DNA from: a virus
Taxonomy: Duplodnaviria > Heunggongvirae > Uroviricota > Caudoviricetes
Reading direction: 5' to 3' (one strand)
Virus record (IMG/VR): IMGVR_UViG_2609460344_000011
Span: 1-8,704 of that record
DNA: 8,704 nt
In this document: positions 1-8,704 of the stretch, one piece after another
How the letters are laid out: each line of letters starts with the position of its first letter
How positions within the stretch are numbered: the first letter of the stretch is position 1
The notes under the pieces: model-generated
The model's database searches: none
What the model was told of the DNA's origin: nothing
The model's input: only the letters and a program-made list of their open reading frames with translations
Translations under genes and position numbers: made by a program

Positions 1-86
1 TTTCCACCCCTGTACGTCTCACCACCTATATGGTCGTGGAAAGCCTTGGTGGTGAGTTCATTGAATTCAACATAGGGGCTGTCACC

Positions 87-632
87 ATGACTACTCTCCC
101 AACCCAATCTCACCCTGAAATCACGATTATCAATGGTCGCGTTGTCACCACATCTCTTGCAGTAGCTAATTACTTTACTAAACGGCATGAGCGGGTTTTA
201 GATAGAATTAGAAACCTCGAATGTTCCGCTGAATTTACTGAACACAATTTTGTGTTAAGTGAATACACCGACGCATCAGGCCGCAAACTCCCTTGTTACC
301 AAATCACCCGCGACGGTTTTGCGTTTCTTGCCATGGGCTTCACTGGTAAACGTGCTGCCCGGTTCAAAGAGGCATACATAAATGCCTTTAACCAGATGGA
401 AAAACTGCTTTCAAAGCCATCCACGCTGAGCGATGCCGCAGATAACGCCAGCGTGCTTTACTCCCACCTGTCGGTAATCCACAAGGTCTGGCTGCAGCAG
501 CTTTATCCCATGTTGGCAAAAGCCGAATCCCCGCTGGCTGTAAGTCTGTATGACCGCATCAACGACGCGGCGCTACTGGCCAGTCTCATAAATTTGTCGC
601 TGAACCCTTCAGAGGTAAGGGGGCGTAAATGA
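87..632 (+). CDS. Rha-family phage regulatory protein (antirepressor-like)
   Basis: ATG at 87 preceded by GGGG (75-78). The ORF is open from 30, but the N-terminus MTTLPTQSHPEITIINGRVVTTSLAVANYFTKRHERVLDRIRN fits the Rha-domain pattern recalled from memory. Stop TGA 630-632 overlaps the next ATG. Confidence 0.65.
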   Translation: MTTLPTQSHPEITIINGRVVTTSLAVANYFTKRHERVLDRIRNLECSAEFTEHNFVLSEYTDASGRKLPCYQITRDGFAFLAMGFTGKRAARFKEAYINAFNQMEKLLSKPSTLSDAADNASVLYSHLSVIHKVWLQQLYPMLAKAESPLAVSLYDRINDAALLASLINLSLNPSEVRGRK

Positions 633-853
633 TCCGGAATATTTTCAAACGGTTTACCAATCATACTTTCTGTTGTCCTCGTCCGGGTCAGTGGTACACC
701 ACGCCTGCAGGGCATGTTCTACGTGTTAGCCTGGTTGACCGTGAATGTCAGAAGGTGATTTGTGAACCGCTGGGCCGTAATTACCGCGTCAGTATGCCGC
801 TTATAGCCTTTTGCTCCGGAAAAAACATGAAGCATCTCGGAGGTGCTGCATGA
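629..853 (+). CDS. hypothetical small protein (74 aa), translationally coupled between Rha and the O-like gene
   Basis: ATG 629 overlaps the upstream stop (ATGA). Purine-rich SD-like GAGGTAAGGGGG at 611-622. Its stop TGA 851-853 overlaps the next start at 850. No recognisable domain. Confidence 0.45.
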   Translation: MIRNIFKRFTNHTFCCPRPGQWYTTPAGHVLRVSLVDRECQKVICEPLGRNYRVSMPLIAFCSGKNMKHLGGAA

Positions 854-1668
854 GTATGGAGTTGATGGTTAAAGCGATGAAAATTCGAGTGGGAAATCCA
901 TTGCGAAAACTGGTTCTGATTAAGCTGGCTGATAATGCCAGCGATCAGGGTGAGTGCTGGCCCAGCTATCAGCATATCGCTGATCAGTGCGAGATTAGCA
1001 AACGTTCTGTGATGAATCATATTGCGGCCCTCTGTGAGTCCGGGCTGGTAAAAAAAGTCACCCGGAAAGGTGAAAAAGGTAACTCAAGTAATATCTATCT
1101 CCTTCATCTGGATGGTGCAGGAGATTCACTAGGGGGTAGTGCAAATAATTCACTATCTGGTGCAGCAAATTCACCAGGTAGTGCAGGAGTTGCACCAGGG
1201 GGTAGTGCAGGAGATTCACCCAGAACCAGTCACTCTTTTGAACCAGTCAAAGAACCAGTCAATGAACCAATAGCTGTTGGTGAATCTGCTGATGAGTCTG
1301 TGCGAGTTCGTTCAAACCGACCGGAATACTCTCCGGAGTTTGAGCAGGCATGGCTGGCATACCCCAAACGTGCTGGTGGCAATTCAAAATCTGCAGCCTT
1401 CAAAGCCTGGAAAGCCCGTTTGAATGAGGGGGTAAACCCCGAAACCATGCTGGAAGGTGTGAAACGCTACGCGGGCTGGGTATCTGCGATGGGTAACAGC
1501 GGCACACAATTTGTGAAACAGGCTGTCACGTTCTTTGGTCCGGATCGTCATTTCGAAGAATCCTGGGAAGTTCCTGCGGTATCTGCAGCCAGACGCGAGG
1601 ACCCGTACTTCAAAGCCAGTTACGACAACGTGGACTACAGCCAGATCCCGGAAGGATTCAGGGGGTGA
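850..1668 (+). CDS. lambdoid replication initiator O-like protein (N-terminal HTH domain, Gly/Ser/Ala linker, C-terminal domain)
   Basis: ATG 850 with GGAGG at 838-842. N-terminal segment LRKLVLIKLADNASDQGECWPSYQHIADQCEISKRSVMNHIAALCESGLV matches the helix-turn-helix typical of phage O-type replication protein N-termini. A low-complexity linker follows, encoded by iteron-like DNA repeats. Confidence 0.65.
   Translation: MSMELMVKAMKIRVGNPLRKLVLIKLADNASDQGECWPSYQHIADQCEISKRSVMNHIAALCESGLVKKVTRKGEKGNSSNIYLLHLDGAGDSLGGSANNSLSGAANSPGSAGVAPGGSAGDSPRTSHSFEPVKEPVNEPIAVGESADESVRVRSNRPEYSPEFEQAWLAYPKRAGGNSKSAAFKAWKARLNEGVNPETMLEGVKRYAGWVSAMGNSGTQFVKQAVTFFGPDRHFEESWEVPAVSAARREDPYFKASYDNVDYSQIPEGFRG
1111..1221. 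repeat. iteron-like direct repeats inside the O-like gene (candidate replication origin)
   Basis: GTGCAGGAGATTCAC occurs at 1115-1129 and 1205-1219. GGGGGTAGTGCA occurs at 1132-1143 and 1198-1209. ATTCAC recurs at 1124, 1148, 1169 and 1214, giving a roughly 21-24 bp period. Further degenerate copies (GGTAGTGCAGGAG at 1177) lie between. Confidence 0.4.
1240..1271. repeat. short tandem repeat GAACCAGTCAA x2 plus a partial copy, encoding EPVKEPVNEP
   Basis: GAACCAGTCAA at 1240-1250 and 1252-1262, then GAACCAA at 1265-1271, immediately 3' of the iteron-like block. Confidence 0.4.
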
Positions 1669-1670
1669 TC

Positions 1671-2159
1671 ATGAGTCTTTTGAATGAAGTTCAGAAATTC
1701 ATTGAAGCCCATCCGGGGTGTACTTCCGGAGACATTGCGGATGCTTTTGCAGGTTACTCACGGCAGCGCGTTCTGCAGTCAGCAAGCAAGTTACGTCAGA
1801 GTGGGCGTGTGGCTCACCGTTGTGAAGGAGATACACGCAGACATTTCCCGCGCCTGACTGAGAGAGCACAGGAGCCGGAACCACAACCAGTTCGTGAAAC
1901 CAGACCTGTGCGCAATTTCTGTGTCGGCACTAACGACCCGCAGGTGATTTTGTGCCTGACTCGCCAGGCGGAAGAACTGGAGTCCAGGGGCTTATTCCGT
2001 CGAGCTGCAACGGTGTGGATGGAGGCATTCCGTGAAAGCCACTCCCAGCCAGAACGAAACAATTTTCTGGCGCATCGTGAGCGGTGCTTACGGAAAAGCA
2101 GCAAGCGCGCTGCATCGGGTGAAGAGTGGTATCTGTCAGGGAATTACGTGGGGGCTTAA
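1671..2159 (+). CDS. PerC-like transcriptional regulator domain protein with N-terminal winged-helix-like region
   Basis: ATG 1671 with AGGGGG at 1659-1664; the upstream stop TGA 1666-1668 lies just before it. C-terminal segment ESRGLFRRAATVWMEAFRESHSQPERNNFLAHRERCLRK fits the recalled PerC/Pch signature (GLxRRAAxxW ... RRxxC). The N-terminal half looks like a small wHTH. Confidence 0.5.
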   Translation: MSLLNEVQKFIEAHPGCTSGDIADAFAGYSRQRVLQSASKLRQSGRVAHRCEGDTRRHFPRLTERAQEPEPQPVRETRPVRNFCVGTNDPQVILCLTRQAEELESRGLFRRAATVWMEAFRESHSQPERNNFLAHRERCLRKSSKRAASGEEWYLSGNYVGA

Positions 2160-2812
2160 TGAGTAATAAATATTGCCAGGCGCTGGTGGAGCTGCGGAAC
2201 AAACCAGCCCATGAACTGAAGGAAGTGGGCGATCAGTGGCGCACGCCGGACAACATTTTCTGGGGAATTAACACCCTGTTTGGCCCGTTTGTTCTGGATC
2301 TGTTCACTGATGGTGATAACGCCAAATGTGCCGCTTATTACACTGCGGAAGACAACGCGCTGGCGCATGACTGGTCTGAACGTCTTGCGGAGCTTAAAGG
2401 TGCTGCCTTTGGTAATCCCCCGTACAGCCGCGCCAGTCAGCATGAGGGGCAATACATCACCGGCATGCGTTACATCATGAAACATGCCAGTGCCATGCGT
2501 GATAAAGGCGGGCGCTATGTTTTCCTGATCAAAGCTGCCACCAGCGAAGTGTGGTGGCCGGAAGATGCAGATCATATTGCTTTTATTCGCGGGCGTATTG
2601 GTTTTGAACTGCCTGCCTGGTTTATCCCGAAAGACGAAAAGCAGGTGCCAACAGGTGCTTTCTTCGCTGGTGCTATTGCTGTTTTCGACAAGACCTGGAA
2701 GGGACCGGCAATCAGCTACATAGGGCGCGATGAACTTGAGGCATGTGGTGAGGCGTTTCTGGCGCAGGTTCGCCAGCAGGCGGAAAAACTGGTCAGGGAG
2801 ATGGCGGCATGA
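2159..2812 (+). CDS. phage Dam-family N6-adenine DNA methyltransferase
   Basis: ATG 2159 overlaps the upstream stop TAA 2157-2159, with a G-run at 2150-2154. Contains the GNPPY catalytic-type motif (N/DPPY class) and overall resemblance to phage N-6-adenine methyltransferases. Confidence 0.75.
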   Translation: MSNKYCQALVELRNKPAHELKEVGDQWRTPDNIFWGINTLFGPFVLDLFTDGDNAKCAAYYTAEDNALAHDWSERLAELKGAAFGNPPYSRASQHEGQYITGMRYIMKHASAMRDKGGRYVFLIKAATSEVWWPEDADHIAFIRGRIGFELPAWFIPKDEKQVPTGAFFAGAIAVFDKTWKGPAISYIGRDELEACGEAFLAQVRQQAEKLVREMAA

Positions 2813-3135
2813 CGACATTAACTCAATGCCAGCAGCAGGTGCTGGATATGCTGATTTCTTATCAGAAAGAACGTGGCTTCCCGCCAACCAATCAGGAGGT
2901 GGCAACCATGCTGGGATACCGTTCGGTGAATGCAGCGGTGGAGCATCTTCGCGCACTGGAGAAAAAAGGTGTCATCACGATAAAGCGTGGCGTGGCCCGG
3001 GGTATCACTCTTCATACCGCGGTGAAGGACGACGACAGCGAGGCGGTCGGGATTATCCGCGCCCTGCTTGCCGGTGAGGCAAACGCCAGGCTGCGTGCAG
3101 CCCACTGGTTACATGAGAGGGGCCTGAAAGTATGA
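2809..3135 (+). CDS. LexA N-terminal DNA-binding domain homologue lacking the S24 peptidase domain
   Basis: ATG 2809 overlaps the upstream stop (ATGA). Residues 1-68 align without gaps to the E. coli LexA N-terminal domain as recalled: LTxxQQxVxDxI ... GxPPTxxExAxxLGxRSxNAAxEHLxALxxKGVIxI ... RGIxL. The protein ends at 108 aa with no catalytic Ser/Lys domain. Confidence 0.75.
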   Translation: MTTLTQCQQQVLDMLISYQKERGFPPTNQEVATMLGYRSVNAAVEHLRALEKKGVITIKRGVARGITLHTAVKDDDSEAVGIIRALLAGEANARLRAAHWLHERGLKV

Positions 3136-3527
3136 AGCTAATACTGCCTTTTCCGCCCAGCGTGAACACGTACTGGCGACACCCCAACAAAGGGGCGTTT
3201 GCTGGTAAGAGCCTGATAAGCGCGGCGGGGCGAAAATTCCAGAGCGCGGCGTGTGCAGCAATAGTTGAGCAGTTACGTCGTCTGCCGAAACCAACGTCGG
3301 CACCTGCTTCAGTGGAGATCGTGTTGTTTCCTCCGGATAACCGGATCCGCGATCTGGACAACTATAACAAGGCGCTGTTTGACGCCCTGACCCACGCGGG
3401 TGTGTGGGAAGACGACAGTCAGGTGAAAAGAATGCTGGTGGAGTGGGGACCGGTTATCCCGGAGGGGAAGGTCGAGATCACTATCAGTAAGTACGAAAAA
3501 GCGAGTTGCAAATTAGCAACTCGGTAA
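3132..3527 (+). CDS. rusA: RusA-family Holliday junction resolvase (crossover junction endodeoxyribonuclease)
   Basis: ATG 3132 overlaps the upstream stop (ATGA), with GAGAGGGG upstream. N-terminal LILPFPPSVNTYWR and the acidic core DLDNYNKALFDALTHAGVWEDDSQV match RusA family signatures. Confidence 0.85.
   Translation: MKLILPFPPSVNTYWRHPNKGAFAGKSLISAAGRKFQSAACAAIVEQLRRLPKPTSAPASVEIVLFPPDNRIRDLDNYNKALFDALTHAGVWEDDSQVKRMLVEWGPVIPEGKVEITISKYEKASCKLATR
3502..3523. repeat. perfect 8-bp inverted repeat CGAGTTGC-N6-GCAACTCG at the 3' end of rusA
   Basis: CGAGTTGC (3502-3509) and GCAACTCG (3516-3523) are exact reverse complements. No U-tract follows, so it is more likely an operator or RNA stem than an intrinsic terminator. 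Confidence 0.35.
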
Positions 3528-3572
3528 CGGAATTGAGCAACACCCTAAATTTGGGTATTACCTCGTTAAAGA

Positions 3573-3592
3573 TACTGTATTTATGAACAGTG
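3573..3592. promoter_or_regulatory. LexA (SOS) box, consensus CTGT-N8-ACAG
   Basis: TACTGTATTTATGAACAGTG: CTGT at 3575-3578, an AT-rich 8-nt spacer, ACAG at 3587-3590. Candidate sigma70 elements TTGATA (3598-3603)-N17-TAAGTT (3621-3626) lie immediately downstream, before the KilA-N gene start at 3690. Confidence 0.7.
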
Positions 3593-3689
3593 TATCCTTG
3601 ATAACTATTAAAAATCGCAGTAAGTTCATCCTGCATCAACGAAAAGGGAGTGCAGTCCCGCTCGTGGATAAAAATTTGTGGAGAAACCA

Positions 3690-4505
3690 ATGAATCAGTT
3701 GCTTGTAATTGATGGCGTTTCTGTGCGTCAGTACTTCGAATCTAACTACTGTCTTAACGACCTTCAGAAAGCTGCTCTTCTTGCCGCTGGTGAGAATCGC
3801 TCCTCCCGTTCGCTGGAAGTTCACGAGTTTATGCGTCGTCCTGAAACGAAGGCTCTTGTGGAATTATTGGAAGAAGAAACTACGGGAGATTCCCGTAGTA
3901 TTCCTGTCATCACCATTCAGGGGCGCAATGGTGGGACGTATGTCTGTAAAGAGCTGGTCTATGCATATGCAATGTGGATCAGCCCGGCATTCAGCTTAAA
4001 AGTGATACGTACTTTTGATGCGCTTCATAATTCATCACCAGAAGAAACCACATCCGACAAAATTAAATCCGGGGTCATTCTGCTTGAATCAGCAGCAAAG
4101 ACTCTAAATCTGTCAAACTCCTCGAAACTTGGTGCATACCAGAAATTATCAAAGGTAGCTGGTCTTCCTGAACTTATGCCGATCTATGCCATTGATGCAC
4201 CTGCTGATGCGCCAGATGGTTCAAGCCGCCCTACGCTGTCGCTGAGTGCACTGCTGAAGCAGTATGGTATCCGCCTGACGGCTAATCAGGCATATCACCA
4301 GATGGCGAAGCTGGGGATCGTTGAACAACGCGAACGATACAGCCGTACCGCGATTAACAACATCAAAAAATTCTGGTCGCTGACCGCGAAAGGCTGCATG
4401 TTCGGCAAGAACATCACCAGTCCTGCAAATCCGCGCGAGACGCAGCCGCATTTCTTCGAATCCCGATTTCCTGAGCTGTTAAAGCTGCTCGATACCGTTC
4501 ATTGA
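3690..4505 (+). CDS. KilA-N domain protein, probable SOS-controlled antirepressor-like protein
   Basis: ATG 3690 with GGAG at 3680-3683. The N-terminal 110 aa (YCLNDLQKAALL ... IQGRNGGTYVCKELVYAYAMWISPAFSLKVIRTFDAL) fit the KilA-N domain pattern. Preceded by the LexA box. Confidence 0.7.
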   Translation: MNQLLVIDGVSVRQYFESNYCLNDLQKAALLAAGENRSSRSLEVHEFMRRPETKALVELLEEETTGDSRSIPVITIQGRNGGTYVCKELVYAYAMWISPAFSLKVIRTFDALHNSSPEETTSDKIKSGVILLESAAKTLNLSNSSKLGAYQKLSKVAGLPELMPIYAIDAPADAPDGSSRPTLSLSALLKQYGIRLTANQAYHQMAKLGIVEQRERYSRTAINNIKKFWSLTAKGCMFGKNITSPANPRETQPHFFESRFPELLKLLDTVH

Positions 4506-4506
4506 G

Positions 4507-5502
4507 GTGACTGTGAGAGCACTACTGACCCCTGAAATTGCCCCGCGTATGGGGATCGTATTGTTCAGGCCAGGTTCAGAGCTGATGCCCCTGTTTATGC
4601 AGGGGCGTGTCCTGCTGGAGCCTGAGCCGGAGCGTTATTCATCTTTCGCCAGTGGTGCCGTTCCGGCGGCATCACAACCGCTGGCGGATGATCCTGCCGT
4701 TCGGGCCGTGTTCCGCCATGAGGCAGTGATCCGTCGTGCTGGTGGCGTGGAATGTCTTGAAAGCTGGTTACTTCGTGAAAAAGGCTGCCAGTGGCCTCAT
4801 TCCGGATGGCACAGCGAGAACATGACCACAATGCGACACGCTCCGGGCGCAATCCGTCTGTGCTGGCACTGCGATAACCAGCTGCGCGATCAGTTCACGG
4901 AACGGCTGGAATCAATGGCAACGGATAACTGTGCCCGCTGGGTGTTGTCTGTTGTGCGTCGGGATCTCGGTTTTGATGACAGTCACGTTGTGACAATGCC
5001 GGAACTGTGCTGGTGGCTGATTCGTAATGACCTGGCGGATGCCTTACCGGAAAGTGCAGCCCGTAAGGCACTGAGATTACCGAAGCCTGTTGTGCCGTCT
5101 GTCACCCGGGAAAGTGACCTTGTGCCTTCGGTTCCTGCCACCAGCATCATCCAGGATAAAGCGAAAAAGGTGCTGGCGCTGAAAGTGGATCCGGAGTCGC
5201 CGGAGTCTTTTATGTTACGCCCCAAACGTCGCCGCTGGGTTAATGAAAAGTACACGCGCTGGGTTAAGACGCAGCCGTGTGCATGTTGTGGAAAGCCTGC
5301 TGATGATCCCCACCACCTGATAGGCCACGGTCAGGGGGGAATGGGTACAAAAGCGCATGACCTCTTCGTGCTGCCTTTGTGCAGAAAGCATCACGACGAG
5401 CTGCATGCGGATACCGTGGCATTTGAAGAGAAGTATGGCTCCCAGCTGGAGCTGATATTTCGTTTTATCGATCGTGCGCTGGCAATAGGCGTGCTGGCCT
5501 GA
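4507..5502 (+). CDS. DUF968-family protein with C-terminal HNH-like Cys/His motif
   Basis: C-terminal CACCGKPADDPHHLIGHGQGGMGTKAHDLFVLPLCRKHHDELH resembles the DUF968 family found next to Q in E. coli prophages. The start is uncertain: GTG 4507, GTG 4513 or ATG 4549, none with a strong SD. Confidence 0.6.
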   Translation: MTVRALLTPEIAPRMGIVLFRPGSELMPLFMQGRVLLEPEPERYSSFASGAVPAASQPLADDPAVRAVFRHEAVIRRAGGVECLESWLLREKGCQWPHSGWHSENMTTMRHAPGAIRLCWHCDNQLRDQFTERLESMATDNCARWVLSVVRRDLGFDDSHVVTMPELCWWLIRNDLADALPESAARKALRLPKPVVPSVTRESDLVPSVPATSIIQDKAKKVLALKVDPESPESFMLRPKRRRWVNEKYTRWVKTQPCACCGKPADDPHHLIGHGQGGMGTKAHDLFVLPLCRKHHDELHADTVAFEEKYGSQLELIFRFIDRALAIGVLA

Positions 5503-5519
5503 TTTTGTGGAGAAAGTTG

Positions 5520-5891
5520 ATGCGTGATATTCAAATGGTTCTTGAACGTTGGGGGGCATGGGTGGCAAATAATCACGAGGATGTGGAATGGTCATCTGTT
5601 GCTGCAGGTTTTAAGGGATTAATTCCTTCGAAAGTAAAATCCCGCCCGCAATGTAGCGATGACGATGGCCTGATCATTAGCTCTGCGATGACAGTTCTTA
5701 AGAAAAAGGAACCGTATCAATACGAATTACTGGAAATGTATTATGTGTATGGGGTTACATTACGGGTGTTGGGGGTAAAACTGGGGATATCACTTAATCA
5801 GGTTGTTATCAGACTGCAGAAAGCTGAAGGGTTTATTGACGGTTGTCTGGCAATGTTGGGGGTATCTTTAGAAATTGATTGTTACATATAG
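5520..5891 (+). CDS. Q-like late-gene antiterminator (small, about 123 aa, quuD-type)
   Basis: ATG 5520 with GGAGA at 5509-5513. The size, the position after rusA/DUF968 and before the tRNA cluster, and the N-terminal MRDIQMVLERWGAW match my recollection of small Q antiterminators of E. coli prophages. Family assignment is from memory, not a search. Confidence 0.55.
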   Translation: MRDIQMVLERWGAWVANNHEDVEWSSVAAGFKGLIPSKVKSRPQCSDDDGLIISSAMTVLKKKEPYQYELLEMYYVYGVTLRVLGVKLGISLNQVVIRLQKAEGFIDGCLAMLGVSLEIDCYI

Positions 5892-5930
5892 TAATAAATT
5901 CAATCAAAGTAAATAATCATATTTTATTAT

Positions 5931-5963
5931 AACCTCCTGATGATACCTGTTCATTGGGAGGTT
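5931..5963 (+). promoter_or_regulatory. inverted repeat AACCTCC-N19-GGAGGTT that can sequester the Shine-Dalgarno of the downstream gene
   Basis: AACCTCC (5931-5937) is the exact reverse complement of GGAGGTT (5957-5963). The right arm contains the SD (GGGAGG 5956-5961) of the ATG at 5967. Candidate -10 hexamers TATTAT/TATAAC at 5925-5933. Confidence 0.35.
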
Positions 5964-5966
5964 ATT

Positions 5967-6584
5967 ATGGATAAAAATGTAGAGCATGTATTAGTTGATG
6001 CAATTGAAAATAAGCAATCTTTAACAGTCGTTTACTTAGGAGGGAGCCAGCCCGGAACATTAAGGAATATTTCTCCGATTAGTATAAATGGGGATAAATT
6101 GCGGGCAAGATGCCATAGTTCTGGAGCAGTAAAGGTTTTCAATCTTGGGAAAATACAGTTACCCAGTGACTCCTGCGCGGTATCTATGCACTATGGAGAT
6201 TTAGAAGTTAAAGCTTATGAGACGATGCAGAGCGTAAATGACAACTTTCATGCCCTTTATCCTGAAGGACGATGGGGTGTTGATTTTAATGAGCATCGCT
6301 TTGCTTTATTTGATTTTTTTAAAAACGGGAAACGAAAAAAAACGGCATTTATGGCAATTGAGTTCAGGGAAAGAGATGAAGAGAAAATAATAACAGGTGT
6401 AACAATTGATATTGGTATATCTGGAACAGTGATTTCTGAGAAGTCCCGAATCCCAAAAAGACGACCATGGGTAGTGGTTGGTCCCGAACACGGAGAATAC
6501 AGTACTTATTCAACTTTGGACAAGGCTGCTACAGCGTTTTTTGAGAGGCTTTCGTTGATAGCATCCGGCCTGGAAGATAATTGA
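5967..6584 (+). CDS. hypothetical protein (205 aa), AT-rich accessory gene of unknown function
   Basis: ATG 5967 with a perfect GGGAGG SD at 5956-5961; an alternative ATG at 5940 has no SD. No family recognised. Markedly AT-rich relative to the upstream genes (by eye). Hand count: 11 of 12 Arg codons are AGA/AGG/CGA/CGG and 6 of 14 Ile codons are ATA. Confidence 0.6.
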   Translation: MDKNVEHVLVDAIENKQSLTVVYLGGSQPGTLRNISPISINGDKLRARCHSSGAVKVFNLGKIQLPSDSCAVSMHYGDLEVKAYETMQSVNDNFHALYPEGRWGVDFNEHRFALFDFFKNGKRKKTAFMAIEFRERDEEKIITGVTIDIGISGTVISEKSRIPKRRPWVVVGPEHGEYSTYSTLDKAATAFFERLSLIASGLEDN

Positions 6585-6716
6585 TTTTATGTTTGGTATT
6601 CAGAGTTCGCCGTGCTTAAGAAAGTCAAGATTCTAAAAATACTGAATGAGCTACTTGTGTTATAACAAAAATGCTATTAGTGTGTTAAGAGTGGTTACTT
6701 CGCCACACAACTTAAC

Positions 6717-6738
6717 CCCGCCACTGAGCGGGTTTTTT
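6717..6738 (+). terminator. intrinsic terminator
   Basis: Stem CCCGC (6717-6721) / GCGGG (6728-6732), loop CACTGA, followed by T6 (6733-6738). Confidence 0.6.
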
Positions 6739-6788
6739 GTACCTGTAAACTTGGTGCAGTACAGTAAACACGCTGGTGGTCGTGAATA

Positions 6789-6815
6789 CTGGCTTTTTAT
6801 CTTGCTGGCTTTTTA
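6789..6815. repeat. 11-bp perfect direct repeat CTGGCTTTTTA x2 (candidate regulator-binding site)
   Basis: CTGGCTTTTTA at 6789-6799 and 6805-6815, a 16-bp centre-to-centre spacing, about 50-75 bp upstream of the ATG at 6863. Confidence 0.35.
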
Positions 6816-6862
6816 GACAAGAGTTATTGGTATGTCACGTTAACCGGAAAGGGTAAAAAGAC

Positions 6863-7060
6863 ATGCTGAAACAGCAGGATATGACAGAAACCGCCAGAGT
6901 TGTGTTTGATGAATTAAGCGTTACCGAACCGGCGACAGTCGGGGAGATTGCGCAGAATACTTACCTTTCACGCGAACGCTGCCAGTTAATACTGACCCAG
7001 CTTGTTATGGCGGGTCTGGCAGACTATCAGTGCGGTTGTTACAGACGCCTTCAGTCCTGA
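6863..7060 (+). CDS. hypothetical small protein (65 aa), possible winged-helix (PapI/FaeA-like) DNA-binding protein
   Basis: ATG 6863 with a weak purine-rich stretch GGAAAGGG upstream. A helix-turn-helix-like segment ATVGEIAQNTYLSRERCQLILTQLVMAGL. Bracketed by intrinsic terminators. Assignment is tentative. Confidence 0.4.
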   Translation: MLKQQDMTETARVVFDELSVTEPATVGEIAQNTYLSRERCQLILTQLVMAGLADYQCGCYRRLQS

Positions 7061-7073
7061 AGGCTTTTTATTT
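7047..7073 (+). terminator. intrinsic terminator overlapping the stop codon of the 65-aa ORF
   Basis: Stem GCCTTCA (7047-7053) / TGAAGGC (7058-7064), loop GTCC, followed by TTTTTATTT (7065-7073). Confidence 0.55.
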
Positions 7074-7194
7074 GTGGTGAATGGGCGGCTGGTGGGGGGG
7101 CGACACCTGTCAGTCCTTTGCTTATGTGTTGATGATAATTTACCTTTTGGGGCTATAATTGAGCTAACCAATTGCTAATGAAAGTAAAATTATA

Positions 7195-7908
7195 ATGGCT
7201 GTTGTCTGTTCAGTTATCATGGTTTGCTCCCCAATTAATATTTTTCTTGAAAAGGATACGTTGTCACTTAAGCCAGGCTCAGTTGTTCTGGCCACCAAAT
7301 GCATCAGGGAGCTTTTCCTTATGCATTATGGCAAAGTTAAAATTGTCGATATAAGCGAATCCGTCGTAAGTCAATATCTGGAAAGTCAGCATAAGCTGAC
7401 GAGGACTCGTCTGACTGACATTCCGCTTTACCTGTTGCTGGAACCCAACAATCCTGCGTTGGCTGCGGCTTTAATTACCAGCCAGGGATTTTCCGGAGAG
7501 GCCACGGATATGTTTCTTATGATGGCCTGCCTGTCTCTGTTTGAAACAGATGAACGGATGTCATTGTTTTTAAGTGGATGTTTATCCAGCATAAGTGCCA
7601 AAGTCAGGGCGATAATTCAGACAGATATATCAGCAAGCTGGACGCTTGGTGCGATTGCTCTACAGTTGCATATGAGTGAGAGTTTGTTAAAGACAAAACT
7701 GAAAAATGAAGGGGGCATGTTCAGTCGCTTGTTGCTGGAAGAGCGGATGCGTGTTGCTGTAAATATGTTATGTTCCCGGCATGGATATGGACAGGCTATA
7801 GCAGAAAAATGCGGTTATTCAAGCAGGTCCTACTTTATTTCTGTATTTCACCGCTATTATGGCTTCCCGCCAGACAGATATGTATCCAGGCAAGGGCTTG
7901 ATTATTGA
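7195..7908 (+). CDS. AraC-family transcriptional regulator (AppY/GadX/YdeO/Rns-like)
   Basis: C-terminal AraC-type HTH (WTLGAIALQLHMSESLLKTKLKNEGGMFSRLLLEERMRVAVNMLCSRHGYGQAIAEKCGYSSRSYFISVFHRYYGFPP). N-terminus MAVVCSVIMVC resembles the AppY-like subgroup as recalled. AT-rich, with 5 AGG, 1 AGA and 5 ATA codons by hand count. No clear SD; an alternative start is ATG 7219. Confidence 0.7.
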   Translation: MAVVCSVIMVCSPINIFLEKDTLSLKPGSVVLATKCIRELFLMHYGKVKIVDISESVVSQYLESQHKLTRTRLTDIPLYLLLEPNNPALAAALITSQGFSGEATDMFLMMACLSLFETDERMSLFLSGCLSSISAKVRAIIQTDISASWTLGAIALQLHMSESLLKTKLKNEGGMFSRLLLEERMRVAVNMLCSRHGYGQAIAEKCGYSSRSYFISVFHRYYGFPPDRYVSRQGLDY

Positions 7909-7936
7909 TTTTCATCTGATTATTATTTTTTGGCTC

Positions 7937-8012
7937 GGCCCTTTAGCTCAGTGGTGAGAGCGAGCGACTCATAATCGCCAGGTCGCTGGTTCAAATCCAG
8001 CAAGGGCCACCA
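7937..8012 (+). tRNA. tRNA with anticodon CAU, most likely tRNA-Ile2 (lysidine, reads AUA); generic annotation would be tRNA-Met
   Basis: Hand-folded cloverleaf: acceptor GGCCCTT/AAGGGCC, D-arm GCTC/GAGC, anticodon loop CTCATAA, T-arm GCTGG/CCAGC with TTCAAAT loop, encoded CCA. Close to E. coli ileX as recalled. Confidence 0.8.
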
Positions 8013-8019
8013 TCACATA

Positions 8020-8096
8020 CCGCCATTAGCTCATCAGGAAAGAGCGCCAGCCTTCGAAGCTGGCTGCGCGGGGTTCAAGTCCCCGATGGCGGTCCA
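8020..8096 (+). tRNA. tRNA-Arg, anticodon UCG (reads CGA/CGG)
   Basis: Acceptor CCGCCAT/ATGGCGG, D-arm GCTC/GAGC, anticodon stem CCAGC/GCTGG with loop CTTCGAA, T-arm CGGGG/CCCCG with TTCAAGT loop, encoded CCA. The C1-G72 first pair is unusual but the fold is complete. Confidence 0.75.
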
Positions 8097-8109
8097 TTAT
8101 CTGCATCAT

Positions 8110-8186
8110 GCGTTGTTAGCTCAGCCGGACAGAGCAATTGCCTTCTAAGCAATCGGTCACTGGTTCGAATCCAGTACAACGCGCCA
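8110..8186 (+). tRNA. tRNA-Arg, anticodon UCU (reads AGA/AGG), argU-like
   Basis: Acceptor GCGTTGT/ACAACGC, D-arm GCTC/GAGC, anticodon stem ATTGC/GCAAT with loop CTTCTAA, T-arm ACTGG/CCAGT with TTCGAAT loop, encoded CCA. Confidence 0.8.
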
Positions 8187-8200
8187 CACTTATTTTCCCT

Positions 8201-8227
8201 GGCTCGCTTTTGCGGGCCTTTTTTTTT
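8201..8227 (+). terminator. intrinsic terminator downstream of the tRNA cluster
   Basis: Stem GGCTCGC (8201-8207) / GCGGGCC (8212-8218) with one G-U pair, loop TTTT, followed by T9 (8219-8227). Confidence 0.65.
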
Positions 8228-8439
8228 AAATGTCTCACAATTCAGGCGGTTGACTGTTGTCTGGTTTGCGGGGAGTTTGTTAAAAGAAACTGGCATGGTG
8301 AATCCCCCTGTGCGGAGGGGCAATCAGCAACTGGTGTTTTGTCACCGACCCTTATCCTTTCTGTGCGGGTTCAGGTGCTGATACTGAACTCACCGGGAGG
8401 CACCCGGCACCATGCAATGGCACATAGCGCCACTCTCCA

Positions 8440-8463
8440 GCCCCTCTCCGGAGGGGCTTTCTT
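8440..8463 (+). terminator. GC-rich hairpin with weak T-rich tail (possible attenuator or terminator)
   Basis: Stem GCCCCTC (8440-8446) / GAGGGGC (8451-8457), loop TCCG, followed by TTTCTT. Confidence 0.35.
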
Positions 8464-8469
8464 ATGGAC

Positions 8470-8497
8470 AAAAAAATCCCGCGCTGGGAGACGCGGG
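8470..8497 (-). terminator. candidate minus-strand intrinsic terminator
   Basis: Stem CCCGCG (8478-8483) / CGCGGG (8492-8497) with an 8-nt loop, preceded on the + strand by A7 (8470-8476). On the minus strand this reads hairpin then U7. Confidence 0.35.
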
Positions 8498-8691
8498 CGG
8501 CAAGGAATAAACAACAAAACGTGAAGTAATATTTCAGTTGGCGAATAATATCCGACAGTAATCACTCTGCGCAATAGCGCGGCCTTTTTCGTATTGCGGG
8601 CTGTTGTCTATCTTCTGCCATTATCCTGTAACTTCCGGACTTCAGCCCGCTCCTCATTTTACTCACAATATTATCCAGGCCGGGAGGATTC

Positions 8692-8704
8692 ATGGCATTT
8701 AAAC
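8692..8704 (+). CDS. 5' end of an unidentified gene running out of the window (begins MAFK)
   Basis: ATG 8692 preceded by GGGAGG at 8681-8686 with 5-nt spacing. Only 4 codons are visible. Confidence 0.3.

Follow-up and report, generated by a model that had tools for sequence, protein, structure and literature searches.

In bacteriophage lambda, the replication origin sits midway within the gene of its initiator, the O protein. Four annotated iterons, spaced 20, 24, and 23 bp apart, occupy aa 116-144 of O and an A+T-rich tract comes next (PMC7466680). The Phage_rep_O domain of lambda O (aa 22-115) stands directly ahead of the iterons, and the origins of the Stx phages 933W and P27 likewise lie mid-gene, right after the N-terminal DNA-binding domain. 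In Gram-positive temperate phages, DnaD-like/HTH initiators (e.g. SPP1 gene 38, oriL; TP901-1 rep) bind repeats inside their own gene, which also contains the origin.

Iteron-plasmid origins (RK2 TrfA, F RepE, pPS10 RepA) have initiator-specific iterons that adjoin a block of short direct repeats. These repeated 13-mers make up the unwinding element, and Rep binds one strand of them sequence-specifically (PMC4081077). The replication regions of Stx phages have been sorted into Eru types by gene content only, and for Eru phages the typing paper states that no knowledge exists on their replication proteins (PMC8951638). Iterons or an origin are not mentioned in the papers defining the Eru replication types of Stx phages, PMC8951638 included.

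The window, i.e. the whole stretch of 8,704 nucleotides that was analysed, comes from a lambdoid prophage and extends from its early-right into its late-regulatory region. Segment ~1113-1275 probably (about 0.75, judged from sequence) serves this prophage as its replication origin and lies within the reading frame of the initiator gene. The family of this initiator is unrelated to lambda O, and its origin is most likely previously undescribed. Iteron origins within phage initiator genes are textbook elements; for this initiator family, the literature found contains no description of the origin, nor did searches with TSHSFEP, GAACCAGTCAC, or GTGCAGGAGATTCAC lead to one. A prior mention is possible in Weigel & Seitz 2006 (FEMS Microbiol Rev), which may discuss such modules. 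Neither the matched phage records nor the E. coli records listed carry an origin annotation at this locus.

The locus resembles lambda ori in its layout. The candidate origin is found mid-gene, right after the N-terminal DNA-binding domain. Its five repeats, like the 4-6 of the lambda-type origins, are direct, measure ~18-19 bp, are internally dyad-symmetric, and recur about every two helical turns; behind them come a relatively A+T-rich block and then a linker and a C-terminal recruitment domain. Unlike in lambda, the initiator belongs to HTH_36 and not to Phage_rep_O, there is no P gene downstream, and the block behind the iterons consists of sequence-invariant GAACC repeats instead of a strongly A+T-rich tract. 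Compared with lambda ori, the present element is known from its sequence, and iteron binding and origin activity are predicted.

Other described systems are similar in part. As in iteron-plasmid origins, iterons adjoin short direct repeats here, and the 12/17-nt GAACC repeats may by analogy be the counterpart of the plasmid 13-mers. Unlike those plasmids, the window lacks a Rep_3/WH1-WH2 protein and is not enriched in DnaA boxes, the candidate origin is intragenic, and the repeats have a GC content of 42%. An iteron-plasmid replicon of the Rep_3 type was rejected because no Rep_3 match was obtained and no DnaA boxes lie beside the array (18 matches in the window vs 18.2 expected). The likeness to the Gram-positive DnaD-like initiators lies in the general scheme of repeats inside the initiator gene, in a sub-threshold DnaD_N match, and in weak similarity to 2vn2. 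Repeats, core, and hosts are different from those of the SPP1/TP901-1-type systems.

A further counterpart, by its gene pair, is the Eru6 region of Stx phages (reference Stx2a_WGPS2, AP012537.1), in which a Rha gene is followed by an HTH_36 gene, downstream of cI. The window has the same succession (87-632 and 850-1668; cI lies outside the window) and is 97.8% identical to AP012537.1 over window positions 600-1900.

Gene context and the initiator protein

The initiator gene (850..1668, plus strand) encodes a protein of 272 aa. It is preceded by the Rha gene (87-632) and a small ORF (629-853). Further downstream are found, in this order, genes for a PerC-like regulator, a Dam methylase, a protein consisting of the LexA DNA-binding domain only, RusA, KilA-N, DUF968, antiterminator Q, and an AraC-type regulator, and then three tRNAs. 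In phages SfV and mEp460 the annotated replication genes and proteins are ~98% identical to those of the region, and the matching regions of many Stx2a/Stx2c phages are just as close.

The gene at 850-1668 is the sole recognisable replication gene of the early region. The window contains no gene for a helicase, loader, or primase. A P-type helicase-loader gene is absent directly downstream, where the PerC-like gene follows. In the circular 44.6-kb whole-phage record no other replication gene, helicase, or loader is annotated (PLSDB gene table, which is incomplete).

Profile searches place the protein among the HTH_36 / PHROG 270 phage replication initiators. The Pfam HTH_36 match covers aa 17-67 (E 1.8e-11, 44.1 bits, cut-off 25) and the match to PHROG 270, 'replication initiation protein', covers aa 3-271 (E 1.1e-88). 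A DnaD_N match at aa 22-85 is sub-threshold (24.3 bits vs a cut-off of 27). The first-pass annotation had called the gene O-like. The architecture agrees with this, but membership in the Phage_rep_O family does not: there is no PF04492 match at E <= 0.01 (lambda O itself: 5.7e-36), and hhalign of the N-terminal profile against lambda O returned a probability of 6%. Homology to lambda O was therefore rejected.

The protein is laid out as a winged-helix (wHTH) domain (aa 1-87), a segment with the repeats (aa 89-124), the core (aa 125-142), and a C-terminal domain (aa 143-272). The N-terminal domain (850..1110, plus strand), defined by the HTH_36 and DnaD_N alignments, presumably binds the iterons. 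Its profile gave weak matches to wHTH proteins of the GntR/MarR kind and to the DnaD N-domain 2vn2. The predicted recognition helix is ISKRSVMNHIAA (approximately aa 49-60), whose residues vary in step with iteron type. The linker (aa 88-145) is rich in Gly, Ser, Ala, and Pro, and the array indeed lies in it, as had been noted at first pass for a Gly/Ser/Ala-rich linker of a replication gene.

The C-terminal domain (1276..1668, plus strand) is presumably a module for helicase or primosome recruitment. It matches the profiles PHROG 26426 ('replication protein') and PHROG 1701 ('DnaD-like helicase loader') and has no Pfam or PDB sequence match. Neither for this domain nor for the whole protein were homologues of solved structure found by sequence. 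The same C-terminal domain also occurs in Stx2_14040, where it is attached to a different N-terminus.

The iteron array and its conservation

Five exact copies of the 15-bp dyad motif GTGCA-N5-TKCAC are found at 1115-1219, with spacings of 24, 21, 21, and 24 bp. Iteron 1 (GTGCAGGAGATTCAC, 1115..1129) forms part of an extended 19-bp site at 1113-1131, TGGTGCAGGAGATTCACTA. Iterons 2 (GTGCAAATAATTCAC, 1139..1153) and 3 (GTGCAGCAAATTCAC, 1160..1174) are followed by iteron 4 (GTGCAGGAGTTGCAC, 1181..1195), a perfect 5-N5-5 palindrome with zero mismatches on both strands. Iteron 5 (GTGCAGGAGATTCAC, 1205..1219) starts 18 nt ahead of the first GAACCAGT of the core. All five share one reading frame. With one mismatch allowed, the motif has 11 matches on both strands of the window vs 1.47 expected, and none of 200 dinucleotide shuffles reached 11. 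TRF reports arrays of period 21/24 and an array of period 12 (1240-1269). With five sites, a 19-bp extended dyad, and spacings of 21-24 bp, the array has the composition of a lambda-type one (at least four repeats of ~18-19 bp, about two helical turns apart). A possible degenerate sixth site, GTGAATCTGCTGATG (1280..1294), lies beyond the core; it is weak, has the left half-site only along with inverted-repeat matches, and is not conserved in ST64B.

The repeats on which the proposal of a lambda-like ori had first been based are all present. The 15-bp repeat GTGCAGGAGATTCAC occurs at 1115 and 1205, 90 bp apart, and the 12-bp repeat GGGGGTAGTGCA at 1132 and 1198, 66 bp apart. Within the window ATTCAC is confined to 1124, 1148, 1169, and 1214. 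An antisense ORF (1058-1219, 53 aa) also runs through this part of the gene and was taken as a by-product of the repeats.

Homologues were gathered by three routes: tblastn against phage genomes (loci L001-L014), an exact-pattern scan of viral contigs for the GAACCAGTCA block, and a scan of 185,579 species genomes with two N-terminal peptide patterns only (loci L135-L214). As the genome scan used N-terminal patterns only, the linker played no part in the selection of its loci. The whole comparison comprised ~200 homologues.

Relatives in Pseudomonas, Enterobacter, Rahnella, Aeromonas, Marinomonas, and Shewanella have the same GTGMA-N5-TKCAC motif in the same place, in 3-7 copies. Among 118 non-identical homologous genes, adjacent sites are spaced 21 nt (165 cases), 22 nt (37), 23 nt (44), or 24 nt (160) apart. 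A spacing of 22 or 23 nt puts the next site in another reading frame. For example, 48 of the 544 sites are read in another frame, in which GTG CAG GAG ATT CAC encodes VQEIH (peptide VQEIHQ, not SAGDSP). A further 93 of the 544 are inverted (GTGAA..TGCAC) and encode SESPAP, again not SAGDSP. The flanks, which were outside the search pattern, are kept as well, with T at -1 in 88%, C at +16 in 72%, and A at +17. The site therefore extends to a 19-bp dyad, T-R-GTGMA-N5-TKCAC-C-A.

Other subfamilies have wholly different linker peptides (PMPPKS, PSDKMSP, GGAGAA, SENFAL), and each of these linkers is again encoded by 3-5 dyad-symmetric DNA units at 21-24 bp. A binding site for a dimer on duplex DNA survives inversion and change of frame, while a peptide repeat would not; the pattern therefore points to selection on the DNA. 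In a coding tandem peptide repeat the peptide is kept and the codons drift, and here the reverse was seen.

These comparisons bear directly on the alternative raised at first pass, a flexible Gly/Ser/Ala/Pro linker that arose by in-frame duplication and whose repeats have no function at the DNA level. A low-complexity linker is indeed encoded, and in the window the five units do share one frame. Nevertheless, in homologues the inverted or frame-shifted nucleotides yield unrelated peptides, the different peptides of other subfamilies still derive from 3-5 dyad units at 21-24 bp, and synonymous sites are more conserved than replacement sites. A repetitive peptide linker without any DNA-level role is thus very improbable. 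The comparison of DNA with peptide had been suggested at first pass, where linker conservation without nucleotide phasing was named as the result that would speak against an origin, and the opposite was found: the phasing is kept and the peptide changes. By the evidence of these alignments, selection acts on the repeat DNA and not on the linker peptide, and the repeats are predicted to be protein-binding sites at the DNA level. The retained motif and its 21-24 bp phasing favour the original suggestion of a lambda-like ori in the linker, for which origin activity is predicted.

The type of motif tracks the predicted recognition helix (aa 49-60) without exception in ~200 sequences. Helices of the type x[ST][KRE]RS[VA][MIQ]NH go together with 3-7 GTGMA-N5-TKCAC sites. 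Genes with the helices SKSAVR, DRSTVR, SRSTVK, SKTSVR, or ..MRH have no such sites and contain other dyad repeats instead: TGCCA-N5-TGGCA, TGTAGGCCCAGAAAGCACA, GGGCA-N5-TGCCC, or GTGAC-N5-GTCAC. Shared descent of the adjacent DNA contributes to this association, which is therefore supportive and not proof. It suggests that the N-terminal domain of the initiator binds the iterons.

Binding specificity of this kind does not by itself demonstrate replication. The main residual alternative is that the repeats are operator-like, being bound by the encoded HTH protein or a different regulator (autoregulation, transcriptional roadblock, or copy-number control), and that replication starts elsewhere. 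Plasmid iterons act in autoregulation too, and a strongly A+T-rich tract is absent beside the repeats. However, both the annotation and the build of the protein family are those of a replication initiator. The family has exchangeable fused domains and is followed by helicase, primase, or loader genes. The place of the array in the gene copies that of lambda ori exactly, and an operator would have no obvious use for the invariant, relatively A+T-rich block, held in a fixed 18-nt register to the last iteron. A promoter-like site is likewise absent nearby, and no relevant sigma-70 promoter or terminator was detected near the array. On balance an operator-like role without origin function appears unlikely.

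An element acting in the mRNA was also considered, i.e. a structure or binding site controlling translation or stability of the initiator transcript. The dyad units could form small hairpins, and the conservation is independent of coding. However, the predicted fold of RNA 1105-1295 is no better than that of shuffled sequences (z = -1.3), and the core folded as single-stranded DNA gives z = -0.02 against shuffled sequences. There is no Rfam match to the repeat region, the hits in the window being tRNAs and STnc100 elsewhere. Inverted copies keep the duplex site and lose the RNA sequence. Action through the transcript is therefore extremely improbable.

The GAACC core

The origin reading also takes in a second element, which directly follows the iterons. 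It begins with a near-invariant core, AGAACCAGTCACTCTTTTGAACCAGTCA (1222..1249, peptide RTSHSFEPV), in which two GAACCAGTCA decamers are 17 nt apart. This core runs into a 12-nt-period array, GAACCAGTCAAA / GAACCAGTCAAT / GAACCAATAGCT (1240..1275), detected by TRF and presumed to be the region of strand opening or helicase entry. GAACCAGTCA is found at 1223, 1240, and 1252, and GAACC also at 1264. The spacing in the whole block (1222-1239 plus 1240-1275) is hence 17, 12, and 12 nt, at 42% GC. The tandem repeat GAACCAGTCAA at 1240 and 1252 had been noticed at first pass as something that follows the array. It is present as stated, but it is not a mere appendix, since it is part of the most conserved element at the locus.

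The 28-nt core is almost unchanged from E. coli to Pseudomonas, Vibrio, and Shewanella, synonymous sites included. Of the 80 loci picked out by N-terminal peptide patterns only, 68 have it with no more than 3/28 mismatches; at least 120 viral contigs also carry it. Where bases differ, the change is mostly non-synonymous (F to S/L/P, T to I, H to N, P to S). At the third position, the nine core codons have an entropy of 0-0.5 bit; in the same sequences it is 1.6-2.0 bit for the majority of four-fold-degenerate invariant residues in the N-terminal domain (Gly, Ala, Val, Pro). Information averages 1.75 bit/nt over the core vs 0.54 at third codon positions in the N-terminal domain.

The same nucleotides are read in different frames. 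Within one gene the decamer AACCAGTCA yields both EPV and RTSH, and in mEp044 it yields NQS. In four Shewanella/Parashewanella loci both copies of the decamer are read as EPV and are 15 nt apart. In 90 of 111 genes, 18 nt separate the start of the last iteron from that of the first GAACCAGT. GAACC-like units stand at +1, +18, and +30 in all 73 core-bearing loci, and at +42 as well in 33 of them. The locus is thus a clean natural case of dual coding, in which a DNA array constrains the linker of its presumed binding protein; frozen synonymous sites and one decamer in three frames are the signs of it.

The base composition of the block is nearly independent of the host. The 55 nt after the iterons have 42% GC vs 50% for the gene, and 45% vs 58% in G+C-rich hosts, so that the core block stays at 42-45% GC whatever the host GC, even in genes of 58% GC. 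Duplex stability of the core is only ~1 sd below the window mean. The least stable stretch nearby, 1071-1110, is on the left side of the iterons, where conserved wing residues are encoded. With a core that is just mildly less stable than average and the weakest stretch on that side, a classical A+T-rich unwinding element is not evident. The counterpart of 1071-1110 in Pseudomonas relatives looks, by appearance, G+C-richer.

Distant relatives have a 12-nt-period triplet of other sequence at the same place. In a Psychrobacter phage its sequence is GAACCTATCAAT x3, and Vibrio phage 252E42.2 has CCTAAC-N6 x3. Seven unrelated clusters of C-terminal domains come after the core. In turn Stx2_14040, with the same C-terminus as the protein studied here and a different N-terminus, has neither the core nor these iterons. 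The core therefore belongs with the HTH_36 N-terminal domain and the iterons.

The start of seven unrelated C-terminal domains right after the core could also mean that the core is mainly a recombination junction for swaps of N- and C-terminal modules, with the 12-nt tandem as slippage-prone DNA. In agreement with slippage, E. coli phages that are ~97% identical can have one 12-nt unit more or fewer (+1 or -1). However, exchange accounts for mosaicism and not for purifying selection. It leaves unexplained the internally repeated decamer read in three frames with fixed offsets in 73/73 loci, the 18-nt register with the last iteron, and the 12-nt-periodic triplet that distant relatives carry in the same place with another sequence. 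A core that is mainly a junction is quite improbable, and the junction and origin roles are not exclusive of each other.

The family-wide invariant core is the part of the locus that is most likely new. Tentatively, and at slightly less than even odds, AGAACCAGTCAC-N6-GAACCAGTCA-N2-GAACC could be an undescribed universal 'origin core' of a very large family of HTH_36 phage initiators in Gammaproteobacteria, degenerate beyond them. It would be read, as double- or single-stranded DNA, by the conserved part of the initiator or by a conserved host replication protein, with replicon specificity being determined by the neighbouring iterons. In that case a single short motif would mark the origin in thousands of prophages, whose replication compatibility groups could be predicted from the type of iteron and helix. 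This would extend to the non-lambdoid Shiga-toxin phages of the Eru5 and Eru6 types, and possibly to further ones.

Proposed mechanism and distribution

For the origin reading the following sequence of events is proposed. N-terminal winged-helix dimers would first bind the five pseudo-palindromic iterons, T-R-GTGMA-N5-TKCAC-C-A. The iterons are two helical turns apart and hence all on one face of the DNA, and the bound dimers would build a nucleoprotein complex like the 'O-some' of lambda. This complex would then destabilise or present the adjacent GAACC block (1222-1275, 17/12/12 nt), which is near-invariant across the family whatever the iteron type. Finally, the C-terminal domain would recruit the replicative helicase. 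Host DnaB with DnaC is presumed here because the window has no gene for a helicase, loader, or primase. Iteron binding by the protein, opening of the strands at the core, recruitment of a helicase, and activity as an origin are predictions made from the nucleotide and protein patterns.

Among relatives, DnaB-type helicases, primase-helicases, or P-like loaders are encoded by the next gene, or, as in the window, none of these. Such helicase, primase, and loader neighbours fit an initiator with exchangeable recruitment domains.

With the candidate origin and its specificity determinants located, phage replication and toxin-gene amplification after induction become testable. The same is true of replicon incompatibility between co-resident prophages, and Eru-type plasmids analogous to lambda plasmids become testable constructs. 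The same module is present in the viable phages SfV and mEp460 and in Stx2a/Stx2c Shiga-toxin phages. The exact module was found in 925 of 5,426 complete E. coli genomes (approximately one in six), where the PGAP label of the gene is only 'helix-turn-helix domain-containing protein'.

The 12-nt array and the initiator in close and distant relatives

The number of 12-nt GAACCAGTCAAA units in the array at window positions 1240-1275 is polymorphic between phages that are about 97% identical (homologous loci L013 and L014). Compared with the window array, PhiR63_1 possesses one extra unit (SFEPVKEPVKEPVNEP), and in Stx2c_EH0430 the array is one unit shorter (SFEPVKEPIAVG). The distant relatives Vibrio phage 252E42.2 (L218) and Psychrobacter phage Y8A (L217), with 30-41% identity in the N-terminus of the initiator, retained the arrangement in which the iterons precede three units of 12-nt period; the unit sequences differ. 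In Erwinia tracheiphila (L176) the core was found, yet out of frame, inside a truncated ORF of 118 aa. This locus is probably a decaying prophage copy.

The initiator of Stx2_14040 (L012, labeled "Eru7") has the same C-terminal domain as that of the window, joined to an unrelated N-terminus without a Pfam match. By eye, its linker (approximately positions 700-870 of L012) seems to carry repeats of its own, of the GGGAAAC type, which are perhaps another type of origin.

Window-type initiators on plasmid records

The 44.6-kb record NZ_CP148393.1 (L216) and other "plasmid" records of 38-48 kb were found to be whole phage genomes with a window-type initiator. Such phage genomes were deposited as circular, non-mobilizable plasmids from E. 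coli, Klebsiella, Shewanella, Microbulbifer, and Arsenophonus, the last with ten circular plasmid records of 28-104 kb. These deposits of whole phages suggest that phages carrying this initiator have episomal forms.

An antisense ORF and an isolated iteron-like site

A 53-aa ORF encoding a repetitive peptide (LLHYPLV...) is present on the minus strand at 1058-1219. Most likely this ORF is just a by-product that the iteron array creates, because in those relatives that have 22/23-nt iteron spacing it would be expected to be broken. One iteron-like site with a single mismatch (GTGTATCTCCTTCAC) lies on the minus strand at 1822-1836, within the PerC-like gene, and is within chance expectation.

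Other genes and RNA in the window

The PerC-like (YfdN-like) regulator gene (1671-2159) is located directly 3' of the initiator gene, and an AraC-family regulator gene (7195-7908) between Q and the tRNAs. Both regulators are of types known in virulence-modulating prophages. A 108-aa protein consisting of a LexA DNA-binding domain only, without the peptidase domain, is encoded at 2809-3135, overlapping the stop of the Dam gene and the start of RusA.

The phage tRNA cluster (7937-8186) contains Met(CAT), Arg(TCG), and Arg(TCT). Because of the invariant core, the initiator gene has to contain an AGA arginine codon (1222-1224), which is rare in E. coli and is decoded by tRNA-Arg(UCU), represented in the cluster by Arg(TCT). 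This match may be a coincidence. Just 3' of the tRNA genes, the sRNA STnc100 was detected on the plus strand (8264-8469) as a full-length Rfam match of 143 bits.

Follow-up and report, generated by a model that had tools for sequence, protein, structure and literature searches.

The question raised by this locus is what a lambdoid phage carries directly behind its replication initiator, in the slot where a helicase loader (lambda P or a DnaC-like protein) is usually found. The 8,704-nucleotide stretch of DNA analysed here (the window) comes from E. coli strain TOE17, where it belongs to a lambdoid prophage and is matched at 100% identity. The prophage is integrated beside mlrA, which adjoins the integration site outside the window (864-2872 of locus L001). 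The sequence-only reading had placed a winged-helix protein with a PerC signature immediately after an O-like gene, and this gene order holds, with the initiator at 850-1668 followed by the ORF at 1671-2159. It had further stated that the window shows no helicase-loader gene and suggested, since PerC/Pch proteins activate virulence loci, that the prophage may supply a trans-acting host-gene regulator from its early operon. The features on which the argument depends are collected in Table 1.

Table 1. Features of the window around the yfdN orthologue, given as window positions.
Feature	Position	Strand	Basis
Rha-family regulator	30-632	+	
74-aa ORF	between the Rha-family gene and the initiator	+	
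Replication initiator (O analogue)	850-1668	+	HTH_36 1.8e-11; PHROG 270 1.1e-88; PGAP agrees on the CDS
About 5 iteron-like repeats of ~21-24 bp, core GTGCAnnAnnTTCAC, putative origin	1113-1222	.	TRF and sequence reading
2.5 copies of GAACCAGTCAAA adjoining the iterons	1240-1269	.	TRF, period 12, 94% matches
Initiator C-terminal tail SYDNVDYSQIPEGFRG	1618-1665	+	Kept at the protein level across unrelated C-terminal domains
Shine-Dalgarno AGGGGG of yfdN, inside the last initiator codons	1660-1665	+	Sequence reading
yfdN orthologue, wHTH + PerC-family protein, 162 aa	1671-2159	+	ORF, profile and identity matches
N-terminal winged-helix domain, aa 1-51	1671-1823	+	Predicted
Disordered, variable Pro/Glu-rich linker, aa 52-89	1824-1937	+	pLDDT <50 at residues 52-84
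PerC-like three-helix (TPR-like) domain, aa 90-148, core LExRGLxRRAATVWxxAF...R..CL	1938-2114	+	
C-terminal tail with conserved W-Y-L-S/A-G-N/R-Y/F-V-G motif	2115-2156	+	Alignments; pLDDT <50
Phage Dam-type N6-adenine methyltransferase	2159-2812	+	PF05869 9.7e-46; start overlaps the yfdN stop (TAATG)
LexA-DNA-binding-domain-only protein, 108 aa	2809-3135	+	PF01726 2.9e-19
RusA, KilA-N protein, DUF968/HNH protein	between the LexA-domain gene and Q	+	
Antiterminator Q	5505-5891	+	

With 95% identity to K-12 YfdN (b2357) across all 162 aa, the ORF at 1671-2159 is by sequence an orthologue of that protein, and as such is already known and annotated rather than a discovery. RefSeq labels the gene "yfdN: PerC family transcriptional regulator", the K-12 protein is named 'uncharacterized protein YfdN', and a literature search found no functional study of YfdN. 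A sequence search located the yfdN region in 2,734 of 5,426 complete E. coli genomes, with K-12, O104:H4 and UTI89 among the hosts. At 96-98% DNA identity it is also present in the Shigella phages SfV (orf40), SfII (gp42) and SfIV, in mEp460 (gp44), 1720a-02 and several Stx2 phages, and in others. Two phenotypes have been connected with the gene. Over-expression of a 2.5-kb UTI89 prophage fragment carrying 'yfdN2' and its neighbours (4,997,073-4,999,597) causes filamentation (PMC6206680), and the ASKA yfdN clone gives a glycogen-deficient phenotype (PMC2853380); both were set aside as pointing to no specific mechanism.

PGAP places the start codon at GTG 1665, giving a protein of 164 aa. We prefer ATG 1671, because most homologues have MSL... 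N-termini and because this codon is properly spaced from its Shine-Dalgarno sequence, lying 5 nt past it, with the initiator stop codon TGA (1666-1668) in between. In the homologues the junction between the initiator and the YfdN-type gene is either an ATGA overlap of 4 nt or a 2-nt spacer. Mosaic breakpoints are seen ~75 nt ahead of the end of the initiator gene and at the stop codon of yfdN; like the conserved junction, they speak for a link of yfdN to the replication machinery.

The predicted structure of the N-terminus has the three helices and beta-hairpin wing of a winged helix, and the PerC-like part is recognised by Pfam PF06069 with 34.5 bits (E 2.4e-8) against a gathering cut-off of 22.6. 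This match covers residues 98-149 and positions 5-56 of the 90 in the profile. Both halves of the domain assignment made in the sequence-only reading are therefore upheld by fold prediction and by the Pfam search. PHROG 1324, 'transcriptional activator', also matches YfdN at 1.6e-77, an alignment of YfdN-type proteins with short PerC-like proteins by hhalign reaches 99.7% probability (E 1.2e-26), and all 29 of the diverged two-domain homologues (24-48% identity) match the PerC profile. Judged by these profiles, the PerC signature of the ORF is genuine, and like other members of the family the gene is carried on horizontally acquired elements, here a lambdoid prophage and isolated phages. A sequence search of the PDB with the YfdN profile gave nothing useful, and a locus search with an alignment of a nine-sequence YfdN subset returned 7 loci.

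YfdN does not, however, have the size of PerC or PchABC, which are single-domain proteins of ~90-105 aa. Searches of 1.84 billion representative proteins show that the two-domain architecture forms a separate family of ~140-165 aa, which can be followed down to ~24-27% identity. Within it Leu103, Arg111 and Ala112 are invariant, and Ala100, Arg136 and Cys139 are found in at least 90% of the sequences. The linker of ~35 aa differs between homologues in both length and sequence. In the alignments the tail motif W-Y-L-A/S-G-N/R-Y/F-x-G is confined to the YfdN type and is lacking from proteins of the PerC/Pch type.

If YfdN behaved as PerC and PchABC do, it would activate LEE1/ler or other host loci in trans. 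PerC and the Pch proteins act by relieving the silencing of LEE1 by H-NS/StpA/Hha/YdgT (PMC4764244). YfdN passes the Pfam PerC threshold, and Uhlich et al., who counted K-12 yfdN among the PerC homologues, took the precaution of deleting it from the strain that carried their ler-lacZ reporter (PMC5931665). In that strain, from which yfdN had been removed as "the K12 unique PerC homologue", PchA, PchB and PchC alone activated the reporter (PMC5931665). Activation of ler is, however, a property of the group 1 Pch proteins only, with no effect of PchD and a less than 2-fold effect of PchE (PMC5931665; PMC6265319). The PerC-like protein EcCIMP1_025, encoded by a phage-inducible chromosomal island (PICI), represses LEE1, and its PICI homologues from EDL933 and CFT073 were reported to be without effect (PMC11773190). 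PerC family membership does not, then, predict LEE1 activation. YfdN also departs from PerC and Pch in architecture, through its additional winged helix and its different C-terminal tail, and no promoter of its own was detected. The gene is moreover carried by about half of the E. coli genomes searched and by the Shigella phages, and most such hosts have no LEE; the locus is absent from K-12, O104:H4, UTI89 and the hosts of the Shigella phages. Our literature search found no report of LEE1/ler activation by YfdN. It would seem very unlikely that YfdN is a virulence activator, and the proposal that it activates virulence loci finds no support, given that homologues outside group 1 are inert or repress and that K-12 and Shigella phages commonly carry yfdN.

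No sigma-70-like promoter was found between 600 and 3200, so expression of yfdN should depend on the repressor-controlled early operon, and since its translation is coupled to that of the initiator gene we infer that YfdN is made when this operon is derepressed. It would accordingly be a product of induction and the lytic phase rather than of the lysogen, and would not be a lysogenic-conversion factor.

The initiator begins with a winged helix-turn-helix domain, followed by a low-complexity linker and a helical C-terminal domain, and closes with a conserved tail. It matches PHROG 270, labelled 'replication initiation protein', and DnaD_N matches it weakly (3.6e-5). The C-terminal part matches phrog_1701, 'DnaD-like helicase loader', at 7.6e-33 as well as PHROGs labelled primosomal protein; a Pfam search with this C-terminal domain alone gave no match, and a PDB sequence search with the initiator gave nothing useful. 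The low-complexity linker is encoded by the iteron-like repeats, with the unit GGT(A)GTGCAGGAGATTCACC, which TRF reports as arrays at 1135-1186 and 1160-1220. In phage cdtI the array has 3 extra units (22 aa). These repeats within the initiator gene are probably the origin, much as the lambda origin is located inside gene O.

No loader accompanies this initiator. None of the ORFs in the window has a Pfam or PHROG match to a loader or helicase, and tblastn of the window with phage IstB/DnaC-like and DnaB-like proteins gave a best E of 0.077, which bears out the earlier statement that the window has no loader. A wider search, through 26.6 kb of the prophage, the complete mEp460 genome and 184 related loci (1.19 Mb), also found no loader or helicase gene. 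YfdN itself has no loader or lambda P signature in Pfam, PHROG or NCBIfam, its predicted fold has no loader-like match and it lacks an AAA+ module. The structure prediction thus gave no loader-like match by which the protein would be re-identified as replication-associated.

Nor is YfdN obligatory beside the initiator, so that none of the marks of a loader, whether sequence signature, fold or constant presence, is found in it. Of 79 initiators of the Phg_2220_C type, 69 end in the GFR tail, 40 of these being followed by YfdN and 29 not; nine have neither tail nor YfdN, and one has YfdN without the tail. The 29 represent a dozen or so lineages in which a methyltransferase or another gene comes next and the 4-nt overlap is kept. 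Natural knock-outs of yfdN also occur. Phage cdtI has the same initiator and an in-frame deletion of 396 bp (window 1748-2142) that leaves a remnant of 30 codons (L091 2869-2919); the same deletion is found in the IMG/VR loci L014 and L015. IS629 splits the gene in the Stx2a phage Stx2a_WGPS2, and among the knock-out loci, which include L014, L015 and L019, one larger deletion also takes part of dam. Phage cdtI reportedly grows productively. YfdN-type genes are found away from initiators as well: in L095 one lies between a type I restriction-modification cassette and Q, in L099 one follows alpA within a PICI-like element, and in L101 one follows recT. The absence of YfdN from 29 of 69 GFR-tailed modules, the cdtI deletion and the IS629 insertion identify it, on gene distribution, as an optional accessory gene of a helicase-less replication module and not as an analogue of the loader. 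Prophages without yfdN may nevertheless be less fit.

The description of this gene as occupying the loader slot is right as to position, as sister phages hold IstB/DnaC-like and DnaB-like genes there, but does not extend to YfdN standing in for the loader, since it is optional and its fold is not loader-like. A rival proposal is that YfdN is an adaptor that would bridge the initiator, through its IPxGFRG tail, to host DnaB/DnaC and so be a functional analogue of lambda P. The gene is translationally coupled behind initiators with three unrelated types of C-terminal domain in most contexts, sister phages place their loader and helicase genes in this same slot, and YfdN follows 40 of the 69 initiators with a GFR tail compared with 1 of the 10 without. 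TPR-like domains, moreover, are frequent binders of C-terminal peptides. Set against the optional presence of the gene and its fold, we consider an adaptor of this kind improbable. The YfdN-type gene nonetheless keeps its tight position behind the initiator in homologues down to 24% identity, and this coupled position together with the association with the tail leaves room for a replication-linked role; a non-essential, modulating role in replication is possible.

The initiator tails themselves vary in an informative way. The motif D-Y/T-S/T-x-I/L-P-x-G-F-R-G/S ends 14 diverse initiators, and the initiators ahead of YfdN-type genes carry C-terminal domains of at least three unrelated kinds (window type, SfII type, Phg_2220_C) and all finish in ...D-Y-S-x-I-P-x-G-F-R-G. 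The codons of the tail differ synonymously, which indicates conservation at the protein level. We rejected the explanation that the GFRG tail is kept merely as a Shine-Dalgarno sequence or as a recombination junction at the DNA level, because of this codon variation and because the motif persists before methyltransferase genes. Sister initiators, whose C-terminal domain shares 56% identity with that of the window type, end instead in ...DYGQSDCNW (SGFSEQDYGQSDCNW). IstB/DnaC-like (PF01695) and DnaB-like genes follow the initiators with this second tail in L185 and in 63 of 63 IMG/VR loci, a count to be read with the tail itself having been among the search patterns. Initiators ending in ...DYSQIPxGFRG were never found with phage loader or helicase genes among the loci surveyed for both kinds of tail (L003-L009, L092-L104 and L105-L253). 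In this group of phages the type of tail tracks the presence or absence of phage-encoded loader and helicase genes, and we regard this as the most useful new lead from the analysis. It is most likely, on these sequence comparisons, that host DnaB and DnaC serve this phage lineage, recruited by the C-terminal domain of the initiator and its DYSQIPxGFRG tail.

The tails may be helicase-recruitment peptides. Taken to its full extent this would have the GFRG tail dock host DnaB/DnaC, the DYGQSDCNW tail dock the DnaC-/DnaB-like protein of the phage, and YfdN act as a replication-coupled modulator. YfdN could then use its TPR-like or winged-helix domain to contact either the tail or the origin, and would link the firing of the origin to de-silencing of the nucleoid. 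We think this combined scheme doubtful; were it true, the PerC fold would gain a role in the replication modules of phages and PICIs in place of virulence regulation.

A further alternative is that YfdN is an anti-activator of the ANR type, whose helical hairpin would bind and damp AraC-family regulators or H-NS in the manner of Aar. Residues 96-129 match the NCBIfam family ANR_neg_reg (NF033650) weakly, with an E of 3.9e-4, and ANR-like behaviour was proposed for the PerC-like repressor of EcCIMP1 in the study describing it (PMC11773190). The same prophage encodes a YdeO/GadX-like AraC protein at 7195-7908 that could be the target. The score of 20.2 bits is, however, below the family cut-off of 32, so that YfdN does not qualify as a member of NF033650, and ANR proteins are small, consist of a single domain and have no winged helix. 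Many phages with yfdN, for example mEp460, moreover lack the AraC-like gene, which is a variable insert. An ANR-like function for YfdN therefore appears unlikely. As a source of trans-acting control over host genes, the AraC-family gene is a stronger candidate than yfdN.

The reading that we favour, at a probability of roughly 0.5, is that YfdN is an accessory DNA-binding modulator of the early operon. The gene lies second in the replication and early-right block of lambdoid phages of the SfV/mEp460/CPS-53 type, and YfdN would be produced by translational coupling once the early operon fires. Its predicted N-terminal winged helix would bind DNA, and by analogy with PerC and Pch its three-helix domain would modulate nucleoid-protein (H-NS/Hha-type) or transcription complexes rather than act as a classical activator. 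YfdN could in this way tune phage gene expression, and incidentally that of the host, during lytic development, while the initiator would recruit host DnaB and DnaC for helicase loading.

Several other genes of the window deserve mention. The slot after the YfdN-type gene holds a methyltransferase of the Dam (PF05869), MT-A70 (PF05063) or C5 (PF00145) type, sometimes two of them, or none (window 2159-2812; L006-L009, L097, L102, L104), and is a hot spot for orphan methyltransferases. Control of the downstream methyltransferase by YfdN was considered and rejected, as the methyltransferase is often missing and also directly follows initiators without YfdN. The 108-aa LexA-domain protein lacks the S24 self-cleavage domain and is kept just upstream of rusA in all related phages; it could act at SOS boxes as a LexA mimic that cannot be cleaved.

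Downstream of Q, the region at 5940-6584 encodes an uncharacterised protein of 214 aa (PHROG 8498, unknown function) with a faint match to the WYL domain (E 0.0096), and 6863-7060 an uncharacterised protein of 65 aa with a weak winged-helix (TrmB) match. The best matches of the AraC-family regulator that follows are YdeO (4e-31) and GadX (1.2e-24), neither of which comes near its family cut-off, and it resembles the prophage-encoded regulators of acid resistance and T3SS, Psr and PatE. Between this gene and the lysis region are three tRNA genes (7937-8186, anticodons CAT, TCG and TCT), the first of which is called tRNA-Met by ARAGORN and tRNA-Ile by PGAP. We take these to be the trio usual upstream of stx in Stx phages. 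No stx gene follows them here; they are followed by iraM and a SASA esterase gene (L001).

As the finding re-identifies an annotated gene, its main value is one of correction: a match to Pfam PerC does not justify the label "virulence activator". Lambdoid phages that have neither a P nor a DnaC gene represent a normal and widespread type of module, and such host-dependent replication modules carry the wHTH-PerC gene as an optional passenger. As roughly half of the complete genomes of E. coli searched encode YfdN, its function is a real but modest gap in annotation.

Among known systems, the loaders of the lambda P and DnaC/IstB types resemble YfdN only in position, directly after the initiator; YfdN has neither sequence nor fold similarity to them, has no AAA+ module and is optional. 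With the ANR (Aar) family YfdN shares a weak similarity over the first helical hairpin, and both are small helical modulators on mobile elements, although ANR proteins are without the winged helix, third helix and tail of YfdN, and the score of YfdN is below the family cut-off. PerC, from the EPEC plasmid pEAF, and PchA/B/C, from EHEC prophages, share with YfdN the helical core LExKGLYRRAAxxW...R..CL and, like it, are found on horizontally acquired elements. PerC and Pch are, however, single-domain proteins of ~89-104 aa (PMC5293775; PMC5931665), to which YfdN adds the N-terminal winged helix and a long linker, and in alignments the C-terminal tail of the short PerC/Pch-like proteins is unlike the WYLSGNYVG of YfdN. 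Plasmid-borne genes of the PerC family are ~35-40% identical to YfdN over ~60 aa. Nearest of all is K-12 YfdN of CPS-53, which differs from the protein of the window by a handful of substitutions only and shares with it the gene order of initiator (the yfdO remnant), yfdN and methyltransferase (yfdM). In CPS-53 the flanking genes survive as a truncated initiator and methyltransferase remnants, whereas in the window both are intact.

Follow-up and report, generated by a model that had tools for sequence, protein, structure and literature searches.

A prophage-borne LexA DNA-binding domain with a conserved helical hairpin as a possible RecA-insensitive regulator of LexA boxes

The closest characterised analogue of the protein described here is gp6 of the Bacillus tectivirus GIL01, the only phage LexA homologue reduced to a DNA-binding domain to have been characterised. 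It binds the palindrome GaCACAnnTGTGaC, an operator of its own, and through it activates the late promoter P3 (Fornelos et al. 2018, PMC6182141). The DNA-binding domain of LexA alone gave no repression of sulA-lacZ, repression being obtained once the domain was fused to a dimerising partner (PMC10761746). A LexA-controlled operon with the arrangement dinI-antirepressor-irsA has been described in Gifsy (Lemire et al. 2011, PMC3121763), and precedents for phage-encoded damping of the SOS response are provided by GIL01 gp7 and Listeria AriS.

The present analysis concerns a gene on an 8,704-nucleotide stretch of DNA, hereafter the window, from a virus of the Caudoviricetes (positions 1 to 8,704 of IMG/VR record IMGVR_UViG_2609460344_000011). 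The 108-aa product, assigned to a family termed LexA-NTD here, shares with gp6 the character of a temperate-phage LexA homologue cut down to its DNA-binding domain. Gp6 is an early-operon product made after SOS induction, alongside host LexA and LexA boxes, as the window protein would also be; unlike gp6, the latter comes from Gram-negative lambdoid phages. A search of the literature found no study of this protein. The gene has been annotated already as a LexA family regulator; in the present work the conserved hairpin is described, and the RecA-insensitive role set out below is inferred.

The LexA-NTD gene is intact and belongs to a lambdoid prophage, within the early operon (nin region), which distinguishes it from the gene for host LexA; its coordinates and those of its neighbours are given in Table 1. 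The product matched PHROG 362 over its full length (residues 1-108 against 1-106, E = 4e-59) and agrees with the stand-alone phage LexA_DNA_bind proteins of that group in profile, in length (approximately 105-110 aa) and in its prophage nin-region context. PGAP names the family 'LexA family transcriptional regulator', and the sequence cluster so named has 2527 members. The start codon overlaps the stop codon of the Dam-type methyltransferase gene in an ATGA at 2809-2812, and the stop codon overlaps the start of rusA in a second ATGA at 3132-3135. A consensus scan of positions 2000-4000 yielded no sigma-70-like promoter, which together with these overlaps fits co-transcription with the early genes. 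Further downstream, the KilA-N gene begins with the ATG at 3690, in agreement with the annotations of PhiR49_1 and TOE17; in other prophages the same slot is occupied by Rha+ANT or ORF6N+ANT proteins. PADLOC returned generic winged-helix noise only.

Table 1. Coordinates in the window of the LexA-NTD gene, the segments of its product and the neighbouring features
Feature	Position	Strand	Evidence and remarks
Dam-family N6-adenine DNA methyltransferase gene	2126..2812	+	Pfam PF05869, E 1.1e-45; conserved upstream neighbour
LexA-NTD family gene, 108 aa	2809..3135	+	ATG-to-TGA ORF; Pfam PF01726, E 2.9e-19; PHROG 362
LexA-type winged helix-turn-helix, residues 1-70	2809..3018	+	AF2 pLDDT about 90; Foldseek to 3jso
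Start of acidic linker, residues 71-74 (AVKD)	3019..3030	+	Low-pLDDT segment 71-75; length varies across family
Family-specific two-helix hairpin, residues 75-103	3031..3117	+	AF2 pLDDT about 90; proposed dimerisation element
RusA Holliday-junction resolvase gene	3132..3527	+	Pfam PF05866, E 6.4e-15; conserved downstream neighbour
LexA (SOS) box TACTGTATTTATGAACAGTG, core CTGTATTTATGAACAG	3573..3592, core 3575-3590	.	162-nt intergenic region upstream of KilA-N gene
KilA-N domain gene	3690..4505	+	Pfam PF04383, E 1.3e-15; antirepressor-like slot of conserved module; LexA box precedes

A first-pass annotation of the window had proposed a phage LexA homologue reduced to the DNA-binding domain, aligning without gaps to the N-terminal domain of LexA and including the motif RSxNAAxEHLxAL, and this was borne out. 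Residues 1-65 matched the Pfam LexA_DNA_bind profile end to end (65/65 positions), and phmmer against the PDB retrieved E. coli LexA (1lea, 1jhh, 3jso) with E values of about 1e-15 and a gap-free alignment of residues 2-70. Ungapped identity to residues 1-70 of E. coli LexA was 35/70 (50%), and the series R38-S39-x-N41-A42-A43-x-E45-H46-L47-x-A49-L50 is present exactly. The AF2 model has helices at residues 6-22, 28-35 and 40-52, the last being the recognition helix, and wing strands at 56-58 and 66-68. Superposition on the LexA-DNA complex 3jso with Foldseek, a check that the same annotation had suggested, gave an rmsd of 0.9 Å over 68 columns at 50% identity, and the winged helix-turn-helix fold is thus common to both proteins.

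The residues with which LexA contacts DNA are S39, N41, A42, E44 and E45, as cited at second hand from PMC3091678. Four of the five in that list (S39, N41, A42 and E45) are kept in the recognition helix of the 108-aa protein, together with H46 and L47, while E44 is replaced by V; P40 of LexA is likewise V. Across 125 family sequences (124 representatives and the window protein), S39 is present in 100%, N41 in 98% and A42 in 90%. Position 45 holds an acidic residue (E or D) in 87%, the metagenomic and Klebsiella subfamilies having L or T instead, position 40 is variable and position 44, E in LexA, is never acidic. Because position 44 is never acidic, P40 is changed and E45 is lost in places, some or all of the family may differ from LexA in specificity.

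The C-terminal half of LexA has no equivalent in the phage protein. As the first-pass annotation had maintained, a catalytic Ser/Lys domain is lacking: the 108-aa protein gave no match to Peptidase_S24, its chain ends at residue 108 with the RusA gene next, and it is without the S24 protease/dimerisation domain of LexA, the catalytic Ser119/Lys156 and the conserved Ala84-Gly85. Its score against TIGR00498 was 70.7 bits, below the cut-off of 110.95, with positions 1-91 of 203 in the model covered. Since there is neither an S24 domain nor a conserved Ala-Gly, RecA* would be unable to trigger self-cleavage. A product half as long as LexA and scoring under the TIGR00498 cut-off might reflect a chance ORF, or a once complete LexA- or CI-like repressor gene now in decay, but this explanation is scarcely credible. 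The 124 full-length family representatives are 101-166 aa long, mostly 104-111, and residues are conserved, including those of the tail, down to 41-43% identity; near-identical copies exist in thousands, and the gene order, with its overlapping start and stop codons, is unchanged down to 43% identity. As the RusA gene starts inside the LexA-NTD stop codon, there is no room for a protease remnant. The frameshifted remnant that the first-pass annotation had raised as an objection to its own proposal was ruled out by this family-wide length, conservation and gene order.

What replaces the C-terminal half of LexA is a linker followed by a two-helix hairpin, and this tail itself constitutes a conserved domain. 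The linker (residues 71-75) has an AF2 pLDDT below 50, and indels were placed there in three family alignments. The hairpin consists in the AF2 model of a helix at residues 75-87, a turn at 88-92 that includes A88-G89 and a second helix at 93-103, and the same hairpin was predicted for a Klebsiella relative of 43% identity. Among the 125 family sequences A97 is conserved in 100%, L101 in 99% and A93 in 93%, and positions 82, 83, 86, 87 and 100 are hydrophobic in every member. A broad hydrophobic surface lies on helix 75-87 (A79, V80, I82, I83, A85, L86, L87, A88). Hydrophobic-moment analysis of the hairpin was uninformative. Comparison of the tail with Pfam at E values up to 10 yielded noise only (NIL, CCDC24, PPR), and the only matches that Foldseek returned from the PDB and BFVD were to the winged-helix part; a HEAT/PBS-like repeat or other known domain was rejected on these results.

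The tail had been taken in the first-pass annotation for a stub resembling the LexA cleavage site, a claim that had to be abandoned. In its fuller form, the tail would be a vestigial LexA hinge and Ala-Gly cleavage strand, serving as a substrate or pseudo-substrate to be cleaved in trans by S24 domains of the LexA, CI or UmuD type or by RecA*, and activity would still be SOS-responsive. HMMER weakly prolongs the LexA alignment through 'AGE' (residues 88-90), MAFFT pairs A88-G89 with the AAG of full-length LexA-like proteins, and within the clade of E. coli and Salmonella most members have AG. These points notwithstanding, we regard a vestigial hinge as very improbable. A88-G89 sits at a helix end of a hairpin modelled with a pLDDT of about 90, rather than in a strand-loop; A88 is kept in 62% and G89 in 72% of the family, as against 99-100% at core hairpin residues, and the pair reads AK, AN or VG in close relatives and ER, TR, DD, AC, AE or AD in distant ones. 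The hinge is matched no better than would be expected by chance: the Smith-Waterman score of VGIIRALLAGEAN against the LexA hinge and cleavage strand was 25, compared with 18.9 ± 3.8 for shuffled tails, with 8.4% of shuffles scoring at least as high, and BLASTP of the tail against the LexA hinge gave no alignment. A cleavage site was dismissed on this placement in the AF2 model, the weak conservation of A88-G89 and the chance-level similarity to the hinge.

The engineered LexA two-hybrid fusions (PMC10761746) resemble the phage protein in joining a LexA DNA-binding domain to a heterologous C-terminal module, a dimeriser in the fusions and a putative one here, and in having no cleavage machinery. 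The fusions are artificial, whereas the module of the window protein is a natural, conserved hairpin of 30 residues. Gp6, in contrast, stops after the wing, with a 14-residue wing extension, and has no C-terminal hairpin. The LexA DNA-binding domain represses only when joined to a dimerising partner, and the hairpin, both conserved and confidently predicted, is the only candidate for a dimeriser; it would stand in for the dimerising role of the absent LexA C-terminal domain. Heterodimers with LexA are not expected, because LexA dimerises through the C-terminal domain that the phage protein lacks.

The perfect LexA box reported by the first-pass annotation was found again. Its core CTGTATTTATGAACAG is the sole perfect CTGT-N8-ACAG in the window, begins 440 bp past the end of the LexA-NTD ORF and is unchanged in four sequence variants of the intergenic region. 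Related loci totalling 195 kb contained 6 distinct AT-rich CTGT-N8-ACAG sites, compared with 0-1 per control (11 composition-matched palindromes; other spacings). These prophages genuinely carry LexA boxes, and every box seen could be explained by host LexA alone. No clear promoter could be assigned near the box at 3575-3590, either by the consensus scan of 2000-4000 or from hand-picked hexamers, which were weak. Among the 2233 E. coli genomes that have the gene, only 176-186 (about 8%) carry the box-bearing intergenic region, and the LexA-NTD gene therefore does not require the local box as its partner. The window copy of the gene, enclosed by dam and rusA, has no LexA box upstream. An apparent box, CTGTAGGAGGCGACAG, lying across the Salmonella gene start (loci L003/L004, 5986-6001), was judged to be a probable chance occurrence, since its spacer is GC-rich and holds the Shine-Dalgarno sequence.

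The home of the family, a conserved one of 101-135 aa, is in the lambdoid prophages of Enterobacterales. Of 5426 complete E. coli genomes, 2233 (41%) carry the gene, and related forms occur in prophages of Salmonella, Klebsiella, Citrobacter, Cronobacter and Enterobacter. Members of a longer subfamily, of 130-135 aa, follow a LexA box, dinI and a small ORF in Klebsiella, a LexA box and a small ORF in Enterobacter, and a terminator, tandem LexA boxes, recA and a small ORF in a metagenomic prophage. This layout (terminator or LexA box, dinI or recA, small ORF, gene X, orf66) is like that of the Gifsy operon, and the orf66 of the subfamily operons is homologous to Gifsy-2 STM1021.1n. The two differ in that gene X of Gifsy is irsA, which encodes a DUF1367 protein unrelated to LexA, and the window copy differs from both in its early-operon position between the Dam methylase gene and rusA. 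The idea that irsA is a member of the LexA-NTD family, to which it has no similarity, was rejected. For the small ORF upstream in the longer subfamily, considered as a candidate GftA homologue, BLAST gave no alignment and MAFFT 14% identity.

We tentatively favour a role for the protein as a RecA-insensitive regulator of LexA boxes, dimerised by its hairpin, that re-occupies the boxes after cleavage of host LexA. The protein would be produced only upon prophage induction or phage infection, and the dimer would recognise CTGT-N8-ACAG through the helix bearing S39, N41, A42 and E45. LexA boxes would accordingly be occupied by the phage protein just when host LexA has been cleaved, and damage-response genes may in this way be kept off once host LexA is destroyed. 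Its targets would be the box before the KilA-N gene, other prophage boxes, host SOS promoters and the LexA-controlled antirepressor operons of co-resident prophages. The occurrence of the 130-135-aa subfamily in LexA-box operons with dinI or recA, mirroring the Gifsy layout, lends support to this role; the case of GIL01 gp6, a transcriptional activator that has acquired an operator of its own, speaks against it.

The gp6 precedent is also the starting point for a different explanation, that the LexA-derived domain has drifted to an operator private to the phage. The protein would then activate or repress a single phage promoter, perhaps one for late, moron or antirepressor functions, and leave the host SOS regulon untouched, the hairpin serving to dimerise or to contact RNA polymerase. 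The family-wide loss of an acidic residue at position 44, the variation at position 40 and the replacement of E45 in some subfamilies are in keeping with such an operator, as is the fact that most gene copies are not beside a LexA box. We nevertheless think it rather unlikely. The four contact residues retained from the second-hand list are strongly conserved in the subfamily of the window protein, whereas the recognition helix of gp6 has diverged and depends on a different residue, K38. A search of the window brought out no alternative conserved palindrome, the gp6 operator core CACAnnTGTG is absent from it, though a private operator of another sequence may exist, and the contexts of the 130-135-aa subfamily all have canonical LexA boxes with dinI or recA.

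A hairpin without a known fold partner, and neighbours (dinI, recA and ANT/KilA-type proteins) that act on RecA or the SOS response, would also suit a competitor, holding LexA half-sites or boxes weakly, or binding LexA or RecA through the hairpin, so that SOS induction is tuned (raised or delayed) and repression is not restored. This is improbable; the sequence resembles none of the known proteins that bind RecA or LexA, and the proposal derives wholly from inference.

Returning to the favoured role as a RecA-insensitive regulator, its widest form is possible though doubtful. A natural RecA-proof LexA mimic, using a private two-helix dimeriser, would be carried by nearly half of E. coli genomes, Stx2-converting phages included. 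While the phage grows lytically, this mimic would silence the entire SOS regulon again, together with the antirepressor operons that LexA controls in rival prophages; in prophages of Klebsiella and Enterobacter it would exert negative feedback on its own SOS-box operon. Should the protein instead serve a private operator, it would be an ordinary phage regulator under a misleading database name. If the RecA-proof mimic is real, it would represent a Gram-negative counterpart to GIL01 gp6, perhaps working in the opposite sense, and its hairpin would add a new, minimal means of dimerising a winged-helix domain. It would amount to a phage-imposed shut-off of the SOS response and a weapon in competition between prophages. 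If the protein both binds SOS boxes and is uncleavable, induced lambdoid prophages would override the host DNA-damage response from within, with consequences for mutagenesis, SOS-induced toxins, colicins, the timing of development in Shiga-toxin phages and which co-resident prophage prevails after induction triggered by antibiotics. Given the presence of the gene in 41% of complete E. coli genomes and of related forms in other genera, even a modest effect would be widespread.

The open reading frame ahead of rusA, referred to here as LexA-NTD, runs from ATG to TGA and encodes 108 residues, of which 1-65 span the whole of Pfam LexA_DNA_bind (E 2.9e-19). A phmmer search of PDB sequences retrieved E. 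coli LexA (E about 1e-15) with residues 2-70 aligned gap-free, and 35 of 70 positions are identical to LexA 1-70 in an ungapped comparison, confirming the gap-free LexA N-terminal domain proposed in the first-pass annotation. AlphaFold2 predicted a LexA winged helix-turn-helix (mean pLDDT 85) and, when superposed on LexA as had been proposed, the model fitted the crystal structure of LexA on DNA (3jso) with a deviation of 0.9 Å across 68 columns. No S24 peptidase domain is present and nothing is missing downstream, since RusA starts inside the stop codon; the earlier reading of a protein without a catalytic domain therefore stands. Three of four testable defining features of LexA fail here (protease domain, cleavage site and family cut-off, 70.7 bits being below the required 110.95), and the protein is therefore not a LexA. 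It is a member of PHROG 362, matched over its full length, an annotated but uncharacterised phage family of stand-alone LexA_DNA_bind proteins. Many other phages also encode LexA-like proteins of 70-150 aa reduced to the DNA-binding domain.

Beyond an acidic, low-confidence linker (71-75), the AlphaFold2 model places a hairpin of two helices (75-87 and 93-103, pLDDT about 90), the first with a broad hydrophobic face (A79, V80, I82, I83, A85, L86, L87, A88). Independent prediction of the Klebsiella member P0301 (43% identical, 130 aa) gave the same hairpin behind the same wing, in addition to a disordered 24-residue N-terminal extension. Across 125 sequences A97 is conserved in 100%, L101 in 99% and A93 in 93%, and positions 82, 83, 86, 87 and 100 are hydrophobic throughout. 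The tail is a module particular to this family and clearly subject to purifying selection; its hairpin has no match in Pfam, PDB or BFVD structures. The first-pass annotation had likened this tail to the LexA hinge and cleavage-site strand, a likeness that did not hold: Smith-Waterman comparison with LexA 66-120 scored 25 vs 18.9 ± 3.8 for shuffles, 8.4% of which reached the real score, and BLASTP of the same regions yielded no alignment. A88-G89 lies at the end of the first tail helix, A88 being kept in only 62% and G89 in 72% of the 125 sequences; close relatives have AK, AN or VG at this spot and distant relatives ER, TR, SG, DD, AC, AE or AD. The helical hairpin, the poorly kept A88/G89 and the chance-level hinge similarity speak against the tail as a cleavage stub, and the stub cleavable in trans envisaged earlier is very improbable.

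Of 5426 complete E. coli genomes, 2233 carry the gene (up to 4 copies per genome), nearly always with a phage N6-adenine methyltransferase gene on one side and rusA on the other; its PGAP name is 'LexA family transcriptional regulator/protein'. It was also found in 51 records of phages, among them mEp460, SfIV and Stx2a- and Stx2c-converting phages; SfV was recovered by protein search. Members found by sequence searches are 101-135 aa long, the few longer ones being mis-called fusions, with identities down to 41-43% and hosts comprising E. coli, Shigella, Salmonella, Citrobacter, Hafnia, Cronobacter, Atlantibacter, Klebsiella and Enterobacter. The order O(HTH_36) - PerC - DNA methyltransferase - LexA-NTD - RusA - antirepressor-like gene (KilA-N, Rha+ANT or ORF6N+ANT) - DUF968 - Q is found again in Salmonella, Cronobacter, Atlantibacter and Citrobacter as well as in unassigned contigs. 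Given this recurrent order and the alignment of 124 cluster representatives across both DNA-binding domain and tail, it is scarcely credible that the gene is what a frameshift left of a full-length one, the origin against which the first-pass annotation had cautioned. Three proteins of 160-220 aa (P0144, P0164 and P0173) carry two tandem LexA_DNA_bind domains, an arrangement reminiscent of a 'single-chain dimer' of LexA's reading head. Naming of homologues is inconsistent or misleading ('SOS-response repressor and protease LexA', 'LexA repressor', 'Rrf2 family transcriptional regulator', 'transcriptional repressor'), and the adjacent Dam methyltransferase is mislabelled 'phosphoadenosine phosphosulfate reductase' in RefSeq phage records.

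Because of the neighbouring genes, the window is assigned on sequence grounds to the replication/nin region of a lambdoid prophage. Positions 2809-3760 are 100% identical to a prophage integrated beside mlrA in E. coli TOE17; identity is 98% to phage PhiR49_1 over the stretch compared (2600-3800) and 98% to SfIV over 2803-3800. LexA-NTD shares an ATGA with each neighbour: at 2809-2812 its ATG overlaps the preceding gene's TGA, and at 3132-3135 its TGA overlaps the following gene's ATG. These overlaps, and a scan of 2000-4000 in which no promoter-like site was found, argue that the protein would be expressed alongside the early genes upon induction or infection. The iteron-like repeats inside the O-like gene are probably the prophage replication origin. 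The palindrome at the rusA 3' end was flagged as terminator-like on the minus strand only. Directly downstream of Q, a 214-aa ORF belongs to PHROG 8498 (function unknown), with sub-threshold WYL-domain similarity only; the AraC-family regulator that lies between Q and the tRNA cluster resembles YdeO and GadX at scores far under their cut-offs. The CAT-anticodon tRNA is called Met by ARAGORN and Ile in the TOE17 genome annotation, and beyond the tRNA genes the sRNA family STnc100 is matched over its full length (143 bits).

Features of the window and of related loci (L-numbers)
Feature	Sequence	Position	Remarks
Rha	window	30-632	
O-like HTH_36 replication protein	window	811-1668	
Iteron-like tandem repeats	window	1135-1220, 1240-1269	periods 21-24 and 12
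PerC-like	window	1665-2159	
Dam-family methyltransferase	window	2126-2812	
LexA-NTD ORF	window	2809-3135	+ strand
RusA	window	3132-3527	
Palindrome CGAGTTGCAAA/TTAGCAACTCG	window	3502-3523	perfect stem, 11+11 nt
LexA box CTGTATTTATGAACAG	window	3575-3590	
KilA-N protein	window	3690-4505	
DUF968/HNH	window	4507-5502	
Q antiterminator	window	5505-5891	
214-aa ORF	window	5940-6584	
AraC-family regulator	window	7195-7908	
Three tRNA genes and the STnc100 match after them	window	7937-8186 and 8264-8469 region	anticodon CAT, Arg-TCG, Arg-TCT
Winged-HTH helices (AlphaFold2)	LexA-NTD protein	6-22, 28-35, 40-52	
Winged-HTH strands (AlphaFold2)	LexA-NTD protein	56-58, 66-68	
LexA box TACTGTTTTTACATACAGTA	L019 (TOE17 prophage)	13413-13428	outside window
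LexA box TACTGTTTTTACATACAGTA	L005 (mEp460)	757-772	outside window
LexA box TACTGTAAAAATAAACAGTG	L005 (mEp460)	9808-9823	
LexA box TACTGTAAAAATAAACAGTG	L004 (Salmonella prophage)	10303-10318	
Degenerate copy of TACTGTAAAAATAAACAGTG	L006 (Stx2a_WGPS2)	10283	
Prophage recA (369 aa)	L022	342-1513	
Conserved small ORF	L007	5670-5960	always directly upstream of 130-135-aa subfamily gene
Conserved small ORF	L013	5713-5961	as above
Conserved small ORF	L022	1552-1785	as above
Operon	Klebsiella		TACTGTTTATTTATACAGTA - dinI - small ORF - LexA-NTD - orf67 - DUF968
Operon	Enterobacter		ACCTGTACATTCATACAGTA - small ORF - LexA-NTD - orf67 - RusA - DUF968 - Q
Operon	metagenomic prophage		terminator - two tandem near-consensus boxes - phage recA - small ORF - LexA-NTD - orf66 - DUF968

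The perfect LexA box reported in the first-pass annotation is the sole perfect CTGT-N8-ACAG within the window, and with its flanks it fits the consensus TACTGTATATATATACAGTA at 16 of 20 positions. A count across 17 related loci, which total 195 kb with some redundancy, gave six distinct AT-rich CTGT-N8-ACAG sites, compared with 0-1 for each of eleven composition-matched palindromes and 0-1 for every alternative spacer length between N4 and N12. LexA boxes are genuine components of LexA-NTD prophages. The source-like TOE17 prophage contains two strong boxes: that of the window, whose core is invariant across four variants of the intergenic region, and another within a cI-like gene. The intergenic region occurs in 186 genomes, in 176 of which it runs colinear with LexA-NTD and rusA. 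The near-consensus box TACTGTTTTTACATACAGTA falls inside the cI-like S24 repressor gene, in the coding region about 210 nt from its start; downstream of Q, TACTGTAAAAATAAACAGTG occupies the extreme 5' end of an N6_N4 DNA methyltransferase gene.

The setting of the 130-135-aa subfamily, whose genes stand in operons headed by LexA boxes, suggests an SOS link more tellingly than the boxes just described. In L022 a Rho-independent terminator and two tandem near-consensus LexA boxes precede a prophage recA, which heads the operon holding a 133-aa family member. The small upstream ORFs (77-96 aa) are mutually homologous, with 57% identity between contexts; they have no Pfam match and no detectable similarity to GftA. 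The LexA-controlled Gifsy operon has the order dinI - antirepressor - irsA (PMC3121763). The subfamily operons share this layout: the small ORF occupies the position of the antirepressor, orf66/67 is homologous to Gifsy-2 STM1021.1n, and LexA-NTD stands where Gifsy has irsA, although irsA is a DUF1367 protein unrelated to it. From this arrangement, LexA-NTD would be SOS-induced in these prophages and, if it bound LexA boxes, would shut off its own operon.

Helix-3 residues reported as DNA contacts are S39, N41, A42, E44 and E45 (PMC3091678), and four of the five are kept in the LexA-NTD protein, E44 being replaced by V. Since S39, N41 and A42 are conserved at 90-100% in the family and E/D45 at 87%, the simplest prediction is that the window's subfamily reads LexA-type half-sites. 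The main rival, a private phage operator, is suggested by the Bacillus tectivirus protein GIL01 gp6, closest in kind and the sole characterised phage LexA homologue reduced to the DNA-binding domain, which acquired an operator of its own and switches on a late promoter. No family member has an acidic residue at position 44, position 40 varies, E45 gives way to L or T in the Klebsiella and metagenomic subfamilies, the box-bearing spacer is found in only about 8% of gene-positive E. coli genomes, and host LexA alone could explain every box seen, all of which would fit such an operator. It is nevertheless rather unlikely, given that the window's subfamily retains the LexA contact residues and that the window has neither another palindrome that stands out nor the gp6 motif.

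The LexA DNA-binding domain does not repress alone and does so when fused to a dimerising partner, the basis of the LexA two-hybrid system (PMC10761746). The hairpin, a few residues past the wing, is the obvious candidate for a dimerising element, and the LexA-NTD protein is predicted to work most like an engineered LexA-DBD-dimeriser fusion; that it acts as a competitor or by sequestration is improbable. Because it has no protease domain and no conserved scissile bond, it should be blind to activated RecA. The protein may thus be a RecA-proof LexA-box binder, appearing as host LexA vanishes.

A literature search found no publication on the protein. The conserved hairpin, the retention of LexA's reading head by a protease-less protein, the very wide distribution and the repeated siting in or beside LexA-box-controlled modules all look new. 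Phage damping of SOS has precedent in GIL01 gp7 and in Listeria AriS, whose ANT/KilAC domain is of the kind found two genes downstream of LexA-NTD in several prophages. In the most far-reaching reading, possible though less likely than not, the phage would impose a shut-off of SOS that doubles as a means of competition among prophages.

Follow-up and report, generated by a model that had tools for sequence, protein, structure and literature searches.

A candidate LexA-controlled internal promoter ahead of a KilA-N/DUF968 gene pair in the nin region of an Escherichia coli lambdoid prophage

The stretch of DNA analysed here (the window, 8,704 bases) is the nin region of an Escherichia coli lambdoid prophage. 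The genes of interest follow one another on the plus strand and encode a small protein with a LexA DNA-binding domain, a Holliday-junction resolvase, a KilA-N protein, a DUF968 protein and the antiterminator Q (Table 1). The 162-bp gap between rusA and kilA-N, the one intergenic region of any size in this operon, holds a predicted LexA operator, a predicted promoter and a hairpin in the leader of kilA-N.

Table 1. Features around the rusA-kilA-N gap, with positions in the window.
Feature	Position	Strand	Details
108-aa protein, LexA DNA-binding domain only	2809..3135	+	Pfam LexA_DNA_bind E = 2.9e-19, residues 1-65
rusA, Holliday-junction resolvase, upstream neighbour	3132..3527	+	Pfam RusA E = 6.4e-15; RefSeq annotation of identical prophage
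Stable hairpin, rusA 3' end	3502..3523	+	-13.5 kcal/mol, z = -4.2; none of 200 shuffles equally stable
LexA operator (SOS box), predicted	3573-3592	.	TACTGTATTTATGAACAGTG; 16-mer core CTGTATTTATGAACAG at 3575-3590
Sigma-70 promoter, predicted	3598..3626	+	-35 TTGATA 3598-3603, 17-nt spacer, -10 TAAGTT 3621-3626
5'-leader hairpin	3635..3669	+	Core GGGA-GUGCAG-UCCC (3646-3659); (G/U)UGCAG loop conserved, stems variable
kilA-N, 271 aa	3690..4505	+	KilA-N (APSES-type) DNA-binding domain (Pfam KilA-N E = 1.3e-15, residues 10-114), helical linker, uncharacterised C-terminal domain
DUF968 gene, 329 aa	4513..5502	+	His-Me-finger (HNH) nuclease domain C-terminal, CxxC...CxxHH; Pfam, PHROG
Antiterminator Q gene	5520..5891	+	Pfam Phage_antitermQ E = 1.3e-47; 17 nt after DUF968

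A consensus LexA box had been claimed in this gap by the original prediction and is indeed present. A motif scan found CTGT-N8-ACAG only once in the window, at TACTGTATTTATGAACAGTG; shuffling gives a chance expectation of 0.10 occurrences, and 19 of 200 shuffled windows contained at least one. The box agrees with the consensus TACTGTATATATATACAGTA at 16 of 20 positions, both CTGT arms are intact, and the core is embedded in an AT-rich 20-mer, as in the SOS boxes of E. coli. Its quality was estimated with a position matrix of our own, not supplied by a tool, for which 28 LexA boxes of E. coli from the literature served as the training set. The score of 21.4 bits (the training boxes span 12.6-26.6 bits) lies in the upper half of these 28 functional boxes, among the well-known LexA boxes of E. 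coli. The heterology index, calculated in a form of our own, is about 5.6. Not one of 2.6 million positions of the shuffled window reached 21 bits. The box starts 117 nt ahead of the ATG of kilA-N.

A candidate promoter next to the box, also part of the original prediction, is best placed at TTGATA-17-TAAGTT. This is the top sigma-70-like score among 17,338 positions on both strands of the window. A stricter consensus promoter scan of the window did not list the site, because TAAGTT matches the -10 consensus at only three of six positions. Only 5 nt separate the box from the -35 hexamer, so that it adjoins the core promoter without overlapping it. With transcription predicted to start at about position 3633, the box would occupy about -60 to -41. 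A LexA box upstream of the -35 hexamer, rather than over the -10 hexamer and +1, is in a less common position for repression. The same layout (box, 5 nt, -35, 17 nt, -10) is found in Klebsiella phage Kp4866-6 and in Raoultella loci. The promoter is kept in the Kluyvera and Leclercia relatives, and in Erwinia and Serratia loci the -10 hexamer lies within the palindrome, which is the classical SOS layout. A near-consensus box at the top promoter-like site, in an arrangement that recurs in other genera, makes LexA gating of this predicted internal nin-region promoter well supported at the sequence level.

The spacer that carries the box is one allele, of the SfIV type. The box is identical in 185 of 5,426 complete E. 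coli genomes, and its SfIV version, TACTGTATTTATGAACAGTA, scores 23.1 bits. Carriers of the module include prophages of O104:H4 C227-11 and O157:H7 FRIK944 and serotype-converting Shigella phages. In most relatives the gap between rusA and kilA-N is only 16-21 nt long and contains neither box nor promoter, so that the core job of the two downstream proteins must be independent of LexA. A LexA-like palindrome that outscores shuffles at p < 0.05 is present in 9 of 26 non-redundant long-gap relatives (Fisher combined p = 4e-7, for loci that are related and hence not independent). High-scoring boxes occupy the same relative place in Edwardsiella (19 bits), Erwinia (16 bits), and Yersinia and Serratia (15 bits each). 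The homologous palindrome of the closest relatives outside E. coli, namely Citrobacter farmeri, Kluyvera georgiana, Cedecea and Kosakonia, scores only 1-9 bits; the strong box is therefore specific to a lineage and could be recent. The gene order rusA, kilA-N, DUF968, Q is that of most full-length relatives and extends across Escherichia, Salmonella, Klebsiella, Citrobacter, Pantoea, Serratia, Proteus, Morganella, Erwinia and Yersinia.

The predicted kilA-N gene proved to be real. The N-terminal part of its product matches the KilA-N profile (PF04383), has an APSES-type fold and shares 37% identity over about 105 residues with the N-terminal KilA-N domain of P1 KilA. The C-terminus of P1 KilA is an ANT/KilAC domain, the source of the 'antirepressor' label, whereas the protein described here ends in a different, uncharacterised domain. 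Pfam did not find ANT/KilAC in the protein and returned nothing for residues 115-271, even at E <= 1. NCBIfam has no family for the protein, and fold searches produced KilA-N/APSES matches only, leaving the C-terminal domain unassigned. A sequence search against solved structures gave nothing for either the KilA-N or the DUF968 protein. The possibility that the pair is a defence system was rejected: PADLOC reported a weak partial match of the KilA-N protein to the candidate family PDC-S22 and none for DUF968.

The DUF968 gene is equally genuine (Pfam DUF968, PF06147, E = 1.9e-81, 272.6 bits against a cut-off of 27.8; an HNHc_6 match is borderline), but it does not begin 1 nt after kilA-N, as had been supposed. 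In RefSeq and in all relatives the start is the GTG at 4513, not at 4507, leaving a gap of 7 nt. The GAGG Shine-Dalgarno sequence overlaps the stop codon of kilA-N, and translation of DUF968 is probably coupled to that of kilA-N. In most relatives examined DUF968 directly follows a full-length kilA-N homologue. Judged by its sequence, in which ...CACCGKPADDPHHLIGHG...CRKHHDELH supplies the zinc-binding cysteines and the catalytic histidine motif, the protein belongs to the DUF968 family, and it falls into PHROG 96, 'HNH endonuclease'. Its role, earlier described as unknown, is not wholly so, because the family is assigned to group 7 of the His-Me finger proteins (PMC5714182) and is grouped with YbcO and YdfU, with a predicted function of the family in recombination (PMC5714182, PMC4118853). 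DUF968/YdfU and YbcO are His-Me-finger nucleases, as is the NinG/Rap class. The nin genes rap (ninG) and ninH of lambda, ybcO of DLP12 and ydfU of Qin are found in the same place, between recombination genes and Q. These genes are normally expressed from PR, in the delayed-early class. To our knowledge, the versions in lambda and in the K-12 cryptic prophages have neither a LexA box nor a paired KilA-N gene.

Induction of lambdoid phages is usually described as self-cleavage of CI followed by the fixed cascade of PR, N and Q. The present locus suggests a further element, a LexA-gated internal nin promoter that serves kilA-N, DUF968 and probably Q, with the pair belonging to a recombination and DNA-processing set and not being an antirepressor. 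This interpretation as a whole is given about an even chance of being correct. In an undamaged lysogen, host LexA would bind the box in vivo and keep the internal promoter shut, either through contact with the -35 region or by denying RNA polymerase its upstream contacts. Cleavage of LexA upon DNA damage would free the promoter, and kilA-N, DUF968 and probably Q would then be transcribed without any need for the CI/PR cascade. Beside RusA, the KilA-N protein would bind DNA and the DUF968 protein would serve as a His-Me-finger nuclease, both as members of the recombination and DNA-processing set of the nin region.

Q is probably on the same transcript because no terminator intervenes. Scans of the DUF968-Q junction (5425-5520) gave weak candidates, none of them convincing, with fold z-scores of -0.96 and +0.31. 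Q-type genes follow the gene pair in most relatives, even where the Q family differs. If such a promoter exists, it would constitute a second, CI-independent input to lambdoid induction, by which a DNA-binding protein, a nuclease and possibly Q are switched on as soon as LexA falls. Q controls lysis in related phages and toxin release in Stx phages. The promoter would also offer a handle on the widespread, unstudied KilA-N/DUF968 pair, because expression could be triggered selectively.

Host LexA may not be the only protein that recognizes the box. The 108-residue protein encoded upstream of rusA is 43% identical to residues 1-87 of E. coli LexA. Its recognition helix is nearly unchanged (S39, N41, A42 and E45 are kept, as is the RG wing), and the solved structure that the protein matches best is 1lea, the DNA-binding domain of LexA (E = 6e-16). 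Pfam found no S24 protease domain in it, so that it should be unable to cleave itself. As a winged-helix domain without S24, the protein is a truncated phage LexA homologue, and it might bind the box in addition to LexA. It has been considered whether the box is mainly an operator for this protein, which would time kilA-N, DUF968 and Q as a relay, but this is judged unlikely. One possible mode is activation of the promoter from about -50, a position of the box centre that suits an activator; in the other, the protein would close the promoter and the host SOS genes again after the loss of host LexA. Phage GIL01 provides the model: its gp6, a LexA homologue reduced to the DNA-binding domain, shares about 44% of its residues with host LexA and acts as an activator at -43.5 of a late promoter, and host LexA boxes are found at the P3 promoter, which leads to late functions, as is proposed here (Fornelos et al. 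2018, PMC6182141). GIL01 is, however, a Bacillus tectivirus without CI, the gp6 palindrome differs from the LexA box, and binding of the 108-residue protein to the box is putative. The gene also occurs in phages that lack the box, namely the short-gap phages mEp460, SfII, SfV and Ayreon, which lack the promoter as well. Conversely, the Yersinia, Serratia and Erwinia loci have box-like palindromes but no such gene in the fetched flanks of about 1.5-2.5 kb.

Beyond the window, the matching prophage has a second, strongly conserved LexA box within its cI gene. It is kept in six homologues, including that of Salmonella phage 118970_sal3, and the prophage family has other high-scoring LexA boxes besides the one at kilA-N. 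No prior description of LexA boxes inside repressor genes was found in the literature. The fetched nin segment of 118970_sal3 contains no LexA-domain gene. This favours host LexA as the ligand of the cI-internal box and speaks against the phage protein as the main ligand of the box at kilA-N.

The kilA-N box, the cI-internal box and the LexA-domain gene, taken together, suggest that the direct wiring of lambdoid prophages to LexA goes further than recognised. In its most elaborate form, which is improbable, the SOS response would act at several points besides CI cleavage: LexA would control the kilA-N/DUF968/Q promoter and the cI operator, and after induction the uncleavable 108-residue protein would take over the phage and host SOS boxes. 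Such a relay, if true, would time the late switch and silence the host damage response, like GIL01 gp6 but in lambdoid coliphages, the prophages of O104:H4 and O157:H7 among them.

The next alternative regards Q, and not the two proteins encoded ahead of it, as the relevant output. The promoter would provide LexA-controlled, N-independent Q, and so speed or license lysis after severe damage. A comparable distance is known from Gifsy-1, where 1.6 kb lie between antQ and the start of its transcript (PMC4825925), compared to 1.9 kb here. The closeness of Q to DUF968, the lack of a convincing terminator between them, and the persistence of a Q-type gene behind the pair despite the change of Q family all agree with this proposal, yet it is held to be distinctly unlikely. 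LexA is cleaved faster than repressors of the CI type, and therefore Q would appear before the replication and head genes, which would be harmful. SOS-driven Q from an uninduced prophage also risks premature lysis, so that read-through or timing would have to be controlled in some way not seen here. Termination by Rho or poor translation of Q is possible, and the short-gap relatives manage without the box promoter.

The original prediction was that of a LexA-gated antirepressor module in the manner of Gifsy prophages: LexA would repress a KilA-N antirepressor which, once released by SOS, inactivates the repressor as the main or an auxiliary route of induction. The gating has sequence support in the quality of the box, its place in the operon's one large gap, the top-ranking promoter-like site and the recurring palindromes; the antirepressor finds no support, and the complete proposal is improbable. 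LexA-controlled internal prophage promoters have precedents in the Gifsy dinI-antirepressor operons and in phages 186 and N15 (PMC3121763). In Gifsy-1, -2 and -3 of Salmonella (gfoA, gfhA and gftA; Lemire et al. 2011, PMC3121763) an internal promoter with a LexA box likewise lies between the replication genes and Q, a nin position parallel to that of the present box. A palindrome precedes it, and SOS induction of the phage genes is independent of the immunity repressor (PMC3121763), as is predicted here. The cargo is different, however, since a DinI homologue and a small antirepressor take the place of the KilA-N DNA-binding protein, the His-Me-finger nuclease and probably Q. Downstream of dinI, the Gifsy prophages encode small antirepressors that are unrelated to KilA-N proteins (PMC3121763). 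Likewise, tum of 186, antC of N15 and tum of Fels-2 are each under a prophage promoter outside the immunity region that host LexA represses directly, as proposed here, but their products are dedicated small antirepressors of demonstrated activity, unrelated in sequence to the KilA-N protein. Pfam, NCBIfam and fold searches revealed no homology of the latter to a demonstrated antirepressor such as Tum, AntC, GfoA/GftA or the P1/P22 Ant protein with its ANT domain. Phage records do label some fusion proteins of KilA-N, Bro-N and Rha antirepressors, and the C-terminal domain of the present protein is common to such annotated proteins.

The repressors argue against this antirepressor. Whereas Gifsy repressors are not cleaved, the repressor of the prophage that matches the window is of CI type and has the complete S24 self-cleavage apparatus, with an HTH domain, Peptidase_S24 (E = 5.8e-19), an Ala-Gly site, and GDSM and VKRL motifs. 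By these features it is a classical repressor whose self-cleavage is stimulated by RecA. SfIV and PhiR49_1 have the same box and kilA-N allele combined with a different repressor, which is also read as S24-type from the 'UmuD-like' annotation in SfIV and GDSM in the translation. One kilA-N allele is thus found with two immunity types, and one immunity type with two alleles of the KilA-N N-domain, which share about 50% identity; the allele does not track immunity. Furthermore, the protein lacks ANT/KilAC, its gene is strictly coupled to that of a recombination nuclease, and most of its homologues are plain, box-less genes of the PR operon. No prior description linking DUF968/KilA-N with LexA or with an antirepressor was found in the literature.

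That the box is a by-product of mosaic recombination without a regulatory role, the spacer having arrived with the alternative KilA-N N-domain allele and the pair being expressed from PR only, like that of the relatives, is very unlikely: the divergent segment, which begins at the rusA 3' end and takes in the KilA-N N-domain (about 50% identity), does have flanks of 82-99% identity as is typical of phage mosaicism, the nearest relatives from other genera have degenerate palindromes only and the -10 hexamer is weak, but a 21-bit box would hardly arise by chance, no other site in the window looks more like a promoter than the one at the box, the box is unchanged or improved across 185 genomes and SfIV, and independent high-scoring boxes occupy the same relative place in Edwardsiella, Erwinia, Yersinia and Serratia.

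The leader of kilA-N has a structural feature of its own. At 23 distinct loci from about a dozen genera, short-gap versions included, the (G/U)UGCAG hairpin precedes the start of kilA-N by 30-86 nt. Explicit pair counting revealed covariation (21 cells changed on both sides), and none of 500 shuffles reached the observed score. RNAalifold gave no consensus structure for a gap-free alignment of the hairpin, because the register of the loop shifts between loci. A search of the whole window against Rfam at E <= 1 returned only three tRNAs and STnc100 downstream, and no family for the hairpin. Its interpretation as a multi-copy prophage element was discarded, as the three copies counted (stems of 4 bp or more) do not significantly exceed the expected number of about 1.4.

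The hairpin at the 3' end of rusA was also considered as the end of a leftward small RNA transcribed from a minus-strand promoter under control of the box, but the best minus-strand site is weak (8.5 compared to 11.8). This hairpin has no U-tract on the plus strand, and the scan classes it as terminator-like for the minus strand alone; it may mark the end of a transcript or serve as an insulating structure.

The window derives from a lambdoid prophage of E. coli and takes in its early-right (nin) region together with the beginning of the late region. Over positions 3400-5600 it shares 100% identity with a prophage that strain TOE17 carries at the mlrA site, and 98% with Shigella phage SfIV and with Escherichia phage PhiR49_1.

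Gene order (Pfam and RefSeq annotation) and other features of the window
Feature	Position	Remark
Rha/Ash regulator gene, 3' part	30-632	
Replication-type HTH protein	811-1668	
PerC/YfdN	1665-2159	
Dam-type methylase	2126-2812	
108-aa protein	2809-3135	LexA DNA-binding domain alone
RusA	3132-3527	
Hairpin at rusA end	3502-3523	
Gap between rusA and kilA-N		162 bp
LexA box	3573-3592	TACTGTATTTATGAACAGTG
CTGT-N8-ACAG core of the box	3575-3590	CTGTATTTATGAACAG
-35 hexamer	3598-3603	TTGATA
-10 hexamer	3621-3626	TAAGTT
Leader hairpin	3635-3669	core 3646-3659
String before kilA-N	3671-3689	TTTGTGGAGAAA(CCAA)
KilA-N protein	3690-4505	
DUF968 protein	4513-5502	
String before Q	5505-5519	TTTGTGGAGAAA(CCAA)
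Antiterminator Q	5520-5891	
Two unknown ORFs		downstream of Q
AraC-family regulator	7195-7908	
LexA-like site	7572-7591	AAGTGGATGTTTATCCAGCA
Three tRNA genes	7937-8183	Ile, Arg, Arg by annotation of the identical prophage
sRNA STnc100	8264-8469	

The predicted LexA box is indeed present between rusA and kilA-N, but it starts 117 nt before the kilA-N ATG rather than 100 bp upstream. Its CTGT-N8-ACAG pattern occurs once in the window and is not rare by itself, being present in 19 of 200 shuffles. The 20-mer agrees with the consensus in 16 of its 20 positions and scores about 21.4 bits with a matrix of 28 E. coli LexA boxes from the literature, which themselves range from 12.6 to 26.6 bits; the score is approximate. 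None of 2.6 million shuffled positions reached 21 bits, and only about 0.02 sites of at least 15 bits are expected per window. The SfIV box, which ends in A, is better still (23.1 bits). Another LexA-like site, of 16 bits and with the core GTG-N10-CAG, is located inside the AraC-family gene.

The candidate promoter adjoining the box, also part of the original prediction, is best placed at TTGATA-17 nt-TAAGTT. This is the top sigma-70-like site on either strand (1 of 17,338 positions) according to a simple, approximate matrix of our own, which gave only weak candidates on the minus strand. A stricter promoter scan of the window does not list it, because the -10 hexamer matches at 3 of 6 positions. 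The -35 hexamer starts 5 nt downstream of the box, and with a predicted start at about 3633 the box spans about -60 to -41. The same spacing of palindrome, -35 and -10 is found in Klebsiella phage Kp4866-6 and in a Raoultella prophage, and the hexamers are retained in Kluyvera and Leclercia relatives. In Erwinia, Serratia and Rahnella relatives the -10 lies within the palindrome (TTGCCA-17-TATATT in the Erwinia example), which is the classical SOS arrangement.

In a lysogen, host LexA bound to the box would hold this internal promoter closed. After DNA damage, transcripts would begin near 3633 with a leader hairpin and would encode KilA-N and DUF968. They would probably also reach Q, because folding of positions 5425-5520, before Q, revealed no convincing terminator. 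The main difficulty of this mechanism is that Q made before replication would be harmful; either Rho or translation would therefore have to restrict read-through, or the tight box would have to delay firing. Judged from the sequence, a LexA-controlled promoter before kilA-N probably exists, with fairly high confidence. The fuller statement, that such a promoter would serve a DNA-processing pair and not an antirepressor, is evenly balanced. LexA gating of a nin-region promoter thus stands as a good, testable prediction from sequence. LexA-controlled internal prophage promoters are a known kind of regulation, of which this would be a variant with the KilA-N/DUF968 pair as cargo.

A minority reading assigns the box to the phage's own 108-aa LexA-domain protein, which shares 43% identity with residues 1-87 of LexA and retains the recognition-helix residues. 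The box centre near -50 could suit an activator like gp6 of GIL01, a truncated LexA homologue that activates a late promoter from -43.5 (PMC6182141). However, the 108-aa gene, which keeps its place two genes ahead of kilA-N in many phages of Enterobacteriaceae, is equally present in those without a box before kilA-N, and box-like palindromes also occur in loci whose fetched flanks show no LexA-domain gene. The 108-aa protein itself has no protease domain, has a nearly unchanged recognition helix and retains the 'AGE' cleavage-site motif; by analogy to GIL01 gp6, it could be an uncleavable LexA mimic.

The identities of the kilA-N and DUF968 genes are solid (Pfam). The two are adjacent, but the gap is 7 nt rather than 1 nt: the GTG at 4513 is the most likely DUF968 start, in agreement with the annotation of all relatives, and the DUF968 Shine-Dalgarno, GAGG, overlaps the kilA-N stop. 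In most full-length relatives examined, representing about fifteen genera, DUF968 begins 1-30 nt after kilA-N, and an antiterminator gene of one of several families usually comes next. The pair can therefore be regarded as one functional unit within the nin region. In lambda, its position is occupied by rap/ninG and ninH. The role of DUF968, originally given as unknown, can be narrowed, because the family belongs to the His-Me-finger (HNH) nucleases, is grouped with YbcO and YdfU, and has been connected in the literature with recombination functions, among them RusA, Erf and Rad52 (PMC5714182, PMC4118853). The window protein retains the CxxC...HH...CxxHH motifs. In a model of the KilA-N protein built from a 33-sequence alignment (mean pLDDT 76), a helical linker leads through a disordered stretch to an alpha/beta domain at the C terminus (residues 180-271), for which searches found no informative match.

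The proposal that KilA-N is a Gifsy-type antirepressor is not supported, and nothing found points to such an activity. Pfam detects no ANT/KilAC or other domain in residues 115-271. Elsewhere in phages the C-domain is joined to Bro-N and Rha-type N-domains; this family of shuffled domains is the source of generic 'antirepressor' labels, which are putative. The repressor of the matching prophage has 230 residues, an HTH and a Peptidase_S24 domain, an Ala-Gly site, and the GDSM and VKRL catalytic motifs. SfIV and PhiR49_1 have the identical box and kilA-N allele but a different repressor, which we read as S24-type from the 'UmuD-like' annotation in SfIV and a GDSM motif. mEp460, SfII and Stx2a_WGPS2 have the mEp460-type repressor together with the alternative N-domain allele of KilA-N. 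The repressors thus belong to the self-cleaving type, and immunity does not determine which kilA-N allele is present. In Gifsy prophages the antirepressors are small proteins whose genes follow a dinI homologue (PMC3121763). KilA-N could still have some antirepressor activity; P22 Ant is made during lytic growth too.

The box-bearing spacer is one allele. In the phage collection it is carried only by SfIV, a near-identical Shigella record and PhiR49_1, and it is present, almost always identical, in 185 of 5,426 complete E. coli genomes, including O104:H4 C227-11 and O157:H7 FRIK944. Most relatives have a rusA-kilA-N gap of 16-21 nt and no box (Ayreon, mEp460, cdtI-type phages, SfII, SfV, Stx2a and Stx2c phages, Salmonella phage 118970_sal3, and examples from Morganella and Proteus). 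The alleles diverge from the last rusA codons through the KilA-N N-domain (about 50% identity) and have the KilA-N C-domain (about 83%) and DUF968 (97-99%) in common, which indicates mosaic replacement. A LexA-like palindrome that beats same-gap shuffles (p < 0.05) was found in 9 of 26 non-redundant relatives with a gap of at least 40 nt; examples are Edwardsiella (GGCTGTTTTAATATCCAGTA, 19 bits), Erwinia (GATTGTATATTTATACAGTC, 16), and Yersinia YeP3 and Serratia (15). In three more relatives the palindrome overlaps the rusA stop. The nearest relatives outside E. coli (Citrobacter farmeri, Kluyvera georgiana, Cedecea and Kosakonia) have degenerate palindromes of 1-9 bits, in which the right arm ACAGTG is usually retained and the left arm is GTGT, TTGT or ATGT. 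In our reading, the LexA-type palindrome is a recurrent but non-universal companion of kilA-N genes having their own upstream region, and its strongest version is that of the E. coli/Shigella allele.

The loop of the leader hairpin, (G/U)UGCAG, is conserved, and its stems vary freely, with clear covariation. Located 30-86 nt ahead of the kilA-N start codon, the hairpin is present in 23 distinct loci spread over many genera of Enterobacterales; in short-gap phages it lies within the last rusA codons. No Rfam model matches it. The string preceding both kilA-N and Q is also found on the minus strand of the TOE17 prophage (L001, about 13800-13830), immediately ahead of a UUGCAG hairpin that precedes yfdP in the leftward operon; it may merely be a shared strong ribosome-binding context. 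The hairpin at the rusA end is very stable (z = -4.2), with a T-run on the minus strand alone, and resembles the palindromes preceding Gifsy LexA boxes.

Another LexA box, TACTGTATGTAAAAACAGTA on the coding strand (24.5 bits), is situated inside the cI gene of the TOE17 prophage (L001 14955-14974), 1.6 kb to the left of the window; within the gene it occupies nt 210-229, among the linker codons. A box of 21.9-26.0 bits is at exactly the same position (610-629 in L102-L106) in six repressors of 68-100% identity from E. coli, Shigella, Salmonella, Klebsiella and Citrobacter phages (mEp460 type, SfII, ST64B, Klebsiella phage 1 LV-2017, Citrobacter phiNP and Flotzy). The flanking linker sequence has diverged freely, and a sense-strand promoter-like TTTAC(C/A)-17-TACTGT arrangement is retained in all six. 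Literature searches found no description of a cI-internal LexA box. The O104:H4 C227-11 prophage has both the kilA-N and cI boxes and a third, TACTGTAAAAATATCCAGTT (24.2 bits; L108 10436-10455), where the annotation starts a DNA methyltransferase gene that lies between Q and the tRNA genes. Taken together, these findings suggest extensive direct wiring of this prophage family to LexA.

The AraC-family regulator, encoded between Q and the tRNA genes, resembles YdeO and GadX (NCBIfam E = 4e-31, below cut-off). EHEC prophages carry regulators of acid resistance or virulence genes, and this protein may be a member of that group. The sRNA STnc100, a full-length match of 143 bits, follows the tRNA genes and lies upstream of iraM in the matching genome.

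Follow-up and report, generated by a model that had tools for sequence, protein, structure and literature searches.

The window analysed here is the whole stretch of 8,704 nt at positions 1 to 8,704 of the IMG/VR record IMGVR_UViG_2609460344_000011 (Caudoviricetes), and the part of concern runs from the gene for a Q antiterminator, through a second gene referred to here as the cargo gene, to the late promoter pR'. The features relevant to the analysis, numbered from the first base of the window, are:

5520-5891, + strand: Q antiterminator gene, 123 aa (Pfam PF06530, E 1.3e-47)
5892-5966, + strand: Q-to-cargo intergenic gap, 75 nt, 25 % GC, without a terminator
5925-5930, + strand: -10-like hexamer TATTAT that adjoins and overlaps the left arm of the hairpin, a weak promoter candidate with a predicted start near 5937-5940
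5926-5953, - strand: promoter-like TGAACA-16-TATAAT within the hairpin, directed toward Q, 10/12 matches
5929-5943, + strand: left (5') arm of the hairpin, including the anti-Shine-Dalgarno (anti-SD) AACCTCC at 5931-5937, with a lower stem down to 5923
5944-5950, + strand: loop of the hairpin, 7 nt, UACCUGU
5951-5965, + strand: right (3') arm of the hairpin, including the Shine-Dalgarno (SD) GGAGGTT at 5957-5963, with an extended stem to 5971 that pairs the AUG
5967-6584, + strand: cargo gene, 205 aa, encoding a stand-alone WYL-domain protein whose C-terminal domain is alpha/beta
6655-6683, + strand: predicted pR', homologous to the annotated pR' of 933W, start A6690
6684-6738, + strand: conserved pR' initial transcribed region GTTAAGAGTGGTTACTTCGCCACACAACTTAA and hairpin terminator

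The Q protein matches the solved Q21 protein in the PDB (chains 6P18 and 6JNX, E 5.6e-10), and was therefore placed by sequence similarity in the Q21/Q933W family. The gene ends with a TAG stop followed by TAATAA. The GC content falls from about 0.55 to 0.34-0.41 from approximately position 5700, in the middle of Q, through the cargo gene; the C-terminal half of Q thus shares a low-GC block with the cargo. A preliminary description of this DNA had noted that the gap after Q is AT-rich, that it includes the -10-like hexamers TATTAT (5925-5930) and TATAAC (5928-5933), and that it contains an exact inverted repeat, AACCTCC at 5931-5937 being the complement of GGAGGTT at 5957-5963, the SD of the 205-aa gene. 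All of these observations held: the gap is at 25 % GC compared to 49 % for the whole window, both hexamers are present, and GGAGGTT precedes the ATG at 5967 of the 205-aa ORF. A terminator scan found no terminator-like site between Q and the cargo (5892-5966), and the first such site 3' of the gap is indeed beyond the 205-aa gene, at 6717-6732 with a following T-run. An alternative start for the cargo at ATG 5940, which would give a protein of 214 aa, was rejected, as homologs align from 5967 and, in the second lineage described below, the upstream ATG, being 28 nt before the start, is in another frame.

The N-terminal domain of the cargo protein has a WYL-like Sm/SH3-like beta-barrel fold and begins at about residue 8. 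The Pfam match to WYL is weak (E 0.0085, with a score of 16.5 that is below the gathering score of 21.8), PADLOC returned weak WYL matches alone (E 0.0014), and the AlphaFold model (pLDDT 74) contains one helix followed by the barrel. Neither the domain search nor the model revealed an HTH domain in the cargo and, at just 205 aa, it differs in this from DriD, CapW, BrxR and PafBC, which have a winged-HTH DNA-binding domain. The C-terminal domain is conserved and includes an RPWVV motif. The protein is rare, forming 9 clusters in 5.8 billion proteins, and is absent from all of the phage genomes in INPHARED. The junction of Q with the cargo was found in 74 of 5,426 complete Escherichia coli genomes, 52 with a window-like form and 22 with a second lineage, and all copies found of the Q subtype in the window have the cargo after them. 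Most of the 74 carriers have retained an intact, conserved cargo ORF. A number of decaying copies were also seen, carrying a frameshift or an insertion of IS1 or ISVsa5.

Prophages have hot spots for morons and other accessory genes, an example being the lc/nmpC porin gene between Q and the lysis genes. In many relatives of the window the slot between Q and pR' holds 0.6-3 kb of low-GC cargo, and in others the distance from Q to pR' is only 26-43 nt. The contents elsewhere include an OmpC-like porin (in the locus L015) or one to three ORFs with no assigned function. The cargo in the window resembles prophage morons in being a low-GC accessory gene in this variable slot. However, most of the other slot cargo is on the minus strand, opposite to Q, whereas the gene in the window is co-oriented with Q and carries a predicted translational silencer. 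Judged by sequence, the cargo is a co-oriented 'moron' in a variable slot between Q and pR'. A search of the literature on defence hot spots near Q found nothing specific.

The late promoter is predicted, from homology, to lie about 700 bases downstream of the gap, at 6655-6683 with its start at A6690. It consists of a -35 TTGTGT (6655-6660), a 17-nt spacer (6661-6677) that includes the palindrome GTTATAAC and an A5 tract, and a -10 TAGTGT (6678-6683), and the terminator that follows (stem 6717-6732, T-run 6733-6738) is at +28 to +49 from the predicted start. The whole of 6655-6738 aligns base-for-base with a stretch labelled 'pR', qut, terminator' in the 933W record, where TTTACG-16-TATCAT is followed by GATAAGAGTGGTTAC... 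and then by CCCGCC...GCGGGTTTTTTT. In a seven-way alignment, the A at -11, the T at -7 and the A5 tract are invariant. In Sp5, dRNA-seq together with Term-seq has placed tR' 258 nt from pR' (PMC7547250), and in Sakai Sp5 the distance from the start predicted here to the last U of the second terminator (tR') is exactly 258 nt, an agreement that includes an inferred coordinate offset between genome versions.

In the Q21/Q933W family, the Q-binding element separates the -35 of pR' from its -10, and the initial transcribed region carries a pause element resembling a -10 (PMC6606751; 10.1101/651190). A scan of IMG/VR for the conserved block found at least 120 stretches, and the block was compared using 127 copies among the loci compared, including the IMG/VR matches listed, which represent 71 distinct versions. 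A TAnnnT hexamer is directly 5' of GTTAAGAGTGG in 70 of these 71 versions, the exception being CAGTAT in the 1720a-02 type, and the A5 tract is found 6 nt upstream of this hexamer. Between the -35 and the A tract, the spacer is of the type ACGCGTACGC, GCGCGGTCCGC, TTTACGTACGT or TGTGTTATAACA, the last being that of the window and of its sister lineage, and across the loci compared each spacer type pairs with one type of Q C-terminus, as is expected if the Q-binding element is between the -35 and -10 (PMC6606751). The spacer of the window, TGTGTTATAACAAAAA, is unlike that of 933W and of the other types, and this matches a different C-terminal half of Q. Across these loci, anything between 26 nt and about 3 kb separates the Q stop codon from the block. 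In 1720a-02, the sequence approximately 37 nt past Q reads TGTTAAGAGTGGTTACTTCGCCACACA...TTAA and leads into a hairpin terminator and, in PhiR40_1, an unrelated minus-strand gene separates Q from the same conserved block. In the window, this block occupies 6683-6738.

Within the window, the module GTTAAGAGTGGTTAC occurs once, at 6684-6698, and no copy was detected in the gap (5892-5966) with 3 mismatches allowed; nor does the gap include any spacer comparable to the co-varying one at 6661-6677. A late promoter of this type is followed by a terminator within tens to a few hundred nt, without an intervening gene; from the gap, some 780 nt that include an ORF of 618 nt lead to the first terminator-like site. 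The preliminary description had considered the gap as the site of the late promoter, in which case the 205-aa gene would be part of the constitutively transcribed leader, but the pR' homolog, with its module unique in the window, is elsewhere. Hence, the 205-aa gene is predicted to lie upstream of pR', between Q and pR', and outside of Q control. That pR' is in the gap has little left to commend it beyond the -10-like hexamers at 5925-5933 and the position of the first terminator downstream of the gene, and we regard it as scarcely credible given the 933W/Sp5-homologous promoter and terminator at 6655-6738, the finding of the module in relatives either 26-43 nt past Q or after unrelated cargo, and the co-variation of its spacer with the Q C-terminal type. 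The window is like the 933W/Sp5 cassette in having a Q21-family Q gene and, at 6655-6738, a promoter, an initial transcribed region and a terminator homologous to those of 933W; the inverted repeat is not within that cassette and belongs to the cargo that separates Q from pR'.

The inverted repeat in the gap is the core of a + strand RNA stem that buries the SD. The hairpin is larger than the 7-bp repeat noted previously; a DNA repeat search returned arms of 18 nt with 83 % complementarity. The RNA stem is of 15 bp (5929-5943 with 5951-5965), includes two G·U pairs and a loop of 7 nt, and is 38 nt past the Q stop codon, with the anti-SD AACCUCC 20 nt upstream of its SD partner. A fold of 71 nt has a ΔG of -23.3 kcal/mol (z = -4.2) and none of 200 shuffled sequences was as stable, while AACCTCC-N10-40-GGAGGTT is expected only 0.01 times per shuffled window. 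Owing to the G·U pairs, the fold of the + strand (-23.0 kcal/mol) is stronger than that of the - strand (-15.5 kcal/mol), an asymmetry that is the hallmark of an element acting as RNA transcribed from the + strand.

When compared to 598 distinct SD-bearing starts from lambdoid loci, for which the median probability that the SD is unpaired was 0.41, the SD in the window, at about 1e-4, ranks first to second for sequestration and that of the second lineage ranks fourth to sixth, despite having the lowest GC content among the 598. The probability depends on where the transcript begins. For transcripts with a 5' end at or before 5931 it is approximately 0.00, and for those starting at 5937-5940 it is 0.36-0.54; likewise, opening 5955-5972 costs 18.0 kcal/mol in a long transcript compared to 2.75 kcal/mol in one that starts at 5938. 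The preliminary description had suggested that, were the promoter elsewhere, the hairpin would gate translation, and this alternative is backed in silico by the folding energy and the strand asymmetry, and also by the retention of the hairpin in the second lineage and its absence from distant homologs (see below). Two other roles were considered and rejected. The hairpin does not behave as an RNA thermometer in silico, the probability of an unpaired SD being no greater than 0.005 throughout 25-65 °C, and it is not an intrinsic terminator, as the sequence 3' of the stem is UAUGGAUAAAAAU, which has no U-run, and the terminator scan did not report it. The best matches in Rfam scored 18-22 bits against gathering thresholds of 42-100, and no family was assigned.

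A set of 66 copies of the junction was assembled, representing 9 distinct versions, of which 8 could be folded and the ninth (in L163) is disrupted by an IS1 within the right arm. The stem, with a ΔG of about -23 to -27 kcal/mol, is kept in all 65 of the folded copies (8 distinct variants). In lineage 1, the form in the window is found 26 times. The common variant T5928A (n=16) replaces a U×U mismatch with a pair, so that the 15 bp and interrupted lower stem of the window become 21 continuous bp at -26.9 kcal/mol, T5955C (n=6) converts a G·U pair to G-C, and G5961A (n=3) loses one pair and has a weaker SD. The second lineage shares 72 % protein identity and about 78 % DNA identity with that of the window, and it also keeps the hairpin. 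Five positions in the core stem differ between the lineages and four of the five still pair, with wobble pairs replaced by Watson-Crick pairs, while the remaining change breaks a pair. The sole double-sided change is in the GTG-start variant of lineage 2 (n=8), which has C-G in the lower stem where lineage 1 has U-A.

Across the alignment, 93.9 % of cells are paired compared to ≤56 % in slid controls. Covariation support for the stem from these sequences appears thin and is underpowered; a shuffle control (327/500) was uninformative with 7 distinct sequences from two lineages. Identity between the two lineages is 48 % (11/23) upstream of the stem versus about 79 % within it. Homologs at 30-37 % identity from Leucothrix, Vreelandella and Nitrincola, and from marine viral contigs, are found in other genomic contexts; these have no such hairpin, and their ribosome-binding sites are ordinary and accessible. 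Hence, the hairpin tracks the genomic context downstream of Q rather than the protein family. Searches of the protein database, GTDB and IMG/VR for more diverged Q-linked copies returned just the two enterobacterial lineages and the distant homologs without the hairpin.

At 5925-5930 the window has the hexamer TATTAT, the T5928A variant (16/66) has TATAAT and lineage 2 has TACAGT. A TAnnnT hexamer is therefore found at this position in both lineages, and the -35 differs (AATCAA versus ATGAAC). Among + strand candidates whose start would be of use to the gene, the best is ATCAAA-16-TATTAT, with a PWM score of 5.8 bits and a rank of 125 among the 86,690 positions scored in the window, and T5928A raises the score to 8.0 bits and the rank to 28. 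The polymorphisms that better the -10 also better the stem, and the two roles are inseparable by them. Promoter-like hexamers in the region are no commoner than chance, with 5 sites in 5400-7300 compared to 4.6 ± 1.8 in shuffles. An internal sigma-70 promoter at 5925-5930 is accordingly proposed only tentatively, and we consider it possible but doubtful. The best + strand match in the gap, ATGATA-17-TATTAT (5940-5968), was discarded as its start at about 5975 would be inside the ORF and useless for the gene. The heptamer TTATAAC, which is present in both the gap and the pR' spacer, was considered as a second Q site and rejected, being lost in T5928A and absent from lineage 2. On the minus strand, the site at 5926-5953 has a lineage 2 counterpart, TGAACG-16-TACTGT, and may be a chance consequence of an AT-rich palindrome.

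The best explanation for these observations, and one that on balance we think probable, is that a hairpin hiding the SD silences the cargo message on read-through transcripts; relief of the silencing by an internal promoter is its least certain part. Early-right transcripts that pass Q would bear both the cargo message and the anti-SD arm. Read-through transcription from Q into the cargo presumably occurs and, as there is no terminator between the two genes and they are on the same strand, the read-through transcripts should include the full hairpin. In these, the ribosome-binding site would be closed, and to open it is predicted to cost about 18 kcal/mol. Translational silencing of the read-through transcripts is the core of this explanation that is supported by the folding in silico, and from this we infer silencing in vivo. 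In this way the hairpin would uncouple translation of the cargo from the early and lytic transcription of the phage. The likeliest source of relief would be a weak sigma-70 promoter with its -10 at 5925-5930, at the base of the left arm. Transcripts starting from about 5937-5940 would be without the anti-SD and their SD would be open, and all cargo transcripts, whatever their origin, would end at the pR' terminator or terminators. A complete switch, in which lytic read-through is silent, transcripts from the cargo's own promoter are translated and the WYL protein is made in lysogens, goes further, and we put it forward with still more reserve than the promoter itself.

Such an arrangement has precedents. 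In T4, the genes e, soc, 49 and I-TevI have their SD or AUG sequestered on long read-through transcripts. These are not translated, and translatable mRNA comes from a promoter located within the 5' strand of the structure (PMC3014915). The junction in the window is like the T4 e type in that the SD and start codon are predicted to be in a stable helix on long transcripts of the upstream gene, in that a promoter-like hexamer is in or at the 5' arm such that shorter transcripts would drop the inhibitory strand, and in that the gene concerned is an 'extra' one that should not follow the expression schedule of its upstream neighbour. It differs from T4 in belonging to a temperate lambdoid prophage with a weak sigma-70 candidate instead of the T4 late promoter TATAAATA, and the proposed logic separates lysogenic from lytic expression, not early from late. 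SD-sequestering hairpins and cargo at the Q-pR' junction are both of kinds that are already known.

Four further explanations for the hairpin were weighed. It could be a permanent attenuator without relief, keeping a possibly harmful WYL protein at a very low level whatever the transcript. T5928A, T5955C and the GTG start of lineage 2 all tend to strengthen the sequestration, some copies of the cargo are decaying (via a frameshift, IS1 or ISVsa5) and no good promoter could be detected, all of which would suit an attenuator. Yet a cost of approximately 18 kcal/mol would allow almost no protein to be made and the ORF is nonetheless intact in most carriers, making this explanation rather unlikely, though it fares the best of the four.

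Slightly less likely again is a site for RNase III or other double-strand-specific processing, or a stability element. Possible roles for such a site would be to split the Q and cargo messages, to guard the 3' end of the Q mRNA or to switch the cargo ribosome-binding site on or off by cleavage, in the manner of the lambda N leader. The 15-21 contiguous bp, which approach two helical turns in T5928A, and the location 38 nt past the Q stop are consistent with processing or stabilization. An RNase III substrate calls for about 20 bp or more of near-continuous double-stranded RNA, against 15 bp and an interrupted lower stem in the window and 21 continuous bp in T5928A. However, a stability hairpin would not have to consist of an SD and its exact complement, and cleavage within the stem would cut inside or beside the SD. 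The stem is also absent from distant homologs, though every context-dependent model expects that.

An element acting at the DNA level, either an operator for a dimeric regulator or a minus-strand promoter antisense to Q like paQ of lambda, is improbable. The minus-strand site is the best consensus match in the region (10/12), and a TAnnnT hexamer with a TGAAC -35 is found in lineage 2 also, but in the other strand both G·U positions become A·C mismatches, which interrupt the palindrome as DNA, and the substitutions mostly keep the pairing of the + strand RNA. Moreover, a promoter needs no inverted repeat and arms that are 7-19 nt apart are unusual for an operator. Least likely of the four is that the hairpin has no function and is a by-product of AT-rich sequence and cassette assembly; only two lineages are available and the covariation statistics are weak, but this is very hard to reconcile with the chance expectation of 0.01 per window, the top rank among 598 SD contexts and a stem conserved at the level of coding sequence when the rest of the gap is at 48 % identity.

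Silencing of the read-through message by an SD-hiding hairpin therefore remains the explanation that we prefer, and the findings bear on the organization of this group of phages in several ways. The map of late control is corrected, with pR' and its short leader placed at 6655-6738 and the WYL gene outside of Q control. The Q-pR' junction of phages of the Q21/Q933W type emerges as a slot that accepts very different cargo, and it is related to the late-promoter site of Shiga toxin phages. The WYL domain of the cargo is related to the ssDNA-sensing domains of defence regulators, raising the possibility of a role in defence or counter-defence. If the hairpin works as proposed, it would show how same-strand cargo can be shielded from phage transcription through control of its translation. 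The switch, if it proves to be real, would be the temperate-phage counterpart of the design of T4 gene e, and would provide a general route by which same-strand morons may escape from the transcription programme of their host phage.

On homology to 933W and Sakai Sp5, phages in which the late promoter is annotated or mapped, the real late control region of the window is placed at 6655–6738, 3′ of both the antiterminator gene Q and the 205 aa WYL-domain cargo gene.

Predicted features of the window and of two comparison loci
5926–5953, minus strand: promoter-like site inside the hairpin that pairs the cargo Shine-Dalgarno sequence; TGAACA-16-TATAAT, 10/12 matches
6655–6738: late control region; pR′ and a leader of ~49 nt with a hairpin terminator at its end
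6737–6765: promoter-like site with a score of 9.7 bits, one of the highest in the window; TTGTAC-17-TACAGT
6772–6793: second terminator-like site
7047–7064: terminator-like site of the gene upstream of the AraC-family gene
7129–7159: strong promoter-like site of the AraC-family gene itself; TATAAT
7195–7908: AraC-family regulator gene in the late region, 237 aa; HTH_AraC, E 2.4e-13; phrog_1450
L002 (phage SfV), 2370–2520: region with the pR′ that goes with the lambda-type Q of SfV; TTGCAT-17-TAAGAT and a AACGATGGG pause motif
L015, 5435–7118: region with an OmpC-like porin gene (lc/nmpC-like) between Q and pR′

The hairpin at the end of the leader, a putative terminator, is the counterpart of the first hairpin in Sp5. 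The dominant 3′ end published for Sp5, that of the StxS RNA, maps to a second terminator located at +258 (PMC7547250). The promoter-like sequence at 6737–6765, which is kept in many related loci, lies directly 3′ of the pR′ terminator and 5′ of a 65 aa TrmB-like ORF (6863–7060).

Phage SfV combines a Q of the lambda type and a pR′ of its own with the terminator and downstream genes also seen in the window. The terminator and the start of the late region are common to different Q families, with Q and promoter exchanged as a unit. Among loci L001–L133, the pR′ spacer (6659–6677 in the window) falls into discrete sequence types, all partly palindromic (GTTATAAC in the window; ACGCGT/CGTACG and GCGG-T-CCGC elsewhere), and each occurs together with a single type of C-terminal half in Q. 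These spacers are candidate Q-binding elements of Q21-family subtypes that are so far unstudied.

In Q21/Q933W-type phages, the Q-to-pR′ junction is a cargo slot. In loci L014–L133 it holds inserts of 0 to ~3 kb with 31–40 % GC and mostly minus-strand genes, including, besides the porin gene, several multi-gene sets without assigned function that look like defence candidates. The AraC-family gene, preceded by the terminator-like site of its upstream neighbour and then by its own promoter-like site, is probably a second cargo gene of the window; in related phages, a DNA methyltransferase takes its place.

The minus-strand site within the hairpin (stem 5929–5943/5951–5965) would drive transcription that enters Q at its 3′ end in the antisense direction, reminiscent of lambda paQ. 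The common polymorphism T5928A shifts the perfect TATAAT from the minus to the plus strand. Q itself is closed by three stop codons in a row, all in frame (TAG TAA TAA, 5889–5897). In L163 (IMGVR_UViG_2563366940_000006), the right hairpin arm is interrupted by an IS1 end (GGTGATGCTGCCAACTTACTGAT) just 5′ of the Shine-Dalgarno sequence, and the insertion parts the cargo gene from its leader.

Some copies of the second cargo lineage (lineage 2, 72 % protein identity) are damaged, by a frameshift leading to a 144 aa product in L010–L012 and by truncation in L136 by an IS4-like ISVsa5 element, which suggests that some hosts can do without the gene or select against it. The C-terminal half of Q, the WYL cargo gene and the −35/spacer part of pR′ form a single low-GC block (~5700–6683), and the cargo gene was found in all 74 of the 74 E. 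coli genomes having the Q subtype of the window. This constant pairing may equally stem from one ancestral insertion, or the WYL protein may be functionally linked to this Q/pR′ subtype.

Follow-up and report, generated by a model that had tools for sequence, protein, structure and literature searches.

Terminator-closed backbone blocks and exchangeable cargo in the Q-to-lysis interval of a probable Stx-phage-like prophage of E. coli

How is a Q-to-lysis interval organised when it carries accessory genes as well as several intrinsic terminators, and do those terminators belong to the accessory genes or to the phage backbone? The question is raised by positions 5892 to 8704 of a stretch of 8,704 nt (the window) taken from viral record IMGVR_UViG_2609460344_000011, where ORFs of 205 aa (5967-6584), 65 aa (6863-7060) and AraC type (7195-7908) are confirmed, together with three tRNAs. 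The answer that we hold to be probable is that this slot represents the "late leader" running from Q to the lysis genes in a lambdoid E. coli prophage that resembles Stx phages but lacks stx, and in which conserved backbone blocks are each closed by an intrinsic terminator, cargo sits at the block junctions and a WYL-domain gene next to Q stays outside Q control. The mosaic organisation of the Q-to-lysis stretch of such a Shiga-toxin-type, toxin-free prophage is already known, and the new detail is that the junction between Q and the late promoter pR' is a frequent cargo site in its own right. The genes and promoter elements are as follows.

5520-5891, plus strand: antiterminator Q of the Q21/933W-type family, 123 aa from the annotated ATG
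5967-6584, plus strand: cargo gene at the Q/pR' junction; its 205-aa product lacks an HTH and has a WYL domain N-terminally and an alpha/beta domain C-terminally
6655-6690, plus strand: putative late promoter pR', by homology to Sp5 pR'
6686-6706, plus strand: conserved leader motif TAAGAGTGGTTACTTCGCCAC over the predicted start site, occurring once in the window
6863-7060, plus strand: 65-aa backbone gene, the first ORF past pR' and T1 (phrog_331, E 6e-37)
7132-7159, plus strand: ATGATA-16-TATAAT, a promoter-like site on the left boundary of the AraC cassette, 10/12 matches, the best plus-strand site in the slot
7195-7908, plus strand: AraC-family regulator of the prophage PsrA/PsrB type, cargo, alternating with a DNA methylase
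7937-8186, plus strand: tRNA genes ileZ (CAT), argN (TCG) and argO (TCT) (ARAGORN; Rfam tRNA matches)
8264-8469, plus strand: STnc100 sRNA gene, Rfam RF02076 (143.2 bits against a gathering score of 47, E 6.5e-33)
8693-8704, plus strand: start of nanS-p (SASA-family 9-O-acetyl esterase), the next protein-coding gene (annotation of loci L001 and L003)

The Q protein matches Pfam PF06530 (E 1.5e-47) and the Q21 structures 6P18/6JNX (E 5e-10), is 52-58% identical to the Q of Stx2a phage L003, of P27 and of Sp5, and is annotated as WP_001204814 in L001; its mechanical ORF begins at TTG 5505. For the Sakai Stx2 phage Sp5 the pR' start was mapped by dRNA-seq by Sy et al. 2020 (PMC7547250), and window positions 6683-6743 align with the Sp5 sequence around it, with three published landmarks (the start 7 nt after TATCAT, an RNase E site between GU and AUU at +173, and the tR' 3' end at +258; PMC7547250) agreeing on one coordinate shift. 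By this homology pR' would lie at 6655-6690, with a predicted −35 TTGTGT at 6655-6660, a predicted −10 TAGTGT at 6678-6683 and a start near A6690, the two hexamers being weak (3/6 each) and not called by a consensus scan. A palindrome, TGTTATAACA, at 6658-6667 (about −33 to −24) is a candidate Q-binding element, and the leader motif includes a −10-like TACTTC (about +8 to +13) that may act as a sigma-dependent pause element, as well as a small 5' RNA hairpin (+2 to +17) predicted by folding. The motif TAAGAGTGGTTA has a single copy in each of the 13 loci with a PF06530-type Q and none in the two loci with other antiterminators. It was also found in 120 IMG/VR contigs, 113 of which carry a Q gene as well and were analysed. 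Across such phage contigs TAnnnT stands 2 nt upstream of the motif in 42/45 distinct variants, and the type of upstream palindrome tracks the Q allele with a purity of 0.82 against 0.35 permuted where viral contigs are not dereplicated, the association being weaker on dereplicated contigs (0.745 against 0.51); it could stem from physical linkage and not from binding specificity. Of the 113 contigs, 33 have the motif within 40 nt of the Q stop and the other 80 have it more than 500 nt away, with 39 distinct insert lengths.

The model of the first-pass annotation, taken as it stands, would have pR' directly after Q, in 5892-5966, and the WYL gene, the 65-aa gene and the AraC gene with its tRNAs as three terminator-closed moron units in one Q-antiterminated transcript. 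Lambda, phage 21 and Sp5 do have their late promoter immediately behind Q, the 75 nt that follow Q here are rich in A and T and contain −10-like hexamers, and the first terminator met on reading on from the WYL gene is T1 (6717-6738). However this arrangement seems unlikely, in that the spacer holds no copy of the conserved start-site motif and its sole plus-strand promoter-like call would start inside the WYL ORF, whereas 6655-6706 contains that motif as well as TAnnnT and the palindrome tracking the Q allele. Nor does T1 behave as the terminator of the 205-aa gene, since it travels with the pR' leader and the 65-aa block and stays with them where the WYL gene is missing or replaced. With pR' at 6655-6690, as we prefer, the WYL gene lies upstream of the predicted start (about 6690) and would therefore not be in the Q-antiterminated transcript, so that the idea of all units being read through under Q, which otherwise fits published Stx phages (PMC7547250, PMC10877973), does not extend to it.

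The WYL cassette spans approximately 5892-6654, and its position is occupied elsewhere by a CAAX protease, P27 L22 or three minus-strand genes. GC content is 0.34-0.42 over this cassette and 0.41-0.46 over the AraC gene, against 0.52-0.59 in the early region. A promoter scan found no usable promoter for the gene, and no terminator was found by scanning 6585-6654, between it and pR'; its transcription would come from the early operon along with Q, or else start at a weak promoter belonging to the gene itself, without Q control, and T1 is predicted also to halt transcripts arriving from it. Upstream, a 5'-UTR hairpin of about 15 bp (5923-5969, plus strand, by folding) would pair the GGGAGG ribosome-binding site and the start region of the gene; the fold of 5892-5990 gives −23.4 kcal/mol (z = −2.96). 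The Q-WYL module was found in 52 copies, all at least 99% identical, a level at which neither covariation nor selection can be read from them. WYL-domain transcription factors have an HTH-WYL-WCX layout. The WYL domain is present here, but its barrel begins at residue 19 behind one helix, and a search of HTH families gave no match to an N-terminal winged-helix domain, in contrast to DriD, CapW, BrxR and PafBC, from which the protein also differs in having a C-terminal alpha/beta domain with no confident match and in being phage-borne and tied to one Q allele.

If T1 does not close the WYL gene, what do the terminators close? Hairpins in the slot downstream of the predicted pR' include these.

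6717-6738, plus strand: T1, intrinsic terminator close to the promoter within the pR' leader (about +28 to +49), CCCGC-CACTGA-GCGGG followed by T6
6772-6798, plus strand: weak second terminator-like leader hairpin (−7.4 kcal/mol, z = −0.9), inside the conserved block
7047-7073, plus strand: T2, closing the 65-aa block, GCCTTCA-GTCC-TGAAGGC followed by T5AT3
8201-8227, plus strand: T3, closing the tRNA block, GGCTCGC-TTTT-GCGGGCC followed by T9
8439-8458, plus strand: T4, STnc100 3' hairpin, followed by TTCTTAT, a weak T-rich tail that runs to about 8465
8478-8497, minus strand: terminator facing the STnc100 3' end (scan)
8567-8590, plus strand: hairpin and T-run upstream of nanS-p (scan)

The three plus-strand terminators that had been proposed earlier (T1, T2 and T3) are thus each present where described, with hairpin and T-run, and the genes named with them are there too; STnc100, the 8567-8590 hairpin, the weak 6772-6798 hairpin and the minus-strand site at 8497-8478 had been overlooked. 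The scan calls plus-strand intrinsic terminators T1-T5 between pR' and the late genes. T2 overlaps the 65-aa ORF at its stop codon and T3 begins 15 nt past the third tRNA. Over 46-nt stretches the minimum free energies are −9.5, −11.2 and −13.8 kcal/mol for T1, T2 and T3, with z = −1.35, −1.67 and −3.9 against shuffles, T3 alone of these being individually significant; the T4 hairpin stretch reaches −19.6 kcal/mol (z = −3.9), and the slot as a whole (5892-8704) holds 12 terminator-like sites against 3.1±1.9 in shuffles. Conservation is stronger evidence for the terminators than these shuffle statistics. Among the fetched loci carrying each block the stems of T1-T3 are equal save for single-base changes, while the loops vary. 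For T1, 63/65 distinct leader variants from phage contigs have a hairpin and T-run at its position, with the T-tract starting at +43 to +59, and in some of them the hairpin is non-homologous. The T2 stem is unchanged in 11 sequences save for one base in L011, its loop varying, and homology to methylase-carrying loci stops 23-58 nt downstream of it. The T3 stem is essentially kept in 12 sequences, divergence begins right behind its T-run, and stx2 or terB stands behind it in L002, L003, L004, L007, L010 and L011.

That the pR'-like sequence and the hairpins are functionless relics of a decayed prophage, the mosaic reflecting neutral recombination only, is distinctly unlikely: many E. coli lambdoid prophages are indeed defective, the −35 and −10 hexamers of the window are weak and selection is unreadable from the near-identical Q-WYL copies, but Q, the 65-aa gene, the AraC gene, the tRNAs and the downstream lysis genes are all intact, hairpin stems and TAnnnT are kept while neighbouring bases vary, and non-homologous hairpins substitute for T1 at the same position. 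It is very improbable that the hairpin and T-run sites are chance matches or ordinary gene 3' ends unrelated to antitermination, as the z-scores of T1 and T2 alone would permit, given a fourfold enrichment in the slot, fixed conserved positions across hundreds of phage contigs and a location, past Q but ahead of the lysis genes, that matches Stx phages studied by experiment (PMC7547250).

On the reading of terminator-closed backbone blocks, block (i) is the pR' promoter and leader, closed by T1; block (ii) the 65-aa gene, closed by T2; block (iii) ileZ-argN-argO, closed by T3; and block (iv) STnc100, closed by its own terminator and followed by nanS-p and the lysis genes. Cargo would then enter at the Q/pR' junction, where the WYL gene is found here, directly 3' of T2, where the PsrA/PsrB-type AraC regulator is found here and a DNA methylase elsewhere, and directly 3' of T3, which is empty here and holds stx2AB or terB-DUF3927 elsewhere. 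By blastn the block 6666-7096/7131 sits 20 nt after the Q stop in L003 and L006, the AraC/methylase exchange falls between 7096/7131 and 7920/7933 (methylase in L003, L005, L007 and L017-19), and the tRNA block is 7933-8224. In a survey of 5,426 complete E. coli genomes four slot parts occurred in 52, 2,967, 726 and 2,910 genomes, the first three being the WYL cassette, block 6655-7096 and the AraC cassette, and the parts assort independently. The exchangeability proposed in the first-pass annotation is borne out by these counts and by other genes at the same junctions, and the slot content is not invariant across related prophages. Modularity of the slot is supported, while the unit boundaries and the insulation of each unit need redrawing: the terminators close conserved blocks, cargo is inserted right behind them, and cargo units are not individually terminator-insulated.

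The 65-aa gene, earlier taken for a cargo unit, is a backbone gene at a fixed +174 to +177 from the leader motif in phage contigs, for which a promoter scan found no promoter of its own; its product is probably a winged helix, with a weak TrmB match (E 0.003). Nor do the AraC gene and the tRNAs form one unit closed by T3, which belongs to the tRNA block, the AraC gene having the promoter-like site at its left edge and, by scan, no terminator between its stop codon and ileZ. The AraC protein is YdeO/GadX-like and identical at 215/237 residues to Sakai ECs_1087 (psrA) and at 234/237 to a second O157:H7 copy. PsrA/PsrB regulators activate gadE/hdeA and repress type III secretion. ECs_1087 is the gene named psrA (PMC13502914), and PsrA and PsrB are 90% identical (PMC10877973). 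A further promoter-like site was found by scan just 5' of the tRNAs, at 7898-7926, and a tRNA promoter is reported in Sp5 (PMC7547250). The STnc100 match covers model positions 1-206 of 206.

The start site and promoters proposed for the slot are predictions, as is the efficiency of each of its terminators, and the following sequence of events is drawn by analogy with Q21 and Stx phages. In the lysogen pR' would fire constitutively and most transcripts would end at T1 or later terminators, although the 258-nt Sp5 transcript reaches tR' despite a T1-type hairpin, and hence such a hairpin would be no complete block without Q. The AraC gene, the tRNAs and STnc100 could meanwhile be made from local promoters, and the independent expression in the lysogen that had been suggested does fit published Stx phages and psrA/psrB (PMC7547250, PMC10877973). 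On induction Q would load at the pR' leader, and RNA polymerase would pass T1, T2, T3 and later terminators to reach nanS-p and the lysis genes.

A moron of lambdoid phages, in the usage of Hendrix and Juhala, is a promoter-gene-terminator unit inserted between backbone genes. The cargo here is moron-like, as first suggested, in its presence/absence polymorphism, with alternative genes at the same junctions, in a GC content lower than its flanks and in lysogen-expressed accessory functions as known for PsrA/PsrB. It differs in that no terminator travels with either cargo gene (WYL or AraC), T1 and T3 belonging to backbone blocks, and in that the promoter scan gave nothing convincing for the WYL gene. 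The Q21 cassette comprises the Q gene, pR', a Q-binding element, a sigma-dependent pause element, a terminator and the late genes. The slot shares with it a homologous Q (E 5e-10 to 6P18), the same logical order of parts and a terminator close behind the promoter, but has 765 nt and one gene between Q and the predicted pR', and the candidate binding element is a palindrome whereas the one known for Q21 is a direct repeat.

Among close relatives, the same gene order (Q-WYL-65aa-AraC-tRNA-nanS-holin-lysozyme) is annotated in an E. coli cM8a prophage that is 99.3% identical, and the equivalent slot holds stx2 in phiSTEC1575-Stx2k, Stx2_14040, P27 and Sakai Sp5. Sp5/933W of O157:H7 Sakai has the same Q family (56% identity), a homologous pR' start region with a T1-type hairpin (in Sp5 near-identical to T1 and at about +24 to +52), the ileZ-argN-argO block with the same terminator, and the STnc100 and nanS-p block downstream. 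In contrast to the window, Sp5 has no gene separating Q from pR', which lies 17 nt downstream, and it has a 258-nt StxS leader in place of the 65-aa gene, a methylase remnant only and no AraC gene, and stx2AB behind the tRNA terminator. Sakai Sp4, in the order ECs_1084 Q, ECs_1085 CAAX protease, ECs_1086, psrA ECs_1087, tRNAs and ECs_1088, differs from the window in its Q allele (71/119 aligned residues identical) and in the CAAX/CPBP protease that takes the place of the WYL protein at the Q/pR' position. Its architecture is otherwise identical, and DNA identity is 93.6% over the stretch between the pR' −10 (6683) and nanS-p (8704), which takes in T1, T2, the PsrA-type AraC gene, the tRNAs, T3 and STnc100.

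The window is the right arm of a lambdoid prophage, as judged by its ORFs and domain matches and by a prophage of E. coli cM8a that is 99.3% identical to it, and reads up to Q as Rha, a PerC-like regulator, an adenine methylase, a LexA-like protein, RusA, KilA-N, DUF968 and Q itself (5520-5891). After Q come the 205-aa gene (5967-6584), the 65-aa gene (6863-7060), an AraC-type gene (7195-7908), the tRNAs ileZ, argN and argO, and then nanS-p, which starts at 8693; the cM8a prophage continues beyond nanS-p with holin, lysozyme and Rz-like genes. In the cM8a annotation the early region at 1665-2159 and 2126-3527 (+ strand) carries a PerC-family regulator (yfdN-like), an N6-adenine methyltransferase, a LexA-family protein and RusA. 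The Q protein belongs to Pfam PF06530, is a homologue of Q21 (whose structure is solved) and is 52-58% identical to the Q of an Stx2a phage, of P27 and of Sakai Sp5/933W. Shiga toxin genes occupy this slot in pathogenic E. coli, with stx2 in the equivalent position in several phages; the window has no toxin gene, and the majority of its parts are already known.

The first-pass annotation took the slot from Q to nanS-p (5892-8704) to be three units of a moron-like locus, each insulated by a terminator and, if late transcription is Q-antiterminated, all read through on induction. Its three terminators are exactly where it placed them, and the literal observation stands, but the interpretation is only partly right: the terminators are a property of backbone blocks, and cargo goes in after them. 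Antitermination of a late operon through several terminators is textbook. We hold with good confidence that the slot is the late leader of an Stx-like prophage, built of terminator-ended backbone blocks with cargo at their junctions. The signals in the slot are as follows, those of the promoter being predicted from homology to Sakai Sp5 pR'.

Signals in the slot
6655-6660, + strand: predicted −35 element of the late promoter pR', TTGTGT
6678-6683, + strand: predicted −10 element of pR', TAGTGT
~6690, + strand: predicted transcription start, which would put T1 at ~+28 to +49
6717-6738, + strand: terminator T1
6772-6798, + strand: weak terminator-like site from the scan, missed in the first pass
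7047-7073, + strand: terminator T2
8201-8227, + strand: terminator T3
8264-8469, + strand: full-length STnc100 sRNA gene with its own 3' hairpin, between the tRNA terminator T3 and nanS-p (Rfam RF02076, 143 bits, the gathering score being 47)
8497-8478, − strand: strong terminator, CCCGCGTCTCCCAGCGCGGG plus AT7, facing the STnc100 3' end, missed in the first pass
8567-8590, + strand: terminator-like site from the scan, missed in the first pass

The 3' hairpin of STnc100 is a fourth + strand terminator that the first pass missed. Against shuffled sequence only T3 is individually unusual (z = −3.9; T1 −1.35, T2 −1.67), and over the slot as a whole the scan counts 12 terminator-like sites, where shuffles give 3.1±1.9. 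When related loci are aligned block by block, the stems of T1, T2 and T3 are kept save for single-base changes, and the loops vary.

Breakpoints are sharp when the window is compared by blastn with nine related loci. T1, the 65-aa gene and T2 lie within a single conserved block, 6666-7096/7131, which in the Stx2a phage Stx2_14040 and in PhiR5_1 begins 20 nt past the Q stop codon, and so the cassette of the 205-aa gene (~5892-6654) is an insertion between Q and this block. An AraC cassette follows (7096/7131 to 7920/7933), its place being taken by a DNA methylase in other prophages, and then a tRNA block (7933-8224) that includes T3. Divergence among the sequences begins directly past the T3 T-tract, and it is there that stx2AB or terB-DUF3927 is inserted in other phages; 8231-8704 is a block of STnc100 and the nanS-upstream sequence. 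The comparison of the slot across related prophages that the first pass had proposed supports modular exchange, because the parts differ in their counts and because what lies downstream of the same Q-WYL module varies (WYL denoting the 205-aa gene): AraC-tRNA-STnc100-nanS, the same plus terB, methylase-tRNA, or methylase and then holin directly. In E. coli 97.3, TF5 and 219 the slot is minimal, with Q, WYL, a 65/67-aa gene and methylase followed by holin, and with tRNAs, STnc100 and nanS-p absent.

Parts of the slot and the number of 5,426 complete E. coli genomes carrying each
5570-5891: variable part of the window's Q allele, 52 genomes at >=99% identity
5892-6654: WYL cassette, 52 genomes, all at >=99% identity
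6655-7096: pR'/65-aa block, 2,967 genomes
7132-7932: AraC cassette, 726 genomes
8228-8692: STnc100 block, 2,910 genomes
5505-8704: whole arrangement, 27 genomes with at least 80% covered

Placement of pR' draws on Sakai Sp5, where the start and the terminator tR' were mapped 258 nt apart by Sy et al. 2020 (PMC7547250). In the current Sakai record the start falls at 1046 of the fetched Sp5 locus (L010), as the A within GATAAGAGTGG 7 nt past TATCAT, and tR' at 1303, where its T-run ends; the RNase E site GU|AUU (+173) coincides exactly with 1217-1221. The coordinate shift between versions 1 and 2 of that record is taken as 142 nt, from the old stx2A coordinate, and is supported by the fit of these three published landmarks. 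Window 6683-6743 is homologous to the Sp5 start region, and so the pR' elements are placed at 6655-6690. A start-site motif, TAAGAGTGGTTA (6686-6706), occurs once in the window and once per locus in 13/13 fetched loci whose Q is of the PF06530 type, and is absent from both fetched loci with a different antiterminator (0/2). An IMG/VR scan gave 120 contigs bearing the motif, in 113 of which a Q gene was found. Across 45 distinct upstream variants a TAnnnT hexamer sits 2 nt upstream of the motif in 42, in an otherwise variable background. Of the 65 distinct leaders, 63 have a hairpin followed by a T-run whose T-tract begins between +43 and +59, and in a few of these the hairpin is of unrelated sequence. 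Q stop codon and motif are at most 40 nt apart in 33/113 contigs and more than 500 nt apart in 80/113, with 39 different lengths; in the window's 794-nt class the WYL gene is always present.

Taken with the homology, these motif-contig results argue that selection has kept T1 as a promoter-proximal terminator in the late leader, that the junction between Q and pR' is a common cargo site, and that the 205-aa gene lies upstream of pR' and thus beyond Q control; the earlier reading of it as a unit that Q would read through is not borne out. The interval just past Q (5892-5966) was rejected as the place of the main pR', for it has no start-site motif and its sole + strand promoter call overlaps the start codon. 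Other occupants of the junction are a CAAX protease in Sakai Sp4, whose architecture is that of the window but with another gene in the first cargo position, the 409-aa L22 in P27 and, in FORC_069, three genes on the minus strand. That the Q-to-stx "pR' region" is heterogeneous among Stx phages has been published before (PMC6266700); what is added here is the corrected map and, more modestly, the evidence for this cargo site together with an allele-matched palindrome.

That palindrome, at ~−33 to −24, tracks the Q allele cluster irrespective of the distance from Q to motif, and is therefore a candidate Q-binding element. Its variants include GCGTACGC, GCGGTCCGC, TTTACGATCGTAAA and GGAATTCC, that of the window's Q being TGTTATAACA; palindrome/Q-allele purity is 0.82 against 0.35 permuted (0.745 against 0.51 when dereplicated). 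In L003, L007, L008, L010, L012 and the 113 IMG/VR contigs the element (window 6658-6667) switches with the Q allele, even where 0.5-3 kb of cargo intervenes. It differs in form from the site of Q21, which binds a direct repeat. The start-site motif TAAGAGTGGTTAC and the allele-specific palindrome give a simple sequence marker for pR' in unmapped prophages.

Modelled on the cassette logic of Q21 and on Stx-phage data, pR' would fire in the lysogen and most transcripts would end at T1 or later terminators, with local promoters able to supply AraC, the tRNAs and STnc100. After induction Q would engage RNA polymerase at the leader and take it past every terminator as far as nanS-p and the lysis genes. 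Transcription of the WYL gene would be from the early operon along with Q, and such transcripts, too, would be stopped by T1. In Sp5 a canonical-looking terminator with an 8-bp stem and T7 (L010 1069-1097, ~+24 to +52 of the mapped transcript) lies upstream of the published tR' (+258), with no mention in Sy et al. 2020. This T1-type hairpin is near-identical to that of the window and Sp5 nonetheless makes a transcript of 258 nt, the StxS precursor, and so T1-type hairpins leak without Q. The split of backbone from cargo shows how accessory genes are gained and expressed, be it in the lysogen, with the early genes or after Q, and the corrected map predicts that regulation differs between genes inserted at the Q-pR' junction and genes past the tRNA terminator, such as stx.

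The occupant of the Q-pR' position in the window is a WYL-domain protein without a HTH. Its gene accompanies only one Q allele (52/52 genomes), as it does in 14/14 sequences with that allele (IMG/VR contigs, the window and two fetched loci), and neither was seen without the other in the 5,426 genomes or those 14 sequences. An exhaustive protein search gives the family ~490 clusters, where a word-index search gave 9; a sequence search against solved structures returned zero matches for the protein, as did one of the cassette DNA against 50,697 phage records, blastn included. The reading of the protein as a defence-system component was rejected, the only PADLOC hits being WYL matches to CRISPR-associated signalling models that are too weak for it (E 0.001-0.007). 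At 5923-5969 (+ strand) the gene's ribosome-binding site and start region are paired within a hairpin of ~15 bp, which suggests translational control; the predicted fold of 5892-5990 is −23.4 kcal/mol (z = −3), and the copies are nearly identical.

Three further readings are linked, and that all hold together is improbable. The Q-pR' junction may be a distinct, widely used cargo position in 933W/21-type phages whose genes may be expressed with the early operon, free of Q control; the WYL protein could be a modulator that senses a ligand or ssDNA, for instance as a decoy aimed at defence systems of the host that are under WYL control, or it could modulate the late switch; and the RNA from pR' to T1 would have the layout of an Hfq-binding sRNA, constitutive in lysogens. 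That predicted RNA (6690-6738, + strand, ~48 nt) consists of a 5' hairpin, single-stranded ACAACUUAA, the terminator hairpin and a U-tail, with a sequence conserved from one Q allele to another. The sRNA HnrS was dropped as its identity, the text of PMC13502914 having no sequence or position that ties HnrS to the locus.

Downstream, the 65-aa gene is backbone: its distance from the motif is constant in phage contigs, its product is weakly TrmB-like and a member of phrog_331, and a search for a promoter of its own found none. A promoter-like site (10/12) marks the left edge of the AraC cassette, whose protein is identical at 215/237 residues to Sakai PsrA (ECs_1087, named psrA in PMC13502914) and at 234/237 to a second O157:H7 copy, which is probably PsrB. 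According to published work, both PsrA and PsrB regulate GAD acid resistance and type III secretion (PMC10877973). In Stx2 phages STnc100 is reported to follow stx2 by 75 nt (PMC12370729); in the window it starts 37 nt past T3. A minus-strand promoter-like site at 8670-8698, ~170 nt to the right of the minus-strand terminator, could with it bound a ~185-nt minus-strand RNA upstream of nanS-p.

Follow-up and report, generated by a model that had tools for sequence, protein, structure and literature searches.

[quoted passage not shown] The WYL domain has a WYL fold that retains three of the residues with which the regulator DriD contacts the backbone of single-stranded DNA (ssDNA), namely, Y23, S27, and R33. 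We tentatively propose, giving the idea somewhat less than even weight, that the protein is a stand-alone, nontranscriptional WYL sensor that is carried as a moron and acts in conflict between phage and host or between phages, most probably in prophage defense. The evidence on its function is circumstantial; the gene is a reasonable candidate for a new phage-conflict factor.

The gene (RefSeq protein id: WP_000360285.1) starts with an ATG at position 5967, which is preceded by a GGGAGG sequence at 5956-5961, and its stop codon ends at position 6584; translation of this open reading frame gives 205 aa, in agreement with the first-pass annotation of the window. A 214-aa version that starts from the ATG at position 5940 lacks a Shine-Dalgarno sequence. 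Of 5426 complete Escherichia coli genomes, 53, including those of S88 and MS7163, contain the 5967-6584 segment with 100% identity, and the element that hosts the window is a lambdoid prophage in extraintestinal E. coli (ExPEC) strains. In S88, the prophage with the 205-aa gene has a frameshifted terminase gene. A second E. coli allele, found in 22 genomes, encodes a protein with 72% identity; comparison of the 205-aa gene with this variant gave a dN/dS of 0.22, which indicates that the protein is under purifying selection. Within the PHROGs database, phrog_8498 (function unknown) matches the full-length protein (E = 2.9e-126). In RefSeq, the product name of WP_000360285.1 is “hypothetical protein” or “WYL domain-containing protein”; the gene itself is therefore not a new kind of object, as it is already annotated as encoding a WYL-domain protein. 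A literature search for this accession found no mention of it.

The first-pass annotation recognized no family for this protein. That statement no longer holds: a WYL domain makes up the N-terminal third, and both phrog_8498 and a large family include the protein. The WYL domain comprises residues 1-65 (5967..6161, plus strand) and consists of one helix and a five-stranded Sm/SH3-like barrel. The Pfam WYL model (PF13280) matched residues 8-64 at 16.5 bits, which is below the gathering cut-off of 21.8, and five relatives scored 12.5-20.0 bits against the same model; when the family profile was searched against PDB, it matched the WYL domain of DriD (E = 1.6e-5). An AlphaFold model, which was built with a 106-sequence alignment and has a mean pLDDT of 86.5, shows a helix at residues 3-14 and a five-stranded barrel at residues 19-59, and the N-terminal domain thus has the Sm/SH3-like five-stranded barrel of solved WYL domains.

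Based on the family profile, the consensus YhGGSqPGavReIaP aligned with YEGGSTPGRTREVTP of DriD, with Y23, S27, and R33 aligned to DriD Y168, S172, and R178, respectively. In crystal structures of DriD with ssDNA, Tyr168, Ser172, and Arg178 form hydrogen bonds with the DNA backbone (PMC9186387). Within the WYL domain, residues Y23, G26, R33, and K56 are invariant in the family, and G25, S27, G30, P37, A47, F58, and K62 are conserved in at least 90% of members (93% for S27 and 94% for F58). Judging from the general WYL pattern, K56 and F58 may correspond to DriD R204 and W206. Two other DriD residues, R176 and Y192 (the tyrosine of the W-Y-L motif), are not conserved in the family, and the eponymous Trp-Tyr-Leu tripeptide is absent, the equivalent residues being K44-L45-R46. 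The tripeptide of DriD itself is degenerate, too (NYL). CapW and BrxR likewise have ssDNA as their ligand (PMC11662680; PMC13622015); a WYL domain is also reported to sense c-di-GMP (PMC11880434), and the ligand of the 205-aa protein therefore need not be ssDNA.

The C-terminal alpha/beta domain comprises residues 87-200 (6225..6566, plus strand). AlphaFold predicted a disordered linker at residues 69-79, followed at residues 87-199 by a helix, approximately seven antiparallel strands, and a long C-terminal helix. This domain is near neutral in charge and offers no hint of a mechanism; its conserved motifs are GW103, L114, KNGK at residues 119-122, K125, RPW at residues 166-168, A187, and F191. 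The barrel starts at approximately residue 18 and is preceded by one 12-residue helix only; neither Pfam nor NCBIfam matched a helix-turn-helix (HTH) domain in the protein, and it has no WCX domain. A sequence search with the whole protein against PDB chains returned no match, and the NCBIfam search returned nothing meaningful. The profile of the C-terminal domain had no credible match in PDB and Pfam (a weak match to 1ylx had an E value of 0.063), and a fold search of BFVD yielded no match at E ≤ 1e-3.

An exhaustive profile search identified 954 clusters (50% identity) at E ≤ 1e-3, including 191 at E ≤ 1e-30. Family members are nearly all 185-210 aa long, match over their full length, and are stand-alone proteins. 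Literature searches did not find a description of an N-terminal WYL architecture without an HTH domain; as far as can be told, the combination of an N-terminal WYL domain with DriD-like residues, no HTH or WCX domain, and an undescribed output domain is new.

No transmembrane segment was flagged when near-identical family representatives were scanned for hydropathy, and neither Pfam nor PADLOC identified a toxin domain. PADLOC-DB 2.0 returned only weak matches to CRISPR-associated “WYL” accessory models (E = 0.0014 and 0.0066), and the lack of any PADLOC defense model beyond these weak matches counts against the defense reading. The gene had been singled out earlier as a candidate for an undescribed cargo function, whether as a toxin, an abortive-infection or defense protein, or a host-modulating factor; a role in conflict or defense is plausible, but a secreted toxin or host-modulating factor is unsupported, given that the searches identified no transmembrane segment and no toxin domain.

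The genomic position of the gene identifies it as part of a moron cargo cassette (5892..6654, plus strand), which extends from the stop codon of the antiterminator gene Q to a conserved block; its right boundary is approximate (6650-6666). Q (5505..5891, plus strand; 128 aa; Pfam Phage_antitermQ, E = 1.5e-47) forms the left flank of the slot, and the window is again homologous to Stx2a phages, 1720a-02, PhiR5_1, and phiP27 from position ~6650-6683 onward. In the empty-site phages (Stx2a phages, 1720a-02, and PhiR5_1), the conserved block lies ~20 nt after the Q stop codon, which indicates that the WYL gene, its leader, and a trailer of ~70 nt constitute an insertion of ~770 bp. Many Stx2a phages have no insert after Q. 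In phiP27, the 409-aa L22 takes the place of the WYL gene at this site, and in an Stx2k phage, a 141-aa protein of no known function does so. Based on PADLOC analysis, L22 is a homolog of PD-Lambda-1 (E = 2e-89), and it has a T5orf172/MUG113 domain. Across the cassette, GC content falls to 34-41%; together with presence or absence at a single site and a terminator-like hairpin downstream, this matches the description of a moron. The earlier suggestion of horizontal acquisition is borne out by the absence of the cassette from the homologous Stx2a phages, 1720a-02, and PhiR5_1 and by its replacement in phiP27 and Stx2k.

The first-pass annotation had also equated this site with the position of the toxin genes in Stx phages. 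Based on a survey of the slot in related phages, the site is indeed a Q-proximal cargo slot; however, it is not the Stx position, as stx genes sit after the tRNA cluster in phiP27, Stx2k, and Stx2a phages. The Stx slot is bounded by the tRNA cluster and a nanS-p-like esterase gene and follows the late terminator, whereas the WYL gene comes before the 65-aa and AraC-like genes and is located 1.35 kb before the tRNAs. At the true Stx position, the window has the STnc100 sRNA (Rfam), and the second-allele prophage of an STEC strain has TerB, DUF3927, and IraM genes. Besides the toxin slot, these comparisons define a second and separate cargo slot of Stx-type prophages, which lies directly after Q and holds defense-type genes.

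The conserved block that follows the cassette begins with a promoter-like element, TTGTGT-17 nt-TAGTGT (6655..6683, plus strand), which is a candidate late promoter. It is followed by an invariant GTTAAGAGTGGTTAC... stretch and by an intrinsic-terminator-like hairpin, CCCGCC-ACTGA-GCGGG then TTTTTT (6717..6738, plus strand), which was identified by a terminator scan, closes the cassette, and is a candidate tR′; the 65-aa TrmB-like gene comes next. A TTGnnn-17-TAnnnT element precedes the invariant stretch at the same position in three compared phages, and two empty-site phages have a weaker promoter-like match (TTAGTG / CAGTAT). A generic promoter scan did not report the 6655-6683 element; that scan was at background level, with 7 promoter-like sites vs 6.4 in shuffled sequence. 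The 6717-6738 hairpin is kept after four cargo states (WYL, the WYL variant, phiP27 L22, and the Stx2k 141-aa gene), and it is present in the empty-site phages as well. Because the block adjoins Q in empty-site phages, the WYL gene would, if the block is the late promoter and terminator, probably lie upstream of it and outside the late operon. Upstream of the gene, there are weak AT-rich hexamers that resemble a -10 element (TATTAT at 5925-5930) without a good -35 element. The promoter PR′ is constitutively active in lysogens (PMC7547250); if PR′ lay before the gene, then expression in the lysogen would be constitutive.

The 5′ leader can form an RNA hairpin (5923..5971, plus strand) with a 15-bp core in which positions 5929-5943 pair with positions 5951-5965. 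This hairpin spans both the Shine-Dalgarno sequence GGGAGG (5956-5961) and the AUG (5967-5969), and it has a minimum free energy of -23.4 kcal/mol (z = -2.96 vs shuffles). Both of its arms are kept in the 72%-identity variant, and the sequence upstream diverges. The hairpin could keep translation low. Rfam has no family that matches the leader or the block after the gene.

The base composition of the 205-aa gene (39.6% GC, with 32% GC at third codon positions) is more AT-rich than that of the genes upstream (48-57% GC for 811-5502), as had been noted previously; the Q gene is likewise AT-rich (42% GC). On recount, the Arg codons (CGC 1, CGA 4, CGG 1, AGA 3, and AGG 3) and Ile codons (ATT 7, ATC 1, and ATA 6) matched the hand counts of the first-pass annotation exactly, and this rare-codon load is extreme relative to approximate values of average E. 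coli usage. When expected shares were computed from the third-position composition of the gene itself, the observed share of ATA was 0.43 vs 0.385 expected (P = 0.47), and the observed share of non-CGY Arg codons was 0.92 vs 0.75 expected (P = 0.16); there is accordingly no excess of rare codons over the composition expectation beyond chance.

The tRNA genes said to match these codons are present downstream as a cluster (7937..8186, plus strand; ARAGORN and Rfam) that begins 1.35 kb from the 205-aa gene. It consists, based on ARAGORN, of a tRNA with anticodon CAU (7937-8012, plus strand), tRNA-Arg with anticodon UCG (8020-8096, plus strand), and tRNA-Arg with anticodon UCU (8110-8186, plus strand); ARAGORN calls the CAU tRNA Met, and the annotations of homologous copies give tRNA-Ile/ileZ. 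The same cluster occurs in phiP27, Stx2k, and Stx2a phages that do not have the WYL gene. From the composition test and from the cluster in phages without the gene, we conclude that the codon match is a by-product of AT-richness that is general to AT-rich cargo beside pre-existing tRNAs, and specific coadaptation of this gene to the phage tRNAs, which had been proposed, is rejected. A translational gain for the WYL gene from the phage tRNAs is possible.

Relatives of the 205-aa protein were found in marine, soil, Bacteroidota, and cyanophage sequences. Their settings include prophage immunity regions, other phage cargo positions, defense islands, and one contig that resembles a conjugative element, with TraG_N and integrase genes. 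The locus search used a 5-sequence alignment; among 116 flanking ORFs at ~34 non-E. coli loci, there was no fixed partner gene that recurred. Several relatives are encoded immediately behind the gene for a CI-like repressor and are divergent from cro, a position next to the repressor gene that is also that of rexAB in lambda; one relative lies elsewhere in an immunity region. In Pseudoalteromonas phage PY3, the relative is between the integrase and the repressor, and some relatives lie between structural genes and rha. Three independent islands are of the defense type: a chromosomal island in Leucothrix, where the neighbors of the relative are NsnA, HEPN, and NERD; a Bacteroidota-like contig, where the relative adjoins an SMC-like ATPase and an Mrr-nSTAND3 protein; and a third island, where it adjoins an OLD-family nuclease and an HD dGTPase-like gene. 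These islands are a minority of the sampled loci, and most of the sampled loci have uninformative neighbors.

A few members of the family depart from the stand-alone architecture. Transmembrane anchors were found in 4 of ~195 family proteins, with zinc ribbons in one of these, and such a pattern is typical of sensor-effector fusions; tandem WYL domains also occur among the variant members. One subfamily is fused to a domain of ~150-170 aa, which we call “ext.” At other loci, ext is encoded by a separate ORF just downstream of the WYL gene, and at still other loci, its partner is a small SWIM zinc-finger protein instead. Searches of Pfam, PADLOC, and PDB with ext returned no match, and there is no ext homolog within the 8,704-nt window. 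It is possible, with our doubt outweighing our confidence, that the family as a whole represents a widespread and undescribed single-protein immune sensor, in which ssDNA detection by the WYL domain is coupled directly to a nontranscriptional output domain and the sensor can be swapped in modular two-part systems, as the different settings of ext would suggest.

Under the mechanism that we propose for the 205-aa protein, the WYL domain would bind a short single-stranded nucleic acid, most likely ssDNA, that arises from phage replication, recombination, or DNA damage. Ligand binding would be relayed from the WYL domain to the C-terminal domain, which would work via protein-protein contact or oligomerization rather than promoter binding. 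The protein would most likely serve the prophage in exclusion or abortive infection and thereby protect the lysogen; we favor prophage-encoded defense because the slot is shared with PD-Lambda-1, because relatives adjoin repressor genes, and because other relatives lie in chromosomal defense islands.

A rival reading is an anti-defense role, in which a phage-encoded HTH-less WYL protein would act as a decoy that soaks up ssDNA or pairs with host wHTH-WYL-WCX repressors such as CapW or BrxR, with the result that host defense operons stay repressed while the phage infects or is induced. The protein does have a ligand-contact motif like that of ssDNA-sensing regulators without an HTH domain, and many family members are phage-borne; moreover, WYL repressors are reported to de-repress BREX, CBASS, and DdmDE when they bind ssDNA (PMC11662680; PMC13622015). 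However, pairing with host regulators would need the WCX dimerization domain that the protein lacks, and no phage genes are among the genes called on the contigs with relatives in chromosomal defense islands. Several prophage copies adjoin a repressor gene, the usual place of lysogen-expressed genes, and the E. coli copy is placed behind Q, where the early operon ends, a late position for counter-defense. We therefore regard a decoy as unlikely.

Another reading in which the protein senses ssDNA would have it act on RecA filaments or the SOS response and thereby tune prophage induction or lysogen survival after damage. The order of elements in the C-terminal domain (helix, antiparallel sheet, and helix) is like that of a CyaY/frataxin-type sandwich and of PsiB; however, the match to PsiB is no better than those to frataxin, Mediator subunits, and AcrIIA11 and amounts to noise for a small alpha/beta sandwich, and there is no sequence similarity. 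A modulator of DNA damage or induction would also leave the copies in defense islands unexplained, and we consider this role improbable.

The predicted ssDNA-binding module and the primase, exonuclease, Rha, or ANT neighbors in some phages would fit a housekeeping accessory, such as a single-strand-binding or mediator protein for the replication or recombination of the phage itself. This is quite improbable, however, as the gene is absent at the same site from closely related, viable Stx2a phages, its position differs between phages, it is also present in nonphage islands, and one carrier prophage, that in S88, has lost the reading frame of its terminase gene.

A Stx-like toxin or host-modulating virulence cargo with codons coadapted to the phage tRNAs is highly improbable and largely refuted: the gene is near-Q cargo of a lambdoid prophage in ExPEC strains and has abundant rare Arg and Ile codons with matching tRNAs 1.35 kb downstream, but its slot differs from the Stx slot, its codon bias equals the composition expectation beside a tRNA cluster that is independent of the gene, no transmembrane segment was flagged in near-identical E. 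coli representatives, the protein has no toxin domain, and homologs are found in bacteria from the sea and from soil as well as in a cyanophage.

A stand-alone WYL sensor in prophage defense would extend what is described for this domain. An HTH domain is present in more than 90% of WYL proteins (PMC6789036). In the characterized proteins DriD, PafBC, CapW, and BrxR, the WYL domain relays an ssDNA signal to the DNA-binding domain of its own protein. Other WYL domains are joined to a helicase or accompany Cas13d. The family identified here, with ~950 clusters, combines the same ligand loop with a new output domain in place of a DNA-binding domain; if it functions as proposed, then ssDNA sensing by WYL domains is also used post-transcriptionally, and a cheap single-gene candidate would be added to the prophage-borne factors of immunity or counter-immunity.

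Compared with the wHTH-WYL-WCX regulators (DriD, CapW, BrxR, and PafBC), the 205-aa protein lacks the winged HTH, which argues against promoter binding, and it lacks the ferredoxin-like WCX dimerization domain. Unlike these regulators, it has its WYL domain at the N-terminus, followed by an unrelated alpha-beta7-alpha C-terminal domain, and no regulated operon lies next to its gene. WYL1 (PDB 6oaw), which serves type VI-D CRISPR-Cas13d systems as an accessory protein, has three properties that the 205-aa protein does not share: its N-terminal domain is a ribbon-helix-helix, its ligand is ssRNA, and its gene is associated with cas13d. The rexAB genes of lambda lie beside cI, and several relatives lie just after a CI-like gene in the same way, albeit with no homology to rexAB; the E. 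coli gene lies after Q instead. The closest parallel in position is the single-gene anti-phage system PD-Lambda-1: although it is unrelated to the 205-aa protein in sequence and domains, the domain of L22 being nuclease-like, its homolog L22 occupies the identical slot, with Q directly on its left and the conserved terminator block, followed by the 65-aa gene, on its right.

The leader hairpin of the WYL gene, the cargo gene placed directly after the antiterminator gene Q, occupies window positions 5923–5971 on the plus strand and comprises a 15-bp stem and a 5-bp outer helix in which both the Shine-Dalgarno (SD) sequence and the AUG are paired. Folding analysis gave a dG of -23.4 kcal/mol with a z-score of -2.96, and sequence comparison showed that the hairpin is kept in the second E. 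coli allele of the gene (72% identity) despite differing upstream sequence. The hairpin may act as a translational gate, telling read-through transcripts from those that initiate within its 5' arm.

A conserved block follows the cargo slot (window 6655–6738, plus strand; ~2600–2660 in compared locus L125; ~2500–2550 in L073, phage phiP27). Its elements run in the order TTGnnn-17-TAnnnT, an invariant GTTAAGAGTGGTTACTTCGCCACACA and a terminator hairpin, and in empty-site Stx2a phages the block is placed immediately 3' of Q. An Rfam search of the block matched no family. The block is a candidate late promoter/terminator pair, with a predicted transcript of only ~45 nt. Many Stx2 phages retain, 3' of the cargo slot and irrespective of cargo, the gene for a 65-aa winged-helix-like protein (window 6863–7060, plus strand; phrog_331, with a weak TrmB match).

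In the Stx2e phage phiP27, gene L22 (L073 1234–2463; 409 aa, annotated as “hypothetical protein”) has Q on one side and the 65-aa gene on the other. Its product contains a T5orf172/MUG113 domain and is a strong homologue of the anti-phage protein PD-Lambda-1 (PADLOC, E = 2e-89); the region 5' of L22 carries a good promoter-like TTGATT-16-TAAAAT and a separate leader hairpin. In the S88 prophage, the large terminase gene (L001 22155–24081) is annotated as frameshifted, so this copy of the prophage may be defective; the cargo gene is nevertheless 100% conserved in 53 genomes.

The ~150-aa “ext” family (L006 2600–3112; L109/L110 5592–6041; L117 3457–3912; L126–L131) had no match in Pfam, PDB or PADLOC. 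Some phages encode it as a fusion with the WYL two-domain protein, others as a separate gene immediately 3' of the WYL gene; at further loci its partner is a 111-aa SWIM zinc-finger protein, and L014 encodes a SWIM–WYL fusion. Together, these arrangements look like a modular two-part system. Rare architectures among WYL family members include one or two N- or C-terminal transmembrane helices (P0090, P0127, P0143 and P0144, the first also with double zinc ribbons) and two tandem WYL domains (P0180).

Further downstream, the interval separating the tRNA cluster from the esterase gene, which is the stx position of Stx phages, holds a full-length Rfam match to the STnc100 sRNA (window 8264–8469, plus strand; 143 bits, gathering score 47, E = 6.5e-33). 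Terminator-like hairpins are ~4.5 times commoner across window 5400–8704 than in shuffled sequence (16 vs. 3.5), and several adjoin the tRNAs and the STnc100 locus.

The closest named family to the 237-aa AraC-family regulator (window 7195–7908, plus strand) is YdeO (NCBIfam, E = 4e-31, far under the cut-off), followed by GadX. Phage phiSTEC1575-Stx2k carries the same gene 5' of its tRNAs and stx2k, and other phages have a DNA methyltransferase in its place. EHEC is known to harbour YdeO/GadX-like regulators, encoded on prophages, that control acid resistance and type III secretion.

Follow-up and report, generated by a model that had tools for sequence, protein, structure and literature searches.

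The prophage-encoded secretion regulators (Psr) PsrA and PsrB of Escherichia coli O157:H7 are reported to bind directly to the promoters of hdeA (positions -132 to -45) and gadE (reviewed in PMC10877973 and PMC8565820; see also PMC10057817). [quoted passage not shown] The psrB gene (z2104) is located on OI-57 (EDL933 coordinates 1849324-1929825; PMC8565820), psrA (z1789) was put on OI-50 by the reviews (PMC10877973, PMC8565820), and ECs1087 of strain Sakai is psrA according to a 2026 statement by the Tree laboratory (PMC13502914). Our literature search on z2104, ECs1087, and z1789 returned these two reviews and nothing further. Other members of the same circle are PatE (z0321, on OI-8), which is also a prophage-borne AraC/XylS activator of gadE and hdeA, and the K-12 proteins GadW, YdeO, and AppY, which act on gadE and the acid fitness island (PMC10057817), respond to other input signals, and are chromosomally encoded (AppY in the tail-end region of DLP12).

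We analyzed an 8,704-nt stretch of DNA from a member of the Caudoviricetes (IMG/VR record IMGVR_UViG_2609460344_000011, positions 1 to 8,704), hereafter called the window, which carries an intact gene of the Psr type. The window is part of a lambdoid prophage that encodes Rha, an HTH/DnaD-like replication protein, a YfdN-type PerC, a Dam methylase, a LexA-like protein, RusA, KilA-N, DUF968, and antiterminator Q; in the closest genome, lysis and head genes follow downstream. The features considered here are as follows.

1665 to 2159, plus strand: PerC-like gene of the 164-aa YfdN type (yfdN in the nearest genome); Pfam PerC match of 34.5 bits (cut-off 22.6), with the domain covering only residues 100-151
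5505 to 5891, plus strand: antiterminator Q (PF06530, 160.8 bits), marking the late-region slot of the cassette
5940 to 6584, plus strand: 214-aa WYL-like ORF directly after Q; WYL match subthreshold (16.3 bits), full-length match to PHROG 8498
6863 to 7060, plus strand: 65-aa ORF; PHROG 331 (126.7 bits), Pfam TrmB-like winged-helix match below the cut-off (17.8 bits)
7047 to 7064, plus strand: terminator-like hairpin with a T-run just past the 65-aa ORF, kept in the O157 copies
7132 to 7159, plus strand: sigma-70 promoter-like site from a consensus scan (ATGATA-16-TATAAT, 10/12), about 36 nt 5' of the ATG; putative own promoter of the psrB-type gene
7195 to 7908, plus strand: psrB-type gene, an uninterrupted ORF from ATG to TGA for a 237-aa AraC/XylS-family regulator
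7937 to 8012, plus strand: tRNA with a CAU anticodon, called Met by ARAGORN and tRNA-Ile (ileZ), an AUA reader, in RefSeq and Sakai
8020 to 8096, plus strand: tRNA-Arg (UCG), argN type
8110 to 8186, plus strand: tRNA-Arg (UCU), argO type, reading AGA/AGG
8201 to 8218, plus strand: terminator-like hairpin with T9 at the end of the psr-tRNA block

The psrB-type protein consists of an N-terminal beta/alpha domain (approximately residues 1-125) and a C-terminal double helix-turn-helix (HTH) DNA-binding domain (approximately residues 130-232). Pfam recognizes HTH_AraC (50.3 bits; cut-off 26.6) and HTH_18 (39.8 bits; cut-off 33.6) at residues 155-230, and PHROG 1450 matches the full length of the protein at 330 bits. 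The AraC/XylS family is defined by a C-terminal region of about 100 aa with two HTH motifs, and both the Pfam matches and the superposition of a structural model show this arrangement in the psrB-type protein. The AlphaFold model (mean pLDDT of 71) is confident for the C-terminal domain, whose residues 130-232 fit the DNA-binding domain of GadX (3mkl) in a superposition with a TM-score of 0.85, an rmsd of 2.0 A, and 43% identity. The N-terminal domain is modeled as five strands followed by helices, at pLDDT values (37-75) too uncertain for a ligand pocket to be assessed. Over the full length, the best matches among solved structures were Rns, CsvR, and ToxT, which likewise begin with a small beta-rich domain and continue with a double HTH, but these proteins are only 17-20% identical to the psrB-type protein (whole-chain TM-score of about 0.38), whose N-terminal domain is shorter and, at a pLDDT of 50-75, permits no statement on a fatty-acid pocket.

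An N-terminal motif, M-x-V/T-x-C-S-V-I/V, is common to every Psr variant, PatE, AppY, YdeO, and GadW, and residue 1 of the psrB-type protein pairs with position 1 of the NCBIfam YdeO profile. The sequence-only reading had left the choice between ATG 7195 and ATG 7219 to start-site mapping. The conserved N terminus settles it: we assign the start to ATG 7195 because a start at 7219 would remove the motif, and the latter was rejected. The annotation of Sakai ECs_1087 (588 nt) begins 42 codons too late and is too short. Three descriptive points of that reading agree with our measurements. The gene is AT-rich, although the difference is moderate (43.8% GC versus 49.1% for the window); it is rich in rare codons, with 5 AGG, 1 AGA, and 5 ATA (4.6 per 100 codons, compared with 0.4-3.1 in most neighboring genes), such that AGR accounts for 6 of 13 Arg codons and ATA for 5 of 15 Ile codons; and the leader directly 5' of ATG 7195 (...GCTAATGAAAGTAAAATTATA-ATG) contains no obvious Shine-Dalgarno sequence.

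At the nucleotide level, the gene is 100% identical to that of E. coli strain cM8a (WP_000301785.1, annotated as a "helix-turn-helix domain-containing protein"), and a prophage of this strain matches the entire window at 99.7% identity. Among O157:H7 genomes, the copy at 1.907 Mb in ATCC 43894 is 99.2% identical in nucleotide and 98.7% identical in amino acid sequence, and ECs_1087 of Sakai prophage Sp4 is 94.3% and 90.7% identical, respectively; both protein alignments cover the full length of 237 aa. Only three substitutions (A103V, H195Y, and I201V) separate the window protein from O157 PsrB, all of them outside the stretches SESLLKTKLKNEG and SRSYFISVFHRYYG, which we take to be the pair of recognition helices. 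PsrA differs at 22 residues, more of them in the N-terminal domain. These comparisons identify the window ORF as a real and intact allele of PsrB, a regulator that has already been characterized.

The 714-bp gene was found in 726 of 5,426 complete E. coli genomes (approximately 13%), with an identity of at least 99% in 595 of them and of 90-95% in 130; O157:H7 strains typically carry two copies, and the carriers include isolates from humans, chickens, pigs, and cattle. A single 90%-identity cluster of 2,285 members holds the window protein, the OI-57 copy, and ECs1087, each of these three sequences occurring on about 1,000 contigs; the names attached to Psr proteins in this clustering are generic only, with no specific gene name. 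A search of 5.8 billion proteins returned matches from E. coli and Shigella only, graded at 98, 91, 77, 64, 59, and 39% identity, a series that fits the six further Psr homologs in the literature.

The correspondence between the O157 gene names and sequences was established through coordinates and the statements of the reviews for z2104 and z1789. The genomes of ATCC 43894 and EDL933 are colinear, their coordinates agreeing to within approximately 3 kb at the potC prophage (OI-50), and the copy at 1.907 Mb therefore lies inside OI-57 (prophage CP-933O) and represents PsrB. The two O157 copies compared here agree with the 90% identity described for PsrA and PsrB. No psr copy was found in the potC prophage of ATCC 43894 (1626000-1675000), which carries nleL, espN, and espK and is the counterpart of OI-50, and Sakai psrA (ECs1087) is in Sp4 near pchA, against the placement on OI-50 in the reviews. 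The explanation must lie in a difference from current assemblies, in either the original EDL933 assembly or the bookkeeping of the O islands. The name given to each of the two O157 copies, which draws on the Tree-laboratory statement and the OI-57 coordinates, is thus somewhat uncertain; membership of the window ORF in the Psr group does not depend on it because the identity is 90.7% or more with either copy.

Psr regulators are described as exclusively prophage borne; accordingly, all six genomic contexts of psr that we examined are lambdoid prophages, and in all six a CAU tRNA annotated as tRNA-Ile begins 26-28 nt past the psr stop codon. In the window, this distance is 28 nt, and the tRNA cluster (7937-8186) comprises three genes. 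The CAU tRNA is labeled variously as Met or Ile across RefSeq genomes; ileZ presumably is lysidine modified and reads AUA. The 65-aa ORF precedes psr in four of the six contexts (including the closest match and Sakai Sp4), is frameshifted in another, and is absent from the remaining one; its product may act as a small DNA-binding partner, or the ORF may just belong to the cassette. The segment from the 65-aa ORF through the tRNAs (approximately 6683-8224) is 94-96% identical in nucleotide sequence in O157 prophages whose antiterminators belong to other families. The O157 PsrB copy shares the order of 65-aa ORF, psr, tRNA-Ile, and tRNA-Arg downstream of an antiterminator, but it has a DUF1133-type protein at the position of the PF06530 Q of the window and two tRNAs instead of three, and the host of the window prophage is not O157. 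The PsrA context in Sp4 shares ileZ-argN-argO and a downstream SASA esterase with the window and differs in having pchA 4 kb downstream.

The sequence-only reading had described the location of the gene as a cargo slot between Q and the tRNAs. The gene does lie downstream of Q and directly before the tRNAs, but the WYL-like and 65-aa ORFs intervene after Q. Within the window, GC content is lowest (39.5%) and rare codons are most frequent (6.1 per 100) in the WYL-like ORF, which is trailed by two terminator-like hairpins (6717-6732 and 6772-6793). That reading had also counted two virulence-regulator-type genes in the element. Although the Pfam PerC match is real, the PerC-like protein is of the YfdN type (164 aa) and not of the 104-aa Pch/PerC virulence type, and the claim was overstated. 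Psr regulators are known from prophages that also bear effector loci and regulators of the Pch family. A 104-aa Pch/PerC gene occurs downstream of psr in both O157 copies; within the 26 kb that surround the closest match, neither a 104-aa Pch gene nor effector genes were found, and the only PerC there is the 164-aa YfdN type. The PerC-like gene of the window is situated in the replication/nin region and overlaps its neighbors by a few bases. PADLOC found no defense-system match for the AraC-type protein and its two upstream neighbors, and it gave a weak match of the KilA-N protein (3678-4505, plus strand) to the candidate defense family PDC-S22 (36.3 bits; E value of 7.6e-10; residues 67-122 only). 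Downstream of the tRNA cluster, the window contains the prophage small RNA (sRNA) STnc100 (8264-8469, plus strand; full-length match to RF02076, 143 bits, gathering score of 47), which precedes the start of a SASA-family esterase (nanS-p-like) at approximately 8693 and has a terminator-like hairpin (8439-8458) at its end. STnc100 has been tied to PasD sRNAs and esterase genes (2026 preprint).

The bases immediately upstream of the gene (7100-7194) are identical in O157 psrB (a shared leader of 95 nt) and differ by one base in Sakai psrA, though the coding sequences of the latter pair differ by 6%. Between positions 5800 and 8704, we detected 12 terminator-like sites, compared with 2.7 +/- 1.7 expected from shuffled sequences. 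This enrichment fits a Q-antitermination-dependent late leader packed with morons; a weak candidate for the late promoter pR' is present at 5940-5968. The hairpin at 7047-7064 would shield the psr gene from transcription that arrives from upstream, except by Q-modified RNA polymerase. Lysogens probably transcribe psr from its own promoter (approximately 7132-7159); after induction, Q-modified RNA polymerase would pass the terminator-rich region and also transcribe psr.

For family placement, we constructed a neighbor-joining tree to which AppY, EnvY, YdeO, GadW, and GadX of K-12 and ECs_0287 of Sakai Sp1, which we take to be PatE, were added. The window ORF grouped with O157 PsrB inside the Psr clade, with PatE as the sister lineage, followed by GadW/AppY/YdeO and then by EnvY/GadX. 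Full-length identities to the window protein were 37% for PatE, 35% for GadW, 31% for YdeO, and 29% (28.6%) for AppY. NCBIfam scores were 108.5 bits for YdeO, 87 bits for GadX, and 71 bits for HilD, all below the equivalog cut-offs; YdeO (NF007407) and GadX (NF007432) would require 348 and 500 bits, respectively. These scores classify the psrB-type protein as a relative and not an ortholog of YdeO and GadX, and orthology with AppY of DLP12 does not hold either, given the identity of 28.6% and the separate branch of AppY in the tree. GadW, YdeO, and AppY resemble the window protein in their two-domain layout and N-terminal motif at 29-35% full-length identity, and PatE, apart from its 37% identity, differs in length (247 aa) and in its other prophage position without adjacent tRNAs. 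Identity, NCBIfam scores, and tree together bear out the earlier description of the gene as a prophage-borne AraC regulator of the AppY/GadX/Psr type, and the phylogenetic placement that it had called for is in the Psr clade, near PatE and GadW/AppY/YdeO.

We therefore consider it very likely that the window ORF is an allele of PsrB, i.e., a two-domain AraC/XylS activator that lambdoid prophages carry in their late region as a moron cassette and that would regulate the acid resistance of the host. The identity, architecture, intactness, selection, leader, and slot of the gene were established here, and its host targets are inferred from the O157 literature. By analogy with O157, the PsrB allele would bind to AT-rich sites within two promoters of the acid fitness island of the host, those of gadE and hdeA, and raise the levels of GadE, YhiF, and HdeAB, leading to increased glutamate-dependent acid resistance. 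In hosts carrying the LEE, GadE and YhiF would then repress type III secretion; in an LEE-negative host, the acid resistance arm alone would apply.

Other readings of the gene were weighed against this proposal. An ordinary ligand-sensing catabolic AraC regulator of the arabinose or rhamnose type, present in the prophage by chance, would share the C-terminal AraC-type HTH domain with the window protein and nothing else. The protein scored only 22.1 bits with AraC and 17-25 bits with RhaS/RhaR, far from the equivalog level of these sugar-operon regulators (cut-offs of 208 for AraC and 288-525 for RhaS/RhaR) and from its own YdeO score; Pfam detected no AraC_binding/cupin domain; the MxVxCSVI N terminus of the GadW/YdeO/AppY/PatE group is present; and a catabolic operon is absent beside the gene. 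A catabolic role is effectively refuted, and we give it next to no chance; the sugar-operon regulators, which the sequence-only reading had named as the closest homologs that would contradict it, are far more distant than YdeO (22 versus 108.5 bits). A regulator acting mainly on genes of the phage itself (for example, the neighboring tRNAs, the sRNA, or late/lysis genes) rather than on the host would be in keeping with the slot between Q and the lysis cassette, with the tight linkage to tRNA-Ile in every context examined, and with the lack of an assigned function for PHROG 1450. In lambdoid phages, however, the slot between Q and the lysis genes typically holds lysogenic-conversion cargo such as stx; moreover, the near-identical O157 proteins are reported to have gadE and hdeA as direct host targets, and the nearest chromosomal relatives, GadW, YdeO, AppY, and PatE, all act on the acid fitness island, making a phage-internal role very unlikely.

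The gene could also be an intact hitchhiking moron without measurable consequences for host physiology, left effectively unexpressed by H-NS silencing or a weak translation start. The psrB-type gene may indeed be poorly expressed or silenced by H-NS, since it is AT-rich and lacks a clear Shine-Dalgarno sequence; its enriched rare codons, the small change in type III secretion upon psrB deletion in O157, and the purely generic database names point in the same direction. Against this, each of six psr alleles taken from different prophages has an unbroken reading frame of 237 codons, and their pairwise dN/dS ratios range from 0.15 to 0.43. When split by domain, the DNA-binding half was more constrained (0.13-0.31) than the N-terminal half (0.33-0.52) in all four pairs. 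These ratios show purifying selection on the psrB-type gene. The full conservation of leader and promoter-like site despite a 6% difference in coding sequence between the prophages, the presence of the gene in 13% of complete E. coli genomes, and the gain in acid resistance and mouse survival upon PsrB induction (PMC10877973, PMC8565820) likewise argue against a silent passenger, which we regard as unlikely.

An extension of the PsrB proposal is that psr, the ileZ-type tRNA, and the flanking terminators form a self-contained two-mode unit, with low expression from its own promoter in the lysogen and a Q-dependent burst on induction that transiently reprograms host acid resistance, the tRNAs aiding translation of the ATA/AGR-rich message. 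The enrichment of ATA and AGR codons in psr does match the adjacent tRNAs, which read AUA and AGA/AGG. However, such coupling is argued against because PatE and AppY have more rare codons (6.5 and 9.6 per 100, respectively) and neither has such tRNAs nearby. We rejected the rare codons as a specific adaptation to the adjacent tRNAs; the codon bias of psr is best explained by a foreign, AT-rich origin. We hold the complete two-mode scheme to be a tentative and rather doubtful one. If it were true, phage induction, by SOS in the gut for instance, would transiently reprogram the acid resistance of the host population, including LEE-negative commensal and extraintestinal strains.

For a PsrB allele, the practical gain is in annotation: the gene can be named psrB-like, its start placed at the first ATG, and its cassette structure described, in place of the label "helix-turn-helix domain-containing protein" that it still bears in public records. 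A PsrB-type regulator that has been studied only in O157:H7 moves as a compact cassette between lambdoid prophages with different Q genes and is carried by approximately 13% of complete E. coli genomes, a reminder that the rewiring of acid resistance by prophages is not confined to EHEC.

Follow-up and report, generated by a model that had tools for sequence, protein, structure and literature searches.

A self-contained ileZ-argN-argO tRNA unit with a probable codon-supplementing role in the late region of a stx-less lambdoid prophage

The stretch of phage DNA that was analysed (8704 bases, referred to here as the window) carries a cluster of three tRNA genes, ileZ, argN, and argO, behind the late-gene antiterminator Q of an Escherichia coli lambdoid prophage. 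From its sequence features, the cluster quite probably acts by codon supplementation, as a self-contained tRNA unit that is embedded in the late operon. The ileZ-argN-argO module itself is already known: it has been annotated since the earliest Stx phage genomes, and the three genes already carry RefSeq labels. It is a real but ordinary feature, and its value as a discovery is small. The window is also of use as a clean 'empty site' reference for the insertion point of stx2AB (8227/8231).

The ARAGORN scan of the 8704-base window yielded exactly three tRNA genes, which all lie on the plus strand. These are ileZ (7937–8012), a gene of the tRNA-Ile2 type with the anticodon CAU, argN (8020–8096), which encodes a tRNA-Arg with the anticodon UCG, and argO (8110–8186), which encodes a tRNA-Arg with the anticodon UCU. 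The calls agreed with Rfam, in which ileZ, argN, and argO scored 72.5, 58, and 70.1 bits, respectively (the gathering score of the tRNA model is 29). The positions, folds, and anticodons that had been proposed in an initial sequence-only reading were accepted by both programs, exact to the base. The 3′ CCA is encoded in all three genes, which are separated by spacers of 7 bases (ileZ/argN) and 13 bases (argN/argO), and all three have perfect stems and conserved tertiary positions. When the unmodified single sequences were folded by energy minimization, the cloverleaf was the minimum-energy structure of argN only, and ileZ and argO folded otherwise. Such folding is uninformative as a tRNA test, given that neither the covariance model nor ARAGORN rejects any of the genes.

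The CAU gene at 7937–8012 was labelled 'Met' by ARAGORN, which is the default for this anticodon. The sequence does not favour a Met identity, as ileZ matches K-12 metT/metU at 54 of 77 positions versus 70 of 76 for ileY and 68 of 76 for ileX. The acceptor stem of ileZ (GGCCCTT/AAGGGCC) is identical to that of ileY, including the C4–G69 and C5–G68 pairs, which we take to be the acceptor-stem determinants used by TilS; metT differs in this stem, with U4 and A5. The anticodon and the anticodon loop are also shared with K-12 ileY, and the loop (CTCATAA) is the same as in ileX. A difference from both host tRNAs is found at the 27/43 pair, which is G27·U43 in ileX and ileY and A27·C43 in ileZ. The gene is annotated as tRNA-Ile by NCBI/RefSeq on a chromosome that is 99.7% identical to the window. 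Judged by these features, ileZ is a tRNA-Ile2 of the ileX/ileY type, and the host TilS would be expected to convert its CAU anticodon to lysidine-AU, so that AUA would then be read.

In argN, all 21 stem pairs are Watson–Crick. Alignment with the K-12 Arg tRNAs indicated that A20 and C35, the major identity elements for E. coli ArgRS, are both present in argN and argO. The oddities of argN are C1–G72, U73, and U15, the first two of which were found in every allele seen; a purine at the discriminator position 73 is a minor ArgRS element. Because U73 and C1–G72 are not shared by host Arg tRNAs, efficient charging of argN by ArgRS is not assured. The identity of argN to any K-12 Arg tRNA is at most 53 of 77 positions. 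The seven K-12 Arg tRNA genes that were looked up, to our knowledge the complete set, comprise four with the anticodon ACG and one each with CCG, UCU, and CCU. UCG is absent from all seven, in line with the initial suggestion that tRNA-Arg(UCG) lacks a K-12 counterpart. From its anticodon, argN is expected to read CGA and CGG. The other Arg tRNA, argO, shares the anticodon loop (CTTCTAA), A20, and G73 with K-12 argU, although the two are identical at just 56 of 77 positions overall. It is expected to read AGA and AGG, a function that would duplicate that of the host argU. The argO allele of the window is the commonest among related loci (36 of 91).

On the chromosome of E. coli cM8a there is a stretch with 99.7% identity to the window, and many extraintestinal isolates, for example S88, match it at ∼97–98% identity. 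The prophage is lambdoid and integrated at mlrA/yehV, and the isolate is human and stx-negative. In window order, genes for RusA, KilA-N, and DUF968 proteins come before Q (123 aa, 5520–5891, plus strand), which matches Pfam Phage_antitermQ with 161 bits and is named 'antiterminator Q family protein' in RefSeq. Between Q and the tRNA genes lie a 205-aa gene (5967–6584), a 65-aa TrmB-like gene (6863–7060), and an AraC-type gene (7195–7908). The tRNA genes are followed by a match to the STnc100 sRNA (8264–8469, Rfam 143 bits) and a nanS-p-type esterase gene that starts at 8695. Beyond the window, holin, lysozyme, spanin, terminase, and structural genes are located 3′ of nanS-p. The 205-aa gene is harboured by an AT-rich block (5892–6665). 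This block is absent from a Stx2a phage with a related Q, in which the homologue of 6666–7096 stands directly after Q. The annotation of the closest genome lists the portal and tape-measure genes as frameshifted, and for this reason the prophage of the window may be incapable of completing the lytic cycle; assembly errors are an alternative cause of the frameshifts.

A probable late promoter/early-terminator region was located by homology at 6679–6738 (plus strand), where the motif TGnTAAGAGTGGTTAC is followed by the hairpin CCCGCCACTGAGCGGG and a T run (6717–6738). The same motif and hairpin are also found directly after Q in the Stx2a phage L012 and in VT2-Sakai, the Q of which is unrelated. 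This is the place at which Stx phages carry PR′, their constitutive late promoter, together with its terminator (PMC7547250). By analogy with this location, and given that the same elements follow Q, PR′ probably lies at about 6680, with its start site placed only approximately. Three hairpins downstream of the TGnTAAGAGTGGTTAC region are candidates for tR′. The tRNA genes are located downstream of the probable PR′ region and are in the late orientation.

The trio also appears to form a transcription unit of its own, composed of a predicted promoter (7898–7926), the three tRNA genes, and a terminator (8201–8227). This assignment is based on the conservation of the promoter motif across upstream contexts and on the strength of the terminator. 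The candidate sigma-70 promoter (plus strand), found by a consensus scan combined with conservation, consists of a −35 element TTGATT (7898–7903), a 17-nt spacer, and a −10 element TATTAT (7921–7926). It stops 10 nt 5′ of ileZ, and the stop codon of the upstream AraC-like gene falls within it. A promoter scan of the window alone returned seven sites versus 6.4 expected and so is uninformative; the grounds for the promoter call are its conservation across loci and a start site from the literature. A sample of 120 IMG/VR loci that were collected with an ileZ 38-mer contained 42 distinct upstream sequences. Of these, 41 have the pattern TTGNNN, 16–18 nt, TAT(T/C)AT at a constant distance from ileZ, and 37 of the 41 have a spacer of exactly 17 nt. 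The columns of the hexamers are 83–98% conserved, compared with ∼50% further upstream. The motif is present in at least five unrelated upstream contexts, including the end of a methylase gene, a terminator that abuts the −35 element, and the end of the AraC-like gene. For a Stx2a lysogen, a tRNA start site has been mapped at the corresponding position (PMC7547250). At the other end of the unit, the terminator scan identified an intrinsic-terminator-like hairpin on the plus strand (GGCTCGC-TTTT-GCGGGCC followed by nine T, 8201–8227). Its predicted fold has an energy of −13.8 kcal/mol (z −3.9; none of 200 shuffles was as stable), and the hairpin is kept in Stx2a, Stx2k, and stx-less phages.

VT2-Sakai and many Stx2a phages have the 250-base cluster at 96.8% identity, and some of the matching records name the genes ileZ, argN, and argO. 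Full-text searches by these gene names found no relevant paper among those covered, and the names follow GenBank annotations. Stx2k, stx-less, Stx2a, and VT2-Sakai phages all share the gene order of the window, with the trio located between Q and the nanS-p/lysis genes. A published map gives the order Q, methylase, tRNA genes, stxAB, yjhS, and lysis (PMC3491183). The initial proposal that the cluster corresponds to the ileZ-argN-argO arrangement of Stx phages therefore holds for the order, the anticodons, and the place of the genes. Homology to Stx phages sets in abruptly at position 7933, four bases 5′ of ileZ. For the region 5′ of stx2A, the homology extends across the tRNAs and the terminator as far as 8224–8227, and homology to the region 3′ of stx2B restarts at 8231. 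Across this junction, the window and the stx-less phage phi296 are collinear. Collinearity and homology breakpoints together thus identify in the window, at the level of sequence, an empty stx slot that is defined within four bases (8227/8231); the junction that holds stx2AB in Stx2a and Stx2k phages corresponds to 8228–8231.

In the annotation, no stx gene is present in the window or in 12 kb on each side of it. The sequence-only reading had noted the lack of stx in the window as if it were at odds with the tRNA cluster, and the absence stands, with the flanks included, whereas the implied oddity does not. An uninterrupted argO-terminator-sRNA junction was found in 1015 complete E. coli genomes, compared with ∼600 that contain stx2AB, and the stx-less state is the commoner form of this slot and backbone. 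Of 5426 complete E. coli genomes, 2578 (∼48%) contain the cluster with at least 80% coverage, in up to 13 places per genome. It is also found in 279 phage records, and a chance pattern can be dismissed. In strain 55989 it is 100% identical to that of the window. The trio belongs to E. coli lambdoid prophages in general and does not serve as a marker of Stx phages.

In the proposed mechanism, the tRNA unit would lie inside the late operon, 3′ of Q and the probable PR′ and 5′ of nanS-p and the lysis genes. The three tRNAs would be processed and charged by the host machinery, with TilS making the lysidine-AU anticodon of ileZ. They would then enlarge, in trans, the decoding pool for AUA (ileZ), CGA/CGG (argN), and AGA/AGG (argO). 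The module's own promoter would provide a basal supply in the lysogen, from which the AT-rich cargo (the 205-aa and AraC-like genes) would benefit. After induction, Q-dependent read-through from PR′ would add to this supply, to the benefit of the late genes. We infer this two-level expression, basal and by read-through, from the sequence, and the same applies to expression in the strain of the window, aminoacylation, lysidine formation, and an effect on translation. The presence of tRNA genes 3′ of Q in other lambdoid phages has been explained likewise (PMC3636060), and in E. coli, genes with many rare codons are known to be limited in their expression by rare tRNAs (PMC2408971).

Codon usage was compared in cM8a between 69 annotated prophage genes (12 625 codons) and 41 flanking chromosomal genes (13 948 codons). 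The five codons that are cognate to the trio occur at 36.2 per 1000 in the prophage versus 10.5 per 1000 in the host genes (Fisher p 3e-42). When the 61 codons are ranked by the prophage/host ratio, AGG (7.9-fold), AGA (6.8-fold), AUA (3.9-fold), and CGA (3.4-fold) take ranks 1–4, and CGG (2.0-fold) is at rank 6. The chance that five named codons all fall in the top six is ∼1e-6. The cargo genes upstream of the tRNAs had initially been described as rich in rare codons, and this was borne out. The 205-aa gene contains 83 cognate codons per 1000 and the AraC-like gene 59. For the cargo as a whole (205-aa, 65-aa, and AraC-like genes) the value is 67 per 1000 versus 35 in the remaining prophage (p 6e-4), a difference of ∼2-fold, so the equality of cargo and prophage that would have spoken against the initial reading was not observed. 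A codon demand that is specific to the cargo was rejected, since the cognate codons are just as frequent in the genes for the integrase and excisionase and in several tail genes. At the other extreme, nanS-p contains 17 per 1000 and the gene of the major tail subunit contains none, i.e. highly expressed structural genes avoid the cognate codons. The G+C content is 0.40 for the 205-aa gene, 0.44 for the AraC-like gene, and 0.52 for the host genes. The excess of cognate codons in the cargo accompanies this low G+C, and the codon correlation is partly a by-product of the low G+C of acquired DNA. The data fit supplementation of the whole prophage and not of the upstream cargo in particular. The location of the cargo upstream of the tRNAs, to which the initial reading had drawn attention, is correct but is of no significance, because tRNAs act in trans.

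The composition of the cluster varies among related prophages. Among 115 IMG/VR loci with enough flank, 58 carry the canonical trio. In 28, Ile2 and Arg(UCU) are present and the middle gene is decayed, deleted, or fused to argO. Another 14 loci carry Ile2-Lys(UUU)-Thr(UGU)-Gly(UCC), two carry Ile2-Lys(UUU)-Arg(UCU), and in one the middle anticodon has become UCU through a single base change. There are 34 argN alleles in 62 loci versus 26 argO alleles in 91. The middle tRNA is a labile, remodelled position, and it is dispensable in many relatives, being undetectable or fused in about a quarter of the 115 loci. The Lys(UUU) form consists of the argN scaffold with a remodelled anticodon arm and has C33 instead of U33. 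In an alignment of 19 middle-tRNA alleles, pairing is kept in 96.7% of stem cells, versus 28–53% when the partners are slid, which indicates that the structure of this tRNA is under selection. The three pairs that are changed on both sides (7:66, 27:43, and 30:40 in tRNA numbering) all split the Lys forms from the Arg forms.

This variation bears on two other explanations of the cluster. The tRNAs might be kept mainly to replace host tRNAs that are cut by toxins or abortive-infection nucleases, with supplementation being secondary, an account that the initial reading had also touched on and that we consider improbable. Colicin D-type enzymes cut Arg tRNAs, and we know of no nuclease that singles out Ile2. 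Lys(UUU) is a target of PrrC and PARIS and is plentiful in the host, and because of this abundance its carriage is not explained by rarity. It is Lys(UUU), in the form built on the argN scaffold with three compensatory pair changes and C33, that occupies the slot behind the same ileZ in the relatives with Lys(UUU)-Thr(UGU)-Gly(UCC) or Lys(UUU)-Arg(UCU). Depletion by the P2 OLD tRNase is strongest for a set of tRNAs that includes Thr(UGU) and Gly(UCC), and phage tRNAs rescue phages from this enzyme (bioRxiv 10.64898/2026.07.10.737580). However, codon usage can account for the alternative cassettes as well (AAG ranks 5th, GGA 8th, and ACA 9th), and the codons of the trio are the most over-used ones in the prophage. 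The stems of ileZ, argN, and argO differ from those of their host counterparts, which would be compatible with evasion of a stem-directed nuclease, but the anticodon loops of all three are canonical (that of ileZ equals the ileX loop and that of argO the argU loop), and the loop-mutation signature of nuclease evasion, an anticodon loop unlike that of the host, is therefore absent from the window. Beside the cluster, PADLOC found no tRNA nuclease or defence gene and returned only sub-threshold WYL matches in the cargo genes, so no local nuclease is linked to the tRNAs. We give a similarly small chance to a broader possibility, namely that the slot behind Q is an exchangeable tRNA cassette shaped by both tRNA-targeting immunity and codon usage. 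If this were true, the Arg(UCG)/Arg(UCU) pair would answer an Arg-tRNA-cleaving toxin, and U73, C1–G72, and U15 of argN would be evasion features and not drift.

It is very unlikely, in our judgement, that the cluster is a mere passenger or recombination anchor, i.e. a conserved stretch between variable cargo slots in which the tRNAs, argN above all, have little or no fitness value. The abrupt limits of homology (7933 and 8224–8227) and the unrelated cargo that flanks the cluster (5′, an AraC-like gene or a DNA methylase; 3′, stx or nothing) are what such an anchor would leave, and argN is decayed, mutated, or fused with argO in many loci. Yet the trio of the window keeps its perfect stems and tertiary positions and contains the commonest allele of argO, and stem pairing across alleles is kept by compensatory changes. 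The promoter and the terminator are conserved too, and neither would be needed by an anchor. Codon supplementation is our preferred explanation.

When the window is compared with 933W, VT2-Sakai/Sp5, and related Stx phages, it is apparent that the three anticodons, their order, and their placement on the late strand are common to both, as are the promoter motif before ileZ and the terminator hairpin after argO. The differences are found around the module. Stx2 phages contain stx2AB between the terminator and the sRNA region, whereas the window does not. On the 5′ side of the trio, Stx phages have a DNA methylase or tR′, and the window has the AraC-like gene at this place. The Q proteins also differ, since that of the window is a small PF06530 protein and that of VT2-Sakai is of a different type. 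Virulent phages with nuclease-resistant substitute tRNAs, such as Bas32, the Thr(UGU) of which counters P2 OLD, resemble the proposed arrangement in that a phage-borne tRNA adds to the host pool. Thr(UGU), Gly(UCC), and Lys(UUU) are found in the slot in related prophages, whereas the anticodon loops of the window itself match those of the host. In SfI, Sf6, ST64T, and phage 21, tRNA genes occupy the same slot after Q and have been proposed to play the same role, but the tRNAs are different ones, Asn(GUU) and Thr(UGU) (PMC3636060).

Comparison with Stx2a and Stx2k phages pinned the empty stx2AB site to window positions 8227–8231. In these phages, the T run of the argO terminator is followed by the toxin operon, and the sRNA region starts on the operon's other side. 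The uninterrupted junction was found in 1015 complete E. coli genomes, versus about 600 that carry stx2AB. Directly 3′ of the empty slot and 5′ of the start of the nanS-p esterase gene at 8695, the window contains a full-length Rfam match to the STnc100 sRNA (8264–8469, + strand) with a score of 143 bits (the Rfam gathering score is 47), and the 3′ end of this match is a hairpin at 8439–8458. A 2026 preprint relates STnc100 to PasD sRNAs and also remarks on the arrangement of sRNA, sialate esterase, holin, and lysozyme.

The motif TGnTAAGAGTGGTTAC, accompanied by a T-tailed hairpin, lies at 6679–6738 (+ strand) of the window, at 2075–2130 of L133, and at about 755–805 of the Stx2a phage L012. 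This element is conserved immediately 3′ of Q, even though the Q proteins of the phages are unrelated, and probably comprises the late promoter and the first terminator behind it. Between 5400 and 8704, 16 terminator-like hairpins were observed, mostly on the + strand, compared with 3.5 expected from shuffled sequences. This excess fits a string of cargo units that are each terminated separately and would be read through only by Q-modified polymerase.

The region between Q and the tRNAs contains three cargo reading frames, all on the + strand. In the window, Q is separated from the conserved post-Q motif by an insertion, an AT-rich block (5892–6665; GC content 0.40) that holds an ORF at 5967–6584. 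The 205-aa product of this ORF belongs to phrog_8498, and its match to the WYL family reached just 16.5 bits, which is under the Pfam cut-off. The ribosome-binding site of the ORF lies within the inverted repeat AACCTCC...GGAGGTT. The second ORF (6863–7060; phrog_331) encodes a 65-aa TrmB-like helix-turn-helix protein (Pfam TrmB, 17.8 bits, below the cut-off), has its own terminator at 7047–7064, and is also conserved in Stx2a and Stx2k phages, where it again follows the post-Q region. The AraC-type regulator encoded by the third gene (7195–7908) can be aligned over its full length with YdeO, a regulator of acid resistance (108 bits, under the equivalog cut-off), and also with GadX. The same AraC-type gene is located upstream of the tRNAs in an Stx2k phage. 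In EHEC, regulators similar to those of the GAD island are carried by prophages (PsrA/PsrB and PatE). The late region in the rest of the prophage (L010, strain cM8a) also contains ompC-like porin, sodC, ClpP-like, and Lom genes. In the cM8a annotation, frameshifts are marked in the portal and tape-measure genes and one tail-fibre gene is listed as partial, so the prophage may be defective, or else the assembly may contain indel errors.

Behind the same ileZ, related IMG/VR loci carry alternative tRNA cassettes (L017, 7193–7502; L054, 649–958; L025, 1836–2076) of two types, Lys(UUU)-Thr(UGU)-Gly(UCC) and Lys(UUU)-Arg(UCU). Their Lys(UUU) gene is built on the argN scaffold, with the anticodon arm swapped, three compensatory pair changes, and, at position 33, a C where U is almost universal. 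The P2 OLD tRNase has Thr(UGU) and Gly(UCC) among its top targets (bioRxiv 10.64898/2026.07.10.737580). In locus L023 (about 2719–2818) and about 25 other IMG/VR loci, the middle tRNA is present in a recurrent decayed form, uncalled by ARAGORN, which retains the acceptor and D stems, has lost the T loop, and contains about 27 unrelated bases in place of the anticodon arm. An argN/argO fusion was found in L030, and a point change from UCG to UCU in the middle tRNA of L039.

Two of the window's tRNAs differ from host tRNAs at individual positions. In ileZ, the pair 27/43 at the top of the anticodon stem (window 7963/7979) is A27·C43 in all phage copies versus G27·U43 in host ileX/ileY, so both sides are altered and the pair is still non-Watson-Crick. 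Every argN allele seen (window 8020–8096) has C1-G72, discriminator U73, and U15, features by which it differs from all seven K-12 Arg tRNAs that were looked up.

Follow-up and report, generated by a model that had tools for sequence, protein, structure and literature searches.

Two convergent small RNA genes of known families in the late region of a lambda-like E. coli prophage

What is encoded in the hairpin-dense region between the tRNA cluster and the conserved esterase gene of this prophage-like sequence? The region occupies positions 8228-8691 of the window, the whole stretch of 8,704 nucleotides that we analysed. A preliminary description offered three readings for it: a small RNA, a qut/pause or attenuator region for the late operon, or a convergent terminator for an antisense transcript. 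The first and third of these are upheld by our analysis, while the second is not. The region consists of two already described convergent sRNA genes of lambda-like E. coli prophages and is real but ordinary. The forward strand carries an STnc100-family RNA and the reverse strand an EcOnc08/21/42-type RNA. We consider it very probable that the region forms an sRNA cassette of a lambda-like, Sakai Sp4-type prophage, in which two independently transcribed convergent genes give rise to Hfq-associated, trans-acting RNAs.

The genomic context is that of a lambdoid prophage late region, as seen from the position of Q, the gene order of Sakai Sp4 and the lysis genes of a near-identical homologous locus, where holin and lysozyme genes come after the esterase gene. 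The Q gene is located at 5505-5891, about 2.3 kb upstream of the region, and is followed by a 214-aa ORF, small ORFs, an AraC-type gene and three tRNAs (7937-8186). An intrinsic terminator identified in the terminator scan (8201-8227, forward strand; stem 8201-8218, then T9) closes the ileZ-argN-argO tRNA cluster just outside the region. It folds at -13.8 kcal/mol (z = -4.25) and separates tRNA transcription from the sRNA gene that follows. On its 3' side, the region is bounded by the Shine-Dalgarno sequence GGGAGG and the ATG of the downstream conserved phage gene (8682-8694, forward strand). This gene begins with the ATG at 8692 and, according to the annotation of homologous loci, encodes a SASA-family sialate esterase/DUF6645 protein of the nanS-p type. 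The order of AraC-type gene, ileZ, argN, argO, intergenic region and ECs_1088 is identical in Sakai Sp4, and the locus is ~97% identical to the Sakai Sp4 and EPEC PP6 loci. Sp4, Sp5 and EPEC have nearly the same sequence over 8560-8704, the segment in front of the esterase gene. Tree et al. (2014) described a convergent sRNA pair between moron genes downstream of PR' and a conserved esterase gene. The arrangement in our sequence is this pair, with the AraC-type regulator and the tRNAs as the moron genes after Q/PR', and both RNA families were already known. Terminator-like sites are enriched, with seven found in 7800-8704 compared to 1.2 +/- 1.1 in shuffled sequences. They include three on the forward strand between the tRNAs and the esterase gene, and a minus-strand site at 8497-8478 followed by T7.

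On the forward strand, the Rfam covariance model of STnc100 (RF02076) matches 8264-8469 over its full length (model positions 1-206 of 206) with a score of 143.2 bits, compared to a gathering score of 47 (E = 3.3e-33). The small RNA reading was therefore right: this is a full-length STnc100-family sRNA gene, and members of the family are transcribed and Hfq-bound in EHEC and EPEC. The RNA 8293-8469 folds at -74.1 kcal/mol, against -60.8 +/- 4.2 kcal/mol for shuffled sequences (z = -3.15). It exhibits the architecture of STnc100: a helix P1 enclosing P2, P4 and P5 comes first, then a tail and an intrinsic terminator. In P1, GCAUGGUG (8293-8300) pairs with CACCAUGC (8408-8415) to close a multi-branch 5' domain (8293-8415). 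This long-range helix (inverted repeat I8, GCATGGTG/CACCATGC) was overlooked in the preliminary description, which had listed five separate stems. Both the sequence and the inverted-repeat listing place all five where they had been reported. However, they are not independent hairpins, since the first three are arms of the single domain that P1 encloses. P1 is present in the MFE and centroid folds, and RNAalifold also returns it on a plain MAFFT alignment.

The arms were assigned as follows. P2 (8303-8320) contains the CCCCT/AGGGG stem (8305-8309/8316-8320) and is defined by the Rfam alignment, with a register that is ambiguous within the C and G runs. A variable region (8321-8366), seen in the alignments, lies between P2 and P4; it is predicted to fold into a local GGUG/CACC hairpin and has 15 extra bases here relative to Sakai Sp4. 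P4 (8367-8391) pairs GGGUUCAG with CUGAACUC. It corresponds to the TTCAG/CTGAA stem, which reads GTTCAG/CTGAAC at 8369-8374/8384-8389 (I16) and extends to eight pairs (8367-8374/8384-8391). P5 (8393-8407), again from the Rfam alignment, is the hairpin CCGGG-AGGCA-CCCGG with strands 8393-8397 and 8403-8407. Four of the five stems thus belong to the STnc100 RNA: P2, P4 and P5 lie within the long-range helix, and the fourth is the terminator of the RNA itself.

The 5' domain is supported by covariation, which had been proposed as a check. From an alignment of 63 distinct homologues built without structural information, RNAalifold returns P1, P2, P4 and P5. Across these homologues, 97.0% of cells are paired, compared to 36-48% when the partners are slid, and 99 cells show double changes, compared to 11-36 with slid partners. 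The covariation score is 0.255 as opposed to 0.06-0.09, a value reached in none of 500 shuffles. P1 is paired in 96.6% of its cells. In P2, 99.7% of cells are paired and compensatory CG->UA changes occur in 11-12 sequences of the HK639-like clade (CUUUC/GAAAG). P4 shows changes on both sides in six of its eight pairs, including AU, GC and CG at one and the same pair.

P5 and the 3' strand of P1 together form a nearly invariant 22-nt segment, CCGGGAGGCACCCGGCACCAUG. This segment served as the search anchor for most homologues, and its invariance in alignment A2 is partly due to ascertainment. With an independent 5' anchor, the exact 22-mer is found in 112 of 128 viral-contig copies (88%). The variants listed among these copies are single-base changes and none is compensatory, so the pairing of P5 is conserved but has no covariation support. 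The lack of compensatory change in CCGGGAGGCACCCGGCACCAUG, whereas P2 and P4 covary freely, raises the possibility, which we regard as doubtful, that the conserved 5' domain and above all this segment is more than a scaffold. It might be a functional module that acts through its sequence, for instance as a platform or a decoy to which some host or phage factor binds. If this were true, recombination would place different seed-plus-terminator cassettes and different convergent partner sRNAs onto a common 5' domain, and lambdoid phages from E. coli to Klebsiella would share a plug-and-play sRNA system.

A putative promoter upstream of P1 was identified by eye (8257-8286, forward strand), with a -35-like TTGTCT (8257-8262) and an A/T-rich -10 element TTAAAA/TAAAAG (8280-8286). 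It would start the RNA near G8293. The E. coli clades have in common a TT(G/A)TTAAAA block located 8-13 nt before P1, a TTGAC(C/T) -35 element is present in the PasD and HK639-like clades, and the 5' end of PasD2 maps to the G of GCAUGGUG. Our consensus promoter scan gave no match upstream of the forward sRNA. The same scan also misses PasD2, which is expressed and has a mapped 5' end, as well as a TTGACC-18-TAACTT site seen by eye in the HK639-like clade, and is thus uninformative for the forward RNA.

In the predicted fold, the 3' tail (8416-8438) forms a small hairpin and leaves a C/U-rich stretch, CACUCUCCA, unpaired; this is probably the base-pairing (seed) region. The tails that follow CACCAUGC in the family fall into several unrelated classes; as judged by sequence comparison, the forward tail is a swappable module. 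The intrinsic terminator (8439-8466) is supported by the terminator scan, inverted repeat I9 and the end of the Rfam model. Its stem, described earlier as GCCCCTC/GAGGGGC, is AGCCCCTC/GAGGGGCT (8439-8446/8451-8458), and it is followed by a broken U-tract (UUUCUUAU). Tail and terminator together (8417-8469) fold with z = -3.36. The terminator scan further identified a forward-strand hairpin CUGCGC-AAUA-GCGCGG followed by CCUUUUU (8567-8589), inside the reverse-strand RNA and conserved in Sp4, Sp5 and EPEC. It probably serves as a back-up that terminates forward read-through. Judged by eye and by location, it looks homologous to the PasD terminator, since that of PasD2 (GGCTGCGCATTGCGCAGCC+T8) is found at the equivalent position.

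EcOnc27 (Sakai Sp5) and sRNA103 (EDL933) of the STnc100 family share with our copy the full-length model match, the same P1, P2, P4 and P5 architecture and an own terminator. They also share the location in a lambdoid prophage late region, directly upstream of a sialate-esterase gene and facing a convergent sRNA. The EcOnc27 locus scores 207.7 bits for STnc100, and the Hfq CRAC peak EcOnc27 of Sp5 maps to the part comprising P5, the tail and the terminator. EcOnc27 is located 3' of stx2B and gives bands of ~235/247 nt, of which the longer is destabilized without Hfq; the distance from P1 to the terminator is ~175 nt. Transcriptome reads were reported for all 11 annotated STnc100 copies of EDL933, and a northern blot confirmed one of them. 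In contrast to EcOnc27, the copy here follows tRNAs rather than stx2B and has an Sp4-type tail (AAUGGCACAUAGCGCCACUCUCCA) rather than the Sp5 tail.

PasD1 and PasD2 of EPEC E2348/69 (EcOnc13 in Sakai Sp3), whose relationship to STnc100 has been published, were validated by northern blot and RIL-seq. These Hfq-associated sRNAs have in common with our RNA the 5' start GCAUGGUGAAUCC, P2, a P1-type closing helix and the site upstream of esterase or holin genes. However, they have no P5 hairpin, carry a different, longer tail with the seed UGUGAG, end at the counterpart of the 8567-8582 hairpin and stay below the STnc100 gathering score. The forward RNA is not a PasD RNA: the window contains no site for the PasD probe at up to three mismatches, the tail differs, and the P5 hairpin that PasD lacks is present. 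StxS (EcOnc15) is likewise a prophage late-region Hfq-binding sRNA made in lysogens. It differs in being a prematurely terminated PR'-tR' transcript of Stx phages, directly downstream of Q, whereas the RNAs here are encoded another 2.3 kb downstream, apparently as separate transcription units. The put antiterminator RNAs are a feature of HK639-type phages. A link to them was considered and set aside, as the element in HK639 is located in the late region after Q and not near PL or PR.

Of 5426 complete E. coli genomes, 2905 contain the forward element, in as many as 10 copies, and 1001 contain the reverse module. Phage and viral collections provide the basis for the taxonomic range of the element. 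In a scan of 596 Gb of genome contigs with GCATGGTGAATCCNCC, the matches listed were chance hits in unrelated phyla, the 15 specified bases of this pattern being too few.

On the reverse strand, the 35-nt northern probe for EcOnc08/21/42, taken from the supplement of Tree et al. (2014), matches 8544-8578 with 0 mismatches, where 0 matches are expected by chance. The probe carries forward-strand sequence and therefore detects a minus-strand RNA; its polarity was checked against the EcOnc27 probe, which is antisense to its own forward-strand target. The Sakai coordinates of Tree et al. are offset by ~135 bp on NC_002695.2 at Sp5 (AsxR). At Sp4 we assumed zero offset, since only in that case does the probe fall inside peak EcOnc21, and the probe match is independent of this assumption. 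The minimum body of the reverse RNA (8470-8651, minus strand) is ~97% identical to Sakai Sp4 and EPEC PP6. It corresponds to EPEC positions 1444797-1444978 (minus strand), the sRNA E2348C_1409.E2348C_1408.IGR, which was mapped by RIL-seq and RNA-seq with a length of 182 nt. The intrinsic terminator (8470-8497, minus strand) is CCCGCG-UCUCCCAG-CGCGGG, then A and U7, as found in the terminator scan and inverted repeat I18. The preliminary description had already read the fifth stem (CCCGCG/CGCGGG, 8478-8483/8492-8497), with A7 in front at 8470-8476, as a minus-strand terminator. This is confirmed by the scan and by the 3' end of the EPEC sRNA, which maps there; Sakai Sp4 and EPEC PP6 have the same terminator.

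Directly 5' of the terminator lies the sequence CCUUGCC (8499-8505, minus strand; GGCAAGG on the forward strand), which is unpaired in the predicted fold. The RIL-seq partners of the EPEC homologue, tir, espC, perA, gadX, the dppA 5'UTR, cfa, emrA and pcm, share a GGCAAGG/GGCAGGG motif, and the CCUUGCC seed is complementary to GGCAAGG. As a whole, the reverse-strand fold is not unusually stable (z = -1.2). A 2021 review gives the function of EcOnc08/21/42 as unknown.

Several positions are candidates for the 5' end of the reverse RNA. A consensus sigma-70-like promoter match, ATGCCA-17-GATAAT (8698-8670, minus strand), overlaps the esterase start codon and is found at the same site in Sakai Sp4. 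It is the only consensus promoter match at the region, from a scan that returned two in total versus 1.0 expected, and would start the RNA near 8663. Published transcript sizes disagree, with 182 nt in EPEC and a northern band of ~271 nt in Sakai, where the RNA was detected as Hfq peaks EcOnc08 and EcOnc21. The 5' end would thus be at ~8651 (EPEC RNA-seq), at ~8663 (promoter match) or past the window if the northern size is right. The proposed antisense transcript starting near the gene at 8692 and ending at a convergent terminator agrees well with the exact probe match, the EPEC homologue (equivalent to 8651->8470) and the promoter match.

Compared to EcOnc08, EcOnc21 and EcOnc42 (Sakai Sp4 and Stx1 phage Sp15), which have the same terminator, seed and convergent position relative to STnc100 and the esterase gene, the reverse RNA shows only point differences. 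The terminator loop is CCCAG instead of CCCUG and the stem is one pair shorter. The 5' end of this RNA type lies at or past the end of the window, so that our sequence may cover only part of the gene. The anti-sRNAs AsxR, AgvB and EcOnc03 (RF02703, RF02702) occupy the same minus-strand slot, convergent and right after the STnc100 terminator, and also have a terminator with a short functional region in front. However, they are 51-60 nt long with a conserved 3' part (GUAUCUCAUGC..UUGCCCGAACCC..UCGGGC), whereas the RNA here is at least 182 nt long. Searches with the models of this family, whose criterion is the conserved ~42-nt 3' region, gave no match within 7000-8704 (E <= 1) or within 8440-8704 (E <= 10), while the Sp5 locus, used as a control, reached 88.1 bits; membership was thus rejected. 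The reverse RNA is a positional analogue of AsxR/AgvB and a distant relative at best. Esr41 (EcOnc14), an Hfq-dependent sRNA of the EHEC accessory genome that is often near PasD, was also considered. It sits in SpLE1 and not in a lambdoid late region, and the window has no Rfam Esr41 match.

The overlap of the promoter match with the esterase ATG raises the possibility that the reverse RNA is mainly a cis-antisense regulator of the esterase gene, covering its 5' UTR and possibly the start codon. A length of ~271 nt would put its 5' end inside the esterase ORF, and over 8470-8651 or more it has full complementarity to any forward late transcript. In a lysogen, however, the late transcript is expected to terminate upstream, so that little sense RNA would be available. 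The partner of this conserved upstream segment in Sp5 is instead the 53-nt AsxR, and in RIL-seq the EPEC homologue shows the behaviour of an sRNA acting in trans. We therefore regard a predominantly cis-antisense role as unlikely, while noting that it would be compatible with action in trans.

Both RNAs could also be by-products of hairpins that serve only as bidirectional terminators or insulators and 3'-end stabilizers for the moron cassette, that is, the tRNAs here and stx in Stx phages. The back-to-back terminators (8439-8466 forward, 8497-8470 reverse) are in keeping with such a role, as is the start of the element 75 nt after stx2B in Stx2 phages, and no validated target of STnc100 or EcOnc08/21/42 is known from the literature. 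Yet a terminator needs no covarying multi-branch domain of ~120 nt. Numerous Hfq-dependent chimeras are formed by PasD and by the EPEC homologue of the reverse RNA, the mRNA partners having in common a motif complementary to the sRNA, and overexpression of EcOnc27/sRNA103 reportedly raises fimZ and espA transcript levels. On balance this explanation is quite improbable.

The structures could instead act in cis on the late transcript, with the esterase and lysis genes under the control of a qut/pause site, an attenuator or a processing signal and no separate sRNA genes present, but this appears very improbable. The element is always found in the late-operon leader and oriented with late transcription, in HK639 between Q/tR' and the lysis genes. 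The three forward-strand terminators and the near-identity of 8560-8704 in Sp4, Sp5 and EPEC would suit such a signal. However, qut of lambdoid phages overlaps PR', directly downstream of Q. Here Q ends at 5891, 2.3 kb before the region begins at 8228, which leaves the qut/pause or attenuator reading unsupported. Moreover, RNAs of this family are seen in uninduced lysogens as discrete, Hfq-bound species. The element has terminators of its own on either side, in our sequence as well as in a divergent clade, and P1 begins at the position to which the 5' end of PasD was mapped.

Coding of a small protein, for example one of 32 aa from the nearly invariant GGAGG...AUG of the family (8396-8400/8412-8414) or from reverse ORFs of 67 and 43 aa, is scarcely credible: several EDL933 STnc100 copies do have ribosome footprints (ribosome coverage values <=3.2), but the AUG lies within helix P1, and across 94 variants its ORF ranges from 2 to 49 aa, is unrelated between tail classes and usually crosses the sRNA terminator, and this reading was rejected. 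The other ORFs are equally without support, in line with the earlier view that none is convincing: those of the region (21-128 aa) overlap tRNAs or cross terminators, a Pfam search of the three longer ones (128, 67 and 43 aa) gave no match, and RefSeq annotation of homologous loci has pseudo-fragments only.

Our data are best explained by two convergent sRNA genes that would operate as follows. The forward RNA would probably start at G8293 and end at the terminator 8439-8466, giving ~170 nt. Its conserved 5' domain (P1 enclosing P2, the variable arm, P4 and P5) would carry an exchangeable 3' tail, whose unpaired C/U-rich stretch likely base-pairs with targets. The reverse RNA would start near or just inside the beginning of the esterase gene and end at the terminator 8497-8470, which adjoins its unpaired CCUUGCC seed. 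If expressed in this host, both RNAs would most likely associate with Hfq in the lysogen and regulate host and virulence mRNAs in trans by base pairing. The back-to-back terminators would stop transcription from both sides, and Q-modified RNA polymerase would cross both of them during lytic growth.

Our analysis adds little that is new about these RNAs. Its practical use lies in pointing to sRNA genes that are without RefSeq annotation and sometimes have pseudo-'hypothetical protein' fragments placed on them. The families are tied to EHEC and EPEC virulence regulation, the reverse RNA through tir, espC, perA and gadX, and the STnc100 copy of Stx2 phages has HUS-associated variants. The forward family is carried by about half of complete E. 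coli genomes.

The window comes from the late region of a lambdoid prophage. DUF968 lies upstream of the Q antiterminator (PF06530; 5505-5891), which is followed by a 214-aa ORF without a significant Pfam family (5940-6584), small ORFs, a 237-aa AraC-family regulator (Pfam; 7195-7908) and, 3' of the regulator, three tRNAs with anticodons CAT, TCG and TCT (ARAGORN). The 214-aa ORF and the regulator belong to the moron cargo that separates Q from the tRNAs. The gene starting at 8692, 3' of the 460-bp region (8228-8691), has homologs annotated as either SASA-family carbohydrate esterase or DUF6645; holin and lysozyme genes follow. The E. coli Sakai prophage Sp4 has the same gene order (AraC-type ECs_1087, ileZ, argN, argO, a ~490-bp gap, ECs_1088); ECs_1087 is shorter (195 aa) than the regulator of the window. 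The tRNA at 7937-8012, tRNA-Met (CAT) according to ARAGORN, is annotated in Sp4 as ileZ (tRNA-Ile, anticodon cat) and in an O145 genome as tRNA-Ile; ileZ-argN-argO is the usual rare-codon tRNA set of Stx-type phages. In a near-identical locus (L001), an IS5-family element is found immediately upstream of the tRNA.

The GC-rich stems listed in the preliminary description between the tRNAs and the 8692 gene are all present in the sequence. An inverted-repeat search returned AGCCCCTC/GAGGGGCT (8439-8446/8451-8458), GTTCAG/CTGAAC (8369-8374/8384-8389) and CCCGCG/CGCGGG (8478-8483/8492-8497), together with a helix absent from that description, GCATGGTG/CACCATGC (8293-8300/8408-8415), with 107 nt between its arms. 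A consensus scan of 7800-8704 gave seven terminator-like sites, compared to 1.2 +/- 1.1 in shuffles, including plus-strand sites at 8201-8218 (3' of the tRNAs), 8439-8458 and 8567-8582.

On the forward strand, the earlier suggestion of a small RNA is borne out by a full-length Rfam match to STnc100 (RF02076) at 8264-8469, which scores 143.2 bits (gathering score, 47). For the RNA 8293-8469 the folding z-score is -3.15. Three of the stems in the preliminary description, P2 (8303-8320), P4 (8367-8391) and P5 (8393-8407), form the arms of a single domain that has the long-range helix P1 as its closing helix, and a fourth is the terminator of the forward RNA. Our homolog set comprised IMG/VR copies found with a P5/P1 22-mer plus Sakai Sp4, Sp5 and EPEC PasD1 and PasD2; from its 63 distinct 5' domains, aligned with MAFFT alone, RNAalifold recovered P1, P2, P4 and P5. 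Across these homologs 97.0% of cells are paired (36-48% with partners slid), 99 are changed on both sides (11-36 with slid partners), and the covariation score is 0.255 versus 0.06-0.09, with 0/500 shuffles attaining the observed score. P4 has double changes at 6/8 pairs, and in a divergent clade P2 changes from CCCC/GGGG to CUUUC/GAAAG. The P2 region (8300-8321) and the forward terminator (8440-8461), both CCCCU...AGGGG palindromes, show 73% mutual complementarity (inverted repeat I1), and in the MFE fold of the window variant P2 is replaced by a longer pairing of 8310-8320 with 8356-8366; alternative folds are therefore possible.

P5 and the 3' strand of P1 form a 22-nt segment, CCGGGAGGCACCCGGCACCAUG (8393-8414), whose invariance in the 63-sequence set is partly built in, as it served as the search anchor. 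Among copies collected with an independent 5' anchor it is exact in 112/128 (88%), and it is also exact in Klebsiella phages and in the HK639-like clade, which is otherwise ~60% identical. The variants listed in the independent set are single-base changes without compensation, and no compensatory changes were seen in the segment; P5 is thus conserved as sequence, its pairing not being supported by covariation.

We found no convincing ORF in the region, as had been noted: the ORFs present are short and overlap tRNAs or extend across terminators, the three tested have no Pfam match, and pseudo-fragments are the sole annotation at homologous RefSeq loci. A conserved ORF starting from the invariant GGAGG...AUG in P5/P1 was rejected, the frame encoding 2-49 aa of unrelated sequence across 94 variants and usually reading through the sRNA terminator. 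The esterase start codon sits within the palindrome TCATGA (8690-8695), so that the minus strand also reads ATG, which we judge coincidental; the minus-strand ORF 8562-8693 (43 aa) has no Pfam match.

Several members of the forward family have been described. EcOnc27 (alias sRNA103), encoded 3' of stx2B in Sp5, is an Hfq-bound RNA of ~235/247 nt whose longer form is Hfq-dependent (Tree et al. 2014); its identification as STnc100 is already published, and its locus scores 207.7 bits for STnc100. In EDL933, transcriptome reads cover 11/11 annotated STnc100 copies, one of them northern-confirmed. EPEC PasD1 and PasD2 (172-173 nt; northern and RIL-seq) were related to STnc100 in a 2026 preprint. 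Their 5' ends lie exactly at GCAUGGUG, and by homology the forward RNA of the window would start at G8293; a consensus promoter scan gave no call at this start and also misses PasD2. The forward RNA is not PasD itself, as it has P5 and another tail and gives no match to the PasD probe at up to three mismatches.

Of 5426 complete E. coli genomes, 2905 have the forward element, at up to 10 copies. The tails that follow CACCAUGC belong to unrelated classes: window/Sp4-type, Sp5-type, PasD-type, HK639-type ('GACAACAACAAUA...') and others. An EcOnc08-type partner accompanies the window-type tail at 24 unique loci, an AsxR-type partner occurs at nine, and 24 have neither. In prophage PP6 of EPEC E2348/69 (L003:820-870), a copy lacking the 5' part lies beside an ISEc13 transposase gene, with tail and convergent sRNA intact.

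Phages HK639, Fraca and SaltyDalty carry the divergent clade, as do Klebsiella prophages. Its members (L193:11617-11818, L228:2026-2230, HK639 (L248):3501-3733 and relatives) keep the 5' domain, with P2 and P4 compensated. The HK639 element maps between Q/tR' and the lysis genes and still attains the STnc100 gathering score. The CA-rich tail of this clade, GACAACAACAAUACAAG, resembles the GcvB-target motif CACAACA carried by the anti-sRNA AgvB, and for this reason one might speculate that the RNA sponges GcvB. Tandem arrays of the STnc100-type gene also exist, since one viral contig has four tandem matches beside two tRNAs (L131:2265-3380, minus strand) and others, among them L135, L142, L149, L162 and L205, have two P5-motif copies spaced exactly 484 nt. 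In L228, a match to isrI (RF01392; 1750-1846), an Hfq-binding RNA, lies downstream of a tRNA and precedes the STnc100-like copy by ~180 nt, a further case of clustered sRNA genes in this phage region.

On the minus strand, the A7-preceded stem at 8478-8497 had been read as a terminator, and the consensus scan indeed finds a strong one (8497-8478, then T7). The published 35-nt northern probe for EcOnc08/21/42 matches the plus strand exactly at 8544-8578; as it carries plus-strand sequence, the RNA detected is from the minus strand. The EcOnc27 probe, antisense to its plus-strand target, served as polarity control. The reverse module shares about 97% identity with Sakai Sp4 and EPEC PP6 and is present in 1001/5426 complete E. 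coli genomes. In PP6, the minus-strand sRNA E2348C_1409.E2348C_1408.IGR (1444797-1444978; RIL-seq, RNA-seq) is equivalent to 8651->8470 of the window. Its partners, including tir, espC, perA, gadX, the dppA 5'UTR, cfa, emrA and pcm, have GGCAAGG/GGCAGGG in common; the complementary CCUUGCC (8505-8499, minus strand) is unpaired in the fold and adjoins the terminator. Just 5' of this seed is a G/U-rich stretch, GUUUUGUUGUUUAUU (8506-8525, minus strand), which we take to resemble the GcvB R1 seed; a classical GcvB target, the dppA 5'UTR, is one of the partners that RIL-seq gave for the EPEC homolog. EcOnc42, the Sp15 copy, lies 3' of stx1; a 2021 review lists its function as unknown.

The reverse RNA is 182 nt long in EPEC. 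A single consensus promoter-like match, ATGCCA-17-GATAAT (8698-8670), would give about 194 nt, and the Sakai northern size of about 271 nt would put the start beyond the window, within the esterase ORF. Between Sp4, Sp5 and EPEC, the segment 8560-8704 hardly varies. Its forward hairpin 8567-8582, followed by T5, lies within the reverse RNA. The hairpin occupies the position of the PasD terminator, which it resembles by eye, and probably serves as a back-up terminator where forward transcription reads through.

The 53-nt AsxR follows STnc100 in Sp5; in the window this slot contains the EcOnc08-type RNA. Neither the AsxR nor the AgvB Rfam model has a match in 7000-8704 (E <= 1) or 8440-8704 (E <= 10), which makes the reverse RNA a positional analog of the anti-sRNAs and not a family member. 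Esr41, located in SpLE1, was likewise rejected.

Hairpins acting as terminator or insulator and nothing more would leave both the covarying 120-nt domain and the motif-specific RIL-seq partners unexplained, and we reject this reading. The position of qut relative to Q and PR' is textbook knowledge; with Q, and hence PR', 2.3 kb upstream, the proposed qut, pause or attenuator role for the late operon is not supported. The feature was thus real and correctly observed, its interpretation correct in part only. As a pair of convergent sRNA genes it is already known, and its prevalence is high.
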